The notes beneath the pieces are model-generated. The model was not told where the DNA came from. It saw only the letters and a program-made list of their open reading frames with translations, and searched no databases. Below, in pieces: positions 1 through 64,000 of a stretch of DNA of 64,000 bases (its first letter is position 1; each line of letters begins with the position of its first letter). Position numbers and translations under genes: made by a program. Location of the stretch: contig OY969763.1 of the NCBI GenBank assembly GCA_963702845.1, forward strand, positions 1,216,001 to 1,280,000. The letters are read 5' to 3'. Source of the stretch: an uncultured Verrucomicrobiae bacterium. GTDB taxonomy: Bacteria > Verrucomicrobiota > Verrucomicrobiia > Limisphaerales > Palsa-1400.

Positions 1-146
1 GGGTTGGCTACGGCTGCGGGAGTTCCCGCAAAAAGATTGTTGCCCTTCAGCAGCGAGGCGAGTGCGAGCGAGCCGACGCCGATGCCGCAGTCACGAAAAA
101 AGAACCGCCGCGTAATTCGTTTGCGCGATTCCAAATCAAGATTCAT
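1..146 (-). CDS. N-terminus of a DUF1501-like Tat-signal protein (partial, runs off window start)
   Basis: Manual translation from ATG at 146: MNLDLESRKRITRRFFFRDCGIGVGSLALASLLKG... The TRRxFF...G.G.G.LAL..LL leader is typical of PVC DUF1501 proteins. Confidence 0.6.
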   Translation of the reverse strand, partial: MNLDLESRKRITRRFFFRDCGIGVGSLALASLLKGNNLFAGTPAAVAN

Positions 147-218
147 AGGCTGGCGTTAGCATACCCTTACTGTGTCAAAAGCGTAAAACTGTTTTTCAGC
201 GAATAATATTCAGGGAAA

Positions 219-1067
219 CTACGGACTTATTCGAACAGAGCAGTGGTCCGATAAAAACCGCATGTCTTGGTTCCCAGGCGTGGATTGCACCGACGACCAC
301 ATGAAAACACCTTTCACAGGGGCCTTGGTACAGATCGTCTTGCCAGCGGTGGCGTTCCAGATGCCCATCTGCAAAGCTGATTGAACAGCCGCCATTATGG
401 TAACTCGCCGGCACGTCAACCATGAAGAATCTTGAATCGGGGAGGCCATCGTTCATCGCTACCGCGAAATCACCGAAGTTTAGGCTGTCAGCATTTTCGT
501 CTAGCATCACGTAAGCCTTGGAAGGGCCCATTGCCTGGATGTCTGTATATTTGTGGAAAACCCAGTATTTCGCGTGCGTTAAATAGCTCATCCAGTCGTC
601 CTGAGAGTTCATCGCCTGGCTCAGCGAGATGCTACGAACCCGCGGATAGGTTGTGCCGGAAATCGTGACGGTGCTCATGTCGGATGGGCATTTGTAAATC
701 TTCGCGCTTTTCACCGTGTAGGGCGCAAGCAACGCTGACGTCGGATCAAGTAAGTAATTTAAATTGGTGTTGTCGGGATTGCTCCCGTCGCAGTTAAGTT
801 CTCCTTTGACCCAACCGACACCGCCCTGACTCAATGCATTGGTGACCAGCAGACCACGGTTGTCACCCGGATACATCATCCAACCGATCATCAGTTGTCT
901 GACGTTGTTCATACACTGAACCATCTGCCGGATTCCTTTGCACGAGCCAAAGCCGGGAGCAGCATTGCAGCTAAAATTGCGATGATGGCGATAACGACGA
1001 GAAGTTCAATGAGTGTGAAAGCTCGACGCCAACCAAGCTTGTGGTGGAGACTCCCTTCGATTTGCAT
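219..1067 (-). pseudogene. Prepilin-type N-terminal cleavage/methylation + H-X9-DG domain protein, with two apparent frameshifts (~925 and ~333)
   Basis: AFTLIELLVVIAIIAILAAMLLPALARAKES (909..1397 frame) joins QCMNN...YKCPSD...HNGGCSISFADGH (196..924 frame), which joins TKAPVK...NQDMRFLSDHCS (219..449 frame). Single-base indels restore one ORF, so this may be a sequencing error. Confidence 0.8.
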
Positions 1068-1072
1068 TCCTC

Positions 1073-1113
1073 GAAAAAGCAATACCCTGTCAAACAACGT
1101 TTGACAAGGTATT
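1073..1113 (-). terminator. Hairpin/intrinsic terminator (or operator) downstream of ahcY
   Basis: 15-bp inverted repeat AATACCCTGTCAAAC-aac-GTTTGACAAGGTATT with one G-U position, followed on the minus strand by GCTTTTT. Confidence 0.55.
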
Positions 1114-1141
1114 GCGCGAATTCTGTTAAGGTCGAAGGCGC

Positions 1142-2551
1142 TTAGTAGCGATAGTGGTCGGGCTTGTAAGGACCGTCTGGCGAGACGCCGAGGTATTCGG
1201 CTTGTTTCTTCGAGAGCTTCGTCAGTTTCACACCAATCTTTTCTAGATGCAGGCGGGCGACTTCTTCGTCGAGCTTCTTCGGCAAACGATAAACGCCGGG
1301 CTGATAAACGTCCTTGTTCTTCCACAGGTCCAGTTGCGCGAGCACCTGGTTGGAGAACGAGTTGGACATCACGAAGCTCGGATGACCCGTGGCGCAACCA
1401 AGGTTCACCAAACGACCTTCGGCGAGCAAATACAGGCTGTTGCCTTTGGGGAAGGTGTATTTGTCGACCTGTGGTTTGATGTTCAGCTTCTTCACGCCTT
1501 TTTTCGCGTTCAAAAGGTCGACCTGAATTTCATTATCGAAATGGCCGATGTTACACACGATGGCCTGGTCTTTCATCTTCGCCATGTGATCGAGCGTGAT
1601 GACGTCGCGGTTGCCAGTGCAGGTGACGTAAATGTCAGCTTCGCCCAACGTGTCTTCGATCGGCTTCACTTCAAAACCTTCCATCGCCGCTTGCAATGCG
1701 TTGATGGGATCGATTTCCGTCACGATGACGCGAGCGCCAAAGCCGCGCAACGAATGCGCTGAACCTTTGCCGACATCGCCGTAGCCGCACACGCAAGCAA
1801 CTTTGCCCGCGACCATGACGTCGGTCGCGCGCTTGATGCCGTCCGCAAGTGATTCGCGGCAGCCGTAAAGATTGTCGAACTTCGATTTGGTGACGGAATC
1901 GTTCACGTTGATGCAAGGCACCAACAAATTACCGGCTTCCTTCATCTGGTAGAGACGATGAACACCCGTGGTGGTTTCTTCGCTGACGCCGCGCCAGTTC
2001 TTAACCATGTTGTGCCAAATGCCAGGGCGCTCCTTGTGGATGCGCTTGAGCAAGTTTTTGATCACATCGGCTTCGTGTGAATCGCTCGGTGAGTGAACCC
2101 ACTTGTCGCCGTTTTCGAGTTCGTAGCCTTTGTGGATGAGCAGGGTGGCATCGCCACCGTCATCGACGATCAGTTGCGGTCCAAGTCCACCGGGATGCGC
2201 CAATGCTTCAAACGTGCAGTCCCAATATTCTTCGAGCGTCTCGCCCTTCCACGCGAACACGGGAATGCCAGCCTTGGCAATTGCCGCCGCCGCATGGTCC
2301 TGCGTTGAGAAAATGTTGCAGCTTGCCCAACGCACCGAAGCGCCGAGGGCGTCCAACGTTTCAATCAAAATTGCCGTCTCAATCGTCATGTGCAACGAAC
2401 CGGTGATGCGCACGCCTTTGAGTGGTTTAGACTTCGCGTATTTGTTGCGGATCGACATCAAACCCGGCATTTCGTGCTCGGAGATATCAATCGCTTTGCG
2501 ACCATACTCCGCGAGACTCATGTCCCTTACCTTATAATCTGCTTTTGCCAT
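1142..2551 (-). CDS. ahcY: Adenosylhomocysteinase (SAH hydrolase)
   Basis: Motifs [55 protein letters not shown] and C-terminal YRY. Confidence 0.98.
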
Positions 2552-2577
2552 AAAATTTCTTTGTTCCTGTTTATTGA

Positions 2578-3756
2578 TTACTTAACAGCGCTCTTCAACG
2601 CCTGGACCTTATCGGTGCGTTCCCAAGTGATGCTCTTGATGTCATCAATCTTGCCGAAGTGACCGTAGTTGGTCGTCTTCGTGTAAATCGGACGCAGCAA
2701 ATTGAGCTGCTTGATGATTGCTGCCGGCTTGAAGCTAAACACTTCGCGAACGGCCTTTTCGATATTCTCATCGCTAACCTTGCCGGTGCCGAACGTGTCG
2801 ACGCAGACGGAAACTGGTTCCGGATAACCGATCGCGTAAGCGAATTGAATTTCCGCTTTGTCGGCCAAACCTGCTGCGACGATGTTCTTCGCAACGTAAC
2901 GGCCCATGTAAGCGGCGCTGCGATCGACCTTCGAGGGGTCTTTGCCGCTGAACGCGCCACCACCGTGACGGCCCATGCCGCCGTAGCTGTCGACGATGAT
3001 CTTGCGGCCAGTCAAACCAGTGTCGCCTTGAGGTCCGCCGGTCACGAAACGACCGGTCGGGTTGATCAAAAATTGTGTGTTCTTGTCGAGCAGGTTCGCC
3101 GGGAGAACTTTTTTGATGAGTTCTTTAATGATGAACGATTTGATCTCGCTGTGCTTCACGTCGGCGGCGTGCTGCGTTGAAACAACCACATTAACGATGC
3201 GGGTCGGTTTGCCGTTCACGTATTGCACCGAGACCTGCGTCTTGGCGTCGGGGCGCAGCCACTTGGCTTTGCCGGCTTTGCGCAAGCGGGTCAGTTCGCG
3301 ACCGAGACGATGCGCGAACATGATTGGCGCCGGCATCAATTCAGGCGTTTCGTTGGATGCATAACCGAACATCAAACCCTGGTCGCCCGCGCCTTGTTCG
3401 GCGGTATCTTTACCTTCAGCGGCCGAGGCATCAACGCCTTGGGAGATGTCAGGGCTCTGGCGCGTCACCAAATTGGTGATGAAAACGCGGTCAGCATGAA
3501 ATACATCATCATCGTTCACATAACCGATCTCGCGAATTGCTGCGCGGACGATTTCGTTCACGTGAACTTTGGCTTTGCTGGTGATTTCGCCACCGACGAC
3601 GACCATGTTGCTCTTGGCGTAGGTCTCGCAAGCCACGCGGCTCTTGGGGTCCTGGGCCAAATGCGCGTCGAGGACTGCATCAGAAATCAGGTCGCAAACC
3701 TTGTCAGGATGGCCTTCGCCAACCGACTCCGAAGAAAAGATGAAGGATTTGTTCAT
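2578..3756 (-). CDS. metK: S-adenosylmethionine synthase
   Basis: Motifs [25 protein letters not shown] and [19 protein letters not shown]. Start placed at [10 protein letters not shown]. Confidence 0.98.
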
Positions 3757-3815
3757 TTTTTGGTAAATTTGTGTCGCTACGAGCGCGTCGTTATGTTTCT
3801 TAAACATACGTCACA

Positions 3816-3866
3816 TTGACGTATCTTGATAGGTTGATATATTAGTTAGGTAATCGTTGCCGTCAA
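3816..3866. promoter_or_regulatory. Overlapping divergent sigma70 promoters with a candidate SahR-type operator at 3821-3840
   Basis: Plus strand: TTGACG(3816)-16 nt-TATATT. Minus strand: TTGACG(3866)-16 nt-TAATAT. The 20-bp imperfect palindrome GTATCTTGATAGGTTGATAT (TATC-N10-GATA) overlaps both. Confidence 0.5.
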
Positions 3867-3897
3867 CCGTTAATTCGTCAGAGTTTCCAGTAAATCG

Positions 3898-4827
3898 ATG
3901 TCAGGCACGTTAAAATCTTTGCGAGCGTTAAGCGATCCAACCCGGTTGCGGATCGTGGCTTTGCTCGAGCGCGGCGAGCTCTCCGTCAATGAACTTCAGG
4001 AGATCACGCGCATGGGGCAGTCGCGCATCTCTACGCACCTCGGCTTGCTCCAGGATTCCGGCCTGCTCGAATCTCGGCGTGAAGGAAAACGCACCTTCTA
4101 CAAGGTTTCAACGCAAACGGACGATCTCGCGCGCGAATTCGTGCAACTTGCCATACGCGGTTCAAAAGAGTTGCCCGAACATTCGGCGGACCAACTCAAT
4201 CTTAAACGGATTCTGGTCCGTCGCAGCCAAGCGCAAGAACTTTATTTTAACCAGGTCGCCGGTCGTTTTGATCGGAGCTACGGCCCGGGCCGTTCCTGGC
4301 AGGCGTTCGGCCAACTTTTGCTGCGCCTCATTCCAAACATTACCGTCGCCGACCTGGGCTCCGGCGAAGGGCTGCTTAGCGAACTTCTCGCTCGCCGCGC
4401 CAAAAAAGTGATCGCCGTTGATAATTCGGAAAAAATGGTCGCGTTCGGTGCCGCCAAAGCGAAAAAGAACAAACTTAAGAATTTAGAGTTTCGTCTCGGC
4501 GATTTGGAAAATCCACCGATCGACCCCAACAGTGTCGACCTCGTTGTCCTAAGCCAAGCTCTTCATCATGCTGCTGATCCCGCAAAGGCCATCGCTTCTG
4601 CCTATAATATATTGCGCCCGGGCGGCCAGCTTATGATGTTGGATTTACTCGAGCACACGTTCGATAAAGCCACTGAACTCTACGGCGACCGCTGGCTCGG
4701 CTTTCCCGAGGGCACGTTGCATCGCTGGCTCGAAGCTGCTGGATTTAAAAAAATCGAAGTCACGGTCGTCGCCCGCGAAGAACAGCCGCCGCATTTTCAA
4801 ACGATTTTAGCAGGCGGCGAAAAATAA
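3898..4827 (+). CDS. sahR: ArsR-family HTH fused to a SAM-binding methyltransferase domain (SahR-type SAM-cycle regulator)
   Basis: N-terminal LRALSDPTRLRIVALL...ELSVNEL...QSRISTHL HTH; C-terminal VADLGSGEG and QALHH motifs; divergent from metK-ahcY. Confidence 0.85.
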   Translation: MSGTLKSLRALSDPTRLRIVALLERGELSVNELQEITRMGQSRISTHLGLLQDSGLLESRREGKRTFYKVSTQTDDLAREFVQLAIRGSKELPEHSADQLNLKRILVRRSQAQELYFNQVAGRFDRSYGPGRSWQAFGQLLLRLIPNITVADLGSGEGLLSELLARRAKKVIAVDNSEKMVAFGAAKAKKNKLKNLEFRLGDLENPPIDPNSVDLVVLSQALHHAADPAKAIASAYNILRPGGQLMMLDLLEHTFDKATELYGDRWLGFPEGTLHRWLEAAGFKKIEVTVVAREEQPPHFQTILAGGEK

Positions 4828-4828
4828 G

Positions 4829-4850
4829 GAAGCGGCCTTCAGGCCGCTTC
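4829..4850. terminator. Hairpin between convergent genes
   Basis: GAAGCGGCC-TTCA-GGCCGCTTC, a perfect 9-bp stem immediately after the sahR stop codon. Confidence 0.55.
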
Positions 4851-4859
4851 ATCGTTCAT

Positions 4860-6815
4860 TCACTGGCGTCGTCCCAGCGGTCCCGCCACCTCAACCGTCT
4901 CGCCGACTTTCGGCAACCTGAACGGCACATAATCGTAATCAGGCCGCCAAACAAACTGCAGCCAAAGTCGGTTATCCGATTCCAGCGGTGAATCAAAACG
5001 AATCGCCACCGATCGCGGCTCGCCATTCGCGGTGGCCTCGACGACTTCAATCGTCCATCCTTTTCGCACGACTCGATCTCCATTCTTCCATTTCATCGCG
5101 TTGAACAAAAAATCATTTGCCGTTTTGCAAGCGTAAGCGACGTGCGCTGGCCCGAAGTTCGGCACCGACAGCAAGCTGCCGCTCTTCGCCGTAACGATGA
5201 GCGTGTTCTCGTTCGATCGCGTAATCCGCAAACCCGTCAAACCAAGCGCCAGGTTTTTGACGCTGTTCGGTAAAGCGCCGCCGCGATACGCGCGATAAAT
5301 CGGCATCAGTGCATAAACCGGTCCGGGATCATTGACTACTACCACATTACGATCGCCACCATCCGGAAGGTGCTCGAATCCCCAGTCAAAACTGGGCCCT
5401 AGATATGGCGTGATGAACCCCAGGACTCCCCGTGTAGCGACGGCTCCAAAAGTATGCGCCAGCAACAGCCAGATCACGACAGCCCAACAAATCACTTTGC
5501 GAAATATCGGCAATATTTCACGTTCGTGCCGCTGCGCAAAGTTGACGAAGAAAGTCGCGATCAATCCGAATGCTCCTACTGCCACGAACCCAAGATTCTT
5601 GCTGAGCGGTGCAACCGTCGCTGCCGGCACGAGCGCGAGCAACATTGCCGTCGTCCAAAATCGTGCCACGGCCTTCTGCCGAATAACCGGCAGAAACACA
5701 TACGCGCAGACCAAAACAAATAGCAAAAAGAACAGCGCTAACCCCAATCGCCACGCTGGATTCAGGCCGAAATAGATTTCCGGCGTTACACCCGATAATT
5801 GCCCGCCAAGCAGCGCAGTGGTTCTTGGCAGCAGATTCTTCAAAAACAACAATGGCGCATACCCCGGATCGATATAGCCTTCGAAATTTTTGACCCCACA
5901 ATTCTGCGAGACGTAAATGATCCGCCACACGGCGACTGCGACGATTGCCGGAACTAAACTTAAAAGGGGACGCGGAGATAGCCGTGACTTTCCGCCTGTC
6001 GGTTCAAGCACCACCGCATACGCGATGAGGAACGCCATTGTCGAAACACCGGCTTCATTCGCGAGCATGGCTAAGAACAGGCACAACACCGAAGCGCAGG
6101 CCCACCATTTCCGTCGCGTCGTCCGCCATTGGTGATGTGCATACAAACTTACTAACCCGAAAAACAGCGCAATAAAAAATCCTCGATTCGCCACATACAT
6201 CACCGGGAAGTAGGTGTTCTTATCCACAAGAAAAAGAAACGCGCCGAGTGCGGCCGCATTCGCCGTGGAGGAGGTCGCACCCATTTGCATGCCGTACGCT
6301 CGCCCGATCATCCGATAAACAATCGCCACCATGAATACGATCCCAGCGAACCATAGAATATTGTGCAGGTGCATGAGCCACGGCGTGTTCGGAAAAACGC
6401 GATAATCAACCCAGTGCGTAAACGCTGTCAGTGGGCGCCACAGCGCCGCTTGCCAGTGCAACGACGCCCACCACGGCGCGACGCCGTAATCCGCTGCGTG
6501 TTGTGCCTGTTCCGGATATTTCAGATATCCAAACAAATCATTCACCACTCCAGACAACGTCCCACAATTGGTCGAAACCAATCCCGTCTCGAAAACGCGC
6601 TCCGGCAGATCGGCGCGATTCCTCTGCGTCAGTCCCTGGATCATGTCGTCCCCGAACAGCCCGCCGAACAATGCGGGGATCATTATGATCACAGCCGCGA
6701 TCGCCAATATGTGCGGTAGGTAAGGGGACCGTGCGATTGAAAGTATAACCGTTCGTAACCTGGCCCATTTTGAAGGCCTGATAGCGACACGCTCACTGGT
6801 TTCTGGTTGCAACAT
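4860..6815 (-). CDS. Polytopic membrane protein, putative GT-C-fold glycosyltransferase
   Basis: About 10-12 hydrophobic segments; DD motif after TM1, WRPL...HWVDY, HLHNILW and NEAG motifs resembling TMTC/PMT-type proteins; soluble C-terminal domain. Confidence 0.55.
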   Translation of the reverse strand: MLQPETSERVAIRPSKWARLRTVILSIARSPYLPHILAIAAVIIMIPALFGGLFGDDMIQGLTQRNRADLPERVFETGLVSTNCGTLSGVVNDLFGYLKYPEQAQHAADYGVAPWWASLHWQAALWRPLTAFTHWVDYRVFPNTPWLMHLHNILWFAGIVFMVAIVYRMIGRAYGMQMGATSSTANAAALGAFLFLVDKNTYFPVMYVANRGFFIALFFGLVSLYAHHQWRTTRRKWWACASVLCLFLAMLANEAGVSTMAFLIAYAVVLEPTGGKSRLSPRPLLSLVPAIVAVAVWRIIYVSQNCGVKNFEGYIDPGYAPLLFLKNLLPRTTALLGGQLSGVTPEIYFGLNPAWRLGLALFFLLFVLVCAYVFLPVIRQKAVARFWTTAMLLALVPAATVAPLSKNLGFVAVGAFGLIATFFVNFAQRHEREILPIFRKVICWAVVIWLLLAHTFGAVATRGVLGFITPYLGPSFDWGFEHLPDGGDRNVVVVNDPGPVYALMPIYRAYRGGALPNSVKNLALGLTGLRITRSNENTLIVTAKSGSLLSVPNFGPAHVAYACKTANDFLFNAMKWKNGDRVVRKGWTIEVVEATANGEPRSVAIRFDSPLESDNRLWLQFVWRPDYDYVPFRLPKVGETVEVAGPLGRRQ

Positions 6816-6941
6816 ATTGCCTCCTTAAACACGCGTGAGGTGCGTGCGTTGAGTTGAAGCCAGAGTATCTCGTGACAAATTGGTGTCAAGCAGCAGCGTA
6901 ACGCACTCGCCAAGGCGATTTAGCAGACAGTTGGGAAGTAA

Positions 6942-9035
6942 TTATTTCAACCTCGCTACCCACTTCACAATCTCGTCATCCTTCGGCCACGCGTATTCCC
7001 ATTGAAACGCTCGTGTGGCGTGAAGGTCTTTATAAACGTCTCGAAGCAGGCCTGCCGAAAACTTTTTATAATCTGCACAAATCAAAATCGGATTCGGCGC
7101 GGCTAACGTCGCCACGCCAATGAAATCCCCAACACTTCGCAAACCCGGCACGAATATCTCCGGCTTCACGCGAAACAAATCTGAATTATCCGCCGCGCTG
7201 CAATCGGCCGCCACCGCGTCCACCAAAGGCGCTGCGAGGATCGCCGCCAGGCCCGCCTTGCCTTCACCGATCAATACCAATTTTGTCGCAGCTTTCGTTG
7301 CTCCGCGTGCGAAGGCAGCAACCGTCGCGATATCCTGCACGCGCTCCTGCATGGTCGTTTTATTGTAAGTCGTGAAAAACAAATCGACTTCGTTCCGGTT
7401 CGTTGGAGTTGAAAATAGATCAAAGGTGATCACCTGAATATTTGCGTCGACCAACGACCGAGCCAACCCGGTCGGTTGCCCTTTGTTATCCAGAAAAACG
7501 GCGTTGCCTTTGTTACTTGCGAGAACGACGAGGGTGTTATTTATGGGCCTAGCTGGTTTAAACATCATCGCTGAAATCCGATCACCTTTTCCTGATCTGC
7601 CGATGGCGAGGCGAGTCCAGGAACATCCTGAAAATTCATCGGTGACCTTTGAGGCCGCATCGAAAGTTCCACTCACTCCATTCTCCGGAATATCCAATTG
7701 CAACGTGTGCCGCCACGCTGGCGACAAAACCTTTTTATAATCGGCGAGCGACGCCTTGCCGTGCGGCGTCAGCTTGTCCAGTTGTTTGCGCGTTCGCTCC
7801 ATCAAATAGGTGATGAGTTCATTCTCTGAGATTGCCTGCGATGGCAATTTATTCTCTGGGAACACCAGCAACTCATTGTCGGGATCTTTCGTGTAAGTTG
7901 CTTCCTTCACAGGCGCACCATCGCCGCTGTTCAGTAAACATTTATCGAACCACCCGTAAACGGCCTCGCGACTGGTTTGATTGTAATTGTGCTTCGATTC
8001 ATACCGCACATACCGAAGCCGTTCCGTCGCGTCGAATAGTTTGTAAATGCTTTCCACGGTGGGTCCTTCCACGGTCATCATATCCTTGGTCCAATCGCCG
8101 GATGCGGCGACCATGAGCTGCGGACGAGGCGCGGCCGCTGCGGCAATGTCCATATTCGAAAACTCCACGCGCAATCCCGGCATATTCTCGCAACCACATC
8201 CGCCTTGCATCGTATGGCTCACCATTACGACCGGGCTTTGCGCGGCGAGACGGTCGTCCACTGCGCCAAGCATGAAAGTTTGCGTGCCGCCACCGGACGC
8301 TCCTGTGATCGCAATCCGTGTTTTATCGACGTCCGCCAATTCCTCCAGGAAATCCATCGCACGAATGCTGTCCCAAAGTTGCAATCCCATCAGATTGATA
8401 TTCCACAACATGGGCACCGGGGTGTTCGTGGCGAAATGCCGATGCGTGGCATAGAACGTTTCCAGCGTGTGCTTGGAGCCAGCGGGCAGGGGAAAGTGCG
8501 TGTCGTTGTAGCCAAACATGTCATAGGAAAACGCGATCATGCCTTGCTTCGCGAAATTGATGCACCGCGCCGCCACACTGCCGTTTGTGTTATCGACCAA
8601 GCGTCCTTCCGGCCAATGTCCGTGCGGATTTAACACCGCTGGAAACGGCCCGTGTCCTTTTCCGGCGGGTCGATACAGATTCCCGCAAACGAAAAATCCA
8701 GGCAGCGATTCGAAATAAACTTTCTCAACGGTGTATTCCTCATGCTCGATTTTGCCAAACACACTCGCGTTGAGGGACGTCTTCTCCGGCATCGGCCAAA
8801 GCCCCGCGCTCACCAGAATCTGCTCCCGAATCTCCTTCGCGCGTTTTTCCCAATCGGCTTTCGATGTGATTTCGGGAAACGTGCGCGGCGTATTGAGCGT
8901 TGTGATTTCCCTCGCGCGCTGGTCCGTTGCGGGCAAACGCGATTGTGCGGTGGCGCAGAATCCGCTGAGAAGAAGTGCGACGGTTAAAAGTCTCAAACCC
9001 AAATAAAGCCCCAGTTGTTTGGAAAAACTGGTCAT
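6942..9035 (-). CDS. Secreted acetylxylan-esterase-like alpha/beta hydrolase with a duplicated, degenerate C-terminal half
   Basis: Signal peptide; EKVYFESLPG, GPFPAVLNPHGH, GASGGGTQT nucleophile elbow, GGCGCEN and HNYN. Confidence 0.8.
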   Translation of the reverse strand: MTSFSKQLGLYLGLRLLTVALLLSGFCATAQSRLPATDQRAREITTLNTPRTFPEITSKADWEKRAKEIREQILVSAGLWPMPEKTSLNASVFGKIEHEEYTVEKVYFESLPGFFVCGNLYRPAGKGHGPFPAVLNPHGHWPEGRLVDNTNGSVAARCINFAKQGMIAFSYDMFGYNDTHFPLPAGSKHTLETFYATHRHFATNTPVPMLWNINLMGLQLWDSIRAMDFLEELADVDKTRIAITGASGGGTQTFMLGAVDDRLAAQSPVVMVSHTMQGGCGCENMPGLRVEFSNMDIAAAAAPRPQLMVAASGDWTKDMMTVEGPTVESIYKLFDATERLRYVRYESKHNYNQTSREAVYGWFDKCLLNSGDGAPVKEATYTKDPDNELLVFPENKLPSQAISENELITYLMERTRKQLDKLTPHGKASLADYKKVLSPAWRHTLQLDIPENGVSGTFDAASKVTDEFSGCSWTRLAIGRSGKGDRISAMMFKPARPINNTLVVLASNKGNAVFLDNKGQPTGLARSLVDANIQVITFDLFSTPTNRNEVDLFFTTYNKTTMQERVQDIATVAAFARGATKAATKLVLIGEGKAGLAAILAAPLVDAVAADCSAADNSDLFRVKPEIFVPGLRSVGDFIGVATLAAPNPILICADYKKFSAGLLRDVYKDLHATRAFQWEYAWPKDDEIVKWVARLK

Positions 9036-9099
9036 GTCTCTATCTGTGCACATCCGGCGGAGAAAGGCCAACTGTTTCGAATGTTTGGATGGTTTGCTT

Positions 9100-10458
9100 T
9101 TACTTCGCACCCAACCTCACGATGACCGCTGATGCCGGTTCAACGTTAACCACACACTTCCCATCCGAGATGCGGACCTTCTTCCATTTCCCGTGCCAAT
9201 CCTTGTCATTTGAAATATTGCTACCGCCCAAAGTCACGTCCTTCATCGCCATAACATTCACATTCGCCGCCTTGAGAGCCATCACCTGAGCGCGCTTCGC
9301 CTCAAACCCATTTGCAGCAATCGTCACGGTCGCCTTTTCGGCATTCGCGCCATGCTCCTTATTGATAATCGTCACGCAGCAATTCGTCTCATCCCCCACC
9401 GCATACGCCGTCACGTTCAGCGCGCGTGGATTTTCCATCGCCACCGACTCCGTCCAACCGTGACTCCCGACCTCGAACGCCCGAAGCCCATAAGCCTTCG
9501 GATGCATTTGATATTGTCTCTTCGCATCGATGTAAAATGTATCCGTTGGCAACCACTGCGAATTCTGGAAATTCACTCCCGTCGCGCCATGTTTTGCCCA
9601 CCAATGCGTGCAATCCAGCGCCCATAAAGCCGCAGAAAAACTATCGCTCGCGTTCGTCACCCCGTGCACGAAATCGTCCAACTCCGTCAGTCGATAACCC
9701 AACCCATCCTTCAAGACCGGATGACACACCTGCTGATACAGTGCAGGATAAGATGTCTTCGGCCATTCGCTCGACAACATCAGGTCCACGCCGTGCGGAA
9801 CGTCGATGCCCTTCTTCCTTGAATTCCCGCCAATATAAGTATGCTGCGTCACCAACTCGAGGCGGCCAGTGTCCTTGACCTTCTCTATAAACTTCAACGC
9901 CAGCGCGCGCCCGGCCGCATCCGGCCCGGCAAACTTCGCGTCCGGCACTGCGTTCGTCACTTTTTGCACGACAATTCTCCAATCCTCAAAAAACTGCTGC
10001 GCGCGTCCGTCCGGCTCGTTGTCGAAGGCAAAATAATCCAACCATGGCCGATAATGATCCCAGACATACTTCGCCGTTTCACCTGCGTCCGCAGCGTGCA
10101 GTGAGAAAATCACTTTCACATCCGTTGCCTTCGCAAACGCAAACAAGGCATCGATCTCATCGTGAGTCAGATTCGGCGTTTCACTTTTCGCTGAGCCCGT
10201 CGCGCCGAGCCGCACATGTCTGATCCCCGCGTTACGGAATAAAGTCACCAATTGTTTGTTTTCCTTCGAAAATAAAAATCCTTTCATCCCGCGATGGTCC
10301 CGAACCTGCCCGCGTGTAAAAATGCTCACTCCGGAAAAATGCGGGTCAATCGCGTAGCCGCGTTTTTGAGTATCCACTGTCACCGAAATCGGCACCTGCC
10401 CATTCAAGGCAATTGCGCTCAAACCCATCACGAACAGAACACTTAACCAGGACTTCAT
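9100..10458 (-). CDS. Secreted glycoside hydrolase, GH79-like (beta-glucuronidase/heparanase fold)
   Basis: Signal peptide; NEPD acid/base motif, RLTE nucleophile, SDSFSAALWALD, and a C-terminal beta-sandwich (IINKE). Confidence 0.75.
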   Translation of the reverse strand: MKSWLSVLFVMGLSAIALNGQVPISVTVDTQKRGYAIDPHFSGVSIFTRGQVRDHRGMKGFLFSKENKQLVTLFRNAGIRHVRLGATGSAKSETPNLTHDEIDALFAFAKATDVKVIFSLHAADAGETAKYVWDHYRPWLDYFAFDNEPDGRAQQFFEDWRIVVQKVTNAVPDAKFAGPDAAGRALALKFIEKVKDTGRLELVTQHTYIGGNSRKKGIDVPHGVDLMLSSEWPKTSYPALYQQVCHPVLKDGLGYRLTELDDFVHGVTNASDSFSAALWALDCTHWWAKHGATGVNFQNSQWLPTDTFYIDAKRQYQMHPKAYGLRAFEVGSHGWTESVAMENPRALNVTAYAVGDETNCCVTIINKEHGANAEKATVTIAANGFEAKRAQVMALKAANVNVMAMKDVTLGGSNISNDKDWHGKWKKVRISDGKCVVNVEPASAVIVRLGAK

Positions 10459-10548
10459 CCCGCGTCTTTACCATCTGCGGATTCGACATGCTATCTTATT
10501 TCGAAATCGCTAAAAGCCATTCGGCTGACGCCCTACCGAATGAGGGAC

Positions 10549-11685
10549 CTACGAAGAGATGACCGAAGAAAGTTCGGCTAAGCGTCCGTCGCTTGTAATG
10601 CGAACGATGCAAAAATCAGCGCGTTGGCCAACGGCAATTTCTTTTTGCAAATCCATGAACTTCGAAGGTGCTTCGGCGGCGCGTTTCCAGGTTTCCTGCC
10701 ACGGCACATCCAGCATCTCCGCGGCACGAAAGACGCCGTCGATCGGGCGGAGCGCTGAACCCGCGAAATTTGTTTTGCCGGGTAATCGCACGACCTGGTC
10801 CTCACCCACTTCGAGTTCCATTGCGCCGAGTTTGTATTTGCCCGGTCCAGCGCCAGCGGCTGACATCGCGTCAGTCGTGTAGAAAATTTTGTCCAAGGTC
10901 CGATGCACCAATCGGAACAGCGTTGGTGACACGTGAATCTTATCGGGAATCAAACTGACTGTAAGTTCTGGTCGTTCGAAGATGCGCCAAAGAATGTTGT
11001 CGTGTCGGTCGAGGTCGCGAGGGCAACCGTTGCCGAGATGAGTGAAGCCCGTCGCGCCCGCGTCCACCGCTTGTTTGATTAATTCTGCTGAGGCGTTCGT
11101 GTGTCCCAAGCTGACTTTTGCGCCGCGCGACGCCGCGTACTTTATCGCACCAATGGCTCCGTTGCGCTCGGGAGAAATAGTGAGCAAAAGAGGATCGCCA
11201 GCTGCGATGTCGCATAGTTCGTCGATCGCGTGCGGAGTTGGATCGAGCATCAACGCAGGGTCGTGAGCGCCGTGGAACCCGGGCGCGCTCGACATAAAAG
11301 GTCCTTCAATTTGCCAGCCGGCAATCGCCGAACGAAGCTCGTTGGATTCGTCGCGGAGCTGTTTCGCGCGGCGAAATCGCGCCGTGAGCTTTTTCCAATC
11401 CGCCGTAATGAGCGTCAGGAAAAACTTTCCACAACCGTGTTCGCGAAGCTTCCGCGCAGCGAGCAGGAGGTCATCCGCCGTGAAGTCGTCCCGCTGAAAA
11501 TCGATCCCGCCGTAGCCGTTGATTTGCACGTCAAACAACGACGGCGCGATCCATAAAGAATCAGCGGGAGCATTGCTGCTCCCGCTGGTCAGATCTTCAA
11601 TTTTTGTAACGACCCCATTTTTCCAGGTGACACGCACCGGCTTGCGCGATGCGTAATGCCACGCTGCAATTTCGCCATCGTTCAT
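10549..11685 (-). CDS. nagA: N-acetylglucosamine-6-phosphate deacetylase
   Basis: Motifs DVQINGYGG, EGPF...GAH, GHTNA, THLGN, D.IHV, TDAM and AGS. Confidence 0.9.
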   Translation of the reverse strand: MNDGEIAAWHYASRKPVRVTWKNGVVTKIEDLTSGSSNAPADSLWIAPSLFDVQINGYGGIDFQRDDFTADDLLLAARKLREHGCGKFFLTLITADWKKLTARFRRAKQLRDESNELRSAIAGWQIEGPFMSSAPGFHGAHDPALMLDPTPHAIDELCDIAAGDPLLLTISPERNGAIGAIKYAASRGAKVSLGHTNASAELIKQAVDAGATGFTHLGNGCPRDLDRHDNILWRIFERPELTVSLIPDKIHVSPTLFRLVHRTLDKIFYTTDAMSAAGAGPGKYKLGAMELEVGEDQVVRLPGKTNFAGSALRPIDGVFRAAEMLDVPWQETWKRAAEAPSKFMDLQKEIAVGQRADFCIVRITSDGRLAELSSVISS

Positions 11686-11697
11686 TATTTGCGCAGC

Positions 11698-12366
11698 TTA
11701 GTAGTGCCAGGTCAATGCGAGCACGACGGCGTGGGTGAACAATTTGTCGGTGCGCACCTGCAAGCTGTTCTCTTTCCAGTCGTGGCTGGTTGTGCCGAGG
11801 AATTTGTATCCGAGCGCGACATGTGCATTATCGCAAAGTTTGTAGCGCAAGCCACCAAACGCCTGATAAGCGAAGGTGAAATCTGTGTCACTCAATTTGC
11901 CGGAAGGAAACTGCGCGTCGAACATCGCGGCTTCACCGCCTGCGCCAACTCCAAGGTATGGTGACAAACATTTTTCCGGACAGATTTTGTAAACGACGTT
12001 CAGCAAAAGCGGAATCTGGTAAAGGTCACCCTTGCCGCTTTCGTAGGTTTCTTCCGTAGCTGGTGGGGGCGGAGGAACAACATTACCCACCCGTTTCATG
12101 TGGTTCCAAATCACGCCGGTCTGCAATTGCAGGCCGAGATTCTCATTCAGCATCAATCCCCAGGTGAGGTCGGCGCGCACACCAGGATTGAAATGCGCTT
12201 TTTGACCTTCCGTATCCTTAAGTGTCTCGCCTTGCACAAACGAGGCGCCGGCATCAACACCGAAGTAGGATTTTGTAAAGTCGAGTGCCTGAACATTTAC
12301 AGTCGCCAAAATCGCGGCTCCTGCAATTACCGATTTGAAAATGGTGGTTTTGCTCATAGGGCGCAA
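11698..12366 (-). CDS. Outer-membrane beta-barrel protein (8-stranded OmpA/Opa-like)
   Basis: Signal peptide, alternating beta strands, SPYLGVGAG, FAYQAFGGLRY and an aromatic C-terminus (LTWHY). Confidence 0.8.
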   Translation of the reverse strand: MRPMSKTTIFKSVIAGAAILATVNVQALDFTKSYFGVDAGASFVQGETLKDTEGQKAHFNPGVRADLTWGLMLNENLGLQLQTGVIWNHMKRVGNVVPPPPPATEETYESGKGDLYQIPLLLNVVYKICPEKCLSPYLGVGAGGEAAMFDAQFPSGKLSDTDFTFAYQAFGGLRYKLCDNAHVALGYKFLGTTSHDWKENSLQVRTDKLFTHAVVLALTWHY

Positions 12367-12560
12367 CTATCGTACGCTTGCGTTGAGTTGACAAGGTGCT
12401 TTTTTTGGAACCTTCGATCGAACCTGTGGACTGGTGGCGTGAATCGGTTTCCTTCTGCAACACGCATAAATAAATATTGACAGGTTTTTCACTACATACT
12501 ATTAGCAGTGTTTGCTGCGGGTGCATACTACAAGGCAAGGTGTAGCTGCGGCGACCGTTA

Positions 12561-14306
12561 ATGAAAAGGAAGGCCGATGGGCAGTTAAATTTGCTTCCGC
12601 TTGTTCCACAGCAGGCTGAATCTGAGCTTGTAGCTAAGTTGAACCCGGGCACGGCGCAACCGGAGTCGAAACCCGAACAGAGCCTGGTTCTCGTCGTCAA
12701 ACGCGACGGCACTTCCGAACCATTCAACAAAACGCGGATAACCCTCGCTCTCGAAAGCGCTTTTAAAGCCGTCCGCGATATTCCGGTAGACACAGCAATG
12801 ACGGATTCGATGATGGAATCCGTCACAAATCTTGCCGAGAAAATTTCCAAACGCGTTCTTGAAGACACTGCTCAAGGAACGACGCTCGATGTTGAATACA
12901 TTCAGGACGTTGTCGAAAACCAGTTGATGTGCGACGGCTATCTCACTGAGGCGCGCCGCTACATTCTCTATCGCGAAGATCGGCGCAAAATCCGCGAACA
13001 AACGCCAAGCGCACTTCCAGAAGCACCGGCCGCACCCGTTGAAGAAACGCCTAACACAAATTTATTGCTGAAGGTGATTTATGCGGAAGCGCTTCCTGAC
13101 GCTTCGTCTGCAAATGACCTTGCGGCAAGTCTCCGTCGCAATTTCAGCTACGCGATTCAGGATGCGGTTCACAACGACCAACTATCGCCGGAATTGCTGA
13201 TGTTCGATTTAGAACATCTTTCCAGTGCATTGCAGTTGGATCGGGACCGATTGATTTCTCGGGCGGGGGTTGAATGGCTTTACGCAAACTGTCTTGCGCG
13301 TGAGTGCGACCATTCTATCGAAACGCCGCAGTATTTCTGGATGCGCGTGGCGATGGCTATGGCCGCCAGCGAGGACGACCGGGAAGCGCGTGCGCTGGAG
13401 TTTTATGAAGTCCTGTCCACGTTGCGGTTTTTACCATCGGAAAAACTTCTTCGGACCAGCGGCCGTTCCAGCGCGATCGCCAATCGGATGCTGGCCGACG
13501 TTGAGGACTTCGATGCTTCTGCTCGTGTGGCTGGCCATGTAAATATCGCGGCGCACATCCAGAACGGGACGCTCGATGAATTGCTGCTCTATGGAACCAT
13601 TTCGAGCGCGGTCCGCTTGCTCGATAACGCGGTGGAGTTAGCCGGCGCGAAGTTGAATGCCGCAGCTATTCACGCGCGCGAATACCGCGACATTGCGCTC
13701 GGTATCGTCGGGTACGAAAAAGCGCTGGAGTCACTCAATATTTCTGCCGATACCGATGCAGCGATGAATTACGTCGAACGCGCCGCGGAAAGCATCGCGT
13801 ATTACACAACGCTCGCGTCCGCCACTCTGGCTGCTGAGCGCGGTTCTTTCCCGGGACATTCCGATTCGAATTGGAACATCGGTGCACTACCATTTGAATC
13901 GTTGAAACTTTTGCCCGCGCAAAGCGGCGGTTCACCCAACGTGAATTTCTCAAAGGAATGGCTGGCAGTGCGTGCTGCCGTGCGGCAGTACGGAATGCGA
14001 AATGGCCACATCCTTGCGCTCACGCCTGCGCAAGTGATCGAAAAAATAATCAGCGATGCCGCACCGCGTTTATCATTCAGCGCGCAACTCAATCGCCTCG
14101 TGCGCTGTCGCAAGTGGATTGATGGCAGGGTGTGGATCACGTTGCCCGAAGACCTTGCCGGTCCCGACCTGGAGCAGGCCTATTTGCTGGCTCAACAGCT
14201 CGGCATTCGTCCGTTTACGTTGCCGGTTCGTGTCACGATTTCAGAACCATTCACCGACGCTGCCGCTGCGACGAAGGTTCTGAAGAGCATTGAAAGATCT
14301 TCGTAA
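12561..14306 (+). CDS. ATP-cone protein with a condensed, catalytically dead ribonucleotide reductase alpha-like domain
   Basis: ATP cone VVKRDG..EPFNKTRI...VEYIQDVVENQLM...ARRYILYRE; NrdA-like segments ETPQYFWMRVAM, R.IALG..G, LAAERGSF, GMRN and KWID. The SSC, NLCxE, CNL, YY and C-terminal Cys-pair motifs are absent. Confidence 0.8.
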   Translation: MKRKADGQLNLLPLVPQQAESELVAKLNPGTAQPESKPEQSLVLVVKRDGTSEPFNKTRITLALESAFKAVRDIPVDTAMTDSMMESVTNLAEKISKRVLEDTAQGTTLDVEYIQDVVENQLMCDGYLTEARRYILYREDRRKIREQTPSALPEAPAAPVEETPNTNLLLKVIYAEALPDASSANDLAASLRRNFSYAIQDAVHNDQLSPELLMFDLEHLSSALQLDRDRLISRAGVEWLYANCLARECDHSIETPQYFWMRVAMAMAASEDDREARALEFYEVLSTLRFLPSEKLLRTSGRSSAIANRMLADVEDFDASARVAGHVNIAAHIQNGTLDELLLYGTISSAVRLLDNAVELAGAKLNAAAIHAREYRDIALGIVGYEKALESLNISADTDAAMNYVERAAESIAYYTTLASATLAAERGSFPGHSDSNWNIGALPFESLKLLPAQSGGSPNVNFSKEWLAVRAAVRQYGMRNGHILALTPAQVIEKIISDAAPRLSFSAQLNRLVRCRKWIDGRVWITLPEDLAGPDLEQAYLLAQQLGIRPFTLPVRVTISEPFTDAAAATKVLKSIERSS

Positions 14307-14307
14307 G

Positions 14308-15552
14308 CTATTGCGCGATTGTCATCAGCGCGTGCTCTCGTTCCAGCAACGTGGGATGCGAGTAATAGAAGCCACTGTAATACGGATGCGGCGTCAGGTT
14401 GCTGAGATTTTTTTCGTTCAACTTGCGTATGGCGCCGATCAACGATCGCACTTCAGACATCACGCCTGCCGCGTAGGCGTCGGCCTCATACTCGTACTTT
14501 CGCGAGAACATGTGGGACATCGGCGAAATCCAAAACGTCACTGTTCCCGCAAGCAATCCGAACAATAGAAACGCCGGCACGACACTCAACGTCGAAAATC
14601 CAAACGCTTGATAAAACCATGCCTGCTTGGCCAGGACAGAGATGATAAAAAAACCAATCAACGTCGCGACTGCCGACCAAATCATCGTCTTGGGAATGTG
14701 ACGTTTTTTGTAATGGCCGATTTCGTGGGCCAGAACGGCTTCCAGTTCGGTTGGCTGTAGTTGCTCCACCAGCGTGTCAAATAGAACAATTTTCCGGAAA
14801 TGACCGAACCCGGTGAAAAACGCGTTAGAATGGCGCGATCGTTTGCTGCCGTCCATCACTTGAATGTCTTTGGCCCTGAAACCCGCGCGTTCACCCAATC
14901 CCAGCAACTGCTCCCGCAACGGCCCTTCTGGTAACGGAGAAAACTTGTTGAACAGCGGCATGATCACGATCGGCGCGAGAACGAGCATGATGAGTTGAAA
15001 CACCATCATGCAACCCCACGCCCATAACCACCACCAGTCACCCAACCAATCGACCAGTTTGAAAATCAACCAAAGCAGCGGAAACCCAATGGTGATGCCG
15101 AGCAACAAACCTTTGATGCGATCCATCCAGAACGTTTTCGTAGTCGTCGTGTTGAACCCGAACCGCTGCTCCAAATTAAACTGTGAATACCAGTCAAACG
15201 GCAGGTCAGGCACGGTGAGTAAAATACTGGTTGCCACAACAAATGCCGCGCCGGCCCACATTGCATGGCCAAGCGAATTCTGAAACACGTTGTAAAACCA
15301 GGGGAGAACGCCACTGAACAAGACAAGCGCCAACACGATCACGCTCCACGTGAGTTCAACGCAGTGGAACTTACTTTTCGCGAGTGTGTAGTCGACGGAC
15401 TTTCTGTAATTCTCCGTCGTGACGACGGCTTTGAATGCTTCGGGCACCGCCGCGGCATTCGCGCGGACATGTTTTTGATTGAGAAGTTCCAGCCAGAGCT
15501 GCGCGAGCCAACGCGCGCCGAGCAGCACGGCGAATATGATCATTACAGTCAC
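14308..15552 (-). CDS. M48 family (Ste24-like) membrane zinc metalloprotease
   Basis: DGSKRSRHSNAFFTG, HEIGH zinc motif, EYEAD, SHPTLLER and multiple TM helices. Confidence 0.92.
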   Translation of the reverse strand: MTVMIIFAVLLGARWLAQLWLELLNQKHVRANAAAVPEAFKAVVTTENYRKSVDYTLAKSKFHCVELTWSVIVLALVLFSGVLPWFYNVFQNSLGHAMWAGAAFVVATSILLTVPDLPFDWYSQFNLEQRFGFNTTTTKTFWMDRIKGLLLGITIGFPLLWLIFKLVDWLGDWWWLWAWGCMMVFQLIMLVLAPIVIMPLFNKFSPLPEGPLREQLLGLGERAGFRAKDIQVMDGSKRSRHSNAFFTGFGHFRKIVLFDTLVEQLQPTELEAVLAHEIGHYKKRHIPKTMIWSAVATLIGFFIISVLAKQAWFYQAFGFSTLSVVPAFLLFGLLAGTVTFWISPMSHMFSRKYEYEADAYAAGVMSEVRSLIGAIRKLNEKNLSNLTPHPYYSGFYYSHPTLLEREHALMTIAQ

Positions 15553-15576
15553 AGGGAAACCCTACACCGGATCGTG

Positions 15577-17766
15577 TTACCTGTTACTCCGTCCCGCGCC
15601 TTTTCGTTCGGGGCGCTTTCGTCCACGCAACTCTTCCTGGCTTGCCTCGCGTGCAATTTGGAAATCCACCTGCTTTTTGAAGCTATCGACCTTGAAAACC
15701 TGCACCACGACTTTGTCGCCAAGCTTGATCACGCGACGCGTTCGCCGTCCGACCAGATGATTTCGAGCGGAGTCGAACACAAAGAAGTCATCGTGCATGG
15801 AAGATAGGTGCACCAACCCACTCATGCCGAGATCGGTAACATCCACGAAGAAACCAAAGTTTCGCACGTCGGTGACGAGCGCCTGATATTTGTGCAGCGG
15901 CCCGTCTTTCAACTGCGCCTTCAAAAACGCGAACATCTTCACGTCTTTGCTGTCTCGCTCGGCGTCGGCAGAGTTGCGTTCGGTTTCCGAGATGTGATCG
16001 GTAATCGATTTCAACGCGAACCCGACTGCGCTGTTCTTGTTAAAGAGCGCGCGATGCACGAGCAAATCCGCGTAACGACGAATCGGCGAAGTGAAATGCG
16101 TGTATTTGGCTTTGGCCAATCCATAGTGGCCGATCGGCTCAACCGCATAGCGTGCGCGCATCAGTGACTTGAGAAAACCGATTTTCAACGCGTTGCCGAT
16201 CGGGATCGTTCCCAGTCGTTGCAAAAGTTTTTGAACCTCGGGACGATGCGTCAAATTTCCACATGGTATATTGTGGCTGACGACTTCCTCGCGATATTCC
16301 TGCAACCGCTCCTCGTTCGGAGGTTCATGAATGCGATGTGGCGCTGGGCGACGCATCGAAATTAGTTTTGTCGCCACCGCCTCGTTGGCGAGCAGCATGT
16401 ATTCTTCGATGAGTTGATGGGAAACGTCGTTTTCCATTTTCTCGACGAACAACACGCGCCCATGCGCGTCGAGCCGAATTTTGTTTTCTGGAAAATCCAA
16501 ATCCAGCGAACCCGCTTTGAATCGGGCGCGGCGAATCTTTTGCGCCATTTGATGCGCGTCATGCAGCATCTGTTCGACGGGATCGCCATTCCGCGGCTTC
16601 TGCAGGACGCCGAGCGCTTCTTTGTAAGTAAACCGCCGCTTTGATCGAATTACCGATTCGTAAAATTTCGTCTGCAAAACCGCGCCGCTATCCGAAAGCA
16701 AAAACTCCGCGCACTTGGTCAACCGGTCCACGCCGGGTTTGAGCGAACAAAGCTCATTGCTCAATGCCTCTGGCAGCATTGGGATAACGCGATCGACGAG
16801 GTAGGTGGAGTTGCCGCGTTTACCGGCCTCTTCGTCCAACGCCGTCCCCGGTGCGACGTAGTGCGATACGTCCGCAATGTGAACCCAAAGTTTCCAACGA
16901 CCGTCACCGGCAGGTTGCAAACAAATCGCGTCGTCGAAGTCCTTTGCGTCATCTGGATCGATCGTCACGACATTATGCCGGCGCGCATCGACACGTCCTC
17001 GCATTTCCTCTTCAGTCGGTTCGCCAAGCGGTCGCGCCTTTGCAATCGTATTGGCCTCGTGCAAAACATTCCGTGCGAAGTGCAGCGGCAAATTGTATTG
17101 GCGCAGCACCGACAACATGTCGACGCCTTCTTCATCCGGCTTGCCCAGCACTTCGACGATTTCGCCTTCGGGATTGCTGGAACGCGATAGCCACTCGCGA
17201 AGTTCCACGACCACCTTGTCGCCAACCAGCGGTTCGCGTCCGACATCTTTTGCCGGTGGCACATAAATGTCGTGCGGAATGCGCGGATCATCCGGAATGA
17301 CAAACCAAAATTGCGGCGACTTTTGCAGGGTGCCGACCAGTTGCACACGCTTTCTTTCGAGAATGCGCACAACCGAACCGCGCATCTCACTTTCGCGTTC
17401 GTGTGGTCCGCGCCGTGCGCCGTGCGCTCGAACCTCGCGTCGCACCAATACGCGATCGCCATGTAGCGCAGTGCCGGTTTGGTTCTCAGCAATGACAATT
17501 TCCTTTACGCCTTCTTGTTCAGGCAGAAGAAAGCCTTTCCCTGCGCGATTCATCCGAATGGTGCCGGGAACAAGATCTGCCTCGCGTGAGATAATGAAGC
17601 GGTCGCCTTTGGTGCGGAAGATCTGTCCGCTGTGCTCCATCTGTTTCAACGTTTTTTCAAGCTCTACAAATTCGTGATGCCGTAGGCCAAGCGGGGCGAC
17701 GAGTTGATGGGCGGTTGAGGGACGATAATCTTTTCGTCCGAGAAGCTTTAGAATCTTCTGTTGCAT
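15577..17766 (-). CDS. rnr: Ribonuclease R
   Basis: Catalytic TIDPDDAKDFDDA, HIADVSHY, IEEYMLLANEAVA, YTHFTSPIRRYADL, and a C-terminal S1 domain with basic tail. Confidence 0.95.
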   Translation of the reverse strand: MQQKILKLLGRKDYRPSTAHQLVAPLGLRHHEFVELEKTLKQMEHSGQIFRTKGDRFIISREADLVPGTIRMNRAGKGFLLPEQEGVKEIVIAENQTGTALHGDRVLVRREVRAHGARRGPHERESEMRGSVVRILERKRVQLVGTLQKSPQFWFVIPDDPRIPHDIYVPPAKDVGREPLVGDKVVVELREWLSRSSNPEGEIVEVLGKPDEEGVDMLSVLRQYNLPLHFARNVLHEANTIAKARPLGEPTEEEMRGRVDARRHNVVTIDPDDAKDFDDAICLQPAGDGRWKLWVHIADVSHYVAPGTALDEEAGKRGNSTYLVDRVIPMLPEALSNELCSLKPGVDRLTKCAEFLLSDSGAVLQTKFYESVIRSKRRFTYKEALGVLQKPRNGDPVEQMLHDAHQMAQKIRRARFKAGSLDLDFPENKIRLDAHGRVLFVEKMENDVSHQLIEEYMLLANEAVATKLISMRRPAPHRIHEPPNEERLQEYREEVVSHNIPCGNLTHRPEVQKLLQRLGTIPIGNALKIGFLKSLMRARYAVEPIGHYGLAKAKYTHFTSPIRRYADLLVHRALFNKNSAVGFALKSITDHISETERNSADAERDSKDVKMFAFLKAQLKDGPLHKYQALVTDVRNFGFFVDVTDLGMSGLVHLSSMHDDFFVFDSARNHLVGRRTRRVIKLGDKVVVQVFKVDSFKKQVDFQIAREASQEELRGRKRPERKGAGRSNR

Positions 17767-17769
17767 AAA

Positions 17770-17985
17770 TTATAGCTTGCGCAGCAACCACATGATGACT
17801 GTCAACACAATGCTGAACAGAAGGCACGTAACGATTGGAAAATGAAAGCTGAAACTGTCCCGAGAATAGTGAACGTCGCCCGGTAGCCGGCCCAGCCAAC
17901 CGCGTCCGACGCCCGTCCACATCATCACGCCGATGACCACAATGGCGACTCCAACCACGACGAGTAGTTTACCCATTTCCGGCAT
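17770..17985 (-). CDS. DUF2905 family small membrane protein
   Basis: GWLGRLPGD...FHFPIVTCLLFSIVLT signature. Confidence 0.85.
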   Translation of the reverse strand: MPEMGKLLVVVGVAIVVIGVMMWTGVGRGWLGRLPGDVHYSRDSFSFHFPIVTCLLFSIVLTVIMWLLRKL

Positions 17986-17993
17986 ACCAAACG

Positions 17994-19829
17994 TTATTCC
18001 ACCGTTTCGATTTTTTCAAAGCTCTCTTCGATGAACGTCGTGTTTTGAATCCGGGCGAGCCGGGCATACAGCCCGCCTTGTTCCAGTAATTGCTCATGCG
18101 TCCCGCGCTCGACAATTTCACCGTGACGCATCACCAAAATCTGGTCCGCGTTACGAATCGTGCTCAAGCGATGCGCGATGACAAAGCTGGTGCGATTGGC
18201 CATCAAACGTTCCAACGCCTCTTGAATCAACTTCTCCGTCGCCGTATCAACACTGGCAGTTGCTTCATCAAGAATCAAAATCGGTGCGTTCTTCAATAAT
18301 GCTCGCGCAATACTCACACGTTGCTTTTCGCCGACGCTCAACTTCACACCGCGCTCGCCCACGCGCGAGTCATAGCCATCCGCCAATCGCGAAATAAAAT
18401 CGTGACAGTTCGCCGCGCGCGCCGCGGTCAGCAACTCCTCTTCACTCGCGTCCAACTTTCCGTAAAGAATGTTCTCACGTACCGTGCCGTTGAACAAAAA
18501 CGCCTCCTGGCTCACGACACTGATCTGCGACCGCAACGTGTCGAGCGAGAGTTGCGATACGTCGTGACCATCGATGGTGATTTTGCCGGATGTCGCCTCG
18601 TAAAATGCCGGCAATAAATTGACCAACGTCGATTTACCGGAACCGGTCGGTCCGACGAGCGCAATCATTTGGCCGGGCAACGCGTGCAAGTTGATGTCCT
18701 TAAGTGCGGCGCGATCGTTGCCGTAGCTGAAATGAACATGCTCGTAGCGCACGTCGCCTCGCACGTTTTTCAGATCGATATTTGCACGATCCACCAGTTC
18801 GGTTGTCGCTCGCTCTTCGGCGCTATCCAAAATATCGAACACCCGTTCTCCACCAGCGCGCGCCGCTTGCATCATTTGATTGAGCCCATGAAGCCGTGCC
18901 ACTGGCTCGTAAAAAAGCCCGAGGTAAATGACAAACCCGACCAACTGGCCGACTTTCATTGTGCCGTCGATGACCAATCCTCCGCCAACCCAAAGCACCA
19001 GCGCAATCCCAAGCGCTGCCGCGAAACTCATGGCTGGCGAATACATAGCCCACACTCTCATCACACCGAGCGTCCCCTGGCGTAAATCATCCGCGCGTTT
19101 CGCGAAGCGCGCGTCCTCGTGCTCCTGCCGACCGAACGCCTTGATCTGCCGAATCCCTTGCAAGCTATCCATCAGGAGTGCGTTCATGGCGCTGGAAGCG
19201 AGGCGCTGCGCACGATACCGCGTGTGCGCTGTCAGTGTGTACCAAAGCGCGCCACCGGCAAGAATCGGAATTGGAATCAGCGAAACCGCCGCGAGCAGGG
19301 GATTGGTGTAAAACAATATGCCGCCGATGACGAGCAGGCTCAGGATCGCGACCGTCCCTTGCTCCGTCCCATCAATCAAAACGCGCTCGACCGAATTCAC
19401 ATCTTCAATCACCCTCGTCATCAAATCACCCGAAGCGCGTTGATCAAAATAGCCAACCGGCAACCGTTGCAAGCGCGCGTAGACTTCGCGTCGCATGTCA
19501 TAGATGACGTTTTGTTCAAACGTATTATTGACCCAAAGACGCAAGCTATTGAATGCATCTCGCAATAAAAACGCGGCCAACAATCCAATCACCGCCCAGG
19601 TCAACCGGTCCGGTTTTTTGGCGCCGATCACGTCATCGATGACCACCTGCGTCAATTTGGGATAGGCAATCGCGCACAAGAGCGACAACAGCGCGCAACC
19701 GATGTTTGCCGCCGCCATCCGCTTGTATGGGCGCAAGTAGACCGAAACGCGGCGCAGGATTTCCATCGTCGAACGCGATTTGGCCGCAAACGTCGGGTCT
19801 TCTTTATTGGTATTTTGAACCGGATGCAT
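17994..19829 (-). CDS. ABC exporter, fused permease/ATPase (MsbA-like)
   Basis: N-terminal TM domain, Walker A GPTGSGKST, signature LSVGEKQR, ILILDEATASVD and AHRLST. Confidence 0.92.
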   Translation of the reverse strand: MHPVQNTNKEDPTFAAKSRSTMEILRRVSVYLRPYKRMAAANIGCALLSLLCAIAYPKLTQVVIDDVIGAKKPDRLTWAVIGLLAAFLLRDAFNSLRLWVNNTFEQNVIYDMRREVYARLQRLPVGYFDQRASGDLMTRVIEDVNSVERVLIDGTEQGTVAILSLLVIGGILFYTNPLLAAVSLIPIPILAGGALWYTLTAHTRYRAQRLASSAMNALLMDSLQGIRQIKAFGRQEHEDARFAKRADDLRQGTLGVMRVWAMYSPAMSFAAALGIALVLWVGGGLVIDGTMKVGQLVGFVIYLGLFYEPVARLHGLNQMMQAARAGGERVFDILDSAEERATTELVDRANIDLKNVRGDVRYEHVHFSYGNDRAALKDINLHALPGQMIALVGPTGSGKSTLVNLLPAFYEATSGKITIDGHDVSQLSLDTLRSQISVVSQEAFLFNGTVRENILYGKLDASEEELLTAARAANCHDFISRLADGYDSRVGERGVKLSVGEKQRVSIARALLKNAPILILDEATASVDTATEKLIQEALERLMANRTSFVIAHRLSTIRNADQILVMRHGEIVERGTHEQLLEQGGLYARLARIQNTTFIEESFEKIETVE

Positions 19830-20006
19830 TGTTACGAACAGGCAGCTTACGATGCTTTATTATTTGAAACATTCAAATTCGACTCAGCCAAATAGCGCGA
19901 AATTGAATTGCCCACCGGCGAATTTTCAGTAATACTTTCCCCTACAAAGGATTGTGCGTTCCCTTGCATTCTGAGTCCATGCTGAGCTAGGCGCAGTCAT
20001 TCGAAA

Positions 20007-21362
20007 ATGAGTAAAGTTTCTTCGCCAGCGCCCGTGGCCAAAGAGCCAGCGCCCAAATCTGCCGAGCGTCGTCGTTCAATTCCGGACCGCGAGTCCGATG
20101 GCATTCGCATCCACATCTCGCGACGCGCCTATATTATTTTGTATACGCTCGTCCTTGCGCCTGCCCTCGTTGGTCTCGGCATTTTCGTCGGGCAACACAG
20201 GCGATCCGTCACGCCACCATCGCAAACGCAAACCCAATTACCAACCACCGGGCTGCAGCCAGCCCTTCCAACTACCCGCACCTATCTCAACTCAGGACCG
20301 TGGGGGACCGTCGAATACGTTCCGTTTGAACTCACCATTCCCGAAGAGTTTTTGTCCGTGCGAATGGATGAAAAGAGCGATCGCCGTTGGTTTTTCAAAG
20401 GCCAAACTGCCGACACGCTAAAAAACTTCTTCCAACAACAACCGCTCACCGACGCCCAACGCCAGCGGTTGCTCCAGGCTAAATGGGAACCTGCGCCTGA
20501 CGGCATCCGCGTCACGCCTCCAGTCGACGTCATTCTCTCGATGTCAACGGAAGCGCGGCAATCCGTTTATAACGTGCTGGCGCAGTTTGCTGAAAACTCC
20601 TGGCAACGCGAAGACGCCTACGCGATTCCCGCCCGCGAGTTTGAGCACTTCTTCGACAAGGTCGATGTGTCACCGGAAACCATCGCGATGGTTAAGCGCC
20701 TCTGCTATCCACGCGGACGTGTCATGATGTTTTCGGACGTCGCAACTGTCCTAGAAAAAATCTCATCACCGACGGAAAAGCTAAATCTCGAGAAAGCGCT
20801 ATCTCGACGTTGGACGATGCTCTTGAAACTGCACGTCGCTGCCGGCGCGGATGTGGATCGTTTGCTCAGTTATTGGGGTCGTGCAGGGCAGGGCAAGGAC
20901 CTTCGTCCATTGTTGCAAGCAATGAGTAAATTGCCGAACGGCACGATTATCGACGTCACCCATCTGCTGCCGACCATGCCAACCTCGCGCATCTATACGT
21001 ATCCATATCCGTCTTACACTCAACCCGAGAACTGCCACTGGACTTCCTTCAACTTTTTCCACGATCCGCCCGAAGGCAACTATACAAGTGCGGACTCACT
21101 CCACAAGAAGCTCGACTCTGATTACTACCCGGTCTTTTCTGACCCGCGTTACGGCGACCTGGTCTTCCTGACCAAACCGAACGGCGAGATCATTCATTCG
21201 GCGGTCTACATTGCCGATAACGTGGTCTATACGAAAAACGGTGGGCACTTTTCCGCGCCGTGGCTGCTGATGGAAATGTCGCGACTGCTCGATTGTTACG
21301 TGACGTTTGTGGGACCGGACGAACAGCTCAAGATACTGTACTACCGGAATAAATATTACTAG
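20007..21362 (+). CDS. Membrane-anchored hypothetical protein with a C-terminal papain/NlpC-P60-like Cys-His domain
   Basis: Single TM segment (~aa 42-61), Pro/Thr linker, then NCHW...GDLVFL...IHSAVY...YTKNG near the C-terminus. Confidence 0.6.
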   Translation: MSKVSSPAPVAKEPAPKSAERRRSIPDRESDGIRIHISRRAYIILYTLVLAPALVGLGIFVGQHRRSVTPPSQTQTQLPTTGLQPALPTTRTYLNSGPWGTVEYVPFELTIPEEFLSVRMDEKSDRRWFFKGQTADTLKNFFQQQPLTDAQRQRLLQAKWEPAPDGIRVTPPVDVILSMSTEARQSVYNVLAQFAENSWQREDAYAIPAREFEHFFDKVDVSPETIAMVKRLCYPRGRVMMFSDVATVLEKISSPTEKLNLEKALSRRWTMLLKLHVAAGADVDRLLSYWGRAGQGKDLRPLLQAMSKLPNGTIIDVTHLLPTMPTSRIYTYPYPSYTQPENCHWTSFNFFHDPPEGNYTSADSLHKKLDSDYYPVFSDPRYGDLVFLTKPNGEIIHSAVYIADNVVYTKNGGHFSAPWLLMEMSRLLDCYVTFVGPDEQLKILYYRNKYY

Positions 21363-21730
21363 ATTGATGATACCTTGCAGCGAGTTGCATGGCGTGCTTC
21401 TGTTCGACTTCACGCACGAAGTGATGCAGCGCCAGAAGCCGTTCCACCGACACGCGCAGATATAATCGGCGGGCGAGGAATCCTGAATTAGGCCGCACTT
21501 CGTCCCGATATACCCCAACTGCGTCGAGTAAATCCTCTTTGTCCTTCGTATCGGTGATCAACTCCATGAACGCCTCCGCGGCGAGGATCGCCGGTCCGCC
21601 ACCCAATTCAAGCAACCCCCAAAGCACCCGGGCGTGCGGATAGAGACATCGGTTCAAGGCCTCTCGTTGGAAATTATCTGGTCTACACCCGAAACAATCC
21701 ACGAAGGCCTCTCTGAACGGCAAAGGCATG
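21328..21730 (-). CDS. Hypothetical protein
   Basis: Open frame in track 21328..21765 with probable start MPLPFREAF; fills the gap downstream of eboE. Confidence 0.55.
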
Positions 21731-21792
21731 ATAGTACCCGTACGCCTTTTGACTAAGTCTGTCAACTGTTTCCCACTGACCCGATTTGCGAT

Positions 21793-22944
21793 TTAAGCCA
21801 GCGAGCGTTCGCGGAGCCGAGCGAGTGTCCATTCATACTCCGACGCCAACTGATCCACGACATCGCGACTCTTCACCTCCGGCGGCATGACTTCCCAGGT
21901 GTAAGTTTCCATTTCAAGATGTGAACAAAGCGCCGGATTGCCGCCCAAAATATCCAGAACGCCGATCAAATGATCCGTTGTGTTGTCCAACAGGCTGGTC
22001 GGTTGCCAATGGAGCGGAACGTGAAAATGCACGCGCCACTCATCGACGGCGTCGGTGTTCAGCGCGTCCGGCAGATCTCGATAGCGCGTCAACTTGCCGT
22101 CGTGACCGCGCGCGACGACCTGATGCAAATAAGTGCTTTCCGCAAACGCCGACAATGCCTCACGCCCTTCTGGCGAGTCTTTGATCTTCAGCGCCGAACT
22201 AAGATGCAGTTTGCTGATGCGGATATTGTGCTTCTGTAACTCAGCAATCGCAGTGGCCGGTTCCTCAAATTCGACCGCAATGTGACACGTGTCGTAATTA
22301 ACCCCGAGATGCTCATCGATGCGATGATCGTGGTTATGCTCGGCGCGCAACCGTTCGAAAAACATCGCCGTTTCGTGTGTTGTTTCGAACAGACAAAGTG
22401 GTTCAGGTTCAAGCGCCAGGTGCATGCGACGTCCAGTTTGTGCGCTAACGCGGGCTGCGTGTTCAACGGAGCGGAAGACATTTGCACGAATGACGCGCAA
22501 TTGTTCCGTGCTCTTAACAAATTCTTTGAATGACCCCGGCACCGTGCTGACGGAACCTTCAATGTGCGCCGGAACGAGTTGGGCCAGGATGTCGAAAAGT
22601 AAATTCGTGAAATCAACCCGTTCCTGCGAAGTCCAATCGGGCAAGTAGACCTGTTCCTTCACACGTTTGCCGTGGAAGCGGCCAAAAGGAAATCCGTTGA
22701 TCGTGAAAACGTAACAGCCGTTTTTGTCGAGCCACCGACGGAAGGCCGTGATCTGGTCAGGTTTACTGAGTTCATAAGCAGCCTGTGCGCTCAAGCGAAG
22801 ACCGATGGCGTAAGGCTTGGTCGGCGAGACGCGCTGCTTCACAGCCAGCGTGTATTTCTCAAGTGAAGCAAGGGTTTCAGCCCACGTCTCGCCGCGATGC
22901 ACGTTCGTGCAGTAGGCGAGATGCAAGTTGTCCTTCAGTTGCAT
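21793..22944 (-). CDS. eboE: Metabolite traffic protein EboE (xylose-isomerase-like TIM barrel)
   Basis: HLAYCTNVHRGE, FTINGFPFGRFH..RVKEQVYLPDW, LEPEP, YDTCH.AVEFE, EWRVHFHVP and HLEMETYTW. Confidence 0.9.
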   Translation of the reverse strand: MQLKDNLHLAYCTNVHRGETWAETLASLEKYTLAVKQRVSPTKPYAIGLRLSAQAAYELSKPDQITAFRRWLDKNGCYVFTINGFPFGRFHGKRVKEQVYLPDWTSQERVDFTNLLFDILAQLVPAHIEGSVSTVPGSFKEFVKSTEQLRVIRANVFRSVEHAARVSAQTGRRMHLALEPEPLCLFETTHETAMFFERLRAEHNHDHRIDEHLGVNYDTCHIAVEFEEPATAIAELQKHNIRISKLHLSSALKIKDSPEGREALSAFAESTYLHQVVARGHDGKLTRYRDLPDALNTDAVDEWRVHFHVPLHWQPTSLLDNTTDHLIGVLDILGGNPALCSHLEMETYTWEVMPPEVKSRDVVDQLASEYEWTLARLRERSLA

Positions 22945-22947
22945 GCG

Positions 22948-23751
22948 TTAGCTCAACTTGAACTTTGGGCTTTGCGACATGAACTTCAGCGGGTTTTGGT
23001 AGATCATCTTATCGATGTCTTCGGCTGTATGGCCGCGCTTTTTCATTTCGAGAGCGGTTCGTGGGACAGCAAGCGGGACGCTGACACCCCAATCACAAGC
23101 GCTGTTCATCCAGAGACGTTCGCCGCCGTAAATATTAATCATGTCAATTGCGCGGGCGGAAGTGCATTTCGAGTCAGGATACAAAGTCATGCCGCCCCAG
23201 AAACCCGAATCGAGCACGAGCTTGATTGTGTGTTCTTCCACGTGATCAATAATGACGCGCTCAGGTTTGATGCGTTTGTCATTTTTCAATGCATCGACGA
23301 TCAGGCGCGTGCCCTTGAGCTTATCCTCAAGGTGCGGAGTGTGGATAAGAATCAATTGATCGTGCTTGGCCGCGAGATCGACGTGCTTTTCAAAAACGCG
23401 CAGTTCGTTTCGGCTGTTTTTGTTCAGGCCGATTTCGCCGATTCCCAGAACCGTCGGCTTATCCAAAAACTTCGGTATAATGTCGACCACTTCTTCCGCG
23501 AGCTTCGTGTCCTCCGATTCCTTCGGATTAATGCACAGCCAGGTGTAATGGGGCAGCCCAAATTTCGCCGCCCGCGCGGGTTCGTGTTCGGTGAGTTGGC
23601 AAAAGTAATCGTAGAATCCATCGACCGAGCTGCGGTCGAAGCCGGCCCAAAATGCAGGTTCGCAAACAGCCTGGCAACCCGCCATCGCCATTGCCATGTA
23701 GTCGTCCGTCGTGCGGCTGACCATGTGCCCATGTGGTTCGATGTAGCGCAT
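22948..23751 (-). CDS. eboB: TatD-family hydrolase (EboB-type)
   Basis: [38 protein letters not shown] and SACDWGVS; adjacent to eboE. Confidence 0.85.
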
Positions 23752-23752
23752 A

Positions 23753-24013
23753 CTATTTTCGGTATGCTCCGGTGGCGCCTTTGACGGTTGCTTTGGCGAG
23801 CGGTTCAGTCGTCGGATCACTCAGACTCAGCAAAACTTTCTCGGCGCGATTTGGCCCTTCGCCCTGCAATTCGTGCAACGCTTTGATGAAGGCGCGCAAG
23901 CGGAAGTCAGGCTCGCCTTGCGCGCGGTCGAGGCGATCGAGGAAGGCCGCAAGATCAATGAGCTTGGCGCGCGCTTCCATGAAATAAACATCGAGGACTT
24001 GTTGCCGAGTCAT
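23753..24013 (-). CDS. Small conserved hypothetical protein (ebo-associated)
   Basis: 86 aa, [24 protein letters not shown]...LSDPT; 1-bp gap to the TatD gene start. Confidence 0.7.
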
Positions 24014-24041
24014 AACAATTTAGTGCGGTAAGGCAATAGTT

Positions 24042-24106
24042 AGGTAGGGCGAGGCTCCCGCCGAGCCTTTTGCTACCCGTGGCTCGGCAGGAGCCTCGCC
24101 TTACCT
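24042..24106. repeat. GTAG-type REP inverted pair
   Basis: AGGTAGGGCGAGGCTCCCGCCGAGCC-13 nt-GGCTCGGCAGGAGCCTCGCCTTACCT; 24/26 complementary. Confidence 0.8.
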
Positions 24107-24120
24107 GGTTAGACGAACAA

Positions 24121-25914
24121 TTACGCCAGAACTTCAGCCGATTTTTGTTCTGGTTCAACCCACTTGCCGTGTTCGCGAATCAAATCAACAAGACGATCCA
24201 CAGCTTCCGCTTCAGGAATATTAAATTTCACCGCCGATTTGCCGACGTAAAGATTGATCTTATTCGGCGCGCCGCCGACATAGCCGAAATCCGCATCCGC
24301 CATTTCGCCTGGACCGTTCACGATACAGCCCATGATCGCGATCTTCACGCCCTTCAAATGTTGCGTCCGTTCTTTGATTCGCGCGGTGACGGTTTGCAGA
24401 TTGAACAACGTGCGGCCGCAACTTGGACACGCCACGTAATCGGTTTTAAAACTGCGGCATCCGGCCGCTTGTAAAATATTAAACGCAAGACGAAGACTTT
24501 GTCCGCCGCCAGATTCACCACGCACCAGAATCGCATCTCCAATGCCATCCGCCAGCAAAGCGCCGATCACAACTGAGGCACGGAGCAGGGCGATCTTCGG
24601 TTCAAGCGGGACCGGTTCAAAATTGATGCAGTCCTTAAGCAGGATCGGATTGTTGCGACCCAAACGCCGCAACTTCGCCGCGAGCATGCGAAATGCGCTG
24701 ATCGGCGCCAATGGCACGCCATCTTTAACTGTGACCAACTGAGTCTCGCAGTTGATTTCAAAATCGTGCGTCGGATCAACTTCGAAAATATTCAGGTCTT
24801 CGTAAATCGCTTCGGGCCGCACGTCGTCTTTTGGGCGAATCTTCGGCGCAACCTTTTCCCAGGTCGCCCGAGTGACAACAACGCGTTGAGTTTGTTCGCC
24901 ACCGCACTTCACGTTATCCGCCAATTGGATTTCAGGCGTTTCCCGACGCGAAAATGTGAATGGGTCAAATGGCCATTCTTTGACCGGCAGATTCGTTGCA
25001 TCCGCCTTTTTCGTCAGCAACGGTAGTTGCGCGAGCAGATCGGTGCACACTGCGATTTCGTGCGGCGAATCTTCCGTCAACGAAACGCGAATCGTATCGC
25101 CCAACCCGTCGCAGAGCAGGGAACCAATACCAATCGCACTCTTGATGCGACCATCCTCGCCTTCACCAGCTTCAGTGACGCCAAGGTGAATTGGGTAATT
25201 CCAATCTGGACCGAGTTCATCGAGCCGCGCAACCAGCAGGCGATAACATTCAATCATCACCTTTGGGTTCGACGACTTCATCGAGAACTTGAAATTGTGA
25301 TAGTCAAGATCGCGGGCAATGCGGGCAAACTCCAAAGCGCTCTCCACCATGCCGAGCGGAGTGTCGCCGTAACGGTTCATGATCCGGTCGCTCAACGAAC
25401 CGTGATTCGTCCCAATGCGCATGGCGCGGCCGAGTTGTTTGCAAAGCTCGACCAGCGGCGTGAACTGCTCTTCGATGCGCTGAAGCTCCGCGTCATATTC
25501 GTTGTCGCTGTATTCGCGGACCGCAAATTTCTTCTTGTCCGCGTAATTCCCCGGATTGATCCGTACCATCTCGACCCATTTCGCCGCTTCCATCGCCGCG
25601 TCGGGTTTAAAGTGAATATCAGCAACAATCGGGACATTGCATCCGCGCGAACGCAATTCCTCGACGATGTTCTTAAGATTAGCCGCGTCCTTTACCGTCG
25701 GTGCAGTGATGCGAACGATTTGGCAACCGACAGCAACTAATTCCAGCGTTTGCTTAACCGAAAGCGCCGTATCCATCGTGTCGCAAGTGAGCATCGATTG
25801 CTTCACGACAGCGTGGTCGCCACCAATGATCACGCCGCCATTTTTCGGATCACCAACAACGACTTCGCGAGTTTTGCGACGGCTATAAAGGTAAGGCGAA
25901 CGGCAGTATTGCAT
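24121..25914 (-). CDS. ispG: (E)-4-hydroxy-3-methylbut-2-enyl-diphosphate synthase (long form)
   Basis: QSM, VADIHF, RINPGN, RIGTNHGSL, HLGVTEAG, GDTIRVSLT, CPSCGRT and AIMGCIVNGPGE. Confidence 0.97.
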   Translation of the reverse strand: MQYCRSPYLYSRRKTREVVVGDPKNGGVIIGGDHAVVKQSMLTCDTMDTALSVKQTLELVAVGCQIVRITAPTVKDAANLKNIVEELRSRGCNVPIVADIHFKPDAAMEAAKWVEMVRINPGNYADKKKFAVREYSDNEYDAELQRIEEQFTPLVELCKQLGRAMRIGTNHGSLSDRIMNRYGDTPLGMVESALEFARIARDLDYHNFKFSMKSSNPKVMIECYRLLVARLDELGPDWNYPIHLGVTEAGEGEDGRIKSAIGIGSLLCDGLGDTIRVSLTEDSPHEIAVCTDLLAQLPLLTKKADATNLPVKEWPFDPFTFSRRETPEIQLADNVKCGGEQTQRVVVTRATWEKVAPKIRPKDDVRPEAIYEDLNIFEVDPTHDFEINCETQLVTVKDGVPLAPISAFRMLAAKLRRLGRNNPILLKDCINFEPVPLEPKIALLRASVVIGALLADGIGDAILVRGESGGGQSLRLAFNILQAAGCRSFKTDYVACPSCGRTLFNLQTVTARIKERTQHLKGVKIAIMGCIVNGPGEMADADFGYVGGAPNKINLYVGKSAVKFNIPEAEAVDRLVDLIREHGKWVEPEQKSAEVLA

Positions 25915-25922
25915 TGAGTGTC

Positions 25923-27329
25923 TTAGTGTGCCGGAGCGGCTTTAGGCTGTTGTTGCGTCGGTTCAGGTTGTGCCTGTTGTTCGATTTTGGTCCCGTGATG
26001 GAACATCGAACGGAAGATCGGCATCCGTCTGGTAACGTCGTTAAACGACACGAACAGCATGAACGAAATAAGCAGCACAGCGAACGCCGTCGTGGTGTAT
26101 TCGACAAACCGCACGCTCAACGGCCTGCGACGAATCTTCTCAATGATCGACATCAAAATATGGCCGCCATCGAGCACGGGAATCGGCAGCATATTCAGGA
26201 TCGCGAGGTTGATGTTCAACAACACGAGGAAGCTCATCGCCAGACGGAAGTCCGTGTTCACTTCGTGCGCCAGCATCATCAAAATTCCCGGCGGGCCTGA
26301 CAAATCTTTCACCCCAATGCCGGTTTCTTTCGAGTGGAACAAAGCGCTGAATGTATCAATGGTGCGTTGCCATACACGGTTGATTTGTTCAATCGGCGTC
26401 GGACCCGGTCGTTTCAAAACGTAAACGAGATTTTCTCCCCAAAGAATACCAATGTGGCCTTCTTTGCTGCCGGGTTGTGCCGTTGGCGTGACTGTCAACT
26501 TCAATAGCTTGCCGTCACGCTTGATCAGCGTCTCAGTCGGTTGACCGGTGCGCTTGTGGATCATCTCCGCCAACAACACGTGGTTAACCGCTGGGATGCC
26601 CTGCATTGAAATAAATTCATCGCCCTCCTTGAAACCGGCCTTCGCCGCAGGGCCATCGGCTTCCATGATTTTGCCCACGGTAGGATGTTGCTTGGGATCG
26701 AGGTTTAGGAATTTACCACCAATCTCGCTGGATTGCGCCGTCAGTTGATATGTGTTCGTTTTGCCTTCACGAGTGACAGTGACCGGCAGAACGTTGGTGC
26801 GCGCCAGGATCGTGATTTCGCGGATTTGTTCCCATGTGCTGACTGGTTTGCTATCGACGCTCACGATTCGGTCGCCTTCTTGAATGCCGAGCTTAGCCTC
26901 TGCAGAACCCGATTCAACGTAGCCAATCACCGAGGGATTCACTGGTTCGGGCAATCCAACGAAATAAATAATCCCAGCCACAGCGAACGCGAAAATGACA
27001 TTCATGACCGGCCCCGCAATCGCGACCAGAATCTTCGAAAACGGCGCAGCGGGAGGAATGTGCGCATCAGCAGAACCTTCCAATTGCTGCGACGTAATCA
27101 TCTGCGGCAGCTTCACGAAACCGCCGGCGGGAATCCAACGCACCGAGTATTCGATCCCGTCGCGCACCCACGAAAAAATCTTCGGCCCGAAACCGATCGC
27201 GAACCCTTCCACCTTCAGGCCGCGTTTGCGCGCGACCCAGAAGTGACCGAACTCGTGGACGAAAATAGACGCACCGAAGAGCAGCAAAACGACAATGCTG
27301 ACGTATAGAATATTCAGTATTTGGCTCAC
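25923..27329 (-). CDS. rseP: RIP metalloprotease RseP (M50, PDZ domains)
   Basis: HEFGH, GFGP, AGPVMN, two PDZ-like repeats and NMLPIPVLDGG. Confidence 0.93.
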   Translation of the reverse strand: MSQILNILYVSIVVLLLFGASIFVHEFGHFWVARKRGLKVEGFAIGFGPKIFSWVRDGIEYSVRWIPAGGFVKLPQMITSQQLEGSADAHIPPAAPFSKILVAIAGPVMNVIFAFAVAGIIYFVGLPEPVNPSVIGYVESGSAEAKLGIQEGDRIVSVDSKPVSTWEQIREITILARTNVLPVTVTREGKTNTYQLTAQSSEIGGKFLNLDPKQHPTVGKIMEADGPAAKAGFKEGDEFISMQGIPAVNHVLLAEMIHKRTGQPTETLIKRDGKLLKLTVTPTAQPGSKEGHIGILWGENLVYVLKRPGPTPIEQINRVWQRTIDTFSALFHSKETGIGVKDLSGPPGILMMLAHEVNTDFRLAMSFLVLLNINLAILNMLPIPVLDGGHILMSIIEKIRRRPLSVRFVEYTTTAFAVLLISFMLFVSFNDVTRRMPIFRSMFHHGTKIEQQAQPEPTQQQPKAAPAH

Positions 27330-27431
27330 AATATGGTAATACCTGGCGCGAAGAATCTAGCTGGGGAAACCCCCGCTGGCAACTTCGGTTTCACTCCCAT
27401 GATAGCCTAAAGCGGGCCAATGTCGAAACTG

Positions 27432-28469
27432 TTACCACTCAATGACTGCCGCGCCCCATGTCAGGCCAGCCCCAAAAACCACCAACAGCACCAAATCACC
27501 GCGCTGAATCCTGCCACCCTGGACCGCTTCATCCAACGCAATCGCCACCGAAGCAGCCGAAGTGTTGCCGTATTTATCCAAATTCACGAACCGCTGCTCC
27601 GGCGTCGCGCCGAGGCGATCACAGACAGCGTCAATGATGCGCAAGTTGGCTTGATGCGGAATGATGAGTTTAATCTGCGTAACATCCACTTCGCACCGCC
27701 GCAAGGCTTCCTGCGCCGCGGTCAGCATGGCATTGACCGCGTTCTTGAACGTCTCTTTGCCATCCATGCGCAAATAATGATGACCCGCTGCCAAAGATTC
27801 CGCCGTTGGAGGCATGCGACTGCCGCCTCCGGGCATGCAAAGCAAATCAGCTTTATTGCCGTCCGAACCCATGCACGCCGTCAGCAAGCCGTGCGATCCA
27901 GGACGGTTTTGCAAAATAGCCGCTCCCGCGCCATCGCCGAAAAGCACGCACGTGTTGCGATCTTTCCAATTAATAATGGACGAAAGTTTTTCCGCGCCGA
28001 TCACTAACACCGTGTCGTACGTGCGCGACATGATGAATTGTTGCGCAATTTCGAGAGCAAAAATAAAACCTGAACACGCCGCTTCAATGTCGAAAGCCGC
28101 CGCGCGATACGCACCGATTTTCTGCTGAACCAGACACGCCGTGGAAGGGAAGGGCATGTCGGGCGTAATCGTCGCCACGATAATCAGGTCAAGCTGCGAT
28201 GCTTCCAACTCGGCGCGTTGCAAAGCCAGCGTCGCGGCCTTAGCGGCCATGTCGGAAGTAAATTCGTTGGCAGCGGCAATCCGGCGTTCTTTGATGCCGG
28301 TGCGGGTTGTGATCCAGTCGTCGGTCGTATCGACCAACTTCTCGAGCTCCGCGTTGGTCAGAATGCGTTCCGGGACGTATGCGCCAACCGAGGCAATCGA
28401 GCAGGTGCGCCCTTTGAAGCCGTGCTCGGCTCGAGGATTCTTAAAGTTACGTTCGGGCAGATTTGTCAT
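27432..28469 (-). CDS. fabH: 3-oxoacyl-ACP synthase III
   Basis: AACSGF, DRNTCVLFGDGAGA, PHQANLRI and GNTSAAS. Confidence 0.97.
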   Translation of the reverse strand: MTNLPERNFKNPRAEHGFKGRTCSIASVGAYVPERILTNAELEKLVDTTDDWITTRTGIKERRIAAANEFTSDMAAKAATLALQRAELEASQLDLIIVATITPDMPFPSTACLVQQKIGAYRAAAFDIEAACSGFIFALEIAQQFIMSRTYDTVLVIGAEKLSSIINWKDRNTCVLFGDGAGAAILQNRPGSHGLLTACMGSDGNKADLLCMPGGGSRMPPTAESLAAGHHYLRMDGKETFKNAVNAMLTAAQEALRRCEVDVTQIKLIIPHQANLRIIDAVCDRLGATPEQRFVNLDKYGNTSAASVAIALDEAVQGGRIQRGDLVLLVVFGAGLTWGAAVIEW

Positions 28470-28474
28470 GCCAC

Positions 28475-29494
28475 CTAGGCCTTTGGTTCGATCCGCGCGT
28501 TTACCGCCGCGATTTCTTCACGAATGCTTTGCGTAATTTGATGGGCGACGGCATTGCCGGTCACCCGGATTGCGTTGCTCATTGCTTTAGCTTTCGCAGA
28601 ACCGTGTACTTTCATAACAGTTCCGTTCAAACCTAGCAAGGGCGCACCACCGGGCCCGTCAGGGTCCATCCGGCGCTTAATTGTGCGCAATGCGTTCGCG
28701 GCCAGCATTGCGCCCAGCATGCGTTTAGGATTCTTCGAAAGCTCATCTTTCAGCCACCCAACCAAACCGCGCGCAAAGCTTTCGATCGTCTTGAGCACAA
28801 TATTACCGATAAACCCATCGCAAACCACCACGTCCACCCGATTATGGAAGAGATCGTGCCCTTCCACATTGCCGATAAAATTGAAGTTCGCCATTTGGCA
28901 AAGCTTGTAGGTTTCCAGCGTTAATTCAGTGCCCTTGTTCGATTCGGTGCCGTTGCACAGGATACCGACGCGCGGGTTTTTGTAACCGAGAACCTGTTGT
29001 GAATAAATCTTACCCATCACCGCGAAGTGGAGCAGGTGATACGGCTTGCACTCCACGCTCGCGCCGGAGTCGATCAAGACAAACTCATTCGCGGGAGCAG
29101 GAATTACTGTCGCAATGGCGGGTCGGTCGATCCCGGCAATCGGACGAAGCCGAATGGTCGAGGCGGCGACGATTCCGCCGGTGTTGCCGGTTGAAATGAT
29201 AGCGTCGGCTCGGCCTTCTTTGACCAGGTCAACTGCGCGAAGGATGGAACAATCTTTCTTACGACGCAGACCTTCGACCGGTTTGTCATCCATGGTCAGC
29301 ACTTCGCTGGCGTGGACGATCTGGATGCGACGATCGCGACAGCCGGTGTTTTTCATCGCGGCATGGATTTCGTCCTGGTGGCCAACGAGGAAAAGCTCGC
29401 TGATTTTGGAGTTATCCTCCAAAGCAAGCCGAACTCCATCGATCAAAACCTCCGGTCCGTGGTCGCCCCCCATGACATCCACTACAATTCGCAT
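28475..29494 (-). CDS. plsX: Phosphate acyltransferase PlsX
   Basis: DVMGGDHGP, STGNTG, DRPAIA, GNVEG, VCDGFIGN..LKT.E and GGAPLLG. Confidence 0.96.
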   Translation of the reverse strand: MRIVVDVMGGDHGPEVLIDGVRLALEDNSKISELFLVGHQDEIHAAMKNTGCRDRRIQIVHASEVLTMDDKPVEGLRRKKDCSILRAVDLVKEGRADAIISTGNTGGIVAASTIRLRPIAGIDRPAIATVIPAPANEFVLIDSGASVECKPYHLLHFAVMGKIYSQQVLGYKNPRVGILCNGTESNKGTELTLETYKLCQMANFNFIGNVEGHDLFHNRVDVVVCDGFIGNIVLKTIESFARGLVGWLKDELSKNPKRMLGAMLAANALRTIKRRMDPDGPGGAPLLGLNGTVMKVHGSAKAKAMSNAIRVTGNAVAHQITQSIREEIAAVNARIEPKA

Positions 29495-29547
29495 ACTGTT
29501 CTTCTAACAGAGTCGCCTGCGTGCGCAAGCGACTTAAAAGCTTCTAA

Positions 29548-29625
29548 TAGAGCCGCGCGCGTGAGCGAGCGGTTTACCTTCTCCATCCGCTATATCCCAA
29601 CCACTGCCTAACGTGCGCGGCTCTG
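29548..29625. repeat. REP-like inverted pair (AGAGCCGCGC family)
   Basis: TAGAGCCGCGCGCGTGAGCGAGCGG ... CCACTGCCTAACGTGCGCGGCTCTG; a related copy lies at 56850-56928. Confidence 0.65.
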
Positions 29626-29632
29626 TTTGCAC

Positions 29633-29672
29633 AAATAAAAAGAGCGCAGGAAAGTTACGACTCTCCGCGCTC
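29633..29672 (-). terminator. Intrinsic terminator after rpmF
   Basis: Minus strand GAGCGC-GGAGAGT-CGTA-ACTTTCC-T-GCGCTC followed by TTTTTATTT. Confidence 0.7.
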
Positions 29673-29698
29673 CCGGCAAATCAAAATTTATTCGATGA

Positions 29699-29887
29699 TC
29701 AAGCCGCCGCTTCGACGGTGATCACTTGCCGGCCCTTGTAGTAGCCACAGGACGGACAAACCCGATGAGGGATGGCCGGAGCGGCACACTGCGAGCAGGT
29801 GCCCAATTGGGGCAGGACCAGGTTGCTGTTATAAGCACGGCGCATACGTTGGCGGCTGTGCGACGGTTTACGTTTTGGGACTCCCAT
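29699..29887 (-). CDS. rpmF: 50S ribosomal protein L32
   Basis: MGVPKRKPSHSRQRMRRA...CSQC...HRVCPSCGYYKGR. Confidence 0.97.
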   Translation of the reverse strand: MGVPKRKPSHSRQRMRRAYNSNLVLPQLGTCSQCAAPAIPHRVCPSCGYYKGRQVITVEAAA

Positions 29888-29899
29888 AAATTTTCGTGT

Positions 29900-30361
29900 C
29901 TAAAGTTTTAACTTATTCAATTCTGACCATGCCGACGAACCTTGCGTCTGGCCCTTTTCGGACGTCGCCGGCAATCCGGCGCACTCTTCGCTACACAACG
30001 GGTGTTGCGGAAAGTTGAGGAGAATATCTTCACGAAGGTAAGGCGTCAAGTCCACCATATCATTTTCTACCGGGGCCGGTTCTTCGCCCTGAAGCGGTAT
30101 TAAAGCCGCCCAATCTTCAAGCAGGACCTTGGTTTTGAAAGGTTTAAGGCACCTGGAACACTCGCATTGAATCGGAAGCTCCAGCCGGCCTTGTGCCAGA
30201 ATGTCGCTACCGTTCTTCTGGAGATTGATGTCGTACTGCAACGGTTTACGCGCCTGAACGAGCGGATCCTGGATTTCTATATCCAGTTCCTCGGGCGAGA
30301 GTTCCCCTTCGAGATGAACATCATTCTCGTCCAAATGCCGAATATTAAATTGTACCGCCAT
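29900..30361 (-). CDS. yceD: DUF177/YceD family protein
   Basis: CSRCL, DL..YLREDILLNFP..PLCSEECAGL and W..L..L; directly upstream of rpmF. Confidence 0.9.
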   Translation of the reverse strand: MAVQFNIRHLDENDVHLEGELSPEELDIEIQDPLVQARKPLQYDINLQKNGSDILAQGRLELPIQCECSRCLKPFKTKVLLEDWAALIPLQGEEPAPVENDMVDLTPYLREDILLNFPQHPLCSEECAGLPATSEKGQTQGSSAWSELNKLKL

Positions 30362-30372
30362 ATAATATTATT

Positions 30373-30454
30373 GTAGCAGCCGACGTCAGGATGCTCTCGA
30401 TTAATTTACCTCCAACTTGAAAAAACGTTAGAGTCTCCTGACATCGGCTGCCCC
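30373..30454. repeat. GTAG-type REP inverted pair
   Basis: GTAGCAGCCGACGTCAGGATGCTC ... GAGTCTCCTGACATCGGCTGCCCC. Confidence 0.7.
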
Positions 30455-30459
30455 GGAAA

Positions 30460-30942
30460 TTATTTTTGCCCGAACTTCCTCTTTAACGCCGCCTGCACAT
30501 GCGCCGGCACGAACGAACTGACATCCCCGCCGAGATGCGCGATTTCTTTGACGATGCGCGAACTGAGAAACGTGTAAGTCTCGCGCGGCATCATGAAAAT
30601 CGTTTCCACCCGCTCGTTCAGTTTACGGTTCATCAGCGCGAGCTGAAATTCAAATTCAAAGTCCGACACTGCGCGCAGTCCGCGAATGATGGCGCACGCG
30701 CCCTGTTGATCGGCGTAATTGACCAGCAGCCCATCCAACCATTCCACCGTGACGCTAGTGTAAGGCGTGATCGCTTCCTGAACGAGCGCGAGCCGTTCTG
30801 TGGGATCGAAGAGCGGTTGTTTACTTTCATTGCGCGCGATGGCGACGATTACGCGGTCAAAAAGTTTCGTCGCCCGTCCGACCAGGTCAAGGTGCCCATT
30901 AGTGATCGGGTCAAAGCTGCCGGGATAAATGGCCGTTCTCAT
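30460..30942 (-). CDS. coaD: Phosphopantetheine adenylyltransferase
   Basis: YPGSFDPITNGHLD, RGLRAVSDFEFE and SSRIVKE. Confidence 0.97.
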   Translation of the reverse strand: MRTAIYPGSFDPITNGHLDLVGRATKLFDRVIVAIARNESKQPLFDPTERLALVQEAITPYTSVTVEWLDGLLVNYADQQGACAIIRGLRAVSDFEFEFQLALMNRKLNERVETIFMMPRETYTFLSSRIVKEIAHLGGDVSSFVPAHVQAALKRKFGQK

Positions 30943-31023
30943 CGCCAGTCAATTTAATGATCATTGCGCAAATGCCCATTAAAAAACGGCGACTACTCCA
31001 GCAATCACTCTGGCTTCAGAGAA

Positions 31024-31109
31024 TCGCGTTAGCGATTCATGAAGGTAGCCGTGGGTTTCAACCCACGGAGAAGGCCCAGACGAGAGAGCATATTGTGTCG
31101 CGTAGCGAC
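31024..31109. repeat. REP-like composite palindrome
   Basis: TCGCGTTAGCGA, then GTAG-CCGTGGGTT-TC-AACCCACGG (31045-31068), then GTCGCGTAGCGAC. Confidence 0.6.
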
Positions 31110-31152
31110 ACATCAACCCGCGTCCAACAGGCGGCCGTGTTCACGTCCGCAT

Positions 31153-32766
31153 CTAAAGCTTCCGCGCCTGAAAGTACAAATTCGTACAATTGCCATTCAC
31201 TGGCGCCGAAACTCCATAAACGTTGTTCGTCAAGTTCGCAGCGAGGCCAACGAACGTCCAATTGACAAGGTTCGATGAACTCCAGATGCCATATGGTCCA
31301 TCGGTATACGCATTGAATTGCAAAGTTATTTTGTTGGGGTCGGCAGCAAATTGCAGAATTTTGATCGGTGAAACAGTTCCGGCACCAGAGTAGGGGTCCA
31401 ATGTTGTTGAATCTTGCATGGGCTGGGATGTCGCCATACCCGCCTTTGCATCCATTTCGTCGCTAGTGAAATGGTCGCCTGGCGTGGCTGCCCACCATCT
31501 TGCAATCTGCTGAAGCGTTGCCGACGGCTGATACGGGCATTCTAAAGTATTGATGTTGGTCGCGCCGCCTTGTAGGAAAGCGGTCAAGACACTTCCCGAG
31601 CCCCCCGTAGGCACATAGCCAGGAGCCGAAATGTAATTCGTTACCACCGCTATTTGATTTAACACGCCTGCGGATGCAGGTGACGAGACAGATGAGTCCG
31701 CGTCATTTGTCAGCCATGGTGAACCCACATTTGTCGTCAGCATTGGCAGGTTTGCCAGATTTGTGACCATCTCCACCGACATTCCAAGGTTCGCAAAATT
31801 AACGAAGTCCAAAATGCGCCCAGATGAATTATCGAGGAGGGCATAAATAAACCGGTTTGTGGCTTGTACCATCCATGAATGCACCGGCAAGCCCACGTTT
31901 AATTCCCAATTAGTATTGTCGGGTGCAACAAACTGCCTGTTGCGCTCGTTATAAGCAAAAAACGGGAGTGTGTTTGTGCCGTTGCTAAGAACTTTATATT
32001 TGTTCGTTCCAAACGATTGGTATCCGGGCCATCGATTCGAAAGGATCACTAGCGTATTGCCAGTGGTAAATGAATTGGTAACGCCGATACCGACTTCGTT
32101 GGTAAAAATGATCGTGCCTGAGTTTGTGAAATACATCGTCACGTCGCGCGGAAACGTTTGGGTCGTTCTATTAAGGGCCGTGACGGCAAACGCGTTACTC
32201 AATCCCAAAATGTACATTTGGTTTGTCTTCGGTGGAGTGAGGCTATTCGGTCGCGTGAACATGAGTTTCCGGGTAATGTTAAAAATATTCGCGTAAGTGA
32301 CCTGATCGAGCGTAGGCACCGCAGGTTTGAATCCAACTATCAATCCTATGCCCCGCACGTTATCGTCTGCGGACAAAGTCGGATCGCTCGCTGCTTTGAA
32401 TGGGCGCGCGATGATCTCAGCGTAGTTCGTTGTGACCTCCACCCAATTCGTGATGAGCGCCGTGACACATAGCTCATTGCTCACGACGCCAAATTGCGGA
32501 CGAAAAACGGATGGAAAATCGAAATCACCGTCTGTGTGATTCGTTTGGTCGTAGGCATTGACCGCTTGTTGAAGAAGGTAGTGAACGCCGCCGTTATACC
32601 GGACCAAAGGATTCGTACTGCAAAAAACGGGAATCTCGTTAACGCCAAACCCCCATTTCGGCCGCAGCAGTTGATCCGCGCGGTTAGTAAAGGCATTGAG
32701 CGCGTCCTGGCCGCGTGCGCATAACGCGGCGCAAGCGACTAGAACTATGACAAAGGCGCGATTCAT
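31153..32766 (-). CDS. Secreted Asn/Thr-rich hypothetical protein with a Verrucomicrobia-type C-terminal motif
   Basis: Signal peptide MNRAFVIVLVACAALCARG; many TN dipeptides; C-terminal Y.IWSSSNLVNW...LYFQARKL. Confidence 0.7.
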   Translation of the reverse strand: MNRAFVIVLVACAALCARGQDALNAFTNRADQLLRPKWGFGVNEIPVFCSTNPLVRYNGGVHYLLQQAVNAYDQTNHTDGDFDFPSVFRPQFGVVSNELCVTALITNWVEVTTNYAEIIARPFKAASDPTLSADDNVRGIGLIVGFKPAVPTLDQVTYANIFNITRKLMFTRPNSLTPPKTNQMYILGLSNAFAVTALNRTTQTFPRDVTMYFTNSGTIIFTNEVGIGVTNSFTTGNTLVILSNRWPGYQSFGTNKYKVLSNGTNTLPFFAYNERNRQFVAPDNTNWELNVGLPVHSWMVQATNRFIYALLDNSSGRILDFVNFANLGMSVEMVTNLANLPMLTTNVGSPWLTNDADSSVSSPASAGVLNQIAVVTNYISAPGYVPTGGSGSVLTAFLQGGATNINTLECPYQPSATLQQIARWWAATPGDHFTSDEMDAKAGMATSQPMQDSTTLDPYSGAGTVSPIKILQFAADPNKITLQFNAYTDGPYGIWSSSNLVNWTFVGLAANLTNNVYGVSAPVNGNCTNLYFQARKL

Positions 32767-32946
32767 TTGGTTGTCCCTATGTGGGCGCTCGGATTTTGAT
32801 TCAACCACAGTGGAACATTGCTGGCGAGGTCGTTTTCGCCTGTCTTCCCGGACGGACACTGATCGGCTAGAAAGATATCGCCTGCTATCAAGTTGCCAGT
32901 AACAATGAAACTCGCATCGTCCTATGATTCACGCAGCCGAGGCATT

Positions 32947-34176
32947 ATGAAACGCTGGCCCGCATGGCTTCTACTCACGGTGTTGGCGCTCATGCCATCG
33001 GCGACTGCACGGGCGGCGTTGGGCAAATTGGGAGCGATGGGAGACAGTTTGACCGACGAGTATTGGGACAGCGGCGTTTCAACTTACGCAACCAACTGGG
33101 CTTCGCTGGTTGTGATGTTTCGCGGGATCGATATGGGGCCGACCGCAGCCCAGGCCGGAACAAATTCTTGGGGCACACCGCGTAACCTTGGCTATAAATA
33201 CAATTGGGCACTGACCGGCGCAACCTCTGCGAGTCTTCTGACACAGGGGCAACACACCGGTCTGGCGAGCCAGTTCAATTCCGATGGCGTTTCCAACGCG
33301 GTGCTGGCGATTGGCCCAAATGATTTCAATCCCACGTCCTCGGCCTATACCAGTATTTATTCCGGACTATGGAGCGCGGGGCAGATTCAAACTTACGTAA
33401 ACCAGAGCATCAGCAACATTGAGACGGCGCTCAGCACGGTGAGAGCGGCGGGCATCCGCGTGGTTGTCGCGACCGTCATTGATCCCGGGTCGACGCCGGC
33501 CGTCGTGTCGTTTTTTACCAGTGGCGCGAATCGCGATCGTGTTGCCGCTGCTGTCCAAAGCGTCAACGCCGGTGTGAAAAATCTCGCGCAGAAATATCAG
33601 GTGCCGCTTGTGGACTGGTATGGATTGGAGAAAGCGGTTTTTGGCCCGAACACCAACCTCCGTTCGACGCTCAAGGTGGGCGGCATCACCATTAATCTTC
33701 GGGCCAGCGATCCCGGCCCGCCGACGTTGACGCCAACGAACGCCTTTGTGTCTGACGGATTTCATCCCAACACGGTCCTTCAGGCCGTTTTTGGCAACGT
33801 GATCCTGCAAGCATTTGACAGCGGCTATAACGCAAACGTGAGCTTGTTCTCAGAACAGGAAATCCTCAACCACGCGCTCATCACTTACGGCGGATCGAAC
33901 ACGCTCCAGTCCCAGATTGGCGACTACACGAATTACATCATCCTGCCAATGCTGCCCAGGTTTACGGGAATTAACGTAGCGGGCACGAATGTTGCCATGC
34001 AGTTTTCAACGGCGTCGAACCAGCTTTACGTCGTAGAGAGCCGTGACGATCTAAACGCCAGTTTGTGGACGGTGGCCACAAATAACGTTCCTGGCACAGG
34101 AGGAATTGTCACCGTGTCCAGTCCGTTGAGCGCCATTTCCCAAGAGCGATTTTACCGGCTTCGGCAACTGCCTTAA
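32947..34176 (+). CDS. Secreted SGNH/GDSL hydrolase with a C-terminal ...FYRL motif domain
   Basis: Signal peptide, GDSLTD, IGPND and DGFHP catalytic motifs; C-terminal Y.VESRDDL...W...RFYRLRQLP. Confidence 0.85.
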   Translation: MKRWPAWLLLTVLALMPSATARAALGKLGAMGDSLTDEYWDSGVSTYATNWASLVVMFRGIDMGPTAAQAGTNSWGTPRNLGYKYNWALTGATSASLLTQGQHTGLASQFNSDGVSNAVLAIGPNDFNPTSSAYTSIYSGLWSAGQIQTYVNQSISNIETALSTVRAAGIRVVVATVIDPGSTPAVVSFFTSGANRDRVAAAVQSVNAGVKNLAQKYQVPLVDWYGLEKAVFGPNTNLRSTLKVGGITINLRASDPGPPTLTPTNAFVSDGFHPNTVLQAVFGNVILQAFDSGYNANVSLFSEQEILNHALITYGGSNTLQSQIGDYTNYIILPMLPRFTGINVAGTNVAMQFSTASNQLYVVESRDDLNASLWTVATNNVPGTGGIVTVSSPLSAISQERFYRLRQLP

Positions 34177-34301
34177 GGCCTGATTTTCACAATCATCTTG
34201 ACGCCCAAACCAACGCAGTTCTAGCCTAATCCGTTGGCGCCGATGAAAAGCGATTCCCTCCTGCCGCCCGACGCGAAAGCTCAAATTCAATTCAGAAATT
34301 A

Positions 34302-34919
34302 GTGTCCATATTTCGTCTCATCATTTTTTGGATGACCTTGGGCGCGTGCATCTGCCGCGCGGAAGAATCCGCTTACTACAAATCTTTTCTCAGCGCTGTC
34401 GCCCCCGGAGATATGAAGCGCCCAACCCTTGTTTCCTCGTCGCTGCTGGTGGATACAAATAATACCGACCTCAAAGTGTCTGGAGGCCATACCAACAGCC
34501 TGTTAAAAATGTGGGGCAGGGGCGAGGTTGCAGGAATTTCCCTGCGCATGAGTATGTCGGACGTTATCGCCCAATGGGGCAAACCGGAACGACTCTGGTC
34601 CACTTGCGGGGGCGGGCCGCGAATGGTTTATCACGACGTTTCGCTTGTGTTTCACAAGGATGTTTTGTCCGAAATCATCATTTTTCCACGGGGCAAAAAG
34701 GGATGGTTCGAAAGCGGACTGAACACTGTTTCGCGGGCGAAAGATTTTGTTGGCGTGTTGGGACGTCCACACAGCCGAAAAGGCCCAGCCCGGTCGCCAG
34801 ATGTTTTACATTACGAATCGCCGGGGCAGATGTTCATGATGTCTTTTCAGCAGCACGGCGGCCAATTGCAGTATATCCGGCTGCTTACCACCAGCGCAGG
34901 GTTGGACAACCTTTATTGA
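34302..34919 (+). CDS. Exported hypothetical protein (SmpA/BLIP-like repeat possible)
   Basis: Signal peptide; two repeats resembling MS.SDVIAQWGKP and KDFVGVLGRP. Confidence 0.55.
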   Translation: MSIFRLIIFWMTLGACICRAEESAYYKSFLSAVAPGDMKRPTLVSSSLLVDTNNTDLKVSGGHTNSLLKMWGRGEVAGISLRMSMSDVIAQWGKPERLWSTCGGGPRMVYHDVSLVFHKDVLSEIIIFPRGKKGWFESGLNTVSRAKDFVGVLGRPHSRKGPARSPDVLHYESPGQMFMMSFQQHGGQLQYIRLLTTSAGLDNLY

Positions 34920-35044
34920 TTGAGGTGCCATCGAACGTTCGCACGTACCCGGCTGACGAGAAAAAAGGAACTGACAATTGCGCAGCGCAGCAGACGTCAG
35001 TCCCAACTATTTACACTAACTGCTGGTCTGCAGCGCTTTTCTCT

Positions 35045-35508
35045 TTGCAACTACCGTTACTACATGTTATAGAGAGTCGTTAGTCGCGTCGTAGCCTTGT
35101 GCGAAGACGGATGCTCTTTGAAAATTTGAATATCGACGTCGGTTGTCCTGACTTGTCACCATTCGTGACGAATCAGGACGCCTTACGCCCAATCGTGACC
35201 AAAACGGCCCGAATCCACCGTGTCCGGGCGAGTGGTATCCCCGCGCCACTCACCCTGTGAATTCAATACGGTTTCGGAGAGCTACGAGTGGTTTCGGTTA
35301 AAAAGACCTACCCCCTAAAAAAGGGCTCATTTCGTACGTTGACCTCTGTGGATGAGTAGCATACGTGGATGGAACACACCAAAAAATGCCGTGTTTTCAC
35401 TGCATAACGCCGCATCTTTCCGCAAGATTCCGTAAGACTTCGTAAAATCCGGAGGGATGACGTGGAGGTCGCTGGTAGGGCTCGTCACGCCGCGCGGGCC
35501 GTTTTTTT
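35045..35508 (+). ncRNA. Candidate non-coding transcription unit (promoter, boxA-like site, hairpins, terminator)
   Basis: TTGCAA-17 nt-(TGn)TATAGA; TGCTCTTTGAAAA at 35112; hairpins at 35145-35179 and 35226-35255; REP hairpin plus T7 at 35475-35508. No family recognised. Confidence 0.3.
35475..35501 (+). repeat. GTAG-type REP
   Basis: GTAGGGCTCGTCACGCCGCGCGGGCCG; related to 53608-53634 and 42621-42642. Confidence 0.6.
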
Positions 35509-35683
35509 AAGTGTGTAAAAGCAGCTACAAATCGATGTTGAGGCGCTACGAGTTGCTGGTAGTAGCTAATTGTAGCAACTTGTAGCAACATTCCCGCGAT
35601 TTTTTTGGATGTCATAAGCATTGGGAGTCACCCAAATACGAAGGACTCACCGACTCAACGACTTATGGAGTTACGCTCCCTCC

Positions 35684-36418
35684 TCAAATTCCGCGGAGAA
35701 GCTTCTTCGCGCGTCGGATCCAAACGCGCTCGCGTTTGCGTTGGAACCCGGGAGCGTGGGCGTCGTCGGCTAACGTGGTTTGGAGTTCGGTGCGGGCGAG
35801 TTCGGGTTGTTGCTGGGCGATGTACAGTTGAGCGAGCTGGACGCGGGCACGAGCGTAGCTGTTGTTCTGCAGGACCTGTTTCCAGGCGCAGATTGAGGCG
35901 TCGGTTTCGCCCAAGGCTGCCAACGTTTCGGCGTAAGCCATCAAAGAATGGCCATAATCGTGGCGGGGATTTTCAGCGCAGACCTGTTGTAAAAGCAGTT
36001 GGGCCTGGTCGGGTTTCTTCTGGCGCAAAAGACACTGGCCAAGATGCGCACGAGTATCGATGTCCGAAGCGTCGCGTTCCAACGACGCGCGGTAAGAAGC
36101 TTCGGCTTTATCGAGCTTGCCTTGCTGGAAATAAATATCGCCAAGGGCGAGGTGGTGATGAGGTTTGTCGAGGTGATGAATTTGCGCCTGCAGCTCTTTA
36201 ATGCGTCGGCGGTCGTGGACGCCAGGCAATTGAAAGCCGGTCGTCGCCGAGGGCGTTGCGCGATAGACGTAGAAGAAATAACAGACGGCGCCGAACACTG
36301 GGAAAATGAAAATGAAGACGGCTCAGCCGTATTCCTCGCGGCGCACGGCGTCGATCAGCATCCAGATTTGGAAGGCTAATGGAATGGCGAGCCAGGGCTG
36401 CGCCCGGACCGTATCCAT
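35684..36418 (-). pseudogene. Membrane-anchored TPR protein interrupted by an in-frame TGA at 36323-36325
   Basis: MDTVRAQPWLAIPLAFQIWMLIDAVRREEYG*AVFIFIFPVFGAVCYFF continues in frame into the TPR repeats of ORF 35684..36298. Confidence 0.7.
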
Positions 36419-36556
36419 ATCGAATGACAAAAAAGCCAAACAGCTCACGAGTGTGGGCGATTTGGTAGCAGAAACGGCTGTGCGCGTCTGCAAAAAAACT
36501 TGGTGCTTTTTGAAGCTGCCTGGAATTTTAGGTCGGGTCTGAGCGCCGCGTCGTGA

Positions 36557-37762
36557 TCAGGATTGGTATTTTCCTGCTTTGCTTTTAGGAACAACCAGAA
36601 CGGTTTTTTGTTTTTGCTTACGAATCAACACGAGATTTTCGGTGCGCATCGTTTTGAGTTTCTGGTCCCACCATTCGGGATGGTTGGTCTGTAAGGCTGC
36701 TTCGAATGCTGAGACCCATTCCTGGCCGTTCATGACGTGGTCACAGCCGAACTTGACGCTTCCGGCAGCGACGTCTTTATCAATCAGATAGCGCCAGCCG
36801 GAAACTTCCATGCATTGGTTTAAGAGTCCGTTAACGGAACAGCCCTCAACTGGCGAAATGGGGAAGGTGTAGTTGTCCGGATGACCGTAGCTGTTGGTCA
36901 TGTATTGCATCGCGGCAGGATCGCCAGTGGAATAGGTCGTTGCCCGAAAGTCAGCGGGGTTGAAGTCGGACTGTTTGATTTTTTGGATTGTGACGGTAGC
37001 TGTGCCGGCGAGGGCGAATACGCCGACGGCAACGACCGCTGCAGTTTTGAGTTTTGTCCAGGCCATGAGTTTGAGTGCTCCTTTTACGAGGGTTGCGGTT
37101 GAACTTCCGGCGGCAGCGCCCTTTGCGGCGGCAGGGGCGATAGTCATCGCTAGACCGAGCGGCGCGGCTTTGACTGAGTTGGCCGAAATGGCGCCGACGA
37201 TTGCGACCGCGGACATCGTCGCGCCGCGTTTGACAAAGAATTTGCGAAGCTTTTCGACCGCGCGGGAGACCCGTTTTTGGGCGGCGTCGGATGAAATGCC
37301 GAGGGCGTTGCCGATTTCGTCGGCTGGCATGCCGTTGTAGAAACGCAAGACGACTGCGTTGCGGTCGGGCTCGCTGAGTTTGGCGATGGCTTCGTCGAGG
37401 ATGGGAGCGAGCCGGGCCCAGTCGTCGGCACTGGAATCGTTAGCGAGAGATTGCATGTGAGCTTCGTGTTCGCGGCGGTATCGGCGAAATTCTGTTCTCA
37501 GCGCGTTGCGGGCGACGAAGTGGGTTGTGCGGCAAAGCCAGCCTGCGAGAACGGTGTTGCGGTTTAGCGCGCGCGCTTTTTGGGCGAGGATGGTGAAGAC
37601 GGCTTGGGCGACGTCTTCGGCGGTGTGAGGGTTGCGAATCTGTCGTAAGGCGGCGGAGTAAACGAGCGGGATGTAGCGTTCGACCAATTCGGCAAAAGCC
37701 TCGTTGGAATGCTGGTTCGCATAAGCGGAGAGCAGATCCGCATCGTTTAGTTCGCTCATCAT
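36557..37762 (-). CDS. ECF sigma-70 factor with C-terminal TM segment and extracytoplasmic extension
   Basis: Region 2 AFAELVERY..LVYSAALR...AEDVAQAVF..LAGWL; region 4 LSEPDRNAVVLRFY...AAQKRVSRAVEKLR; Ala-rich linker, TM, then a soluble domain. Confidence 0.92.
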   Translation of the reverse strand: MMSELNDADLLSAYANQHSNEAFAELVERYIPLVYSAALRQIRNPHTAEDVAQAVFTILAQKARALNRNTVLAGWLCRTTHFVARNALRTEFRRYRREHEAHMQSLANDSSADDWARLAPILDEAIAKLSEPDRNAVVLRFYNGMPADEIGNALGISSDAAQKRVSRAVEKLRKFFVKRGATMSAVAIVGAISANSVKAAPLGLAMTIAPAAAKGAAAGSSTATLVKGALKLMAWTKLKTAAVVAVGVFALAGTATVTIQKIKQSDFNPADFRATTYSTGDPAAMQYMTNSYGHPDNYTFPISPVEGCSVNGLLNQCMEVSGWRYLIDKDVAAGSVKFGCDHVMNGQEWVSAFEAALQTNHPEWWDQKLKTMRTENLVLIRKQKQKTVLVVPKSKAGKYQS

Positions 37763-37769
37763 CTATAAT

Positions 37770-37794
37770 TGTCCGCACAATGAACGATCGGACA
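37770..37794 (-). promoter_or_regulatory. Candidate ECF autoregulatory promoter/palindrome
   Basis: TGTCCG-N13-CGGACA ending 7 nt upstream of the ECF start codon, with no Shine-Dalgarno sequence (possibly leaderless). Confidence 0.4.
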
Positions 37795-37852
37795 GGGTAT
37801 TTTTGGCTAATGACAGAAGCGCGATAGTGGTTGAGGTTGAAACGGGAACTCT

Positions 37853-40627
37853 ATGAAGCCGCGATTTCAAGTGCCGCCGGTGGGCGGTGATCGCCTGAAA
37901 GCTCGATTGGGGTGGGGCTTGCAAGACTTGCTGCCCGATCGGGAAGAAGCACTGCGCTTTGCTGATCTTGCTTTTGAAGCGCTACCCACTCCCATTCTGG
38001 TTCTGGATGAAGATTTGTGTGTGCAGAAGGCGAATCGCGCTTTCTACGAAACGTTCCAATTGACACCGGAGCAGACGGAGCACGTACCGCTCAACAAATT
38101 GCCGGGAGGAGATTGGAATGTTGAAGTGTTACAACGGATGCTGCAGCACAGCCTGCCTTGTGACGTGAGCTTCGGTGACTTTGAGGTGGTGCATGAATTT
38201 GAACGCATTGGCCGACGGACGATGCTGGTGGATGCGTGCGTGGTCGCCTTGGAATCTTTAGGCAAGAGATTCATTTTGGTGACGCTGGAGGATTTTTCAG
38301 AATGGCGAGTGCAAGCCGACCAGGCGTTACTCCGACGGGCGTCGTCGGTCGACGCTTCGATGGACGGCATTGCGTTGCACGATGCGAACGAGGCGTTTGT
38401 TTACATGAACCGGGCGCACGCCGAGATGTACGGCTATCAAGATCCAAACGAGCTCATTGGCAAGACGTGGGAGGTGCTTTACGAAGCATCGGAGCTGCTC
38501 CGTTTTCGGGACGAAATCATGCCGCTGTTCAGGGAGACCGGCCATTGGCGCGGTGAAAGCATTGGCAGAAGGAAAGATGGTTCATTGTTCCCGCAAGAAC
38601 TGTCGTTGTCACAGATGCCGACCGGCGGGTTGGTTTGCGTGGTGCGTGACGTTACCGAGCAAAAACGGCGGGAGGACGGTTATGCGCGATTGGCGCAGAT
38701 TGTGGAATGTTCGGCAGACTCGATTATCAGCGTTGATTTCGAAGGAATCATTCGTACCTGGAACAAAGCAGCGGAGAATGTCCACGGCTATACGGGGCAG
38801 GAAATGATTGGAAAACCGTTAACAGCATTGGCGGTGCCCGAACATGTTGCGGCGATGAAAATGCATCTCGAAGCTCCCAAACAGGGGAAAGATGTTTCAT
38901 TCGAAACCAAGCGAATTCGCAAAGACGGGCGGGAAATCGATGTCGCGGTGAAGTTCTCGCCCATTCGTGATTCGAGCGGAAGGCTGGTCGGTGCTTCGAC
39001 AATTGCCCGCGATATCACCGAGCGAAAACGGCACGAGGAGGCAAACGCGCGGTTGGCGGCGATTGTGGAATCCTCAGATGACGCCATCTACAGTACCAAT
39101 TTCAACGAGGTCATAACCAGTTGGAACAAGGGTGCGGAACGGTTGTTTGGTTACTCGTCCGCCGAAGCGGTCGGGAGTAGCGTCATAATTTTGTATCCGC
39201 CCGACATGCATGAGGTCGAACGCGCCAAGCTGGCGACGGTGCCGGGCAAGCAGGTTAAACAGTTTGAAACGGTGCGTCGGTGCAAGGACGGCAGTCTCGT
39301 GGACGTTTCGTTAAATATTACGCCAGTCATAAATCCTCGGGGCGAAGTGATCGGATTATCGAGGACTGCCCGCAACATCGGTGAGCGAAAGCGAGGCGAA
39401 CTGGAGCGAATGCGTGAGAATCGTCGCACCAAATTACTCGCAGACGCCGCCCATGCTTTATTGTCGTTGGAGTCGCCACGAAAGATCGTCCGCAGCATCT
39501 TCGCCCAGATTGGACCGGAGCTCGGGCTCGATGTGTATTTGAATTACCTGGTCGGGCGGTCAGGAGATGTGCTCGAGTTGAATTCTTACGCGGGTGTTCC
39601 GAAGGACGTGGTGAAACAACTGTCGAGGTTGCCGTTTGGGCAACCGACGTGCGGAGTTGTCGCGCAACAGCGGCGAGGGTGGACAGTTTCGCACGTGCAG
39701 GATCGGGATGATCCTGAGTTTGCCTTGTTGCGTCAAAGTGGGGTTCGTGCATACGCGTGCAATCCGTTGATTGCAGGAAAGAAGTTGATTGGGACACTGG
39801 CGTTTGGATCGTCTACGCACGATGAATTCAGCGAGAAAGAGATCAAGTATTTGCAGACGATTTGCGATTTCGTCGCGCTGGCACAGGAACGAGCGTTGCA
39901 TCAACAGACGCTCGAGCGCCGGGTTGAAGAACGCACGGAGAAACTGCAGGAGAGCATCGGTGAACTGGAGGCGTTTGCCTACAGCGTGTCACATGACATG
40001 CGCGCACCGTTGCGCGCGATGCGAAGTTTCGCTCGTATTTTGTTGGTCGACTATCGTCATCAGGTCGACCACGAGGGGACGTTTTACCTCGAGAAGATTA
40101 GTGAAGCCGCCAAGCACATGGACGAACTGATTGAGGATGTGTTGGCGTATACACACATTGTGCGCGCTGAAGTGAAAATCGAGCCGGTGGATCTGGACAA
40201 ACTGGTGTGCCATATCATCGCAACGTATCCGCAATTGACCGCCAACAATGCACGGATCGAGATCGTGGGCGCATTACCTACAGTTCTCGGCAATACGGCC
40301 AGTCTGACGCAGTGCGTCTCCAATTTGCTCACCAACGCGGTGAAGTTCGTCGCGCCGGGAGTTCAGGCAAGAGTTAGAATCCGCGCCGAAAGCGTCGATT
40401 CGAAAGTTCGCGTTTGGTTCGAGGACAATGGTATCGGGATTGACAACAAAATCTTGCACCGCATTTTCGGCATCTTCGAGCGCGGTACCGAAGGGCCTGA
40501 ATACGAAGGCACCGGTATCGGTCTGGCGATCGTCAAAAAAGCGATCGAACGCATCGGTGGCACTGTTGGAGTGAAATCTCAACTTGGAAAAGGAAGTCGC
40601 TTTTGGATCGAACTGCGCAAAGCGTGA
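37853..40627 (+). CDS. Cytoplasmic multi-PAS + GAF sensor histidine kinase
   Basis: Four PAS domains, GAF, H-box YSVSHDMRAPL, N-box NLLTNAVKF, DNGIGI and GTGIGL; no TM segments. Confidence 0.93.
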   Translation: MKPRFQVPPVGGDRLKARLGWGLQDLLPDREEALRFADLAFEALPTPILVLDEDLCVQKANRAFYETFQLTPEQTEHVPLNKLPGGDWNVEVLQRMLQHSLPCDVSFGDFEVVHEFERIGRRTMLVDACVVALESLGKRFILVTLEDFSEWRVQADQALLRRASSVDASMDGIALHDANEAFVYMNRAHAEMYGYQDPNELIGKTWEVLYEASELLRFRDEIMPLFRETGHWRGESIGRRKDGSLFPQELSLSQMPTGGLVCVVRDVTEQKRREDGYARLAQIVECSADSIISVDFEGIIRTWNKAAENVHGYTGQEMIGKPLTALAVPEHVAAMKMHLEAPKQGKDVSFETKRIRKDGREIDVAVKFSPIRDSSGRLVGASTIARDITERKRHEEANARLAAIVESSDDAIYSTNFNEVITSWNKGAERLFGYSSAEAVGSSVIILYPPDMHEVERAKLATVPGKQVKQFETVRRCKDGSLVDVSLNITPVINPRGEVIGLSRTARNIGERKRGELERMRENRRTKLLADAAHALLSLESPRKIVRSIFAQIGPELGLDVYLNYLVGRSGDVLELNSYAGVPKDVVKQLSRLPFGQPTCGVVAQQRRGWTVSHVQDRDDPEFALLRQSGVRAYACNPLIAGKKLIGTLAFGSSTHDEFSEKEIKYLQTICDFVALAQERALHQQTLERRVEERTEKLQESIGELEAFAYSVSHDMRAPLRAMRSFARILLVDYRHQVDHEGTFYLEKISEAAKHMDELIEDVLAYTHIVRAEVKIEPVDLDKLVCHIIATYPQLTANNARIEIVGALPTVLGNTASLTQCVSNLLTNAVKFVAPGVQARVRIRAESVDSKVRVWFEDNGIGIDNKILHRIFGIFERGTEGPEYEGTGIGLAIVKKAIERIGGTVGVKSQLGKGSRFWIELRKA

Positions 40628-40646
40628 ATCCGTTTCACGAGGAAAT

Positions 40647-41147
40647 ATGGAAAGAAACATTTTGTTGGTAGAAGATGAAGACAATGATGTTTTCTTCCTC
40701 AAACGCGCGCTGAATAAAGCAGGAGTGACCGCGATGTTGAATGTCATCCCCGATGGCCAAAAGGCGATCGAGTATTTGGAAGGATTGGGTGATTTTAGCG
40801 ACCGTCACAAATTTCCAATTCCATCGCTTTTGTTACTCGACCTGAAACTGCCGCACGTGATGGGATTGGAAGTGCTGCAATGGATCCGCAGCCAGCCCGA
40901 GTACCGCCAGTTAATCGTCCTGATTTTGTCGTCGTCGCGTTTGCAAAGAGATATCGACGAAGCTTACCGAATTGGCGCCAATGGCTATCTTGTTAAACCT
41001 TCTACGCCCGAAGAGATGGTCGACATTGTGCAATCCATCAAGCAGTTCTGGTTCGAACATAACCAGCTACCATCCATTTGCCAGCCGGAGGTGAAGTTGC
41101 AAGCTTCGGTGTTAGCTCACAGTGTGGAGGCTTCGTCCGGTGCTTGA
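40647..41147 (+). CDS. Single-domain response regulator (Rcp1-like)
   Basis: ILLVEDEDND, LLLLDLKLP, LSSS and GANGYLVKP. Confidence 0.92.
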   Translation: MERNILLVEDEDNDVFFLKRALNKAGVTAMLNVIPDGQKAIEYLEGLGDFSDRHKFPIPSLLLLDLKLPHVMGLEVLQWIRSQPEYRQLIVLILSSSRLQRDIDEAYRIGANGYLVKPSTPEEMVDIVQSIKQFWFEHNQLPSICQPEVKLQASVLAHSVEASSGA

Positions 41148-41180
41148 TGAAACGAGCGGTGCGGGTTACAACCATGCGCA

Positions 41181-41933
41181 GTGATTGAGGTTTCGCACCT
41201 GGTAAAAAAGTTTGGGACGTTAACAGCCGTTAATGACGTGAGCTTGTCCGTCAAGCGTGGGCAGTTTTTTGCCGTGCTCGGACCGAACGCCGCGGGAAAA
41301 ACAACGCTCATCAAAATGCTCGCCGGATTGCTCAAGCCGACGTCGGGCTACGCCAAAATCGCCGGTTACGATGTGCAGACAGATCCGCTGGAAGCGCGGC
41401 GGCGATTGGCCTACGTGCCGGATTTTCCTTTTCTCTACGACAAGTTGACAGCTTGGGAATTTTTTCGCTTCATCGGCCAGATTTTCCAGATGAGCGAAGC
41501 GCGGATTCAGGCGTCCAGCCGGGAGCTGATTTCGAGGTTTGGTCTCGAAGCGTTTTTGGAAAAGCCAATTGAAGGGCTTTCGCATGGCACACGACAGCGC
41601 GTCGCCATCGCGTCGGCGCTGATGCATGACCCCGAGGTGTTTGTTATCGACGAACCGATGGTTGGGCTCGACCCGCATCATGCGCGCGTCGTGAAGGACA
41701 TTTTAAAGGAACGTACGTTGAAGGGGATGACCGTGTTTCTTTCCACGCACCAATTGTATGTTGCCGAAGAAATGGCGGACCAAATTGGAATCATGCACGA
41801 GGGAAAATTGATCGCATTAGGGACGGCGGACGAACTGAGGAAAAGGGCAGGCGAAAAAGGGTTGGAGCAGGTGTTCTTGACGTTGACGGCGAAAACCGCT
41901 GAACCAACCGAAGCGGAGAAGGTTAAAAAATAA
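41181..41933 (+). CDS. ABC transporter ATP-binding protein
   Basis: GPNAAGKTT, LSHGTRQR, IDEPMVGLDP and STH. Confidence 0.92.
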   Translation: MIEVSHLVKKFGTLTAVNDVSLSVKRGQFFAVLGPNAAGKTTLIKMLAGLLKPTSGYAKIAGYDVQTDPLEARRRLAYVPDFPFLYDKLTAWEFFRFIGQIFQMSEARIQASSRELISRFGLEAFLEKPIEGLSHGTRQRVAIASALMHDPEVFVIDEPMVGLDPHHARVVKDILKERTLKGMTVFLSTHQLYVAEEMADQIGIMHEGKLIALGTADELRKRAGEKGLEQVFLTLTAKTAEPTEAEKVKK

Positions 41934-41942
41934 GCGTCGACG

Positions 41943-42581
41943 CTAATCGGGATACTTGTCGTTCTTGATTGCAGCCCGCAGGTCGGTGCTCAGTGTCAGT
42001 CCGGCGGGTGGGCCTGCTAGATAAATGACACCGGGAATCTTTTGCACTTCGGGCAATGTTGTTTCGAGATTGAGCCATTCGAGGGTGACCGGAATTTCTT
42101 CAAACTGAACGCGGTTCGGCCGAGAGGCCAACATCCACAGGAGCGCAGCGCAACTGTGTGTGTCTTGCTGTCCGGTGATGCGAGCTTTGCGGAACGATTC
42201 GATGGCCCAACTTAACAACCGCGGACCAGTGAACAAAACCCAGCAGATAATGGCGAATACGATTTTGTAGCGAAGGAAAAGGATTTCAATAACGCCGTCG
42301 GGCGAGTTGTCTTCCCAATGATTTCTTTTGCGCCGTTCGCCCATCAGGTAATTGCCAAGAAACAGGAGCGGTATGCACGCGAGGGCGATCCAAAAAGCAG
42401 CCGTTCGCGGTCGACCATAGCGATCAGTGGTAAACATGGCGACAATGAGGAGCAGGAGCAGGAAACCGACAATGAGGCCGAGCGGAAACAGAACTAGTGC
42501 GAGAATTCCGCACAGTCGGTTCTTTGAGATGACCTTGGCGTTGTAGCGATCGAGCCATCCTTTGATGTAGTCAAAGTCCAT
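41943..42581 (-). CDS. Hypothetical membrane protein
   Basis: 212-aa ORF with three hydrophobic segments. Confidence 0.65.
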   Translation of the reverse strand: MDFDYIKGWLDRYNAKVISKNRLCGILALVLFPLGLIVGFLLLLLIVAMFTTDRYGRPRTAAFWIALACIPLLFLGNYLMGERRKRNHWEDNSPDGVIEILFLRYKIVFAIICWVLFTGPRLLSWAIESFRKARITGQQDTHSCAALLWMLASRPNRVQFEEIPVTLEWLNLETTLPEVQKIPGVIYLAGPPAGLTLSTDLRAAIKNDKYPD

Positions 42582-42641
42582 TCGATTTGTTCTTTCGTGA
42601 TTTCGGTTGTTTGAACCAATGCACGGAGCGACGCGCTCTGC

Positions 42642-43658
42642 CTATAACAGACGCGACTGGTTGCCGCCCATTTTCAGGCCCAGTTTGCGATAGCTCAGTT
42701 CGGTGGCGACACGACCCTGTGATGTGCGGTTGAGGTAACCTTCCATGATTAGAAACGGCTCGTAGACTTCTTCGAGGGTGTCGGGTTCTTCGCCTACCGC
42801 GACTGCCAATGAACCGACTCCGACGGGGCCACCGCTGAATTTTGTAATGATGGTTTCGAGAATGCGTTTGTCCATTTCGTCGAGGCCATTTTGGTCGATG
42901 GCGAGCATGGCCAACGCCTTGTCGGCGATGTCACCGGTGATGTGGCCGTCGCCTTTGACTTGAGCGTAATCGCGGACGCGACGCAGAAGATTGTTGGCAA
43001 TGCGCGGCGTGCCGCGGCTGCGTCTCGCGATTTCTAACGCTCCCTTTTCGTCGATTTGGATGTTGAGGAGGTTGGCGGAGCGGGTGACGATTGTTTGGAG
43101 GTTGTCGGATTGATAATAGTTCAGGCGCTCGCGAATCGGAAAACGAGTGAGCAGGGGAGCCGTGAGCAAACCGCTGCGAGTCGTTGCTGCGACGAGCGTG
43201 AACTTCGGCAGGTTGAGACGAACGCTGCGAGCATTCGGGCCCTGGTCGATGATGATATCGAGTTTGAAATCCTCCATCGCGGGATAGAGGTATTCTTCGA
43301 TGGTCTTTTGCAAACGATGGATTTCATCGATGAAGAGAACGTCTCCTTCTTCGAGATTCGTCAGAAGTCCGGCGAGGTCACCGGCTTTCTCAATCGTCGG
43401 CCCGCTGGTGCACTTGATATTTGTACCCATCGCTTTGGCGATAATGTAGGCGAGGGTCGTTTTCCCGAGGCCGGGTGGACCGCTAAATAGGATATGGTCG
43501 ATGGCTTCGCCGCGTTGCTTGGCGGCTTGAACTGCAATTTCGAGGCGCTCTTTAACTTGCGGTTGGCCGGTGAAATCCGAGAAGAGCGACGGGCGCAGCG
43601 TCATTTCCAAAGCCGCATCGGGCTTGATAAGAACATCGGAAATGATTCGGTCGGCCAT
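42642..43658 (-). CDS. ruvB: Holliday junction branch migration helicase RuvB
   Basis: LRPS...[42 protein letters not shown] and EEVYEPFL. Confidence 0.98.
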
Positions 43659-43797
43659 TGAATGCAGCATGCGGGAAGTTGCCGCGAAGCGACAAGGAAA
43701 ATTGCTCTACGCTGCGTCGCGATTGCAAAAACGTATGACGTTACGGAGCGTTGTTGCCACTGGTCTTTCAACTCAAATCGGTTACTGTTCAGCGCCA

Positions 43798-44577
43798 ATG
43801 GATTTGAAGATAAAGCTGATTTCGACGGACTTCGATGGGACCCTTTTCGCAGAATTCGAAAACCCTCCAATTCCGGTTCATCTGCAAGAGTTAATTGCTG
43901 GTTTTCAGAAACGCGGTGGCAAATGGGTCATCAATACCGGTCGCGAAATGTCGAGCCTGATGGAAGCCTTAGCGCGAGCGCAGGTGAAAGTGAGGCCTGA
44001 TCACCTTGTTTTGGTGGAGCGCGAGATTTATCATCATCACGAGGCGCAATACGTTGAGCATCACTCGTGGAACGCGGAATGTAACCGCGCCCATGCCGAA
44101 CTCTTCACGCGCGTGCGGAAGGATGTTCCGCATTTGACGGACTGGGTGAACAAGCGTTTTGCAAACGCTACGATCTATGAGGATCTATACTCGCCATTCT
44201 GCTTTATTGCCGGCGCAACCAACCACGCGGAGCAAATCCACGAGTTTCTCGACGAGTATTGTAAAACGGTGCCGCACCTAGCGGTCGTCCGAAATGATGT
44301 TTACGCCCGATTCTCGCACGAGGCCTATAATAAAGGCACCGCTTTGGCGGAGTTAACCCGGCAATTGGGTATTCAGGCCGACGAAATCCTGGCGGCGGGG
44401 GATCATCTCAATGATATCCCAATGTTGAAGGGGCAATATGCGAAATGGCTCGTCGCGCCGTCCAATGCCATCGATGTGGTCAAAACAGCCGTCCGGAAGC
44501 AAAATGGGCACGTGAGCGAGCTGCACGCCGGTCACGGGGTGGCCGAGGGGATCGCGCGGTTCCTCGGTAACGGCTGA
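43798..44577 (+). CDS. HAD-superfamily (IIB/Cof-like) hydrolase
   Basis: STDFDGT, NTGR, NKG and GDHLNDIPML. Confidence 0.88.
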   Translation: MDLKIKLISTDFDGTLFAEFENPPIPVHLQELIAGFQKRGGKWVINTGREMSSLMEALARAQVKVRPDHLVLVEREIYHHHEAQYVEHHSWNAECNRAHAELFTRVRKDVPHLTDWVNKRFANATIYEDLYSPFCFIAGATNHAEQIHEFLDEYCKTVPHLAVVRNDVYARFSHEAYNKGTALAELTRQLGIQADEILAAGDHLNDIPMLKGQYAKWLVAPSNAIDVVKTAVRKQNGHVSELHAGHGVAEGIARFLGNG

Positions 44578-44721
44578 GTATCAGCAGGAGAGATAATGTT
44601 GGGTTAAGTGGGTTAGTGATAAAATAAGAATGCCTTATACATTTGGGCGCCTTTCTTGACCGCTATCATCATTTTTGCCTAAGTCTTTTTGTGTCAATGG
44701 CCTACGTATTGGGTTCACTAT

Positions 44722-44750
44722 TTGACATTCTTATGCACGCCTGATAGTCT
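44722..44750 (+). promoter_or_regulatory. sigma70 promoter upstream of korAB
   Basis: TTGACA-17 nt-TAGTCT with an extended -10 TG. Confidence 0.55.
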
Positions 44751-44853
44751 GCTAGTTGCAATCGCTGACCCATGTTTGGGTCGGGGTTGACCGCAGAAAA
44801 GGAGCCTGACTGAGCACGGCAAATTTCCCGCGGCAAAAATTTATAAAAACAAC

Positions 44854-46674
44854 ATGAGCGAATCTACAATTTCAGCCGCTGTTTCGAACGGCAACGGCTC
44901 GCCCCAGGTCTCGAAGATCACTGAGGCTGTTATCCGTTTCGCGGGCAACTCACAGGATGGTATTCAAGCCATCGGCGGTTTTCTGGCGCGGTTGGCCGGA
45001 CGCAGTGAACAGGAAGTCATGACTTTCATGACCATTCCGTCGACGATTTCAGGCGGTCCTTCCATCTTCCAGGTGCGCATTGGTTCTGGCGAAGTGCTCA
45101 GCGCCGGTGATGAAGCTGACGTGCTGTTTGCGTTTTATCAACATTCGTACGAGGACCACATCAATTCGTTGAAGAAGGGTGGCATCGTCGTCATTGATTC
45201 CGACCACGTCACCGCAAATCCGGAATTCGAAAAAGAATTCCGTCATGTGCCAATTCCGATTTCGAGCCGCACGATTGAAGCGATCGGTGGAACGGCGAAG
45301 GACAAAGGTAAAAACCTGTTCGCGCTGGGTCTGGTTGCGAAGATGTTCGATTTGAATTTGCCGAAAATTGAAAAGCTGATTTCGGAGCGTTTCACCGGCA
45401 AAGACGAAAGCGTGATGAAGAACGCGTTGATGGCGTTCCATGCCGGTTACGGTTTCTCGGTGGGGCATCTAATTCAAAGCTTCCAATTCGCGGAAGCGCA
45501 GAAGAAGGGCACGACGCAGGTCGTGATGAACGGCAACGAAGCGCTTGGTTTCGGCTTGATTGCCGCGGGCGTGCGTTTTGGCGCGGCTTATCCGATTACA
45601 CCATGGTCCGACATCATGGAATTGCTCCGCCGTGAGTTGCCGAAATACGGCGGCACCTTCGTCCAATGTGAAGATGAAATCGCGTCGATTTCGATGGCCA
45701 TTGGTGCAAGCTATTCAGGACGCGTGGCGGTGACGGGATCGAGCGGCCCTGGTATTGCGCTGAAAACCGAAGCAATCGGTTGGGCGGTCATGGCGGAAGT
45801 GCCGTTGATCGTCTGCAACGTTCAACGTGGCGGCCCGTCGACGGGTATGCCGACGAGCGTCGAACAATCTGATTTGAATCTGGCGGTATACGGTGGTCAC
45901 GGTGATTGCCCGCGCGTGGTTGTCGCGCCGACGAGCGTGAAGGATTGTTTCTACCTTGCGATCGAAGCGGTGAACATCGCGCGCAAATATAATGTGCCGG
46001 TCATCATTTTGAGCGATCAGGCAATTGCCACTCGCATTGAAGCTTTTGAAGAGCCGAAGCTGAAAGATCTCTGTCAGGATATCACGCCGGATTTATCGCC
46101 GGTCCAGGATTATGTCCCGTATAGCCTCGGCGGCGTCACAACGCGAGTTGTGCCGGGCACGCGCATCGAGAGCGGAAAATATCCGATTGCTACTGGTCTC
46201 GAACACGACGAAATGGGCCACCCGACCGGCTCCCCGAAACTGCACATGCAGATGACGGGTCGCCGTCGTATGAAACTGCAACGGCTCGCCGCTGAATTGC
46301 CGACGCCGCAAGTTTATGGGCCGCCTGAAGGTAATATCCTCTTGGTCGGTTGGGGTTCAACGCTCGGTCCGATTCGCGAAGCCGTGGATCGTGCTCGCGC
46401 CGCTGGTGACAGCGTTTCGTCGTTGCACATTCGCAACATCAGCCCGCTGCCGAATGGCCTCGAAAATGTTTTCGCAGGGTTCAACAATGTGTTCGTCGTT
46501 GAGATGAACGACGAAGGTTTGTATGGCTATGGCCAGCTCTGCGGATTGCTGCGTGCGCGCTTCTGCGATCCGAAGATTCGCGGGCTCACCAAGACCGATG
46601 GTTTAACCTTCCGCGTGCGCGAAATTCTCGAGCGCGTGAAGACCGACGTTGCGACTGGTTTGCGCAAAATGTAA
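44854..46674 (+). CDS. korA: 2-oxoacid:ferredoxin oxidoreductase alpha subunit (gamma-alpha fusion)
   Basis: AYPITP, EDEIAS, SSGPGIALKTE, VQRGGPSTGMPT..EQSDL and VVEMN. Confidence 0.92.
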   Translation: MSESTISAAVSNGNGSPQVSKITEAVIRFAGNSQDGIQAIGGFLARLAGRSEQEVMTFMTIPSTISGGPSIFQVRIGSGEVLSAGDEADVLFAFYQHSYEDHINSLKKGGIVVIDSDHVTANPEFEKEFRHVPIPISSRTIEAIGGTAKDKGKNLFALGLVAKMFDLNLPKIEKLISERFTGKDESVMKNALMAFHAGYGFSVGHLIQSFQFAEAQKKGTTQVVMNGNEALGFGLIAAGVRFGAAYPITPWSDIMELLRRELPKYGGTFVQCEDEIASISMAIGASYSGRVAVTGSSGPGIALKTEAIGWAVMAEVPLIVCNVQRGGPSTGMPTSVEQSDLNLAVYGGHGDCPRVVVAPTSVKDCFYLAIEAVNIARKYNVPVIILSDQAIATRIEAFEEPKLKDLCQDITPDLSPVQDYVPYSLGGVTTRVVPGTRIESGKYPIATGLEHDEMGHPTGSPKLHMQMTGRRRMKLQRLAAELPTPQVYGPPEGNILLVGWGSTLGPIREAVDRARAAGDSVSSLHIRNISPLPNGLENVFAGFNNVFVVEMNDEGLYGYGQLCGLLRARFCDPKIRGLTKTDGLTFRVREILERVKTDVATGLRKM

Positions 46675-46693
46675 CAACAAATTTCGTACTTAT

Positions 46694-47650
46694 ATGAGTG
46701 AACAAACAATTGGAATTCCTGCCCGTGGCAACATCACGGCGCCGGTCACGACTCCAGCCACTGTCCTGCCGGCCGGTGAGCGCAAGGGTTTGACCAAAAA
46801 AGAAATCGCTGCCGACCATCCGACGTGGTGCCCTGGCTGCGGTGACTTCTCCGTTCTCGCGCTTTATTTCAAGCTGATTGAAAAGCGCAAGATATGGCAT
46901 GAAAAAATCACGACGGTTGCCGGCATCGGTTGCTCGAGCCGTTTTCCGTATTTCGTGCAAGCGCATGGTGCCCACTACATCCACGGTCGCGCATTGCCGT
47001 TTGCCAGTGGTGTTTCGCTGAGCCGGCCTGACCTGCACGTGTTCGTGTTCGGTGGTGACGGCGATGCTTTCTCGATCGGTGGCAATCACGTCAATCACAC
47101 CGCGCGTAAGAACATCAAAATGACTTACGTGATCATGGACAACTGGGTCTACGGCTTGACGAAGAAACAGACTTCGCCAACGTCGCCGCTCGGTTTCAAG
47201 AGTAAGACGGATATTTGGGGCGCGGTTGATCAACCGATCAATCCGATGAAGCAATTGATCTCCGCTGGTGCAACGTTCGTCGCCCGCGCGACGCACACCA
47301 ATCCAAACCATCTGTTGCAAATGATGGAAGCGGCCATGGATCACGACGGCTTCAGCGTCATTGAATGCTTGAGCGAATGCGTTGAGTTTTACGAAGGCGC
47401 GTTCGATGCATCGAACCCGCGCAAAGGCGGCAAGTTTGAAACCGTTCCCGCTGACCATGACGTCACAGACGAGGTCGCGGCTTATAAGCTGGCCGACGCA
47501 AAGTTCCCCGGTTACTTCGGCATTTTCTACAAGAACAATCGCCCGACAAAAAATGCGCTCGAAGCGAAACTGAATGCGACCTTCCAAGAGAAGGTGAAGG
47601 GCAAACAGGATTGGGAAATTCTGCAGGCGTCATTCAGCCGTATGAAATAG
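46694..47650 (+). CDS. korB: 2-oxoacid:ferredoxin oxidoreductase beta subunit
   Basis: WCPGCGD, GIGCSSR, HGRALP, and TPP motif GGDGD...DN.VYGLTK.QTSPT. Confidence 0.93.
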   Translation: MSEQTIGIPARGNITAPVTTPATVLPAGERKGLTKKEIAADHPTWCPGCGDFSVLALYFKLIEKRKIWHEKITTVAGIGCSSRFPYFVQAHGAHYIHGRALPFASGVSLSRPDLHVFVFGGDGDAFSIGGNHVNHTARKNIKMTYVIMDNWVYGLTKKQTSPTSPLGFKSKTDIWGAVDQPINPMKQLISAGATFVARATHTNPNHLLQMMEAAMDHDGFSVIECLSECVEFYEGAFDASNPRKGGKFETVPADHDVTDEVAAYKLADAKFPGYFGIFYKNNRPTKNALEAKLNATFQEKVKGKQDWEILQASFSRMK

Positions 47651-47727
47651 GGCGCTAACCTATTTACTGGCCGCGCTTGCGGCTTTACGATTTTGGCGAG
47701 TGTTGGAAACGACGCTCGCCAAATTTT

Positions 47728-48225
47728 ATGCCGATATACGAATTTGCCTGTCCTGATTGCCGGAAGATTTTCAGTTTTCTTTCGAAGACGATGAATCCGT
47801 CGCGGATGCCCACGTGCCCGAAGTGCGGCAACAAAAAGTTGGTCAAACAGCTCAGCACTTTTGCGATGACGCACGGCGGTAAAGAGTCCACTGGCGAAGC
47901 TGAAGGCGTCGGATCGATGCCGGAGTTGGATGATCCACGTGTCGAACGCGCGATGTCCGAGCTCGAACGCGACATGGAACATATGGATGAAAATAATCCG
48001 CGACACATGGCGCATCTGATGAAGAAGATGAAAGAGGTGATGCCGCCGGGGACGATGCCCAAGGAAATGGACATCGCGATTAAGCGGCTGGAAGCGGGCG
48101 AAGACCCGGAGAAGATCGAGGCGGATATGGGCGATGTGTTTGGCGATCTTCTCGATAGTGAAGTAGGCCAGGCCGGAGGAGCAGGGAGCTCCTACTCTCG
48201 CGACAGCGGGTTGTATGACTATTAG
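47728..48225 (+). CDS. FmdB-family zinc-ribbon protein with acidic C-terminal extension
   Basis: MPIYEFACPDC...CPKCG. Confidence 0.85.
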   Translation: MPIYEFACPDCRKIFSFLSKTMNPSRMPTCPKCGNKKLVKQLSTFAMTHGGKESTGEAEGVGSMPELDDPRVERAMSELERDMEHMDENNPRHMAHLMKKMKEVMPPGTMPKEMDIAIKRLEAGEDPEKIEADMGDVFGDLLDSEVGQAGGAGSSYSRDSGLYDY

Positions 48226-48235
48226 TTAATTATCC

Positions 48236-49606
48236 TCAATACTGCGGCGTGCCGGGGACGACGTTAGCGCGATGTTTTTCCCCTTCGGCGTTCAGTTCGG
48301 CGATAACGTCGGGATGTTGCGCGGCAATGTCGAATTTTTCGCCGGGATCCTCTTCGACGTTGTAGAGAATCGGCGTTTCGTGTTTCACCGGTTTTTCTTT
48401 GGCGTAACCAGGCCAGGTGATGAAGTGGGCTTTAAATGGACCTTTGCGCACGGCGTAGAGTTCGCTGCCGTTGTAGTAAAACATGACCTTGCGTTGATTT
48501 GGTCCATTGCCGAATAGAAATCCGCTCATGTCAAAGCCATCGTAAGGACGGTCAATCGGCATTTGCGTGCCGGCAAGGTTCATAATCGTGGGAAACAGGT
48601 CGAGACTCGACGCGAGTTCGTGCGTGACGATGCCGGGTTTGATGTGCTTCGGCCACCACGCAATGCCGGGTTCGCGCATGCCACCTTCATAGCTGCTGCC
48701 TTTACCATCACGCAATGGACCAGCGGAGCCGCCCGCGAGATCTTTGATTAACCATGGACCGTTGTCGCTCGTGAAAAAGACGAACGTGTTGTCGACCAGT
48801 TTTTCTTTGCGCAACGTTTCGAGAATCTGGCCCACGCTCCAGTCGAGTTCCTCGACAGCATCACCGTAGATTCCGCGCTGGCTTTTGCCGCTGAATTTCT
48901 CGGAAGCGAACAATGGGACGTGCGGATACGTGTGTGCGAAGTAGAGGAAGAACGGTTTCTTCTTGCTGTCCTTGATGAAGTGAATTGCTTCTTCCGTGTA
49001 ACGTCGGGTGAGTTGATTGAGCTGTGTTGGTTGCTCGATGATTTTATCGTCACGGAAAAGGGTAGGGTTCCACCATTCCTGTTTCGGATGCAAACTGGCC
49101 GTTGCGTTCCTGGGAATGCCTTCATTCGGTTCCATGTCATTGGAGTAACGCAGACCAAACCAATGATCAAAACCGCGGTGACACGGAAGATATTGCGGTT
49201 CATGGCCGAGGTGCCATTTGCCGATGCATTGTGTCGTGTAACCTTGGGGTTTTAGCGCTTGTGCGATCGTGATTTCATTGTCGGGCAGGCCACGTTTGGA
49301 ATCGCGCATGATGACACGCTTTTGCGGCCCACCGGCCATGCCGCTCCGAATCGGTAAACGCCCGGTGATGAGTGCCGCACGACTCGGCGTGCAGACGGTG
49401 GCGGCAACATAGAAATCCGTGAATCGCATTCCTTCGGTAGCCATGCGATCGAGGTTCGGAGTGCGAATGGTTGGATGTCCGTAACAGCTCAAATCGCCGT
49501 AACCAAGATCATCCGCGAGAATGATAATAATGTTCGGTTGCTTGGCTGCGAACGTAACAAAGCCGGTCAACAGAAAGGCAAGCAGGAGGAGTCGTTTCAT
49601 TCGCAA
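48236..49606 (-). CDS. Secreted sulfatase (S1, arylsulfatase A-like)
   Basis: PNIIIILADDLGYGD, CTPSRAALITGR, GKWHLG and SDNGP. Confidence 0.93.
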   Translation of the reverse strand: MRMKRLLLLAFLLTGFVTFAAKQPNIIIILADDLGYGDLSCYGHPTIRTPNLDRMATEGMRFTDFYVAATVCTPSRAALITGRLPIRSGMAGGPQKRVIMRDSKRGLPDNEITIAQALKPQGYTTQCIGKWHLGHEPQYLPCHRGFDHWFGLRYSNDMEPNEGIPRNATASLHPKQEWWNPTLFRDDKIIEQPTQLNQLTRRYTEEAIHFIKDSKKKPFFLYFAHTYPHVPLFASEKFSGKSQRGIYGDAVEELDWSVGQILETLRKEKLVDNTFVFFTSDNGPWLIKDLAGGSAGPLRDGKGSSYEGGMREPGIAWWPKHIKPGIVTHELASSLDLFPTIMNLAGTQMPIDRPYDGFDMSGFLFGNGPNQRKVMFYYNGSELYAVRKGPFKAHFITWPGYAKEKPVKHETPILYNVEEDPGEKFDIAAQHPDVIAELNAEGEKHRANVVPGTPQY

Positions 49607-49690
49607 TAATGGATACAGTCTTCCGCAGAACCGTCCAGCAAATTGCTTTTTGTAACCTGATGTAGCGGTGGGCGGTCTGGATAAACGACC

Positions 49691-51205
49691 ATGATATTTC
49701 GAAATTGGCGTTGCGGGATGCTTGTAGCGGCAGTTCTACTCGCTCAATTCTCTGCACATTGTGCCGAGCAAAAATTGAACGTGCTGTTCATCGCGATCGA
49801 CGACTTGCGGCCGCAACTCGGATGTTACGGCGTAAAAGATATCAAGACGCCGAACCTCGATGCATTTGCCAAAGGCGGTTTGTTGTTTAATCGCGCCTAT
49901 TGCCAACAGGCGGTTTGTTCGCCGTCACGGACATCGCTGCTGACCGGACGGCGACCGGACACCACGAAGATCTACAATTTGGAGGATCATTTTCGCGATA
50001 CGATCCCGGACGTGGTGACCTTGCCGCAGCATTTCAAAAACAACGGATATTTCTGCCAATCGTTCGGCAAGATTTTCCACGACGGATTGGACGATCCCAA
50101 ATCGTGGAGCGCCCCATCAATGGCTGCAACCAGTCATGAAATCGAATTGGAAGATGGCCGTTTCATCACCCGCGACGTGCGGACTGCAACCTATCCGCCA
50201 TACATATTAGCCGCAAACACGTCGGCACAGCAGCAGGCGAAACAGGACCTTACGCAACAGCGAAAGGATGCCAAAGCCAAACTTTCGCCGTGGTCAGCGC
50301 CCGACGTCGGCGACGAAGACCTCAGTGATGGACAAATTGCTGCTCGCGCTATTGAAGTCATGAAAGCGCACAAGGATGGTCCATTTTTCCTCGCCGTCGG
50401 TTTTCGCAAGCCCCATCTGCCCTTTGATGCGCCAAAAAAATATTACGACATGTATCGGCTCGAAGGCATGAAGCTCGCCGCAAATCCATATCCGCCAAAG
50501 GACGTTTTCGAGCCCGCGATGATCAATTGGGGCGAGTTGCGCGGTTACAAAGGGATGCCCAAGGAAGGTCCGCTGACCGAGCGACAGTCGCGCGAACTGA
50601 TTCGCGGTTACTACGCGTCGACCAGTTACATCGACGCCCAAATCGCCCGCGTGCTGGAAGCGTTGGAACGACTGGGCTTGCGCGACAATACCATTGTGAT
50701 TATCTGGGGCGATCATGGTTGGCAATTGGGCGAGCACGGGATGTGGTGCAAGCACACCTGTTTCGAAACATCCACGCACACTCTTCTGATGCTGAGCGTG
50801 CCGCACCAAAAACATCGCGGCGCAAAGAGCGATGCTCTCGTCGAGTTTGTCGACGTTTATCCAACGCTCTGTGACCTTGCCGGACTCAAACAGACTGTTG
50901 GATTGGAAGGCACAAGTTTCGCGCCACTTCTGAATAACCCAAAACGGCCATGGAAAACCGCTGCCTTCAGCCAATATCCGCGCGGATGGTTGATGGGATA
51001 TGCAATGCGGACTGACCGGTATCGCTACGTCGAATGGGTGAGCCGTAAAAATACATCAAGAGTAGAGGGCAGGGAACTATACGATCACAAAACCGATCCC
51101 GACGAAAATGTGAATATCGCCAACCATCCGGAGAATGAGGAACTTATCGTCAAATTGAGTAAGCAGCTAAAAGCCGGTTGGCACTCGGCGCTGCCGAAGC
51201 AATGA
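49691..51205 (+). CDS. Secreted sulfatase (S1, iduronate-2-sulfatase-like)
   Basis: NVLFIAIDDLRP, CSPSRTSLLTGRRPD, GKIFH, KPHLPF and GDHGWQLGEH. Confidence 0.93.
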   Translation: MIFRNWRCGMLVAAVLLAQFSAHCAEQKLNVLFIAIDDLRPQLGCYGVKDIKTPNLDAFAKGGLLFNRAYCQQAVCSPSRTSLLTGRRPDTTKIYNLEDHFRDTIPDVVTLPQHFKNNGYFCQSFGKIFHDGLDDPKSWSAPSMAATSHEIELEDGRFITRDVRTATYPPYILAANTSAQQQAKQDLTQQRKDAKAKLSPWSAPDVGDEDLSDGQIAARAIEVMKAHKDGPFFLAVGFRKPHLPFDAPKKYYDMYRLEGMKLAANPYPPKDVFEPAMINWGELRGYKGMPKEGPLTERQSRELIRGYYASTSYIDAQIARVLEALERLGLRDNTIVIIWGDHGWQLGEHGMWCKHTCFETSTHTLLMLSVPHQKHRGAKSDALVEFVDVYPTLCDLAGLKQTVGLEGTSFAPLLNNPKRPWKTAAFSQYPRGWLMGYAMRTDRYRYVEWVSRKNTSRVEGRELYDHKTDPDENVNIANHPENEELIVKLSKQLKAGWHSALPKQ

Positions 51206-51209
51206 AGCT

Positions 51210-51629
51210 TCAGATATAATACATCTTCCCTTTAGCAGCCGATTGTTCGACGAGCTGCTGAAAGTTGATGGCATCAGCGGCGTCGTTGAGAGATTTCTGC
51301 AATGTTTCCCAGGCCCGACGCAGCTCAGTTGGGCAATCGGCATCACTGAGTGCCGTCGAATCAAAGACCTGCCCATGAATACAGCGCAGCACATCGCCCA
51401 TTGTAATTTCCACCGGTGGACGCGCGAGTAGATACCCGCCTTCCTTGCCGCGAACGCTTTTCACAACGTGCGCCGATTTCAATTCGATCAAAATCTGCAC
51501 GAGATAATTCGACGGAATTCCCTGGTCTGACGCCATTTCCTCAACGCGATGGGCGGCCTTGTCCGTATAATGCTGCGCGAGCCAGAAGACGGCGCGGACG
51601 GCGTAGTCGCTTTTTACGGACAATTTCAC
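51210..51629 (-). CDS. Rrf2-family transcriptional regulator (CymR-like, no IscR Cys triad)
   Basis: MKLSVKSDYAVRA, YLVQIL.ELK and SVRGKEGGYLLAR. Confidence 0.9.
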   Translation of the reverse strand: MKLSVKSDYAVRAVFWLAQHYTDKAAHRVEEMASDQGIPSNYLVQILIELKSAHVVKSVRGKEGGYLLARPPVEITMGDVLRCIHGQVFDSTALSDADCPTELRRAWETLQKSLNDAADAINFQQLVEQSAAKGKMYYI

Positions 51630-51904
51630 GCGCCAATAATTAGGTGTGAAAGTCGCTGGCGCAATCCAGAAACGCGGTTATAGTGCGCGGCTTTTGGTCT
51701 GCAAGCGTCGGAACCGCAAACTTTTTTCAAAAAGTTTTGAACATTTCTCGGCGGATTTGTCCAACTGGTGTTGCGTCTTTAAAGACTCAGTAGGGCTTGT
51801 GTTTAGCCAATGCTGAGGGTAGACAGTCAGATTCTCGAAAATGCCTGAGCTGACGCTCAGTGCCAAAACCGACCCGGCAACTGCGGGTCATCGGAGCAAC
51901 TGAA

Positions 51905-52861
51905 ATGATTAGAGTTGAGAACTTAACGAAACATTTCGGCCCAAAGGTGGCCGTCAACAGCCTTTCGTTCACCGTCGAACGCGGTGAGGTGCTCGGCTTT
52001 CTCGGGCCCAACGGCGCCGGAAAGTCCACCACCATGCGAATGGTTACCGGCTTCATCCCTCCGACCGGTGGCAAAGTCACCGTCGGCGGCTTTGACATGG
52101 TCGAGAATCCAATTCCGGCCAAGCGCCTGATCGGCTATCTGCCGGAAAATGCGCCGTGCTACGCCGACATGACCGTCGAAGGCTTCCTCGGTTTTGCCGC
52201 CGAACTTCGCGGTTTCCGCAAAGACGCAAAAGTTAAAGCGGTCAATCGCGCGATCGAAATGTGCTTCCTCGAGAACGTGCGCTATCAAAGCGTCGAAACG
52301 CTCTCCAAAGGTTATCGCCACCGCACCTGTTTCGCTCAATCGATCATTCACGATCCCGAAGTTCTCATTCTCGACGAACCGACGGACGGCCTCGACCCCA
52401 ATCAAAAGCATGAAGTGCGCAGTTTGATCCGTCGCATGGGCGAGAAGAAAGCCATCATTTTCTCAACGCACATTTTGGAAGAAGTGGATGCGGTTTGTTC
52501 GCGCGCGATTATCATCGATCGCGGCCAGATCGTCGCCAACGGCACGCCTTCAGAACTTCGGCAGAAGTCCGAATACTCGGGCGCGGTGTTGGTCGTGGCA
52601 AGTGGCGTCAGCGGTGGTCAACTGGCCGATCGTCTGGCACAAGTCCCGAATGCGCGGCGCGCTGCGATCGTCAAGGAAGACCACGGCAAAACGTGGGTCC
52701 GCGTTTATCCAAAATCTGATACCCGTAATGGCGACCTGGCCCGCAATATCATGGCCGCTGCTAATTGCTGGCAAGTTGAAGAGCTTCACACCGAAGAAGG
52801 CCGGTTGGACGAAGTTTTCCGTAGCATCACCCTGCCTGACACCTCGGAGGCAAAGAAATGA
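51905..52861 (+). CDS. ABC ATP-binding protein, GldA-like
   Basis: GPNGAGKST, LSKGYRHR and LDEPTDGLDPNQ. Confidence 0.92.
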   Translation: MIRVENLTKHFGPKVAVNSLSFTVERGEVLGFLGPNGAGKSTTMRMVTGFIPPTGGKVTVGGFDMVENPIPAKRLIGYLPENAPCYADMTVEGFLGFAAELRGFRKDAKVKAVNRAIEMCFLENVRYQSVETLSKGYRHRTCFAQSIIHDPEVLILDEPTDGLDPNQKHEVRSLIRRMGEKKAIIFSTHILEEVDAVCSRAIIIDRGQIVANGTPSELRQKSEYSGAVLVVASGVSGGQLADRLAQVPNARRAAIVKEDHGKTWVRVYPKSDTRNGDLARNIMAAANCWQVEELHTEEGRLDEVFRSITLPDTSEAKK

Positions 52862-53604
52862 ATTCCTGCGCGAACATCCGCACCATAACTAAACGCGAAC
52901 TTGCGGCATATTTTACGTCGCCGCTCGCCTACGTCGTCATCGTTATCTTCCTGCTGTTGATGGGGTTTTTCACCTTCATGGCGGGCGGATTTTTTGAAGC
53001 CGGCCAGGCCACTTTGGATTCATTCTTCCGTTGGCATCCGTGGCTGTATCTCGTTTTGGTGCCTGCAATCGGCATGCGACTTTGGGCGGAAGAACGTCGC
53101 GTTGGCACGTTGGAATTATTGCTCACGATGCCAATTACTCCGTGGCAAGCGATCGTCGGAAAGTTCCTCGCGTCGTGGATATTTCTCGCAATCGTGCTGT
53201 TGCTGACGTTGCCGATTGTCATCACCGTCAATTGGCTCGGTGCGCCGGATAATGGCGTCATAATTGCGGCATATGTCGGCAGCTTTTTGATGGCTGGCGC
53301 ATATCTGGCGATCAGTTGTCTGACCTCTGCGCATCACGCGCAATCAGGTCATCAGCTTTATTATTGCTGTCGTCGCGTGCTTGTTGTTGGTGCTTGTGCG
53401 GATTCCCGCCAGTGACCGCGATTCTTTAGCCGCATGGATAGCCATTGGCTAATGGACACCGTCGCCGGTTTCAGTTCCTTGACCCACTTCGAAGGATTCA
53501 TGAAGGGCATCCTCGATTCGCGCGACGTAATCTACTTCTGCTCGATCATCGTCTTCGCGTTGTTCAGCACGGGAGTGATTATTCGCGGTCAACGCGCCGG
53601 ATAA
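52858..53604 (+). pseudogene. ABC-2 permease, GldF-like, with several frameshifts in 53330-53480
   Basis: KRELAAYFTSPLAY, MRLWAEERRVGTLELLLT and GKFLA. The C-terminal TRNQVISFII and HFEGFMKGILDSRDVIYF segments lie in other frames; stop at 53602-53604. Confidence 0.8.
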
Positions 53605-53607
53605 AAG

Positions 53608-53634
53608 GTAGGGCGCGTCGCTCCGCGCGCGCCG
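53608..53634 (+). repeat. GTAG-type REP
   Basis: GTAGGGCGCGTCGCTCCGCGCGCGCCG hairpin. Confidence 0.65.
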
Positions 53635-53641
53635 TAAAATA

Positions 53642-53667
53642 AAATTTGAAATCTGAAATCTGAAATT
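53642..53667 (+). repeat. 7-bp tandem repeat (AAATCTG)n
   Basis: AAATTTG AAATCTG AAATCTG AAATT. Confidence 0.8.
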
Positions 53668-53675
53668 TTCATCCA

Positions 53676-55579
53676 ATGAAACAAAAGAATTTCGAGACAG
53701 TTCTGTATTCAACAGCCGGCGTGCTCGCGATGTTCGTCGTGCTGCTGGCCTTCTACGTCATCACTGGCGCTGTTAAAGACGCGCGTCGATTTGACCGCTG
53801 ACAAGGTCTACACCTTATCGCCCGGCACGAAGAAAATCCTGAGCAGACTGGATACGCCGGTAACGATTCGCTTCTATTCAACGCAGAGCGACAACAACCC
53901 GCAGCTCGTCCCGCTAAAGGCCTATGGCCAACGCATCGACGATTTACTCAGCGAATACAAGCAAGCGTCACACGGCAAAATCAAAGTCGAGAAATACGAT
54001 CCCACGCCGGATTCCGACGCTGAAGACCAGGCGCATTTGAACGGCATCGACGGTCAACCGACCTCACCGATGGGCGGCGATAAATTCTACATGGGCATCG
54101 CTGTCAGCATGCTTGATGAAAAGGTCGCGATTCCGTGGCTCTCACCTGACCGCGAAAAATTGCTCGAATACGACATCACTCGCGCCGTCGCACGCGTGAT
54201 CAATCCGAAGCCCGCCACGGTTGGCGTCATGAGCGCACTGCCTGTGTTTGGCAATCAAATGCCGCCGCAATTGGCACAGCGCATGGGCCGCCAGAATCAG
54301 GACCCGTATATTTTCCTCAGCGAATTGAAAAAGGACTTCACAGTTAAAGAAGTTCCGATGACCACCGAGAAAATTGATGAAGACATCAATGTTCTCGTCG
54401 TAGTGCATCCGCGCGACATCAGCGAAACGGCACAATACGCAATCGACCAGTTCGTTCTGCGCGGCGGCCATTTGCTCGCGTTCCTTGATCCACACGCCTA
54501 CTTCGACCAAAAGCAGGATCAGATGTCGCAAGTAATCGGCGAAAGCTCTGGCCAATCGAGCATGGACAAATTGCTGCGGGGTCATGGGGACTCGAAATGG
54601 ACATAAACAAAGTCGCCGCCGACATGACCTATTGGCAATACGCGCGGTCAAGTCGATGCCGACAGTGTTGATGCTGCCGAAGAACGGGCATTAACCAAGA
54701 TGATACCGCGACCAGCCAGGCCGATTCACTAGTCATGGCATTCCCAGGCGCCTTCACCGGCAAACCGGCTCGATGGCTTGAAAGAAACTGTATTGCTGCA
54801 CACCTCGCCACGTTCCCAACTCGTTGATGGCGTCATGTCCAGCATCGGCGGCGACCAACATCATGAAAGATTTCAAGGAATCGAACATCAACTATGCGTT
54901 GGCCGTTCGATTGACCGGCAAATTCAAGACAGCCTTCCCTGGCGGCAAGCCGAAGAAAGCCGACGACAAGGACGATAAAGATAAGCCGGCCGACACAGAC
55001 AAGGGCCTTAAAGAAGCGACCAAAGAAGGCGCGGTCATTCTCGTCGCCGACTCAGACATGTTGAACGACCAAGTGTGCGCGCAAGTGCAGGACATCATGG
55101 GTTACAAGCTGGTCCAGCCGAAGAACGGCAACCTCGCCCTCGTGCAAAGTTTCGTGGAAAACCTCAGCTGGCGACAGCGACCTGATTTCCATGCGCAGTC
55201 GCGCCAGCGTGACGCGTCCGTTCACAAAGCTCCAGGACATGGAAGCTCAAGCCAATCAGAAATGGCAGGCGAAGCTGAAAGAGATGGAGGAAAAGAAACA
55301 GGAAACCGAACGCAAGATCAGCGAACTGCAACAGAAGAAGGAAGGCGCGCAGCAGAAATTTATTCTCTCGCCTGAGCAACAGAAGGAATTGGAAAACTTC
55401 CGCAAAGCGAATGTGGAAATCAACACGCAATTGAAACAGCTCCGTAAAGATCTGCGCCGCGACACCGACACCCTGCAGTTCCGCACCAAGATGGCGAACA
55501 TCTTCGCCATGCCGGTGGTCGTCGCATCGCTGGTGTAGCCCTCGCCTTAGTGAAACGCAAAAAAACAGCCGCGAAGTAA
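53676..55579 (+). pseudogene. GldG-like ABC auxiliary protein, multiply frameshifted
   Basis: MKQKNFETVLYSTAG..., then DLTADKVYTLS.GT, LEYDITR, YAIDQFVLRGG, LVADSDML and a coiled coil, spread across fragments 53791-54606, 54824-55375 and 55191-55538. Confidence 0.8.
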
Positions 55580-55580
55580 C

Positions 55581-55625
55581 CAATTCGAAATCTGGTTTGA
55601 AATTTGAAATCTGAAATCTGAGATC
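55581..55625 (+). repeat. 7-bp tandem repeat (AAATCTG)n
   Basis: CAATTCG AAATCTG gtttg AAATTTG AAATCTG AAATCTG AGATC. Confidence 0.8.
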
Positions 55626-55633
55626 ACACTCCC

Positions 55634-56848
55634 ATGAATCGTAAACAACTCAGCATTCTTGTGGTTCTCGCTGTCATCATTGGCGGCGCAGGTATCTGGG
55701 CATTAAAAAGCCGCGACCAATCGTGGACCGAATCCTCGACCGCAATTGGCCAAAAACTAATGCCGGAATCTGCCGGTGAATGACGTCACCCAAATCCACA
55801 TCAAAGGTTCCAGCGAATTGAACCTCGTCAAAAAAGACGATAGCTGGCGCGTTGCGGAACGTGGCGATTATCCCGCTAACTATTCAGAAATCAGCGATTT
55901 CATTTTGAAATCGGCTGACCTGAAAGTTGTGCAAGCCGAACCAATCGGCGCTTCACAGTTGGCTCGCATGGAACTTGAAGAGCCCGGCAAAAGCGGTGGC
56001 AACAGCGCAACCTTGCTCGAATTCAAAGGCGCAGGGGGCAAGTCGCTCCAATCTGTGCTCGTCGGCAAAAAACATGCGCGCAAATCCGACCGCCCATCGC
56101 CCTACGGCATGGCTGATATGGCCGATGGCCGTTACGTCATGCGCGCAAACGACACGAAGAATGTGCTGTTGATTTCCGATCCCTTGACCAGCGTCGAGCC
56201 CAATGCCGACCATTGGTTGAACAAGGACTTCTTCAAGGTCGAGAAGGTCAAGAGCATCGCCTACAATTCAACCAACGCGCAAGCTCATGGAAAGTGACTC
56301 GCGACACCGAAGCTGGTGCGTGGAAATTGGTGGATGCCAAAGTCGGTGAAGTGCTCGACACCAACAAAGTGTCTTCGCTCGGCAGCACGCTCGGTGCTCC
56401 TGGCTTTGTCGATGTGTCGACGAATTCCGCGACCGATGCTGGTCTCGATAAGCCCGTCACGCTCGCGCTGGAGACATTCGACAACTTCACTTACACCATC
56501 AAGCTCGGCAAAGTGACGCCCGAGAATAATTACTACACGCAAGTTTCAGTCACCGCCAATCTCCCGAAAGAACGCACGCCGGGTAAGGACGAGAAGCCTG
56601 AAGACAAGGCGAAGCTCGACAAGGAATTCGCGGACAAAAATAAACCGCTCCAGGAAAAACTGGCGAACGAGCAGAAGCTCGACAAATGGACTTACGTCGT
56701 TGCGTCGTACACAGTCGATCCGCTCGTGCGCAATCGCGCCGATCTTCTCGAAGTGAAAAAGGAAGAGAACAAGGCGACCGCAACGACGAACAAAACCGTC
56801 ACCGTCACATCGCCTGTCGTTAAGCCGACCAAAACCGCCGCGAAGTAA
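55634..56848 (+). pseudogene. DUF4340-like membrane-anchored protein, frameshifted at ~55770 and ~56285
   Basis: MNRKQLSILVVLAVIIGG TM anchor joins fragments 55776..56297 and 56213..56848; typical last gene of Gld-like ABC operons. Confidence 0.75.
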
Positions 56849-56849
56849 G

Positions 56850-56928
56850 CAGAGCCGCGCAGGTCAGCAAGCGGTTTGAAGGATTACATTACGATGCGTA
56901 AAGCCGCTTGCTCAAACCCGTGTCTCTG
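56850..56928. repeat. REP-like inverted pair (AGAGCCGCGC family)
   Basis: CAGAGCCGCGCAGGTCAGCAAGCGG ... CCGCTTGCTCAAACCCGTGTCTCTG. Confidence 0.65.
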
Positions 56929-56942
56929 ATATTGTGTCAACC

Positions 56943-57994
56943 ATGACATCAACAATGGTTGACGCAAAACCAGTCATGTCCAACCACGAGCGCATCGCCG
57001 CTCTCACTCGCGCTGCCCTGAACGGTGAGCGGATTTCCCGTGAAGAAGCCAGTGGTGTTTCGAGCTTACGAACACCGCCGACATTTTCGATTTGATGGCC
57101 GGCGCCAATCGCATCCGCGAGCACTATAAGGGTAACAAGATCCACCTTTGCTCAATCGTGAACGCGAAAGCCGGTTCGTGCTCCGAGAATTGCAGCTTTT
57201 GCGCCCAATCATCGTTTCACCAAACCGGTTCACCGAAGTATGGCTTCGTGGATCCCGAACCCGTTTTGGAAGCGGCTGACGAAGCGAATCGCAACTCTGT
57301 CACTGCCGTCGGCCTCGTCGCTGCATGGCGGGGACTTAAAGAAGGCCCGATGCTCGATGAAGTTTGCGATCGCATCCGTGACCTTGCAAAAAGCGGCAAG
57401 ACCCGTCCCGACGCATCACTTGGTTTGATCAAAAGCCAAAACGTCGCCGATCGGCTCAAAGAAGCCGGCCTCGAATGTTACGGCCACAATCTCGAAAGCT
57501 CGCGCCGATTTTTTCCGACCCATTGCACCACGCACAGTTTCGAGGACCGTTTGGAAACAATCGGTTACCTGAAGAAAGCCGGCATCAAAATTTGCTCTGG
57601 CGGAATTATCGGTATGGGCGAGACACGCGAAGATCGTCTCGAACTCGCGATGTCGTTGCGCGAAATCGGCGCGAACGTTGTCCCGATCAACATTCTCAAT
57701 CCCATCAAAGGCACGCCGCTCGAAAACGTCCCGCCGGTTCCTCCAATGGAAATTCTTAAAACGATCGCCTGCTTCCGTTTCATTTTGCCGAAACAGGAAA
57801 TCATGGTTGCCGGTGGTCGCACCGTGAACCTGCGCGATATGCAAAGCATGGTCTTCACCGCTGGCGCGAGCGCGTTGATGGTCGGCAACTATCTGACCAC
57901 GCTTAATCAGTCCGTCGAAAAAGACCTGCAGATGCTCAAAGACCTGGGTCTCGATCCCGATTGGGAAAATCACGACTTCGTCGACCAACAATAA
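56943..57994 (+). CDS. bioB: Biotin synthase (radical SAM), with an apparent frameshift near 57055
   Basis: CSENCSFCAQS, HNLESS, CSGGIIGMGE, VPINILNPIKGTP, AGGR and GNYLTT. The N-terminal ISREEA / FELTNTADIFDL segments are split across frames. Confidence 0.92.
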
Positions 57995-57998
57995 TCGG

Positions 57999-58023
57999 GT
58001 GGGGACGACTTCCACGTCGTCCC
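57999..58023 (+). repeat. REP-like hairpin/terminator after bioB
   Basis: GTG-GGGACGAC-TTCCAC-GTCGTCCC. Confidence 0.5.
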
Positions 58024-58104
58024 AAACTTTCTGCAGTCTTACGACATCCTTAGTGCGCATAGAGCACATCTTGCGCACCCCGCGCTGGGAGGTAAGATTT
58101 CAAT

Positions 58105-58887
58105 GTGCAGCGGCTCGGCAAAAACATCGGACGTTATCTTGGTGAATCGATAGACATCGACGGCGTCCTCCAGCAAATCGATCGGGCGATTGCCGACAAA
58201 GGTTGGCACAACGACCGCATTCGTCTGCAAACCACTTCCGGCTCGCGCACGTTGGAGTTCATTGCATATCGACTCGGTGTTACAAATCCGCGGAATCGCA
58301 TCTATATATCCACCGGCATTCACGGTGATGAACCTGCTGGCCCGCTCACAGTCCTGCAATTGCTGCGCGAAAACAATTGGCCGAAGGACGCCGCCATCTG
58401 GTTGTGCCCGTGTTTGAACCTCACCGGTTTTCCGAACAATCGCCGTGAAAACTACGCGGGCGTTGATCTCAATCGCGATTATCGCCAGCCGCAAACGGAG
58501 GAAATCCGCACCCACGTGAGTTGGTTGGGCGAACAGCCGACTTTCGACATCACCCTGTGCTTGCACGAAGATTGGGAATCGCAGGGATTTTATTTGTTCG
58601 AACAGAATCCCGATCATAAAGGTTCCTTCGGCGAGAAAATCATCGCAGCCGTCGAAGAAGTTTGCCCGATTGATCGCTCCGAAAACATCGAAGGCTGGCC
58701 TGCCAAGGGAGGAATCATTAGTCCCGGCGTCAACCCCGACGAACGCCCGCAATGGCCCGAATCGATTTACCTCATCAAAAACAAGACGCGACTGGCCTAC
58801 ACTTTGGAAGCGCCATCGGATTTTCCGCTCAACGTGCGCGTGGCTTCTCTAGTCGCCGCGGTCCGCTGCGTTCTTAAAACAATTTGA
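58105..58887 (+). CDS. M14-family metallocarboxypeptidase (succinylglutamate desuccinylase-like)
   Basis: GIHGDEPAG, RREN..GVDLNRDY, LHED and TLEAP. Confidence 0.85.
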   Translation: MQRLGKNIGRYLGESIDIDGVLQQIDRAIADKGWHNDRIRLQTTSGSRTLEFIAYRLGVTNPRNRIYISTGIHGDEPAGPLTVLQLLRENNWPKDAAIWLCPCLNLTGFPNNRRENYAGVDLNRDYRQPQTEEIRTHVSWLGEQPTFDITLCLHEDWESQGFYLFEQNPDHKGSFGEKIIAAVEEVCPIDRSENIEGWPAKGGIISPGVNPDERPQWPESIYLIKNKTRLAYTLEAPSDFPLNVRVASLVAAVRCVLKTI

Positions 58888-59165
58888 ACGATGACGAACC
58901 AATTCAGCTACCGATCGATGGCGTGCTCGATTTGCACACGTTCCGCCCGAAGGAAATTGGCGACCTCGTTCCAGATTATCTCGCCGAGTGTCAGCAAGCC
59001 GGAATCCTCGAAGTCCGCATCATTCACGGAAAAGGCATCGGCAATCTGCAACGTTCAGTGCATGCCATCCTGTCGCGCCATCCGACCGTAGAACGATTCG
59101 CCACCGCAAGCGTCACCTACGGCGGCACCGGCGCAACGATTGTGGCGTTGCGTTCCAAATCGTAA
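58884..59165 (+). CDS. Stand-alone Smr domain protein
   Basis: LDLHTF, IIHGKGIG.L and GGTGAT. Confidence 0.88.
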   Translation: MNDDEPIQLPIDGVLDLHTFRPKEIGDLVPDYLAECQQAGILEVRIIHGKGIGNLQRSVHAILSRHPTVERFATASVTYGGTGATIVALRSKS

Positions 59166-59232
59166 TCGTCCTTCCCAAAAACACTTTGCTTTATCAGGGT
59201 AGGGGACTATAACTCCCGCACGCCAAGACAAT

Positions 59233-61419
59233 ATGGTTGCCAAGCAGGTTACGTGCATTCGCCAGGGACTACGCAGGCTCGCGCTGTGCGTTTTGACGCT
59301 TGGTTTATTTCTCCCGGTTTTTTCCAAGGCCAACGTTCGTTTTGACGCCTTCGTCGGCTACGACGGACTGGTGCCGACCTGCGCATGGTTCCCGATTACG
59401 TGCGAGTTGCAAAACGACGGCCCCGGGTTCACAGCCGACATCGAAATTTCCTCAGATCAACTCTCCGGCGGCTACAGCCGTCGTGTGCGGGTTGAACTGC
59501 CCACCGGCACGCAGAAGCGCATTTTCATTCCCGTGTTTGCCACGCACTCACGGTTTTGGTCCGCTCAATTAGTGCAAGGCCGAAAAGTCATCGCAGAACA
59601 ACCGATGCTCCGTCCGCGCAAAGGCAGTTTACCCGGCATGCCGATCGTCGCCGCGATTTCGCGAACCGTCGCGGGCGTGCCAACCTTCCCGCCGATTCAC
59701 TCCAACAATTCTGACCTTCAACCGGTCGCCGCGCGTTTGCAGCCGGAAATGTTTCCGGATAATCCACTCGCGCTCGAAGGCATTAATGTTGTTTACCTGA
59801 ACTCCGAAAAAGCCCTGGCCCTCGATGTTCCCCGCGCGCAGGCGTTGATGGCCTGGTTGCAACGCGGTGGACGACTCGTCGTTGCCGTCGAGCAGGCCTC
59901 GGATATCAACGGCAATCCATGGCTGCGCGATCTCATGCCGTGCAAATTTGAGGGTGCCGCGATGGTCAAAGATCACAGCGATCTCCAGGACTGGATTCAG
60001 GATGCGAGCCACGCGGTCAGAGTTGTGGATTCGCATACGATCAAGGAGAACGGGTTCAACGTCGGAGTGAAAAAAACGGTTCCGGTTTTCGCTAATGGAG
60101 ATATTCACGCAGACGACCATTTCGAAGCCGCACCATTGCCAATCGTCACCGCAAAGTTATTGGACGGTGTCGTGACCATTGGCTCCGCCGAAAATCCGCT
60201 GGCCATAGAAGCCGTGCGCGGCCGTGGCAAAATCACCGTGCTTACCTTCAGCCCTGAGCGCGAGCCGTTCCTGTCGTGGACAAATCGCGATTGGTTCTGG
60301 GTGCGCACGGCTCGTGCGTCCGACTCTCTTTTCAAAGCCGAGGAACTTCGGTCCGATTCCGGCGGACGCTTCAGCACCGATGGAATTTTCGGCGCGCTGA
60401 TCGACAGCAAACAAGTTCGCAAATTGCCGCTCGGTTGGTTGCTGTTGCTGCTCGGCGGTTACCTTGTTGTCATCGGTCCGCTCGACCACTATTGGCTCAA
60501 GAAAATCAATAAACAGATGCTGACCTGGATAACATTCCCGTGTTACGTCGTAATTTTTTCCGGTCTGATTTATCTCATCGGCTTCCATCTGCGCGCGGGT
60601 GATCTGGAACTGAACGAACTGAACATCGTCGACATTCTGCCGGACAACGAACAACACGCCGTGTTCCGCGGCCAAACTTATTTGTCCATCTACTCACCCG
60701 TCAACGCGCAGTATCCGATCGCCGGCAAGCAGACGTTCGCTTCATTCCGCGGTGAATACGGCGGCAATTACGGTGCTTCCACTGAACGCAGTCGTGCTAG
60801 CGTGCTTCAACACAGCGCCGGCTTCGAAGCGGAAGCGTATGTGCCGGTTTGGACCAGTCAGCTTTTTGTGAGCGACTGGCTCGAGCCGGGTAACGCTCCA
60901 TTATCCATGACAGCGACCGGCAAGGGGCCAACGTGGAGAGTGACGATCACCAACGAAGGTGACCGCGCGTTTCCAAACGCACACGTGGTCGTTGGCGGGC
61001 GCGTTCACGACATCGGTTCGCTGGCTGCTGGAAAAACCAAAACGTTCGAGTTGGACGATTCGCAAGGCACCCCGATCCAGCAATTCACGCAACGCTACGC
61101 CGACACGTTTCGTAACGCCGTTCAGCAACGCAACCAAAGCTTCGGCGGAAGCTCCGCCGCGATCGACAGTGTCCCCCGCGCCTGTGTCGCCGCTTCGTTC
61201 GCGAGCCAGGCGAATGCGGCGAATGTGGGCAATGCATATAACAACTTCAGTCCAACCGATGGATTGGATTTGTCGGCGTTCGCCAACAACACAACGGCAA
61301 TTCTGTTTGCTTGGGACGAAGGCCATTCCTACACGCAGCCATTTAATCAGTTCAAAGCCGGACGAATGCATCGCAATACGATGCTGCGCCTCGTCCAACC
61401 CGTGAAAAACCAAATTTAA
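59233..61419 (+). CDS. Large membrane protein with a class I glutamine-amidotransferase-like domain
   Basis: Signal peptide, WFPITCEL.N, ALMAWLQRGG.LVV, GRGKITV and a TM hairpin YLVVIGPLDHY.LKK...TW.T.P; abuts the ABC ATPase gene. Confidence 0.7.
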   Translation: MVAKQVTCIRQGLRRLALCVLTLGLFLPVFSKANVRFDAFVGYDGLVPTCAWFPITCELQNDGPGFTADIEISSDQLSGGYSRRVRVELPTGTQKRIFIPVFATHSRFWSAQLVQGRKVIAEQPMLRPRKGSLPGMPIVAAISRTVAGVPTFPPIHSNNSDLQPVAARLQPEMFPDNPLALEGINVVYLNSEKALALDVPRAQALMAWLQRGGRLVVAVEQASDINGNPWLRDLMPCKFEGAAMVKDHSDLQDWIQDASHAVRVVDSHTIKENGFNVGVKKTVPVFANGDIHADDHFEAAPLPIVTAKLLDGVVTIGSAENPLAIEAVRGRGKITVLTFSPEREPFLSWTNRDWFWVRTARASDSLFKAEELRSDSGGRFSTDGIFGALIDSKQVRKLPLGWLLLLLGGYLVVIGPLDHYWLKKINKQMLTWITFPCYVVIFSGLIYLIGFHLRAGDLELNELNIVDILPDNEQHAVFRGQTYLSIYSPVNAQYPIAGKQTFASFRGEYGGNYGASTERSRASVLQHSAGFEAEAYVPVWTSQLFVSDWLEPGNAPLSMTATGKGPTWRVTITNEGDRAFPNAHVVVGGRVHDIGSLAAGKTKTFELDDSQGTPIQQFTQRYADTFRNAVQQRNQSFGGSSAAIDSVPRACVAASFASQANAANVGNAYNNFSPTDGLDLSAFANNTTAILFAWDEGHSYTQPFNQFKAGRMHRNTMLRLVQPVKNQI

Positions 61420-61420
61420 C

Positions 61421-62368
61421 ATGGACGCTTCTACCATTCCTGCCGTTGAAACTATCGGTCTGACACGCCAGTACGGCGCCATGACCGCGCTGGATAATTT
61501 GAACCTGACCATCAACCGCGGCGACCTCTTCGGTTTCATCGGTTCGAACGGGGCAGGGAAGACAACGACCCTTCGTATCTTGGCGACCTTTCTCGCGCCG
61601 TCATCCGGCACCGCCAAAGTGCTCGGGCACGATGTCGTGAAAGATGCAGACGCCGTTCGTCATGTCATCGGTTACATGCCCGATTTCTTCGGTGTCTATA
61701 AAGACATGGAAGTCACCGAGTATCTCGATTTCTTCGGCGCCTGTTACAAAATTCCCACCGCGCAACGCGAGAAGACGGTTAACGACGTTCTCGAACTGGT
61801 CGGGCTCACCGAAAAACGCGGCGCGATCATCGGCGCTTTGAGCCGTGGTATGCAGCAACGTCTCGGCCTCGCTCGCGTGCTCATTCACGATCCCAAAGTT
61901 CTTTTGCTCGACGAACCGGCGAGCGGTCTCGACCCTCGCGCCCGCATCGAGATGATGGCCATTCTCGAAGAACTCAAGCGTCTTGGAAAAACCATCATCA
62001 TTTCATCCCACATCCTGAGCGAGCTGCAAAGCCTTTGTAATCGCGTCGCCATCATCGAACATGGCAAACTGATCTACAGCGGCCCCGTCCAAGGCGTCCG
62101 CGATCAAATGTCGACTGGCCTCATCTATTGGGTGACCGTTCGCGGCGATTCGGCCCCTGCGATTGAACTTTTGAAAGCATGCGCTGAAATCACCGACGCC
62201 GTTGCGGTCGATGGCCAAATCAAAGTCGCCTTCAAGAGCCACGACGTCGATCCAAGTTTTCTTCCCGAAACCCTCGTGCGCGGTGGCGTAAAATTCACCG
62301 GCCTCTGGGAAGACGAACTCGGCCTCGAAGAAGTGTTCTTGCGTGTCACCCGCGGCGAGACGCAGTAG
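61421..62368 (+). CDS. ABC transporter ATP-binding protein
   Basis: GSNGAGKTT, GYMPDFFGVY, LSRGMQQR and LDEPASGLDPRAR. Confidence 0.92.
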   Translation: MDASTIPAVETIGLTRQYGAMTALDNLNLTINRGDLFGFIGSNGAGKTTTLRILATFLAPSSGTAKVLGHDVVKDADAVRHVIGYMPDFFGVYKDMEVTEYLDFFGACYKIPTAQREKTVNDVLELVGLTEKRGAIIGALSRGMQQRLGLARVLIHDPKVLLLDEPASGLDPRARIEMMAILEELKRLGKTIIISSHILSELQSLCNRVAIIEHGKLIYSGPVQGVRDQMSTGLIYWVTVRGDSAPAIELLKACAEITDAVAVDGQIKVAFKSHDVDPSFLPETLVRGGVKFTGLWEDELGLEEVFLRVTRGETQ

Positions 62369-62377
62369 TATTCCGCG

Positions 62378-63178
62378 ATGTCTCGAGTTCCAGACTATCA
62401 CATACACACGCCGCTGTGCCGGCACGCGAGTGGCGAGCCGACGGAATACGCTGCGCACGCGGTGGCGGTTGGCCTGACCGAAATCGGTTTTACAGACCAT
62501 TCACCGATGCGTCAGGACGATTTCGATAACTGGCGCATGCGTTTCGACCAGCTCGGTGAATACATCGAGAAAGTTGAAAAAGCGCGCAAGGACAATCCGC
62601 GTTTGCAGATCAAGATCGGGCTGGAAGTCGATTACTTGCCGGGTCACGAAGCTTGGATTCGCGAACTGGCGGCGTTTCACAACTGGGACTACTTCATCGG
62701 TTCCGTTCACTACATCTCCGACACCTGGGCCGTAGATAATCCGGAGCAGCTTTCCAAATGGAAAGAGCGCGACGCATTTGAAGTGTGGAGCATCTATTTT
62801 GATCGTTTGCGCATGGCCGCTGAAACGGGTTTGTTCGAAATTATTGGACACGCCGATCTGCCGAAAAAATTTCGCATCGTTCCGAAACAGAACTGTCGGC
62901 CACTGTTTGAAACATTCCTCGACGCGGTGCAGAAGACCGGGATTGCCATCGAACTCAACACCGCCGGCTTGCGCAAAGATTGCAAAGAAATCTATCCGAG
63001 CCGCGCCTTGCTCGAAATGGCTTTCGTTCGCAACGTGCCCATCACCTTTGGCTCCGACGCTCACGCGATAACGGAAGTTGGCGCTGATTTTGGAGCGGCC
63101 ATCGAACTGGCGCGTTCGGTCGGGTACACAAAATCAGTCCGGTTCGACCAACGTCAGCGCAGCGAATTAGCTTTGTAG
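62378..63178 (+). CDS. hisJ: Histidinol-phosphatase, PHP/HisJ family
   Basis: DYHIHT.LC.HA, TDHSP, GLEVDY, IGSVH, GHADLPK, ELNT.GLRK and GSDAH. Confidence 0.85.
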   Translation: MSRVPDYHIHTPLCRHASGEPTEYAAHAVAVGLTEIGFTDHSPMRQDDFDNWRMRFDQLGEYIEKVEKARKDNPRLQIKIGLEVDYLPGHEAWIRELAAFHNWDYFIGSVHYISDTWAVDNPEQLSKWKERDAFEVWSIYFDRLRMAAETGLFEIIGHADLPKKFRIVPKQNCRPLFETFLDAVQKTGIAIELNTAGLRKDCKEIYPSRALLEMAFVRNVPITFGSDAHAITEVGADFGAAIELARSVGYTKSVRFDQRQRSELAL

Positions 63179-63235
63179 CAGTCGACTTGTAATTCCAGAC
63201 TAGTCACTCAGTAACCGTTGCGCTAACGTGCTCCA

Positions 63236-64000
63236 ATGGACGCGCTGCCCAAGCCAGAGGCTATTCTTACACACGAAAGCGATTTAGACGGTTTTGTTTC
63301 CGGACTGCTTCTGCAACGGTTGAGCAAACATCTGTTCGGCACCGATATTCCGCTCGAGGCTTATCACTACAATAGCTGGCGCATGCGCGAGATCCGCGAG
63401 AAATCCGGGTGGGTTTGCGATTTCAGTTTCGAGCCGCGCCTCGACAAGATGGACTGGGTCGTGATCGACCATCACGCCACTGAAGCGCAGCCGAAGAATG
63501 CCCGCCTGATTCACAATCTGCAAAAGTCCGCCAGCTTGCTCTGCTACGAACTCTGTCAGCATTATGGCCTCGGCTCACCCGAGTTGGATCGACTCGTTAA
63601 GATTACCAATGTCGGCGACTTGTTCCTCGAAGATGATCCCGATTTCATTCTTGCGAGCGATTACGGCAATCTAGTGAAGACTTACAATTTCTGGAATCTG
63701 CACGCCGTCATCGCCGGCAAACTCGAAGCGTTGCTCGATCATCCGCTGCTGCAGGTGATGGAAGTCAAACGCCGGATCGAAGACCCGATCGGATTTGAGT
63801 GGAGCAAACGCAACGTCATGGAATTGAGTCCGACTGTCGGTTACGTCGATACGGTCGTTGGCAACAATAACCTCATCGTCCACCAATTGCTTGATGGCAA
63901 AGCGATCAAATTCCCTGTCCTTCTGACGCTCTTTCGCAAAGGCAACAACACCGTCATCGTGAGCTTGCGCAGCCGCAATGGTGAGGCGCTGAAGATCGCC
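63236..64000 (+). CDS. DHH-family phosphoesterase (partial, runs off window end)
   Basis: Manual translation from ATG at 63236: MDALPKPEAILTHESDLDGFVSG...VCDF...VIDHH...SLRSRNGEAL. Confidence 0.8.
   Translation, partial: MDALPKPEAILTHESDLDGFVSGLLLQRLSKHLFGTDIPLEAYHYNSWRMREIREKSGWVCDFSFEPRLDKMDWVVIDHHATEAQPKNARLIHNLQKSASLLCYELCQHYGLGSPELDRLVKITNVGDLFLEDDPDFILASDYGNLVKTYNFWNLHAVIAGKLEALLDHPLLQVMEVKRRIEDPIGFEWSKRNVMELSPTVGYVDTVVGNNNLIVHQLLDGKAIKFPVLLTLFRKGNNTVIVSLRSRNGEALKIA

Follow-up and report, generated by a model that had tools for sequence, protein, structure and literature searches.

The Locus and Its Product

The window (the whole 64,000-nucleotide stretch of DNA analysed here) carries a gene for a protein of 581 residues, P0001, that derives from the alpha subunit (NrdA) of a class I ribonucleotide reductase (RNR) and has lost its catalytic parts (Table 1). 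The start codon is backed by a conserved N-terminus, MKRKADGQL, with methionine in all 17 aligned N-termini. Neighbouring genes are nagA-like or code for an OMP, an M48 peptidase and RNase R, in an order kept within the genus. Across 23 loci with the dead gene, synteny was found only within genera, with no conserved partner gene and no nrdB remnant. Terminator-like matches occur at chance level.

Table 1. Features of the dead NrdA-derived gene, its upstream region and its product (window coordinates).
Feature	Position	Strand	Basis or remark
-35 hexamer TTGACA, promoter-like element	12477..12482	+	conserved
NrdR-box-like site 1, overlapping the -10-like TATTAG (12500-12505)	12497..12510	+	tandem-box PWM
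NrdR-box-like site 2, 32 bp past site 1	12529..12542	+	tandem-box PWM
Dead NrdA-derived gene, product P0001	12561..14306	+	open 581-aa frame, monocistronic
N-terminal element, residues 1-18, GQL[DN]L[IL]xLxxxQ, predicted disordered	12561..12614	+	resembles sliding-clamp-binding motif
Outer ATP cone of the two-dATP type (as in P. aeruginosa NrdA), residues 44-147	12690..13001	+	Pfam PF03477; 5IM3 cone 1 and 5OLK alignment
Variable linker in place of the deleted inner (non-binding) ATP cone	13002..13055	+	alignment
All-alpha domain, residues 166-302, with the altered substrate-phosphate motif (SEKLLRTSG) at its end	13056..13466	+	
20-residue junction (303-322)	13467..13526	+	unrelated residues in place of about 240
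C-terminal half-barrel remnant, residues 323-555, without second redox Cys or YY pair	13527..14225	+	AlphaFold2
C-terminal helix, residues 564-580, no CxxC	14250..14300	+	conservation

An earlier note, made from the DNA letters alone, had described an uninterrupted frame with RNR alpha segments; the frame is indeed open, and Pfam recognizes in its product an ATP cone (PF03477, residues 44-142), the RNR all-alpha domain (PF00317, residues 233-303) and part of the barrel domain (PF02867, residues 325-496, corresponding to profile positions 230-395 of 523). Both PF00317 and PF02867 score above cut-off, and about half of the barrel is left. The top sequence match is a dual-cone class I NrdA (E 7.6e-52), the top Foldseek match is the NrdA of P. 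aeruginosa, PDB 5IM3 (E 6e-24), and the predicted model superimposes on RNR alpha chains with VIA-align Z scores of about 25-30 over about 310-380 residues. The 581-residue frame descends from a dual-cone class I NrdA. The half-barrel remnant was modelled by AlphaFold2 with a mean pLDDT of 79; a second AlphaFold run, restricted to the compact clade, left the topology unchanged at a mean pLDDT of 69, with residues 429-488 below 50.

With class Ia NrdA proteins carrying tandem ATP cones (NrdAz; P. aeruginosa NrdA, 5IM3), P0001 shares the two-dATP outer cone, the all-alpha domain and the C-terminal half of the barrel, but it lacks their thiyl, redox and relay residues, specificity/dimer region, inner cone, C-terminal Cys pair and accompanying nrdB. 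Against the profiles NF005544 and NF009029, it reaches 270-276 bits, versus cut-offs of 965 and 1350. The similarly shortened profile NF005401 (PRK06948, "ribonucleotide reductase-like protein", 604 positions) was ruled out as a home for P0001, whose match to it is confined to a single stretch and scores 47 bits where 906 are required.

Loss of Catalytic and Assembly Parts

Alignment to an intact relative, P0063 (943 aa), reveals four deletions in P0001, comprising P0063 residues 125-188 (the inner cone), 346-562 (from SSC to the finger loop, both included, along with the specificity region), 763-826 and 901-943. The last of these is the C-terminal Cys tail, whose absence had already been remarked upon. 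At the junction, where a replacement of the SSC-to-NLCxE block by about 20 residues had been proposed, residues 303-322 do bridge the gap, and the roughly 240 residues gone held the first redox Cys, the dimer helices, the specificity site, the first barrel half and the thiyl-radical finger loop. The motif changes STPTLFNAG to SEKLLRTSG, APT to TPA and KTTYY to RPFTL are likewise borne out by the alignment. CNLGS is also replaced as claimed, but its counterpart is RVAGH, shifted one residue to the left, and not the VAGH originally read.

None of the four cysteines of P0001 (124, 244, 249, 516) occupies a catalytic position; the redox pair (SSC, CNL) and the C-terminal CxxC are all missing. The pattern extends to the whole host family: N-x-C-x-E, the GGLGND/TNG specificity motifs, YY and the terminal CxxC are found in 0/20 of its dead NrdA proteins versus 17/17 intact NrdA from sister families, and the specificity site and alpha2 dimer helices are deleted in all 20. 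Among longer dead relatives, some keep a single redox Cys and none the full set. Judged from its residues, P0001 is incapable of RNR chemistry.

Retention under Selection

The same deletion recurs in 16 independent database proteins with 50-86% identity to P0001. This rules out an assembly artefact or a collapsed normal nrdA, and it supplies the homologues that the earlier note had asked to be sought. A dead NrdA is present in 20 of the 31 host-family genomes, including all three of the host genus, and was not found in the other 11, among them 7 of the 18 high-quality ones.

The two closest pairs give omega values of 0.154 (95% CI 0.11-0.21) and 0.144 (0.10-0.19) at dS 1.1-1.4; dN/dS at dS >1 amounts to 0.14-0.19, i.e., not near 1, and 17 proteins share the identical deletion junction. 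All omega values are pairwise Nei-Gojobori estimates, which approach saturation once dS is above about 1.5. In neutral simulations, the frame stayed open in 0/1000 runs at 0.25 substitutions per site. Constraint is looser than on neighbouring genes (omega 0.04-0.13), and in other genera the dead gene shows omega values of 0.16-0.47.

Within the protein, the rate of evolution in disordered linkers is 2-7 times that of the flanking motifs. The best-conserved segment of the compact clade is the C-terminal helix (mean identity 0.80), in which D566, A568, A570, K572 and V573 are each present in 18/18 members; at the end of the all-alpha domain, E294 (18/18) and R298 (17/18) stand out. Mean identity in the half-barrel is 0.65 versus 0.74 in the cone, and since the former is thus nearly as conserved as the latter, a pure cone sensor fails to explain it. 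The dead forms as a whole make up a graded deletion series from 973 to 563 aa, including G005, in which most of the cone is gone, and G021, which is frameshifted near residue 670. The gene of P0001 is very likely dead but selected, and by its pattern of substitution it is evidently not a decaying pseudogene, in line with the retained, non-catalytic protein suggested at the outset.

The Ribonucleotide Reductases of the Host

The sole working RNR found in the genome is a class II, B12-dependent NrdJ without ATP cone. The earlier note had observed that nrdB is not adjacent and had advised looking for a separate intact nrdAB; neither intact nrdA nor nrdB nor nrdD was found elsewhere in the genome, a single contig that is 89.8% complete. 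Across the 31 host-family genomes (completeness 90% or more in 18), no nrdB was found in a search with PF00268, the control of which was positive in 8/14, while nrdD occurs in 1 and an RNR barrel gene in 30. SAC, NPCSE and CNL are kept in 21/21 NrdJ proteins examined, and 12 of 13 fetched nrdB-less matches from the phylum are of the NrdJ type with intact N-P-C-x-E. G043, considered as a further dead NrdA, was rejected as an intact NrdJ-type enzyme.

With no native NrdA/NrdB found, there is no class I target for a decoy, and P0001 has no dimer/specificity region left; the idea of a decoy or hetero-oligomeric regulator of the native class I RNR, raised in the earlier note, is thus not upheld.

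The ATP Cone

Fourteen cone residues (K47, R48, D49, F55, E112, Q115, D116, E119, M123, R132, I135, Y137, R138 and R145) are conserved in 16-17 of 17 compact-clade proteins and 40-41 of 41 longer dead forms, versus 53-55 of 55 intact NrdA. The available text on L. blandensis NrdB names D73, M80, K89, I92, I93, R95 and R102 as interface/dATP residues (PMC5794259); they map to D116, M123, R132, I135, L136, R138 and R145 of P0001 (R102 by spacing). Inner ATP cones bind no ligand according to the accessible part of PMC9669993, and it is this inner, non-binding cone that P0001 has lost. By alignment, then, the outer cone keeps its nucleotide-binding and cone-cone interface residues, and P0001 very probably binds adenine nucleotides, as the earlier note had thought possible.

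Promoter and NrdR-Box-Like Sites

TTGAC lies 72-101 nt upstream of the start in all 23 dead-NrdA promoters examined. A sigma-70 consensus scanner did not pick this conserved promoter, probably because the last T of the second hexamer is missing. A tandem-box PWM was built from 13 boxes that precede intact nrdA genes. Its highest-scoring site in the whole genome is the nrdJ promoter; among about 6.0 million positions, the pair at the dead gene takes rank 70. In 23/23 dead-gene promoters, the best tandem-box score lies above the 99.99th percentile of the genome. In this genome, site 2 is weak, with an apparent duplication of CAAGG; in several relatives it is strong. The spacing of about three helix turns agrees with NrdR tetramer binding as presented in the available text of PMC9110341. 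With tandem palindromic boxes spaced by 31-32 bp across the promoter and a separate nrdR gene in the genome, the dead gene appears to belong to the NrdR regulon.

A cobalamin riboswitch precedes 11/17 intact nrdA genes versus 0/20 dead ones. It is also missing from the remaining 6 of the 17 intact genes, and its loss in the dead forms is something we infer.

The N-Terminal Element and a Candidate Partner

The N-terminal element, modelled with pLDDT <50, has a mean identity of 0.70 versus 0.34 in the following linker, and dN values of 0.07-0.16 versus 0.34-0.97. Its Q-L-x-L core is present in 20/20 host-family dead forms and 13/17 intact NrdA. The consensus for sliding-clamp binding is a five-residue, QL[SD]LF-like sequence; the QMDLF and QLELF termini in the same genome end in F, versus L/I for the motif here (QLNLL in P0001), and outside the compact clade the element misfits this consensus.

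A predicted complex of DnaN with P0001 residues 1-150 scored 0.33 versus 0.00 for the best control, which counts as weak support and gives no interface. Of 157 solved complexes, 116 attain the mark applied to such scores, as do 2 of 215 mismatches; with a score of 0.60 or below, only 18 of the 157 and both mismatches attain it. In the DnaN runs, contact agreement was at least 42% and partner pLDDT at least 63; the score may reflect memory of solved clamp-peptide complexes. The beta sliding clamp is the leading, if tentative and weakly supported, candidate partner in the compact clade. The NrdJ proteins of the host family carry a conserved linker motif of their own, QxE[LM]x[MIL].

Proposed Function and Its Alternatives

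On the reading preferred here, P0001 is a pseudoenzyme of dual-cone class I NrdA ancestry that was kept after nrdB was lost and the lineage came to rely on NrdJ. NrdR would repress its gene at high dATP, and without the B12 riboswitch the protein would be made alongside NrdJ when dNTPs are needed. The cone would then take up two ATP/dATP and toggle self-association via helices 3-4 like P. aeruginosa NrdA; given that the normal alpha2 interface is deleted, a monomer/dimer switch would be expected instead of an alpha4 ring. In the last and weakest step, a partner that is neither NrdA nor NrdB would sense this state by way of the conserved QLxL peptide at the N-terminus and the C-terminal helix. 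Such a nucleotide-gated switch in the dNTP regulon, signalling via the QLxL peptide, has about an even chance of being right; the dNTP-sensor reading of the earlier note is also the best one here, and is held with the same reserve. The more specific proposal that cone and half-barrel form a dedicated dATP sensor, held at the replication fork by a clamp-binding peptide at its N-terminus and linking dNTP supply (NrdJ, NrdR regulon) to replisome activity, is rather doubtful.

There are precedents for the separate elements. NrdR and L. blandensis NrdB use an ATP cone as a nucleotide-gated oligomerization switch on a non-catalytic body, as described in the available text of PMC9110341 and PMC5794259; unlike these, P0001 has neither a Zn-ribbon or other DNA-binding domain nor a ferritin-like radical domain. 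The betaherpesvirus R1 homologues (HCMV UL45, MCMV M45) are likewise inactive RNR large subunits put to new use (PMC5469499, accessible part). They are viral and act on host immune signalling, whereas P0001 is chromosomal and bacterial, keeps the cone and NrdR-box-like sites and has lost a half-barrel. Among the literature matches listed, none describes a dead bacterial NrdA; subscription papers, RNRdb tables and supplements of RNR phylogenies lay outside the scope of this search.

It is unlikely that P0001 is instead a nucleotide-independent scaffold, in which a second docking job of the ancestral NrdA, on a replication or cell-cycle protein, was kept and the cone is merely a docking surface. 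All folded segments are similarly conserved (0.65-0.80), the N-terminal element is older than the catalytic loss and survives in G005 without most of the cone, and the viral R1 pseudoenzymes are protein-binding scaffolds, at least in the available text of PMC5469499. However, the cone residues that contact phosphate and base show the same invariance as those of active enzymes, while non-binding inner cones drift.

That P0001 acts in trans on the working RNR, binding the cone-less NrdJ and lending it a dATP off-switch, or serving as its decoy, is quite unlikely. NrdR-box-like pairs on both genes fit this idea, as does the lack of the B12 riboswitch, which would make the two mutually exclusive. 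Yet the alpha2 dimer/specificity region is gone throughout the family, NrdJ is so distant that tblastn with P0001 did not match its gene at E<=1, the two genes are unlinked, and no column of the NrdJ alignment separates the 13 genomes with the dead gene from the 8 without.

Slow decay, i.e., a dispensable relic eroding stepwise and constrained only against misfolding or toxicity, would account for the graded deletions, the 11 genomes in which the gene was not found, the frameshifted and the cone-less member, and an omega of up to 0.47 in the closest pair. It is improbable in view of the low omega at dS >1, the junction common to 17 proteins, the fast linkers between conserved motifs, new clade-specific invariant residues (E294, D566, K572) and the conserved promoter and boxes; moreover, outright deletion is possible, and still every genome of the genus retains the gene. 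Least credible is an anti-phage decoy that traps phage class I RNR subunits or drains dATP in infection: patchy distribution, faster evolution than housekeeping genes and a host without its own class I RNR to poison agree with it, but the housekeeping neighbourhood of conserved order within the genus, the host NrdR-box-like sites and the loss of segments needed for alpha2 assembly do not.

If the nucleotide-gated switch is real, bacterial RNRs would possess a conserved role beyond catalysis that can persist once catalysis is lost. The natural deletion series would then define the parts this role needs, namely the N-terminal peptide, the outer cone, the all-alpha domain and the second barrel half. 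The family would be a clean system for studying an ATP cone without specificity site and a handle on the old question of physical RNR-replisome coupling. Should the clamp tether hold, some active RNRs would be clamp-tethered too, the element being ancestral in intact NrdA and the family's NrdJ having the linker motif given above. Where named, the dead proteins are mostly annotated as RNR alpha subunits, and counts of class I RNRs in these Verrucomicrobiota are therefore too high.

Architecture and predicted fold

P0001, the NrdA-derived protein under study, is encoded by a frame that is open throughout, as the earlier note had described, and the catalytic-motif substitutions claimed there proved real upon alignment with relatives. 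With five defining features failed, P0001 is outside active NrdA. Pfam recognises an ATP cone and the RNR all-alpha domain, with just a middle-to-late stretch of the barrel profile matched, and all NCBIfam RNR families score far under cut-off. Sequence search and Foldseek agree on 5IM3, the dual-cone NrdA of P. aeruginosa, as the closest solved structure. Relative to P0063, an intact NrdA of 943 aa, four blocks are gone, comprising the inner cone, two internal segments and the C-terminal Cys tail. The RNR barrel is ten-stranded; presumably, the first of its two five-stranded halves is lost in the 217-residue deletion, along with the finger loop, the dimer helices and, with these, the specificity site. 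In the AlphaFold2 model (mean pLDDT 79), the N-terminus is disordered and a flexible linker joins the cone to a compact core, which aligns with RNR alpha chains at Z ~25-30; the remaining strands would constitute the second half-barrel. In PMC9531940, the YY pair of RNR alpha is placed on the last strand, and the finger loop is given as the site of the catalytic Cys.

Family, distribution and phylogeny

Homologues with the same deletions, for which the earlier note had advised searching, do exist: 16 database proteins share the large deletion at 50-86% identity, forming with P0001 the compact clade, and another ~40 homologues of 680-880 aa are without the catalytic motifs. The names under which sources list close homologues indicate the order Limisphaerales of Verrucomicrobiota, and the ESM Atlas contains a 73-member Verrucomicrobiota cluster with an automatic RNR name (score 0.92). 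Among the 31 genomes of the bacterium's own family, dead nrdA (NrdA-like without catalytic residues) occurs in 20, an RNR barrel gene in 30, nrdD in one and nrdB in none. N-x-C-x-E, the specificity motifs, YY and CxxC are kept in 0/20 family dead forms versus all in 17/17 intact NrdA fetched from sister families. Individual cysteines survive in some longer family members; in genus g4 (loci L038, L047 and L048 of genomes G006, G005 and G007), all three active-site cysteine positions are kept and Asn, Glu, YY and nrdB are lost; some residual thiol chemistry is possible there.

All 19 family rows of a 40-row tree group as a single clade (97/100). This family clade is sister (99/99, possibly through long-branch attraction) to three dead, less-deleted forms, among them those of G210 and G253, which belong to another family. 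The compact clade has a long stem (0.98). Of 351 sampled genomes of the order, including one unpublished (G220) that enters no other result, 60 carry nrdB. Comparison of the 351-genome lists by eye gave strong class I-type matches without nrdB outside the family in G210, G253 and G043, the last being rejected as NrdJ (B12-dependent class II RNR). Dead full-length forms elsewhere in the phylum, namely in G739 (no nrdB match) and the database proteins P0160 and P0193 (sources naming Verrucomicrobiota or Puniceicoccales), suggest, within the limits set by long branches, that dead NrdA may have arisen more than once. P0001 is the most reduced form of a real, conserved pseudoenzyme family. No published bacterial dead NrdA was found in a literature search of openly accessible articles; the herpesvirus pseudo-R1 proteins are a parallel (PMC5469499).

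The ATP cone and a proposed switch

Key cone columns are equally invariant in 17 compact forms, 41 longer dead forms and 55 intact enzymes, a count that omits nine sequences whose cone start was missed by the search pattern. The P0001 cone aligns with both two-dATP cones of solved structure. Its residues D116, M123, R132, I135, L136, R138 and R145 are the one-to-one counterparts of those that PMC5794259 assigns, in L. blandensis, to dATP contact and to the interface between cones. The deleted inner cone is of the type that does not bind ligand (PMC9669993). Binding of adenine nucleotides by the P0001 cone is highly probable. Such binding would gate a cone-cone switch within the dNTP regulon, a role to which we give about even chances; P0001 would then resemble NrdR and cone-bearing NrdB, in which an ATP cone serves as the switch of a protein body without catalysis. 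The signal may leave P0001 by its terminal motifs, a tentative proposal in which the sliding clamp is the leading candidate partner.

Within the compact clade, identity is 0.70 in the N-terminal 18 residues, 0.34 in the following linker, 0.74 in the cone, 0.28 in the next linker, 0.68 in the alpha domain, 0.65 in the half-barrel and 0.80 in the C-terminal helix. Conservation of the half-barrel is not explained by a sensor, except as a folding or docking role; set beside the invariant cone, a scaffold independent of nucleotide is nevertheless unlikely.

The N-terminal element and the sliding clamp

Ahead of the cone, a Q-L-x-L-x-x-hydrophobic element is shared by 20/20 family dead forms, 13/17 intact enzymes and both G210 and G253. 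The compact clade reads QL[DN]L[IL], followed by a ~20-residue variable insertion before the cone; we take this to resemble the clamp-binding consensus. Likely clamp clients in G000, the genome of P0001, terminate in QMDLF and QLELF. Because QL[DSN]L[FL] occurs 16 times among ~3970 G000 ORFs, a motif match alone is weak. Clamp-binding motifs dock in DnaN pockets (PMC11253446). A predicted complex of DnaN with P0001 residues 1-150 scored 0.33 versus 0.00 for the best control, rated as weak support; the mark applied is reached by 116/157 solved complexes and 2/215 mismatches, but at <=0.60 by only 18/157 solved complexes and by both mismatches. Runs shared at least 42% of contacts, with partner pLDDT of at least 63 and no interface in the output; known structures of clamp-peptide complexes may account for the score.

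Genomic context and regulation

G000 is a single 6.03-Mb contig of 89.8% completeness, in which the RNR set is one intact cone-less NrdJ (1043 aa) and an nrdR; nrdB, nrdD and intact nrdA are not detectable in it, so that the separate nrdAB sought by the earlier note did not materialise. Flanked by a divergent gene for an outer-membrane protein and a convergent one for an M48 peptidase, the P0001 gene is monocistronic; this order is conserved inside the genus only.

TTGAC lies 72-101 nt upstream of the start in 23/23 dead-gene promoters, followed in most by TATTAG after 16-18 nt. A tandem-box matrix was trained on 13 boxes of intact nrdA genes, first located with an NrdR-box consensus. Genome-wide in G000, it ranks the nrdJ promoter 1st, a site upstream of nrdR 8th and the pair at the P0001 gene 70th of ~6.0 million; box 2 of this pair is weak in G000 and strong in several relatives. 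As dATP rises, NrdR occupies a pair of boxes spaced by about three turns (PMC9110341). Upstream cobalamin riboswitches accompany 11/17 intact versus 0/20 dead nrdA genes. In Streptomyces, such riboswitches presumably turn class Ia RNR operons off when B12 is present. That they control these operons is described in PMC12528414. Given NrdR-box-like sites and no cobalamin riboswitch, the dead gene is predicted to be co-expressed with NrdJ and seems set for expression together with it, not in its place. That P0001 regulates NrdJ is, all the same, rather improbable.

Selection

Against three relatives, pairwise omega of the P0001 gene is 0.154 (0.11-0.21), 0.144 (0.10-0.19) and 0.178 (0.11-0.25), at dS 1.1-2; this range of 0.144-0.178 is not near 1, the value that would have refuted the earlier note. 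Adjoining genes gave 0.04-0.13 in the same genome pairs, and dead nrdA of other genera 0.16-0.47 versus 0.03-0.07 for dnaN and 0.21-0.29 for ordinary neighbours; intact NrdA spans 0.09-0.26 (12 closest pairs). The P0001 gene is therefore clearly under purifying selection, yet looser than that on housekeeping genes. Slow decay would fit the failure to find dead nrdA in 11/31 family genomes, the loss of most of the cone in G005 and a frameshift in G021; against these omega values it is decidedly improbable. A phage decoy is very improbable. P0001 is dead and under selection, its cone residues and putative regulatory sites conserved. In a neutral simulation with substitutions only, its frame stayed open in 6/1000 runs at 0.1 and 0/1000 at 0.25 substitutions per site.

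Positions of features and minor observations
Feature	Position	Observation
P0001 ORF	window 12561-14306 (+)	581 aa
ATP cone; RNR all-alpha domain	P0001 44-142; 233-303	Pfam
Disordered N-terminus	P0001 1-40	AlphaFold2
Strands in model	P0001 323-328, 378-383, ~485-487, 524-527, 550-552	~485-487 weak
Missing blocks	P0063 125-188 (inner cone); 346-562; 763-826; C-terminal Cys tail
NrdR-box-like pair	window 12497 + 12529
Second NrdR-box-like site	window 12529-12545	tandem CAAGG repeat weakens box in G000; close relatives without repeat
Stops of P0001 and M48 peptidase genes	window 14306-14308	one base apart; no intergenic terminator
Third ATP-cone gene (L005)	G000 C1:1353868-1355403	cone fused to P-loop kinase-like domain, presumably uridine-kinase-like; last ~100 residues look frameshifted, possibly long-read indel
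Longest ORF called at this locus, presumably MutS-like	G000 C1:4028408-4029517	only 370-aa C-terminal part, ends QMDLFG; hints at frameshift or assembly indel upstream
NrdJ (L001)	G000 C1:4429788-4432919	with L134-L153, Q[PTQ][ED][LM]x[MIL]P conserved in 21/21 family NrdJ examined, in variable linker before C-terminal Cys cluster; reminiscent of clamp-binding motif
Dead, near full-length multi-cone NrdA (L128)	G739 C1:4024500-4029500	complete genome without nrdB; directly followed by another ATP-cone gene, by its motifs presumably a monomeric class II RNR
6S RNA gene	L016:3661-3842 (G013)	just downstream of dead nrdA
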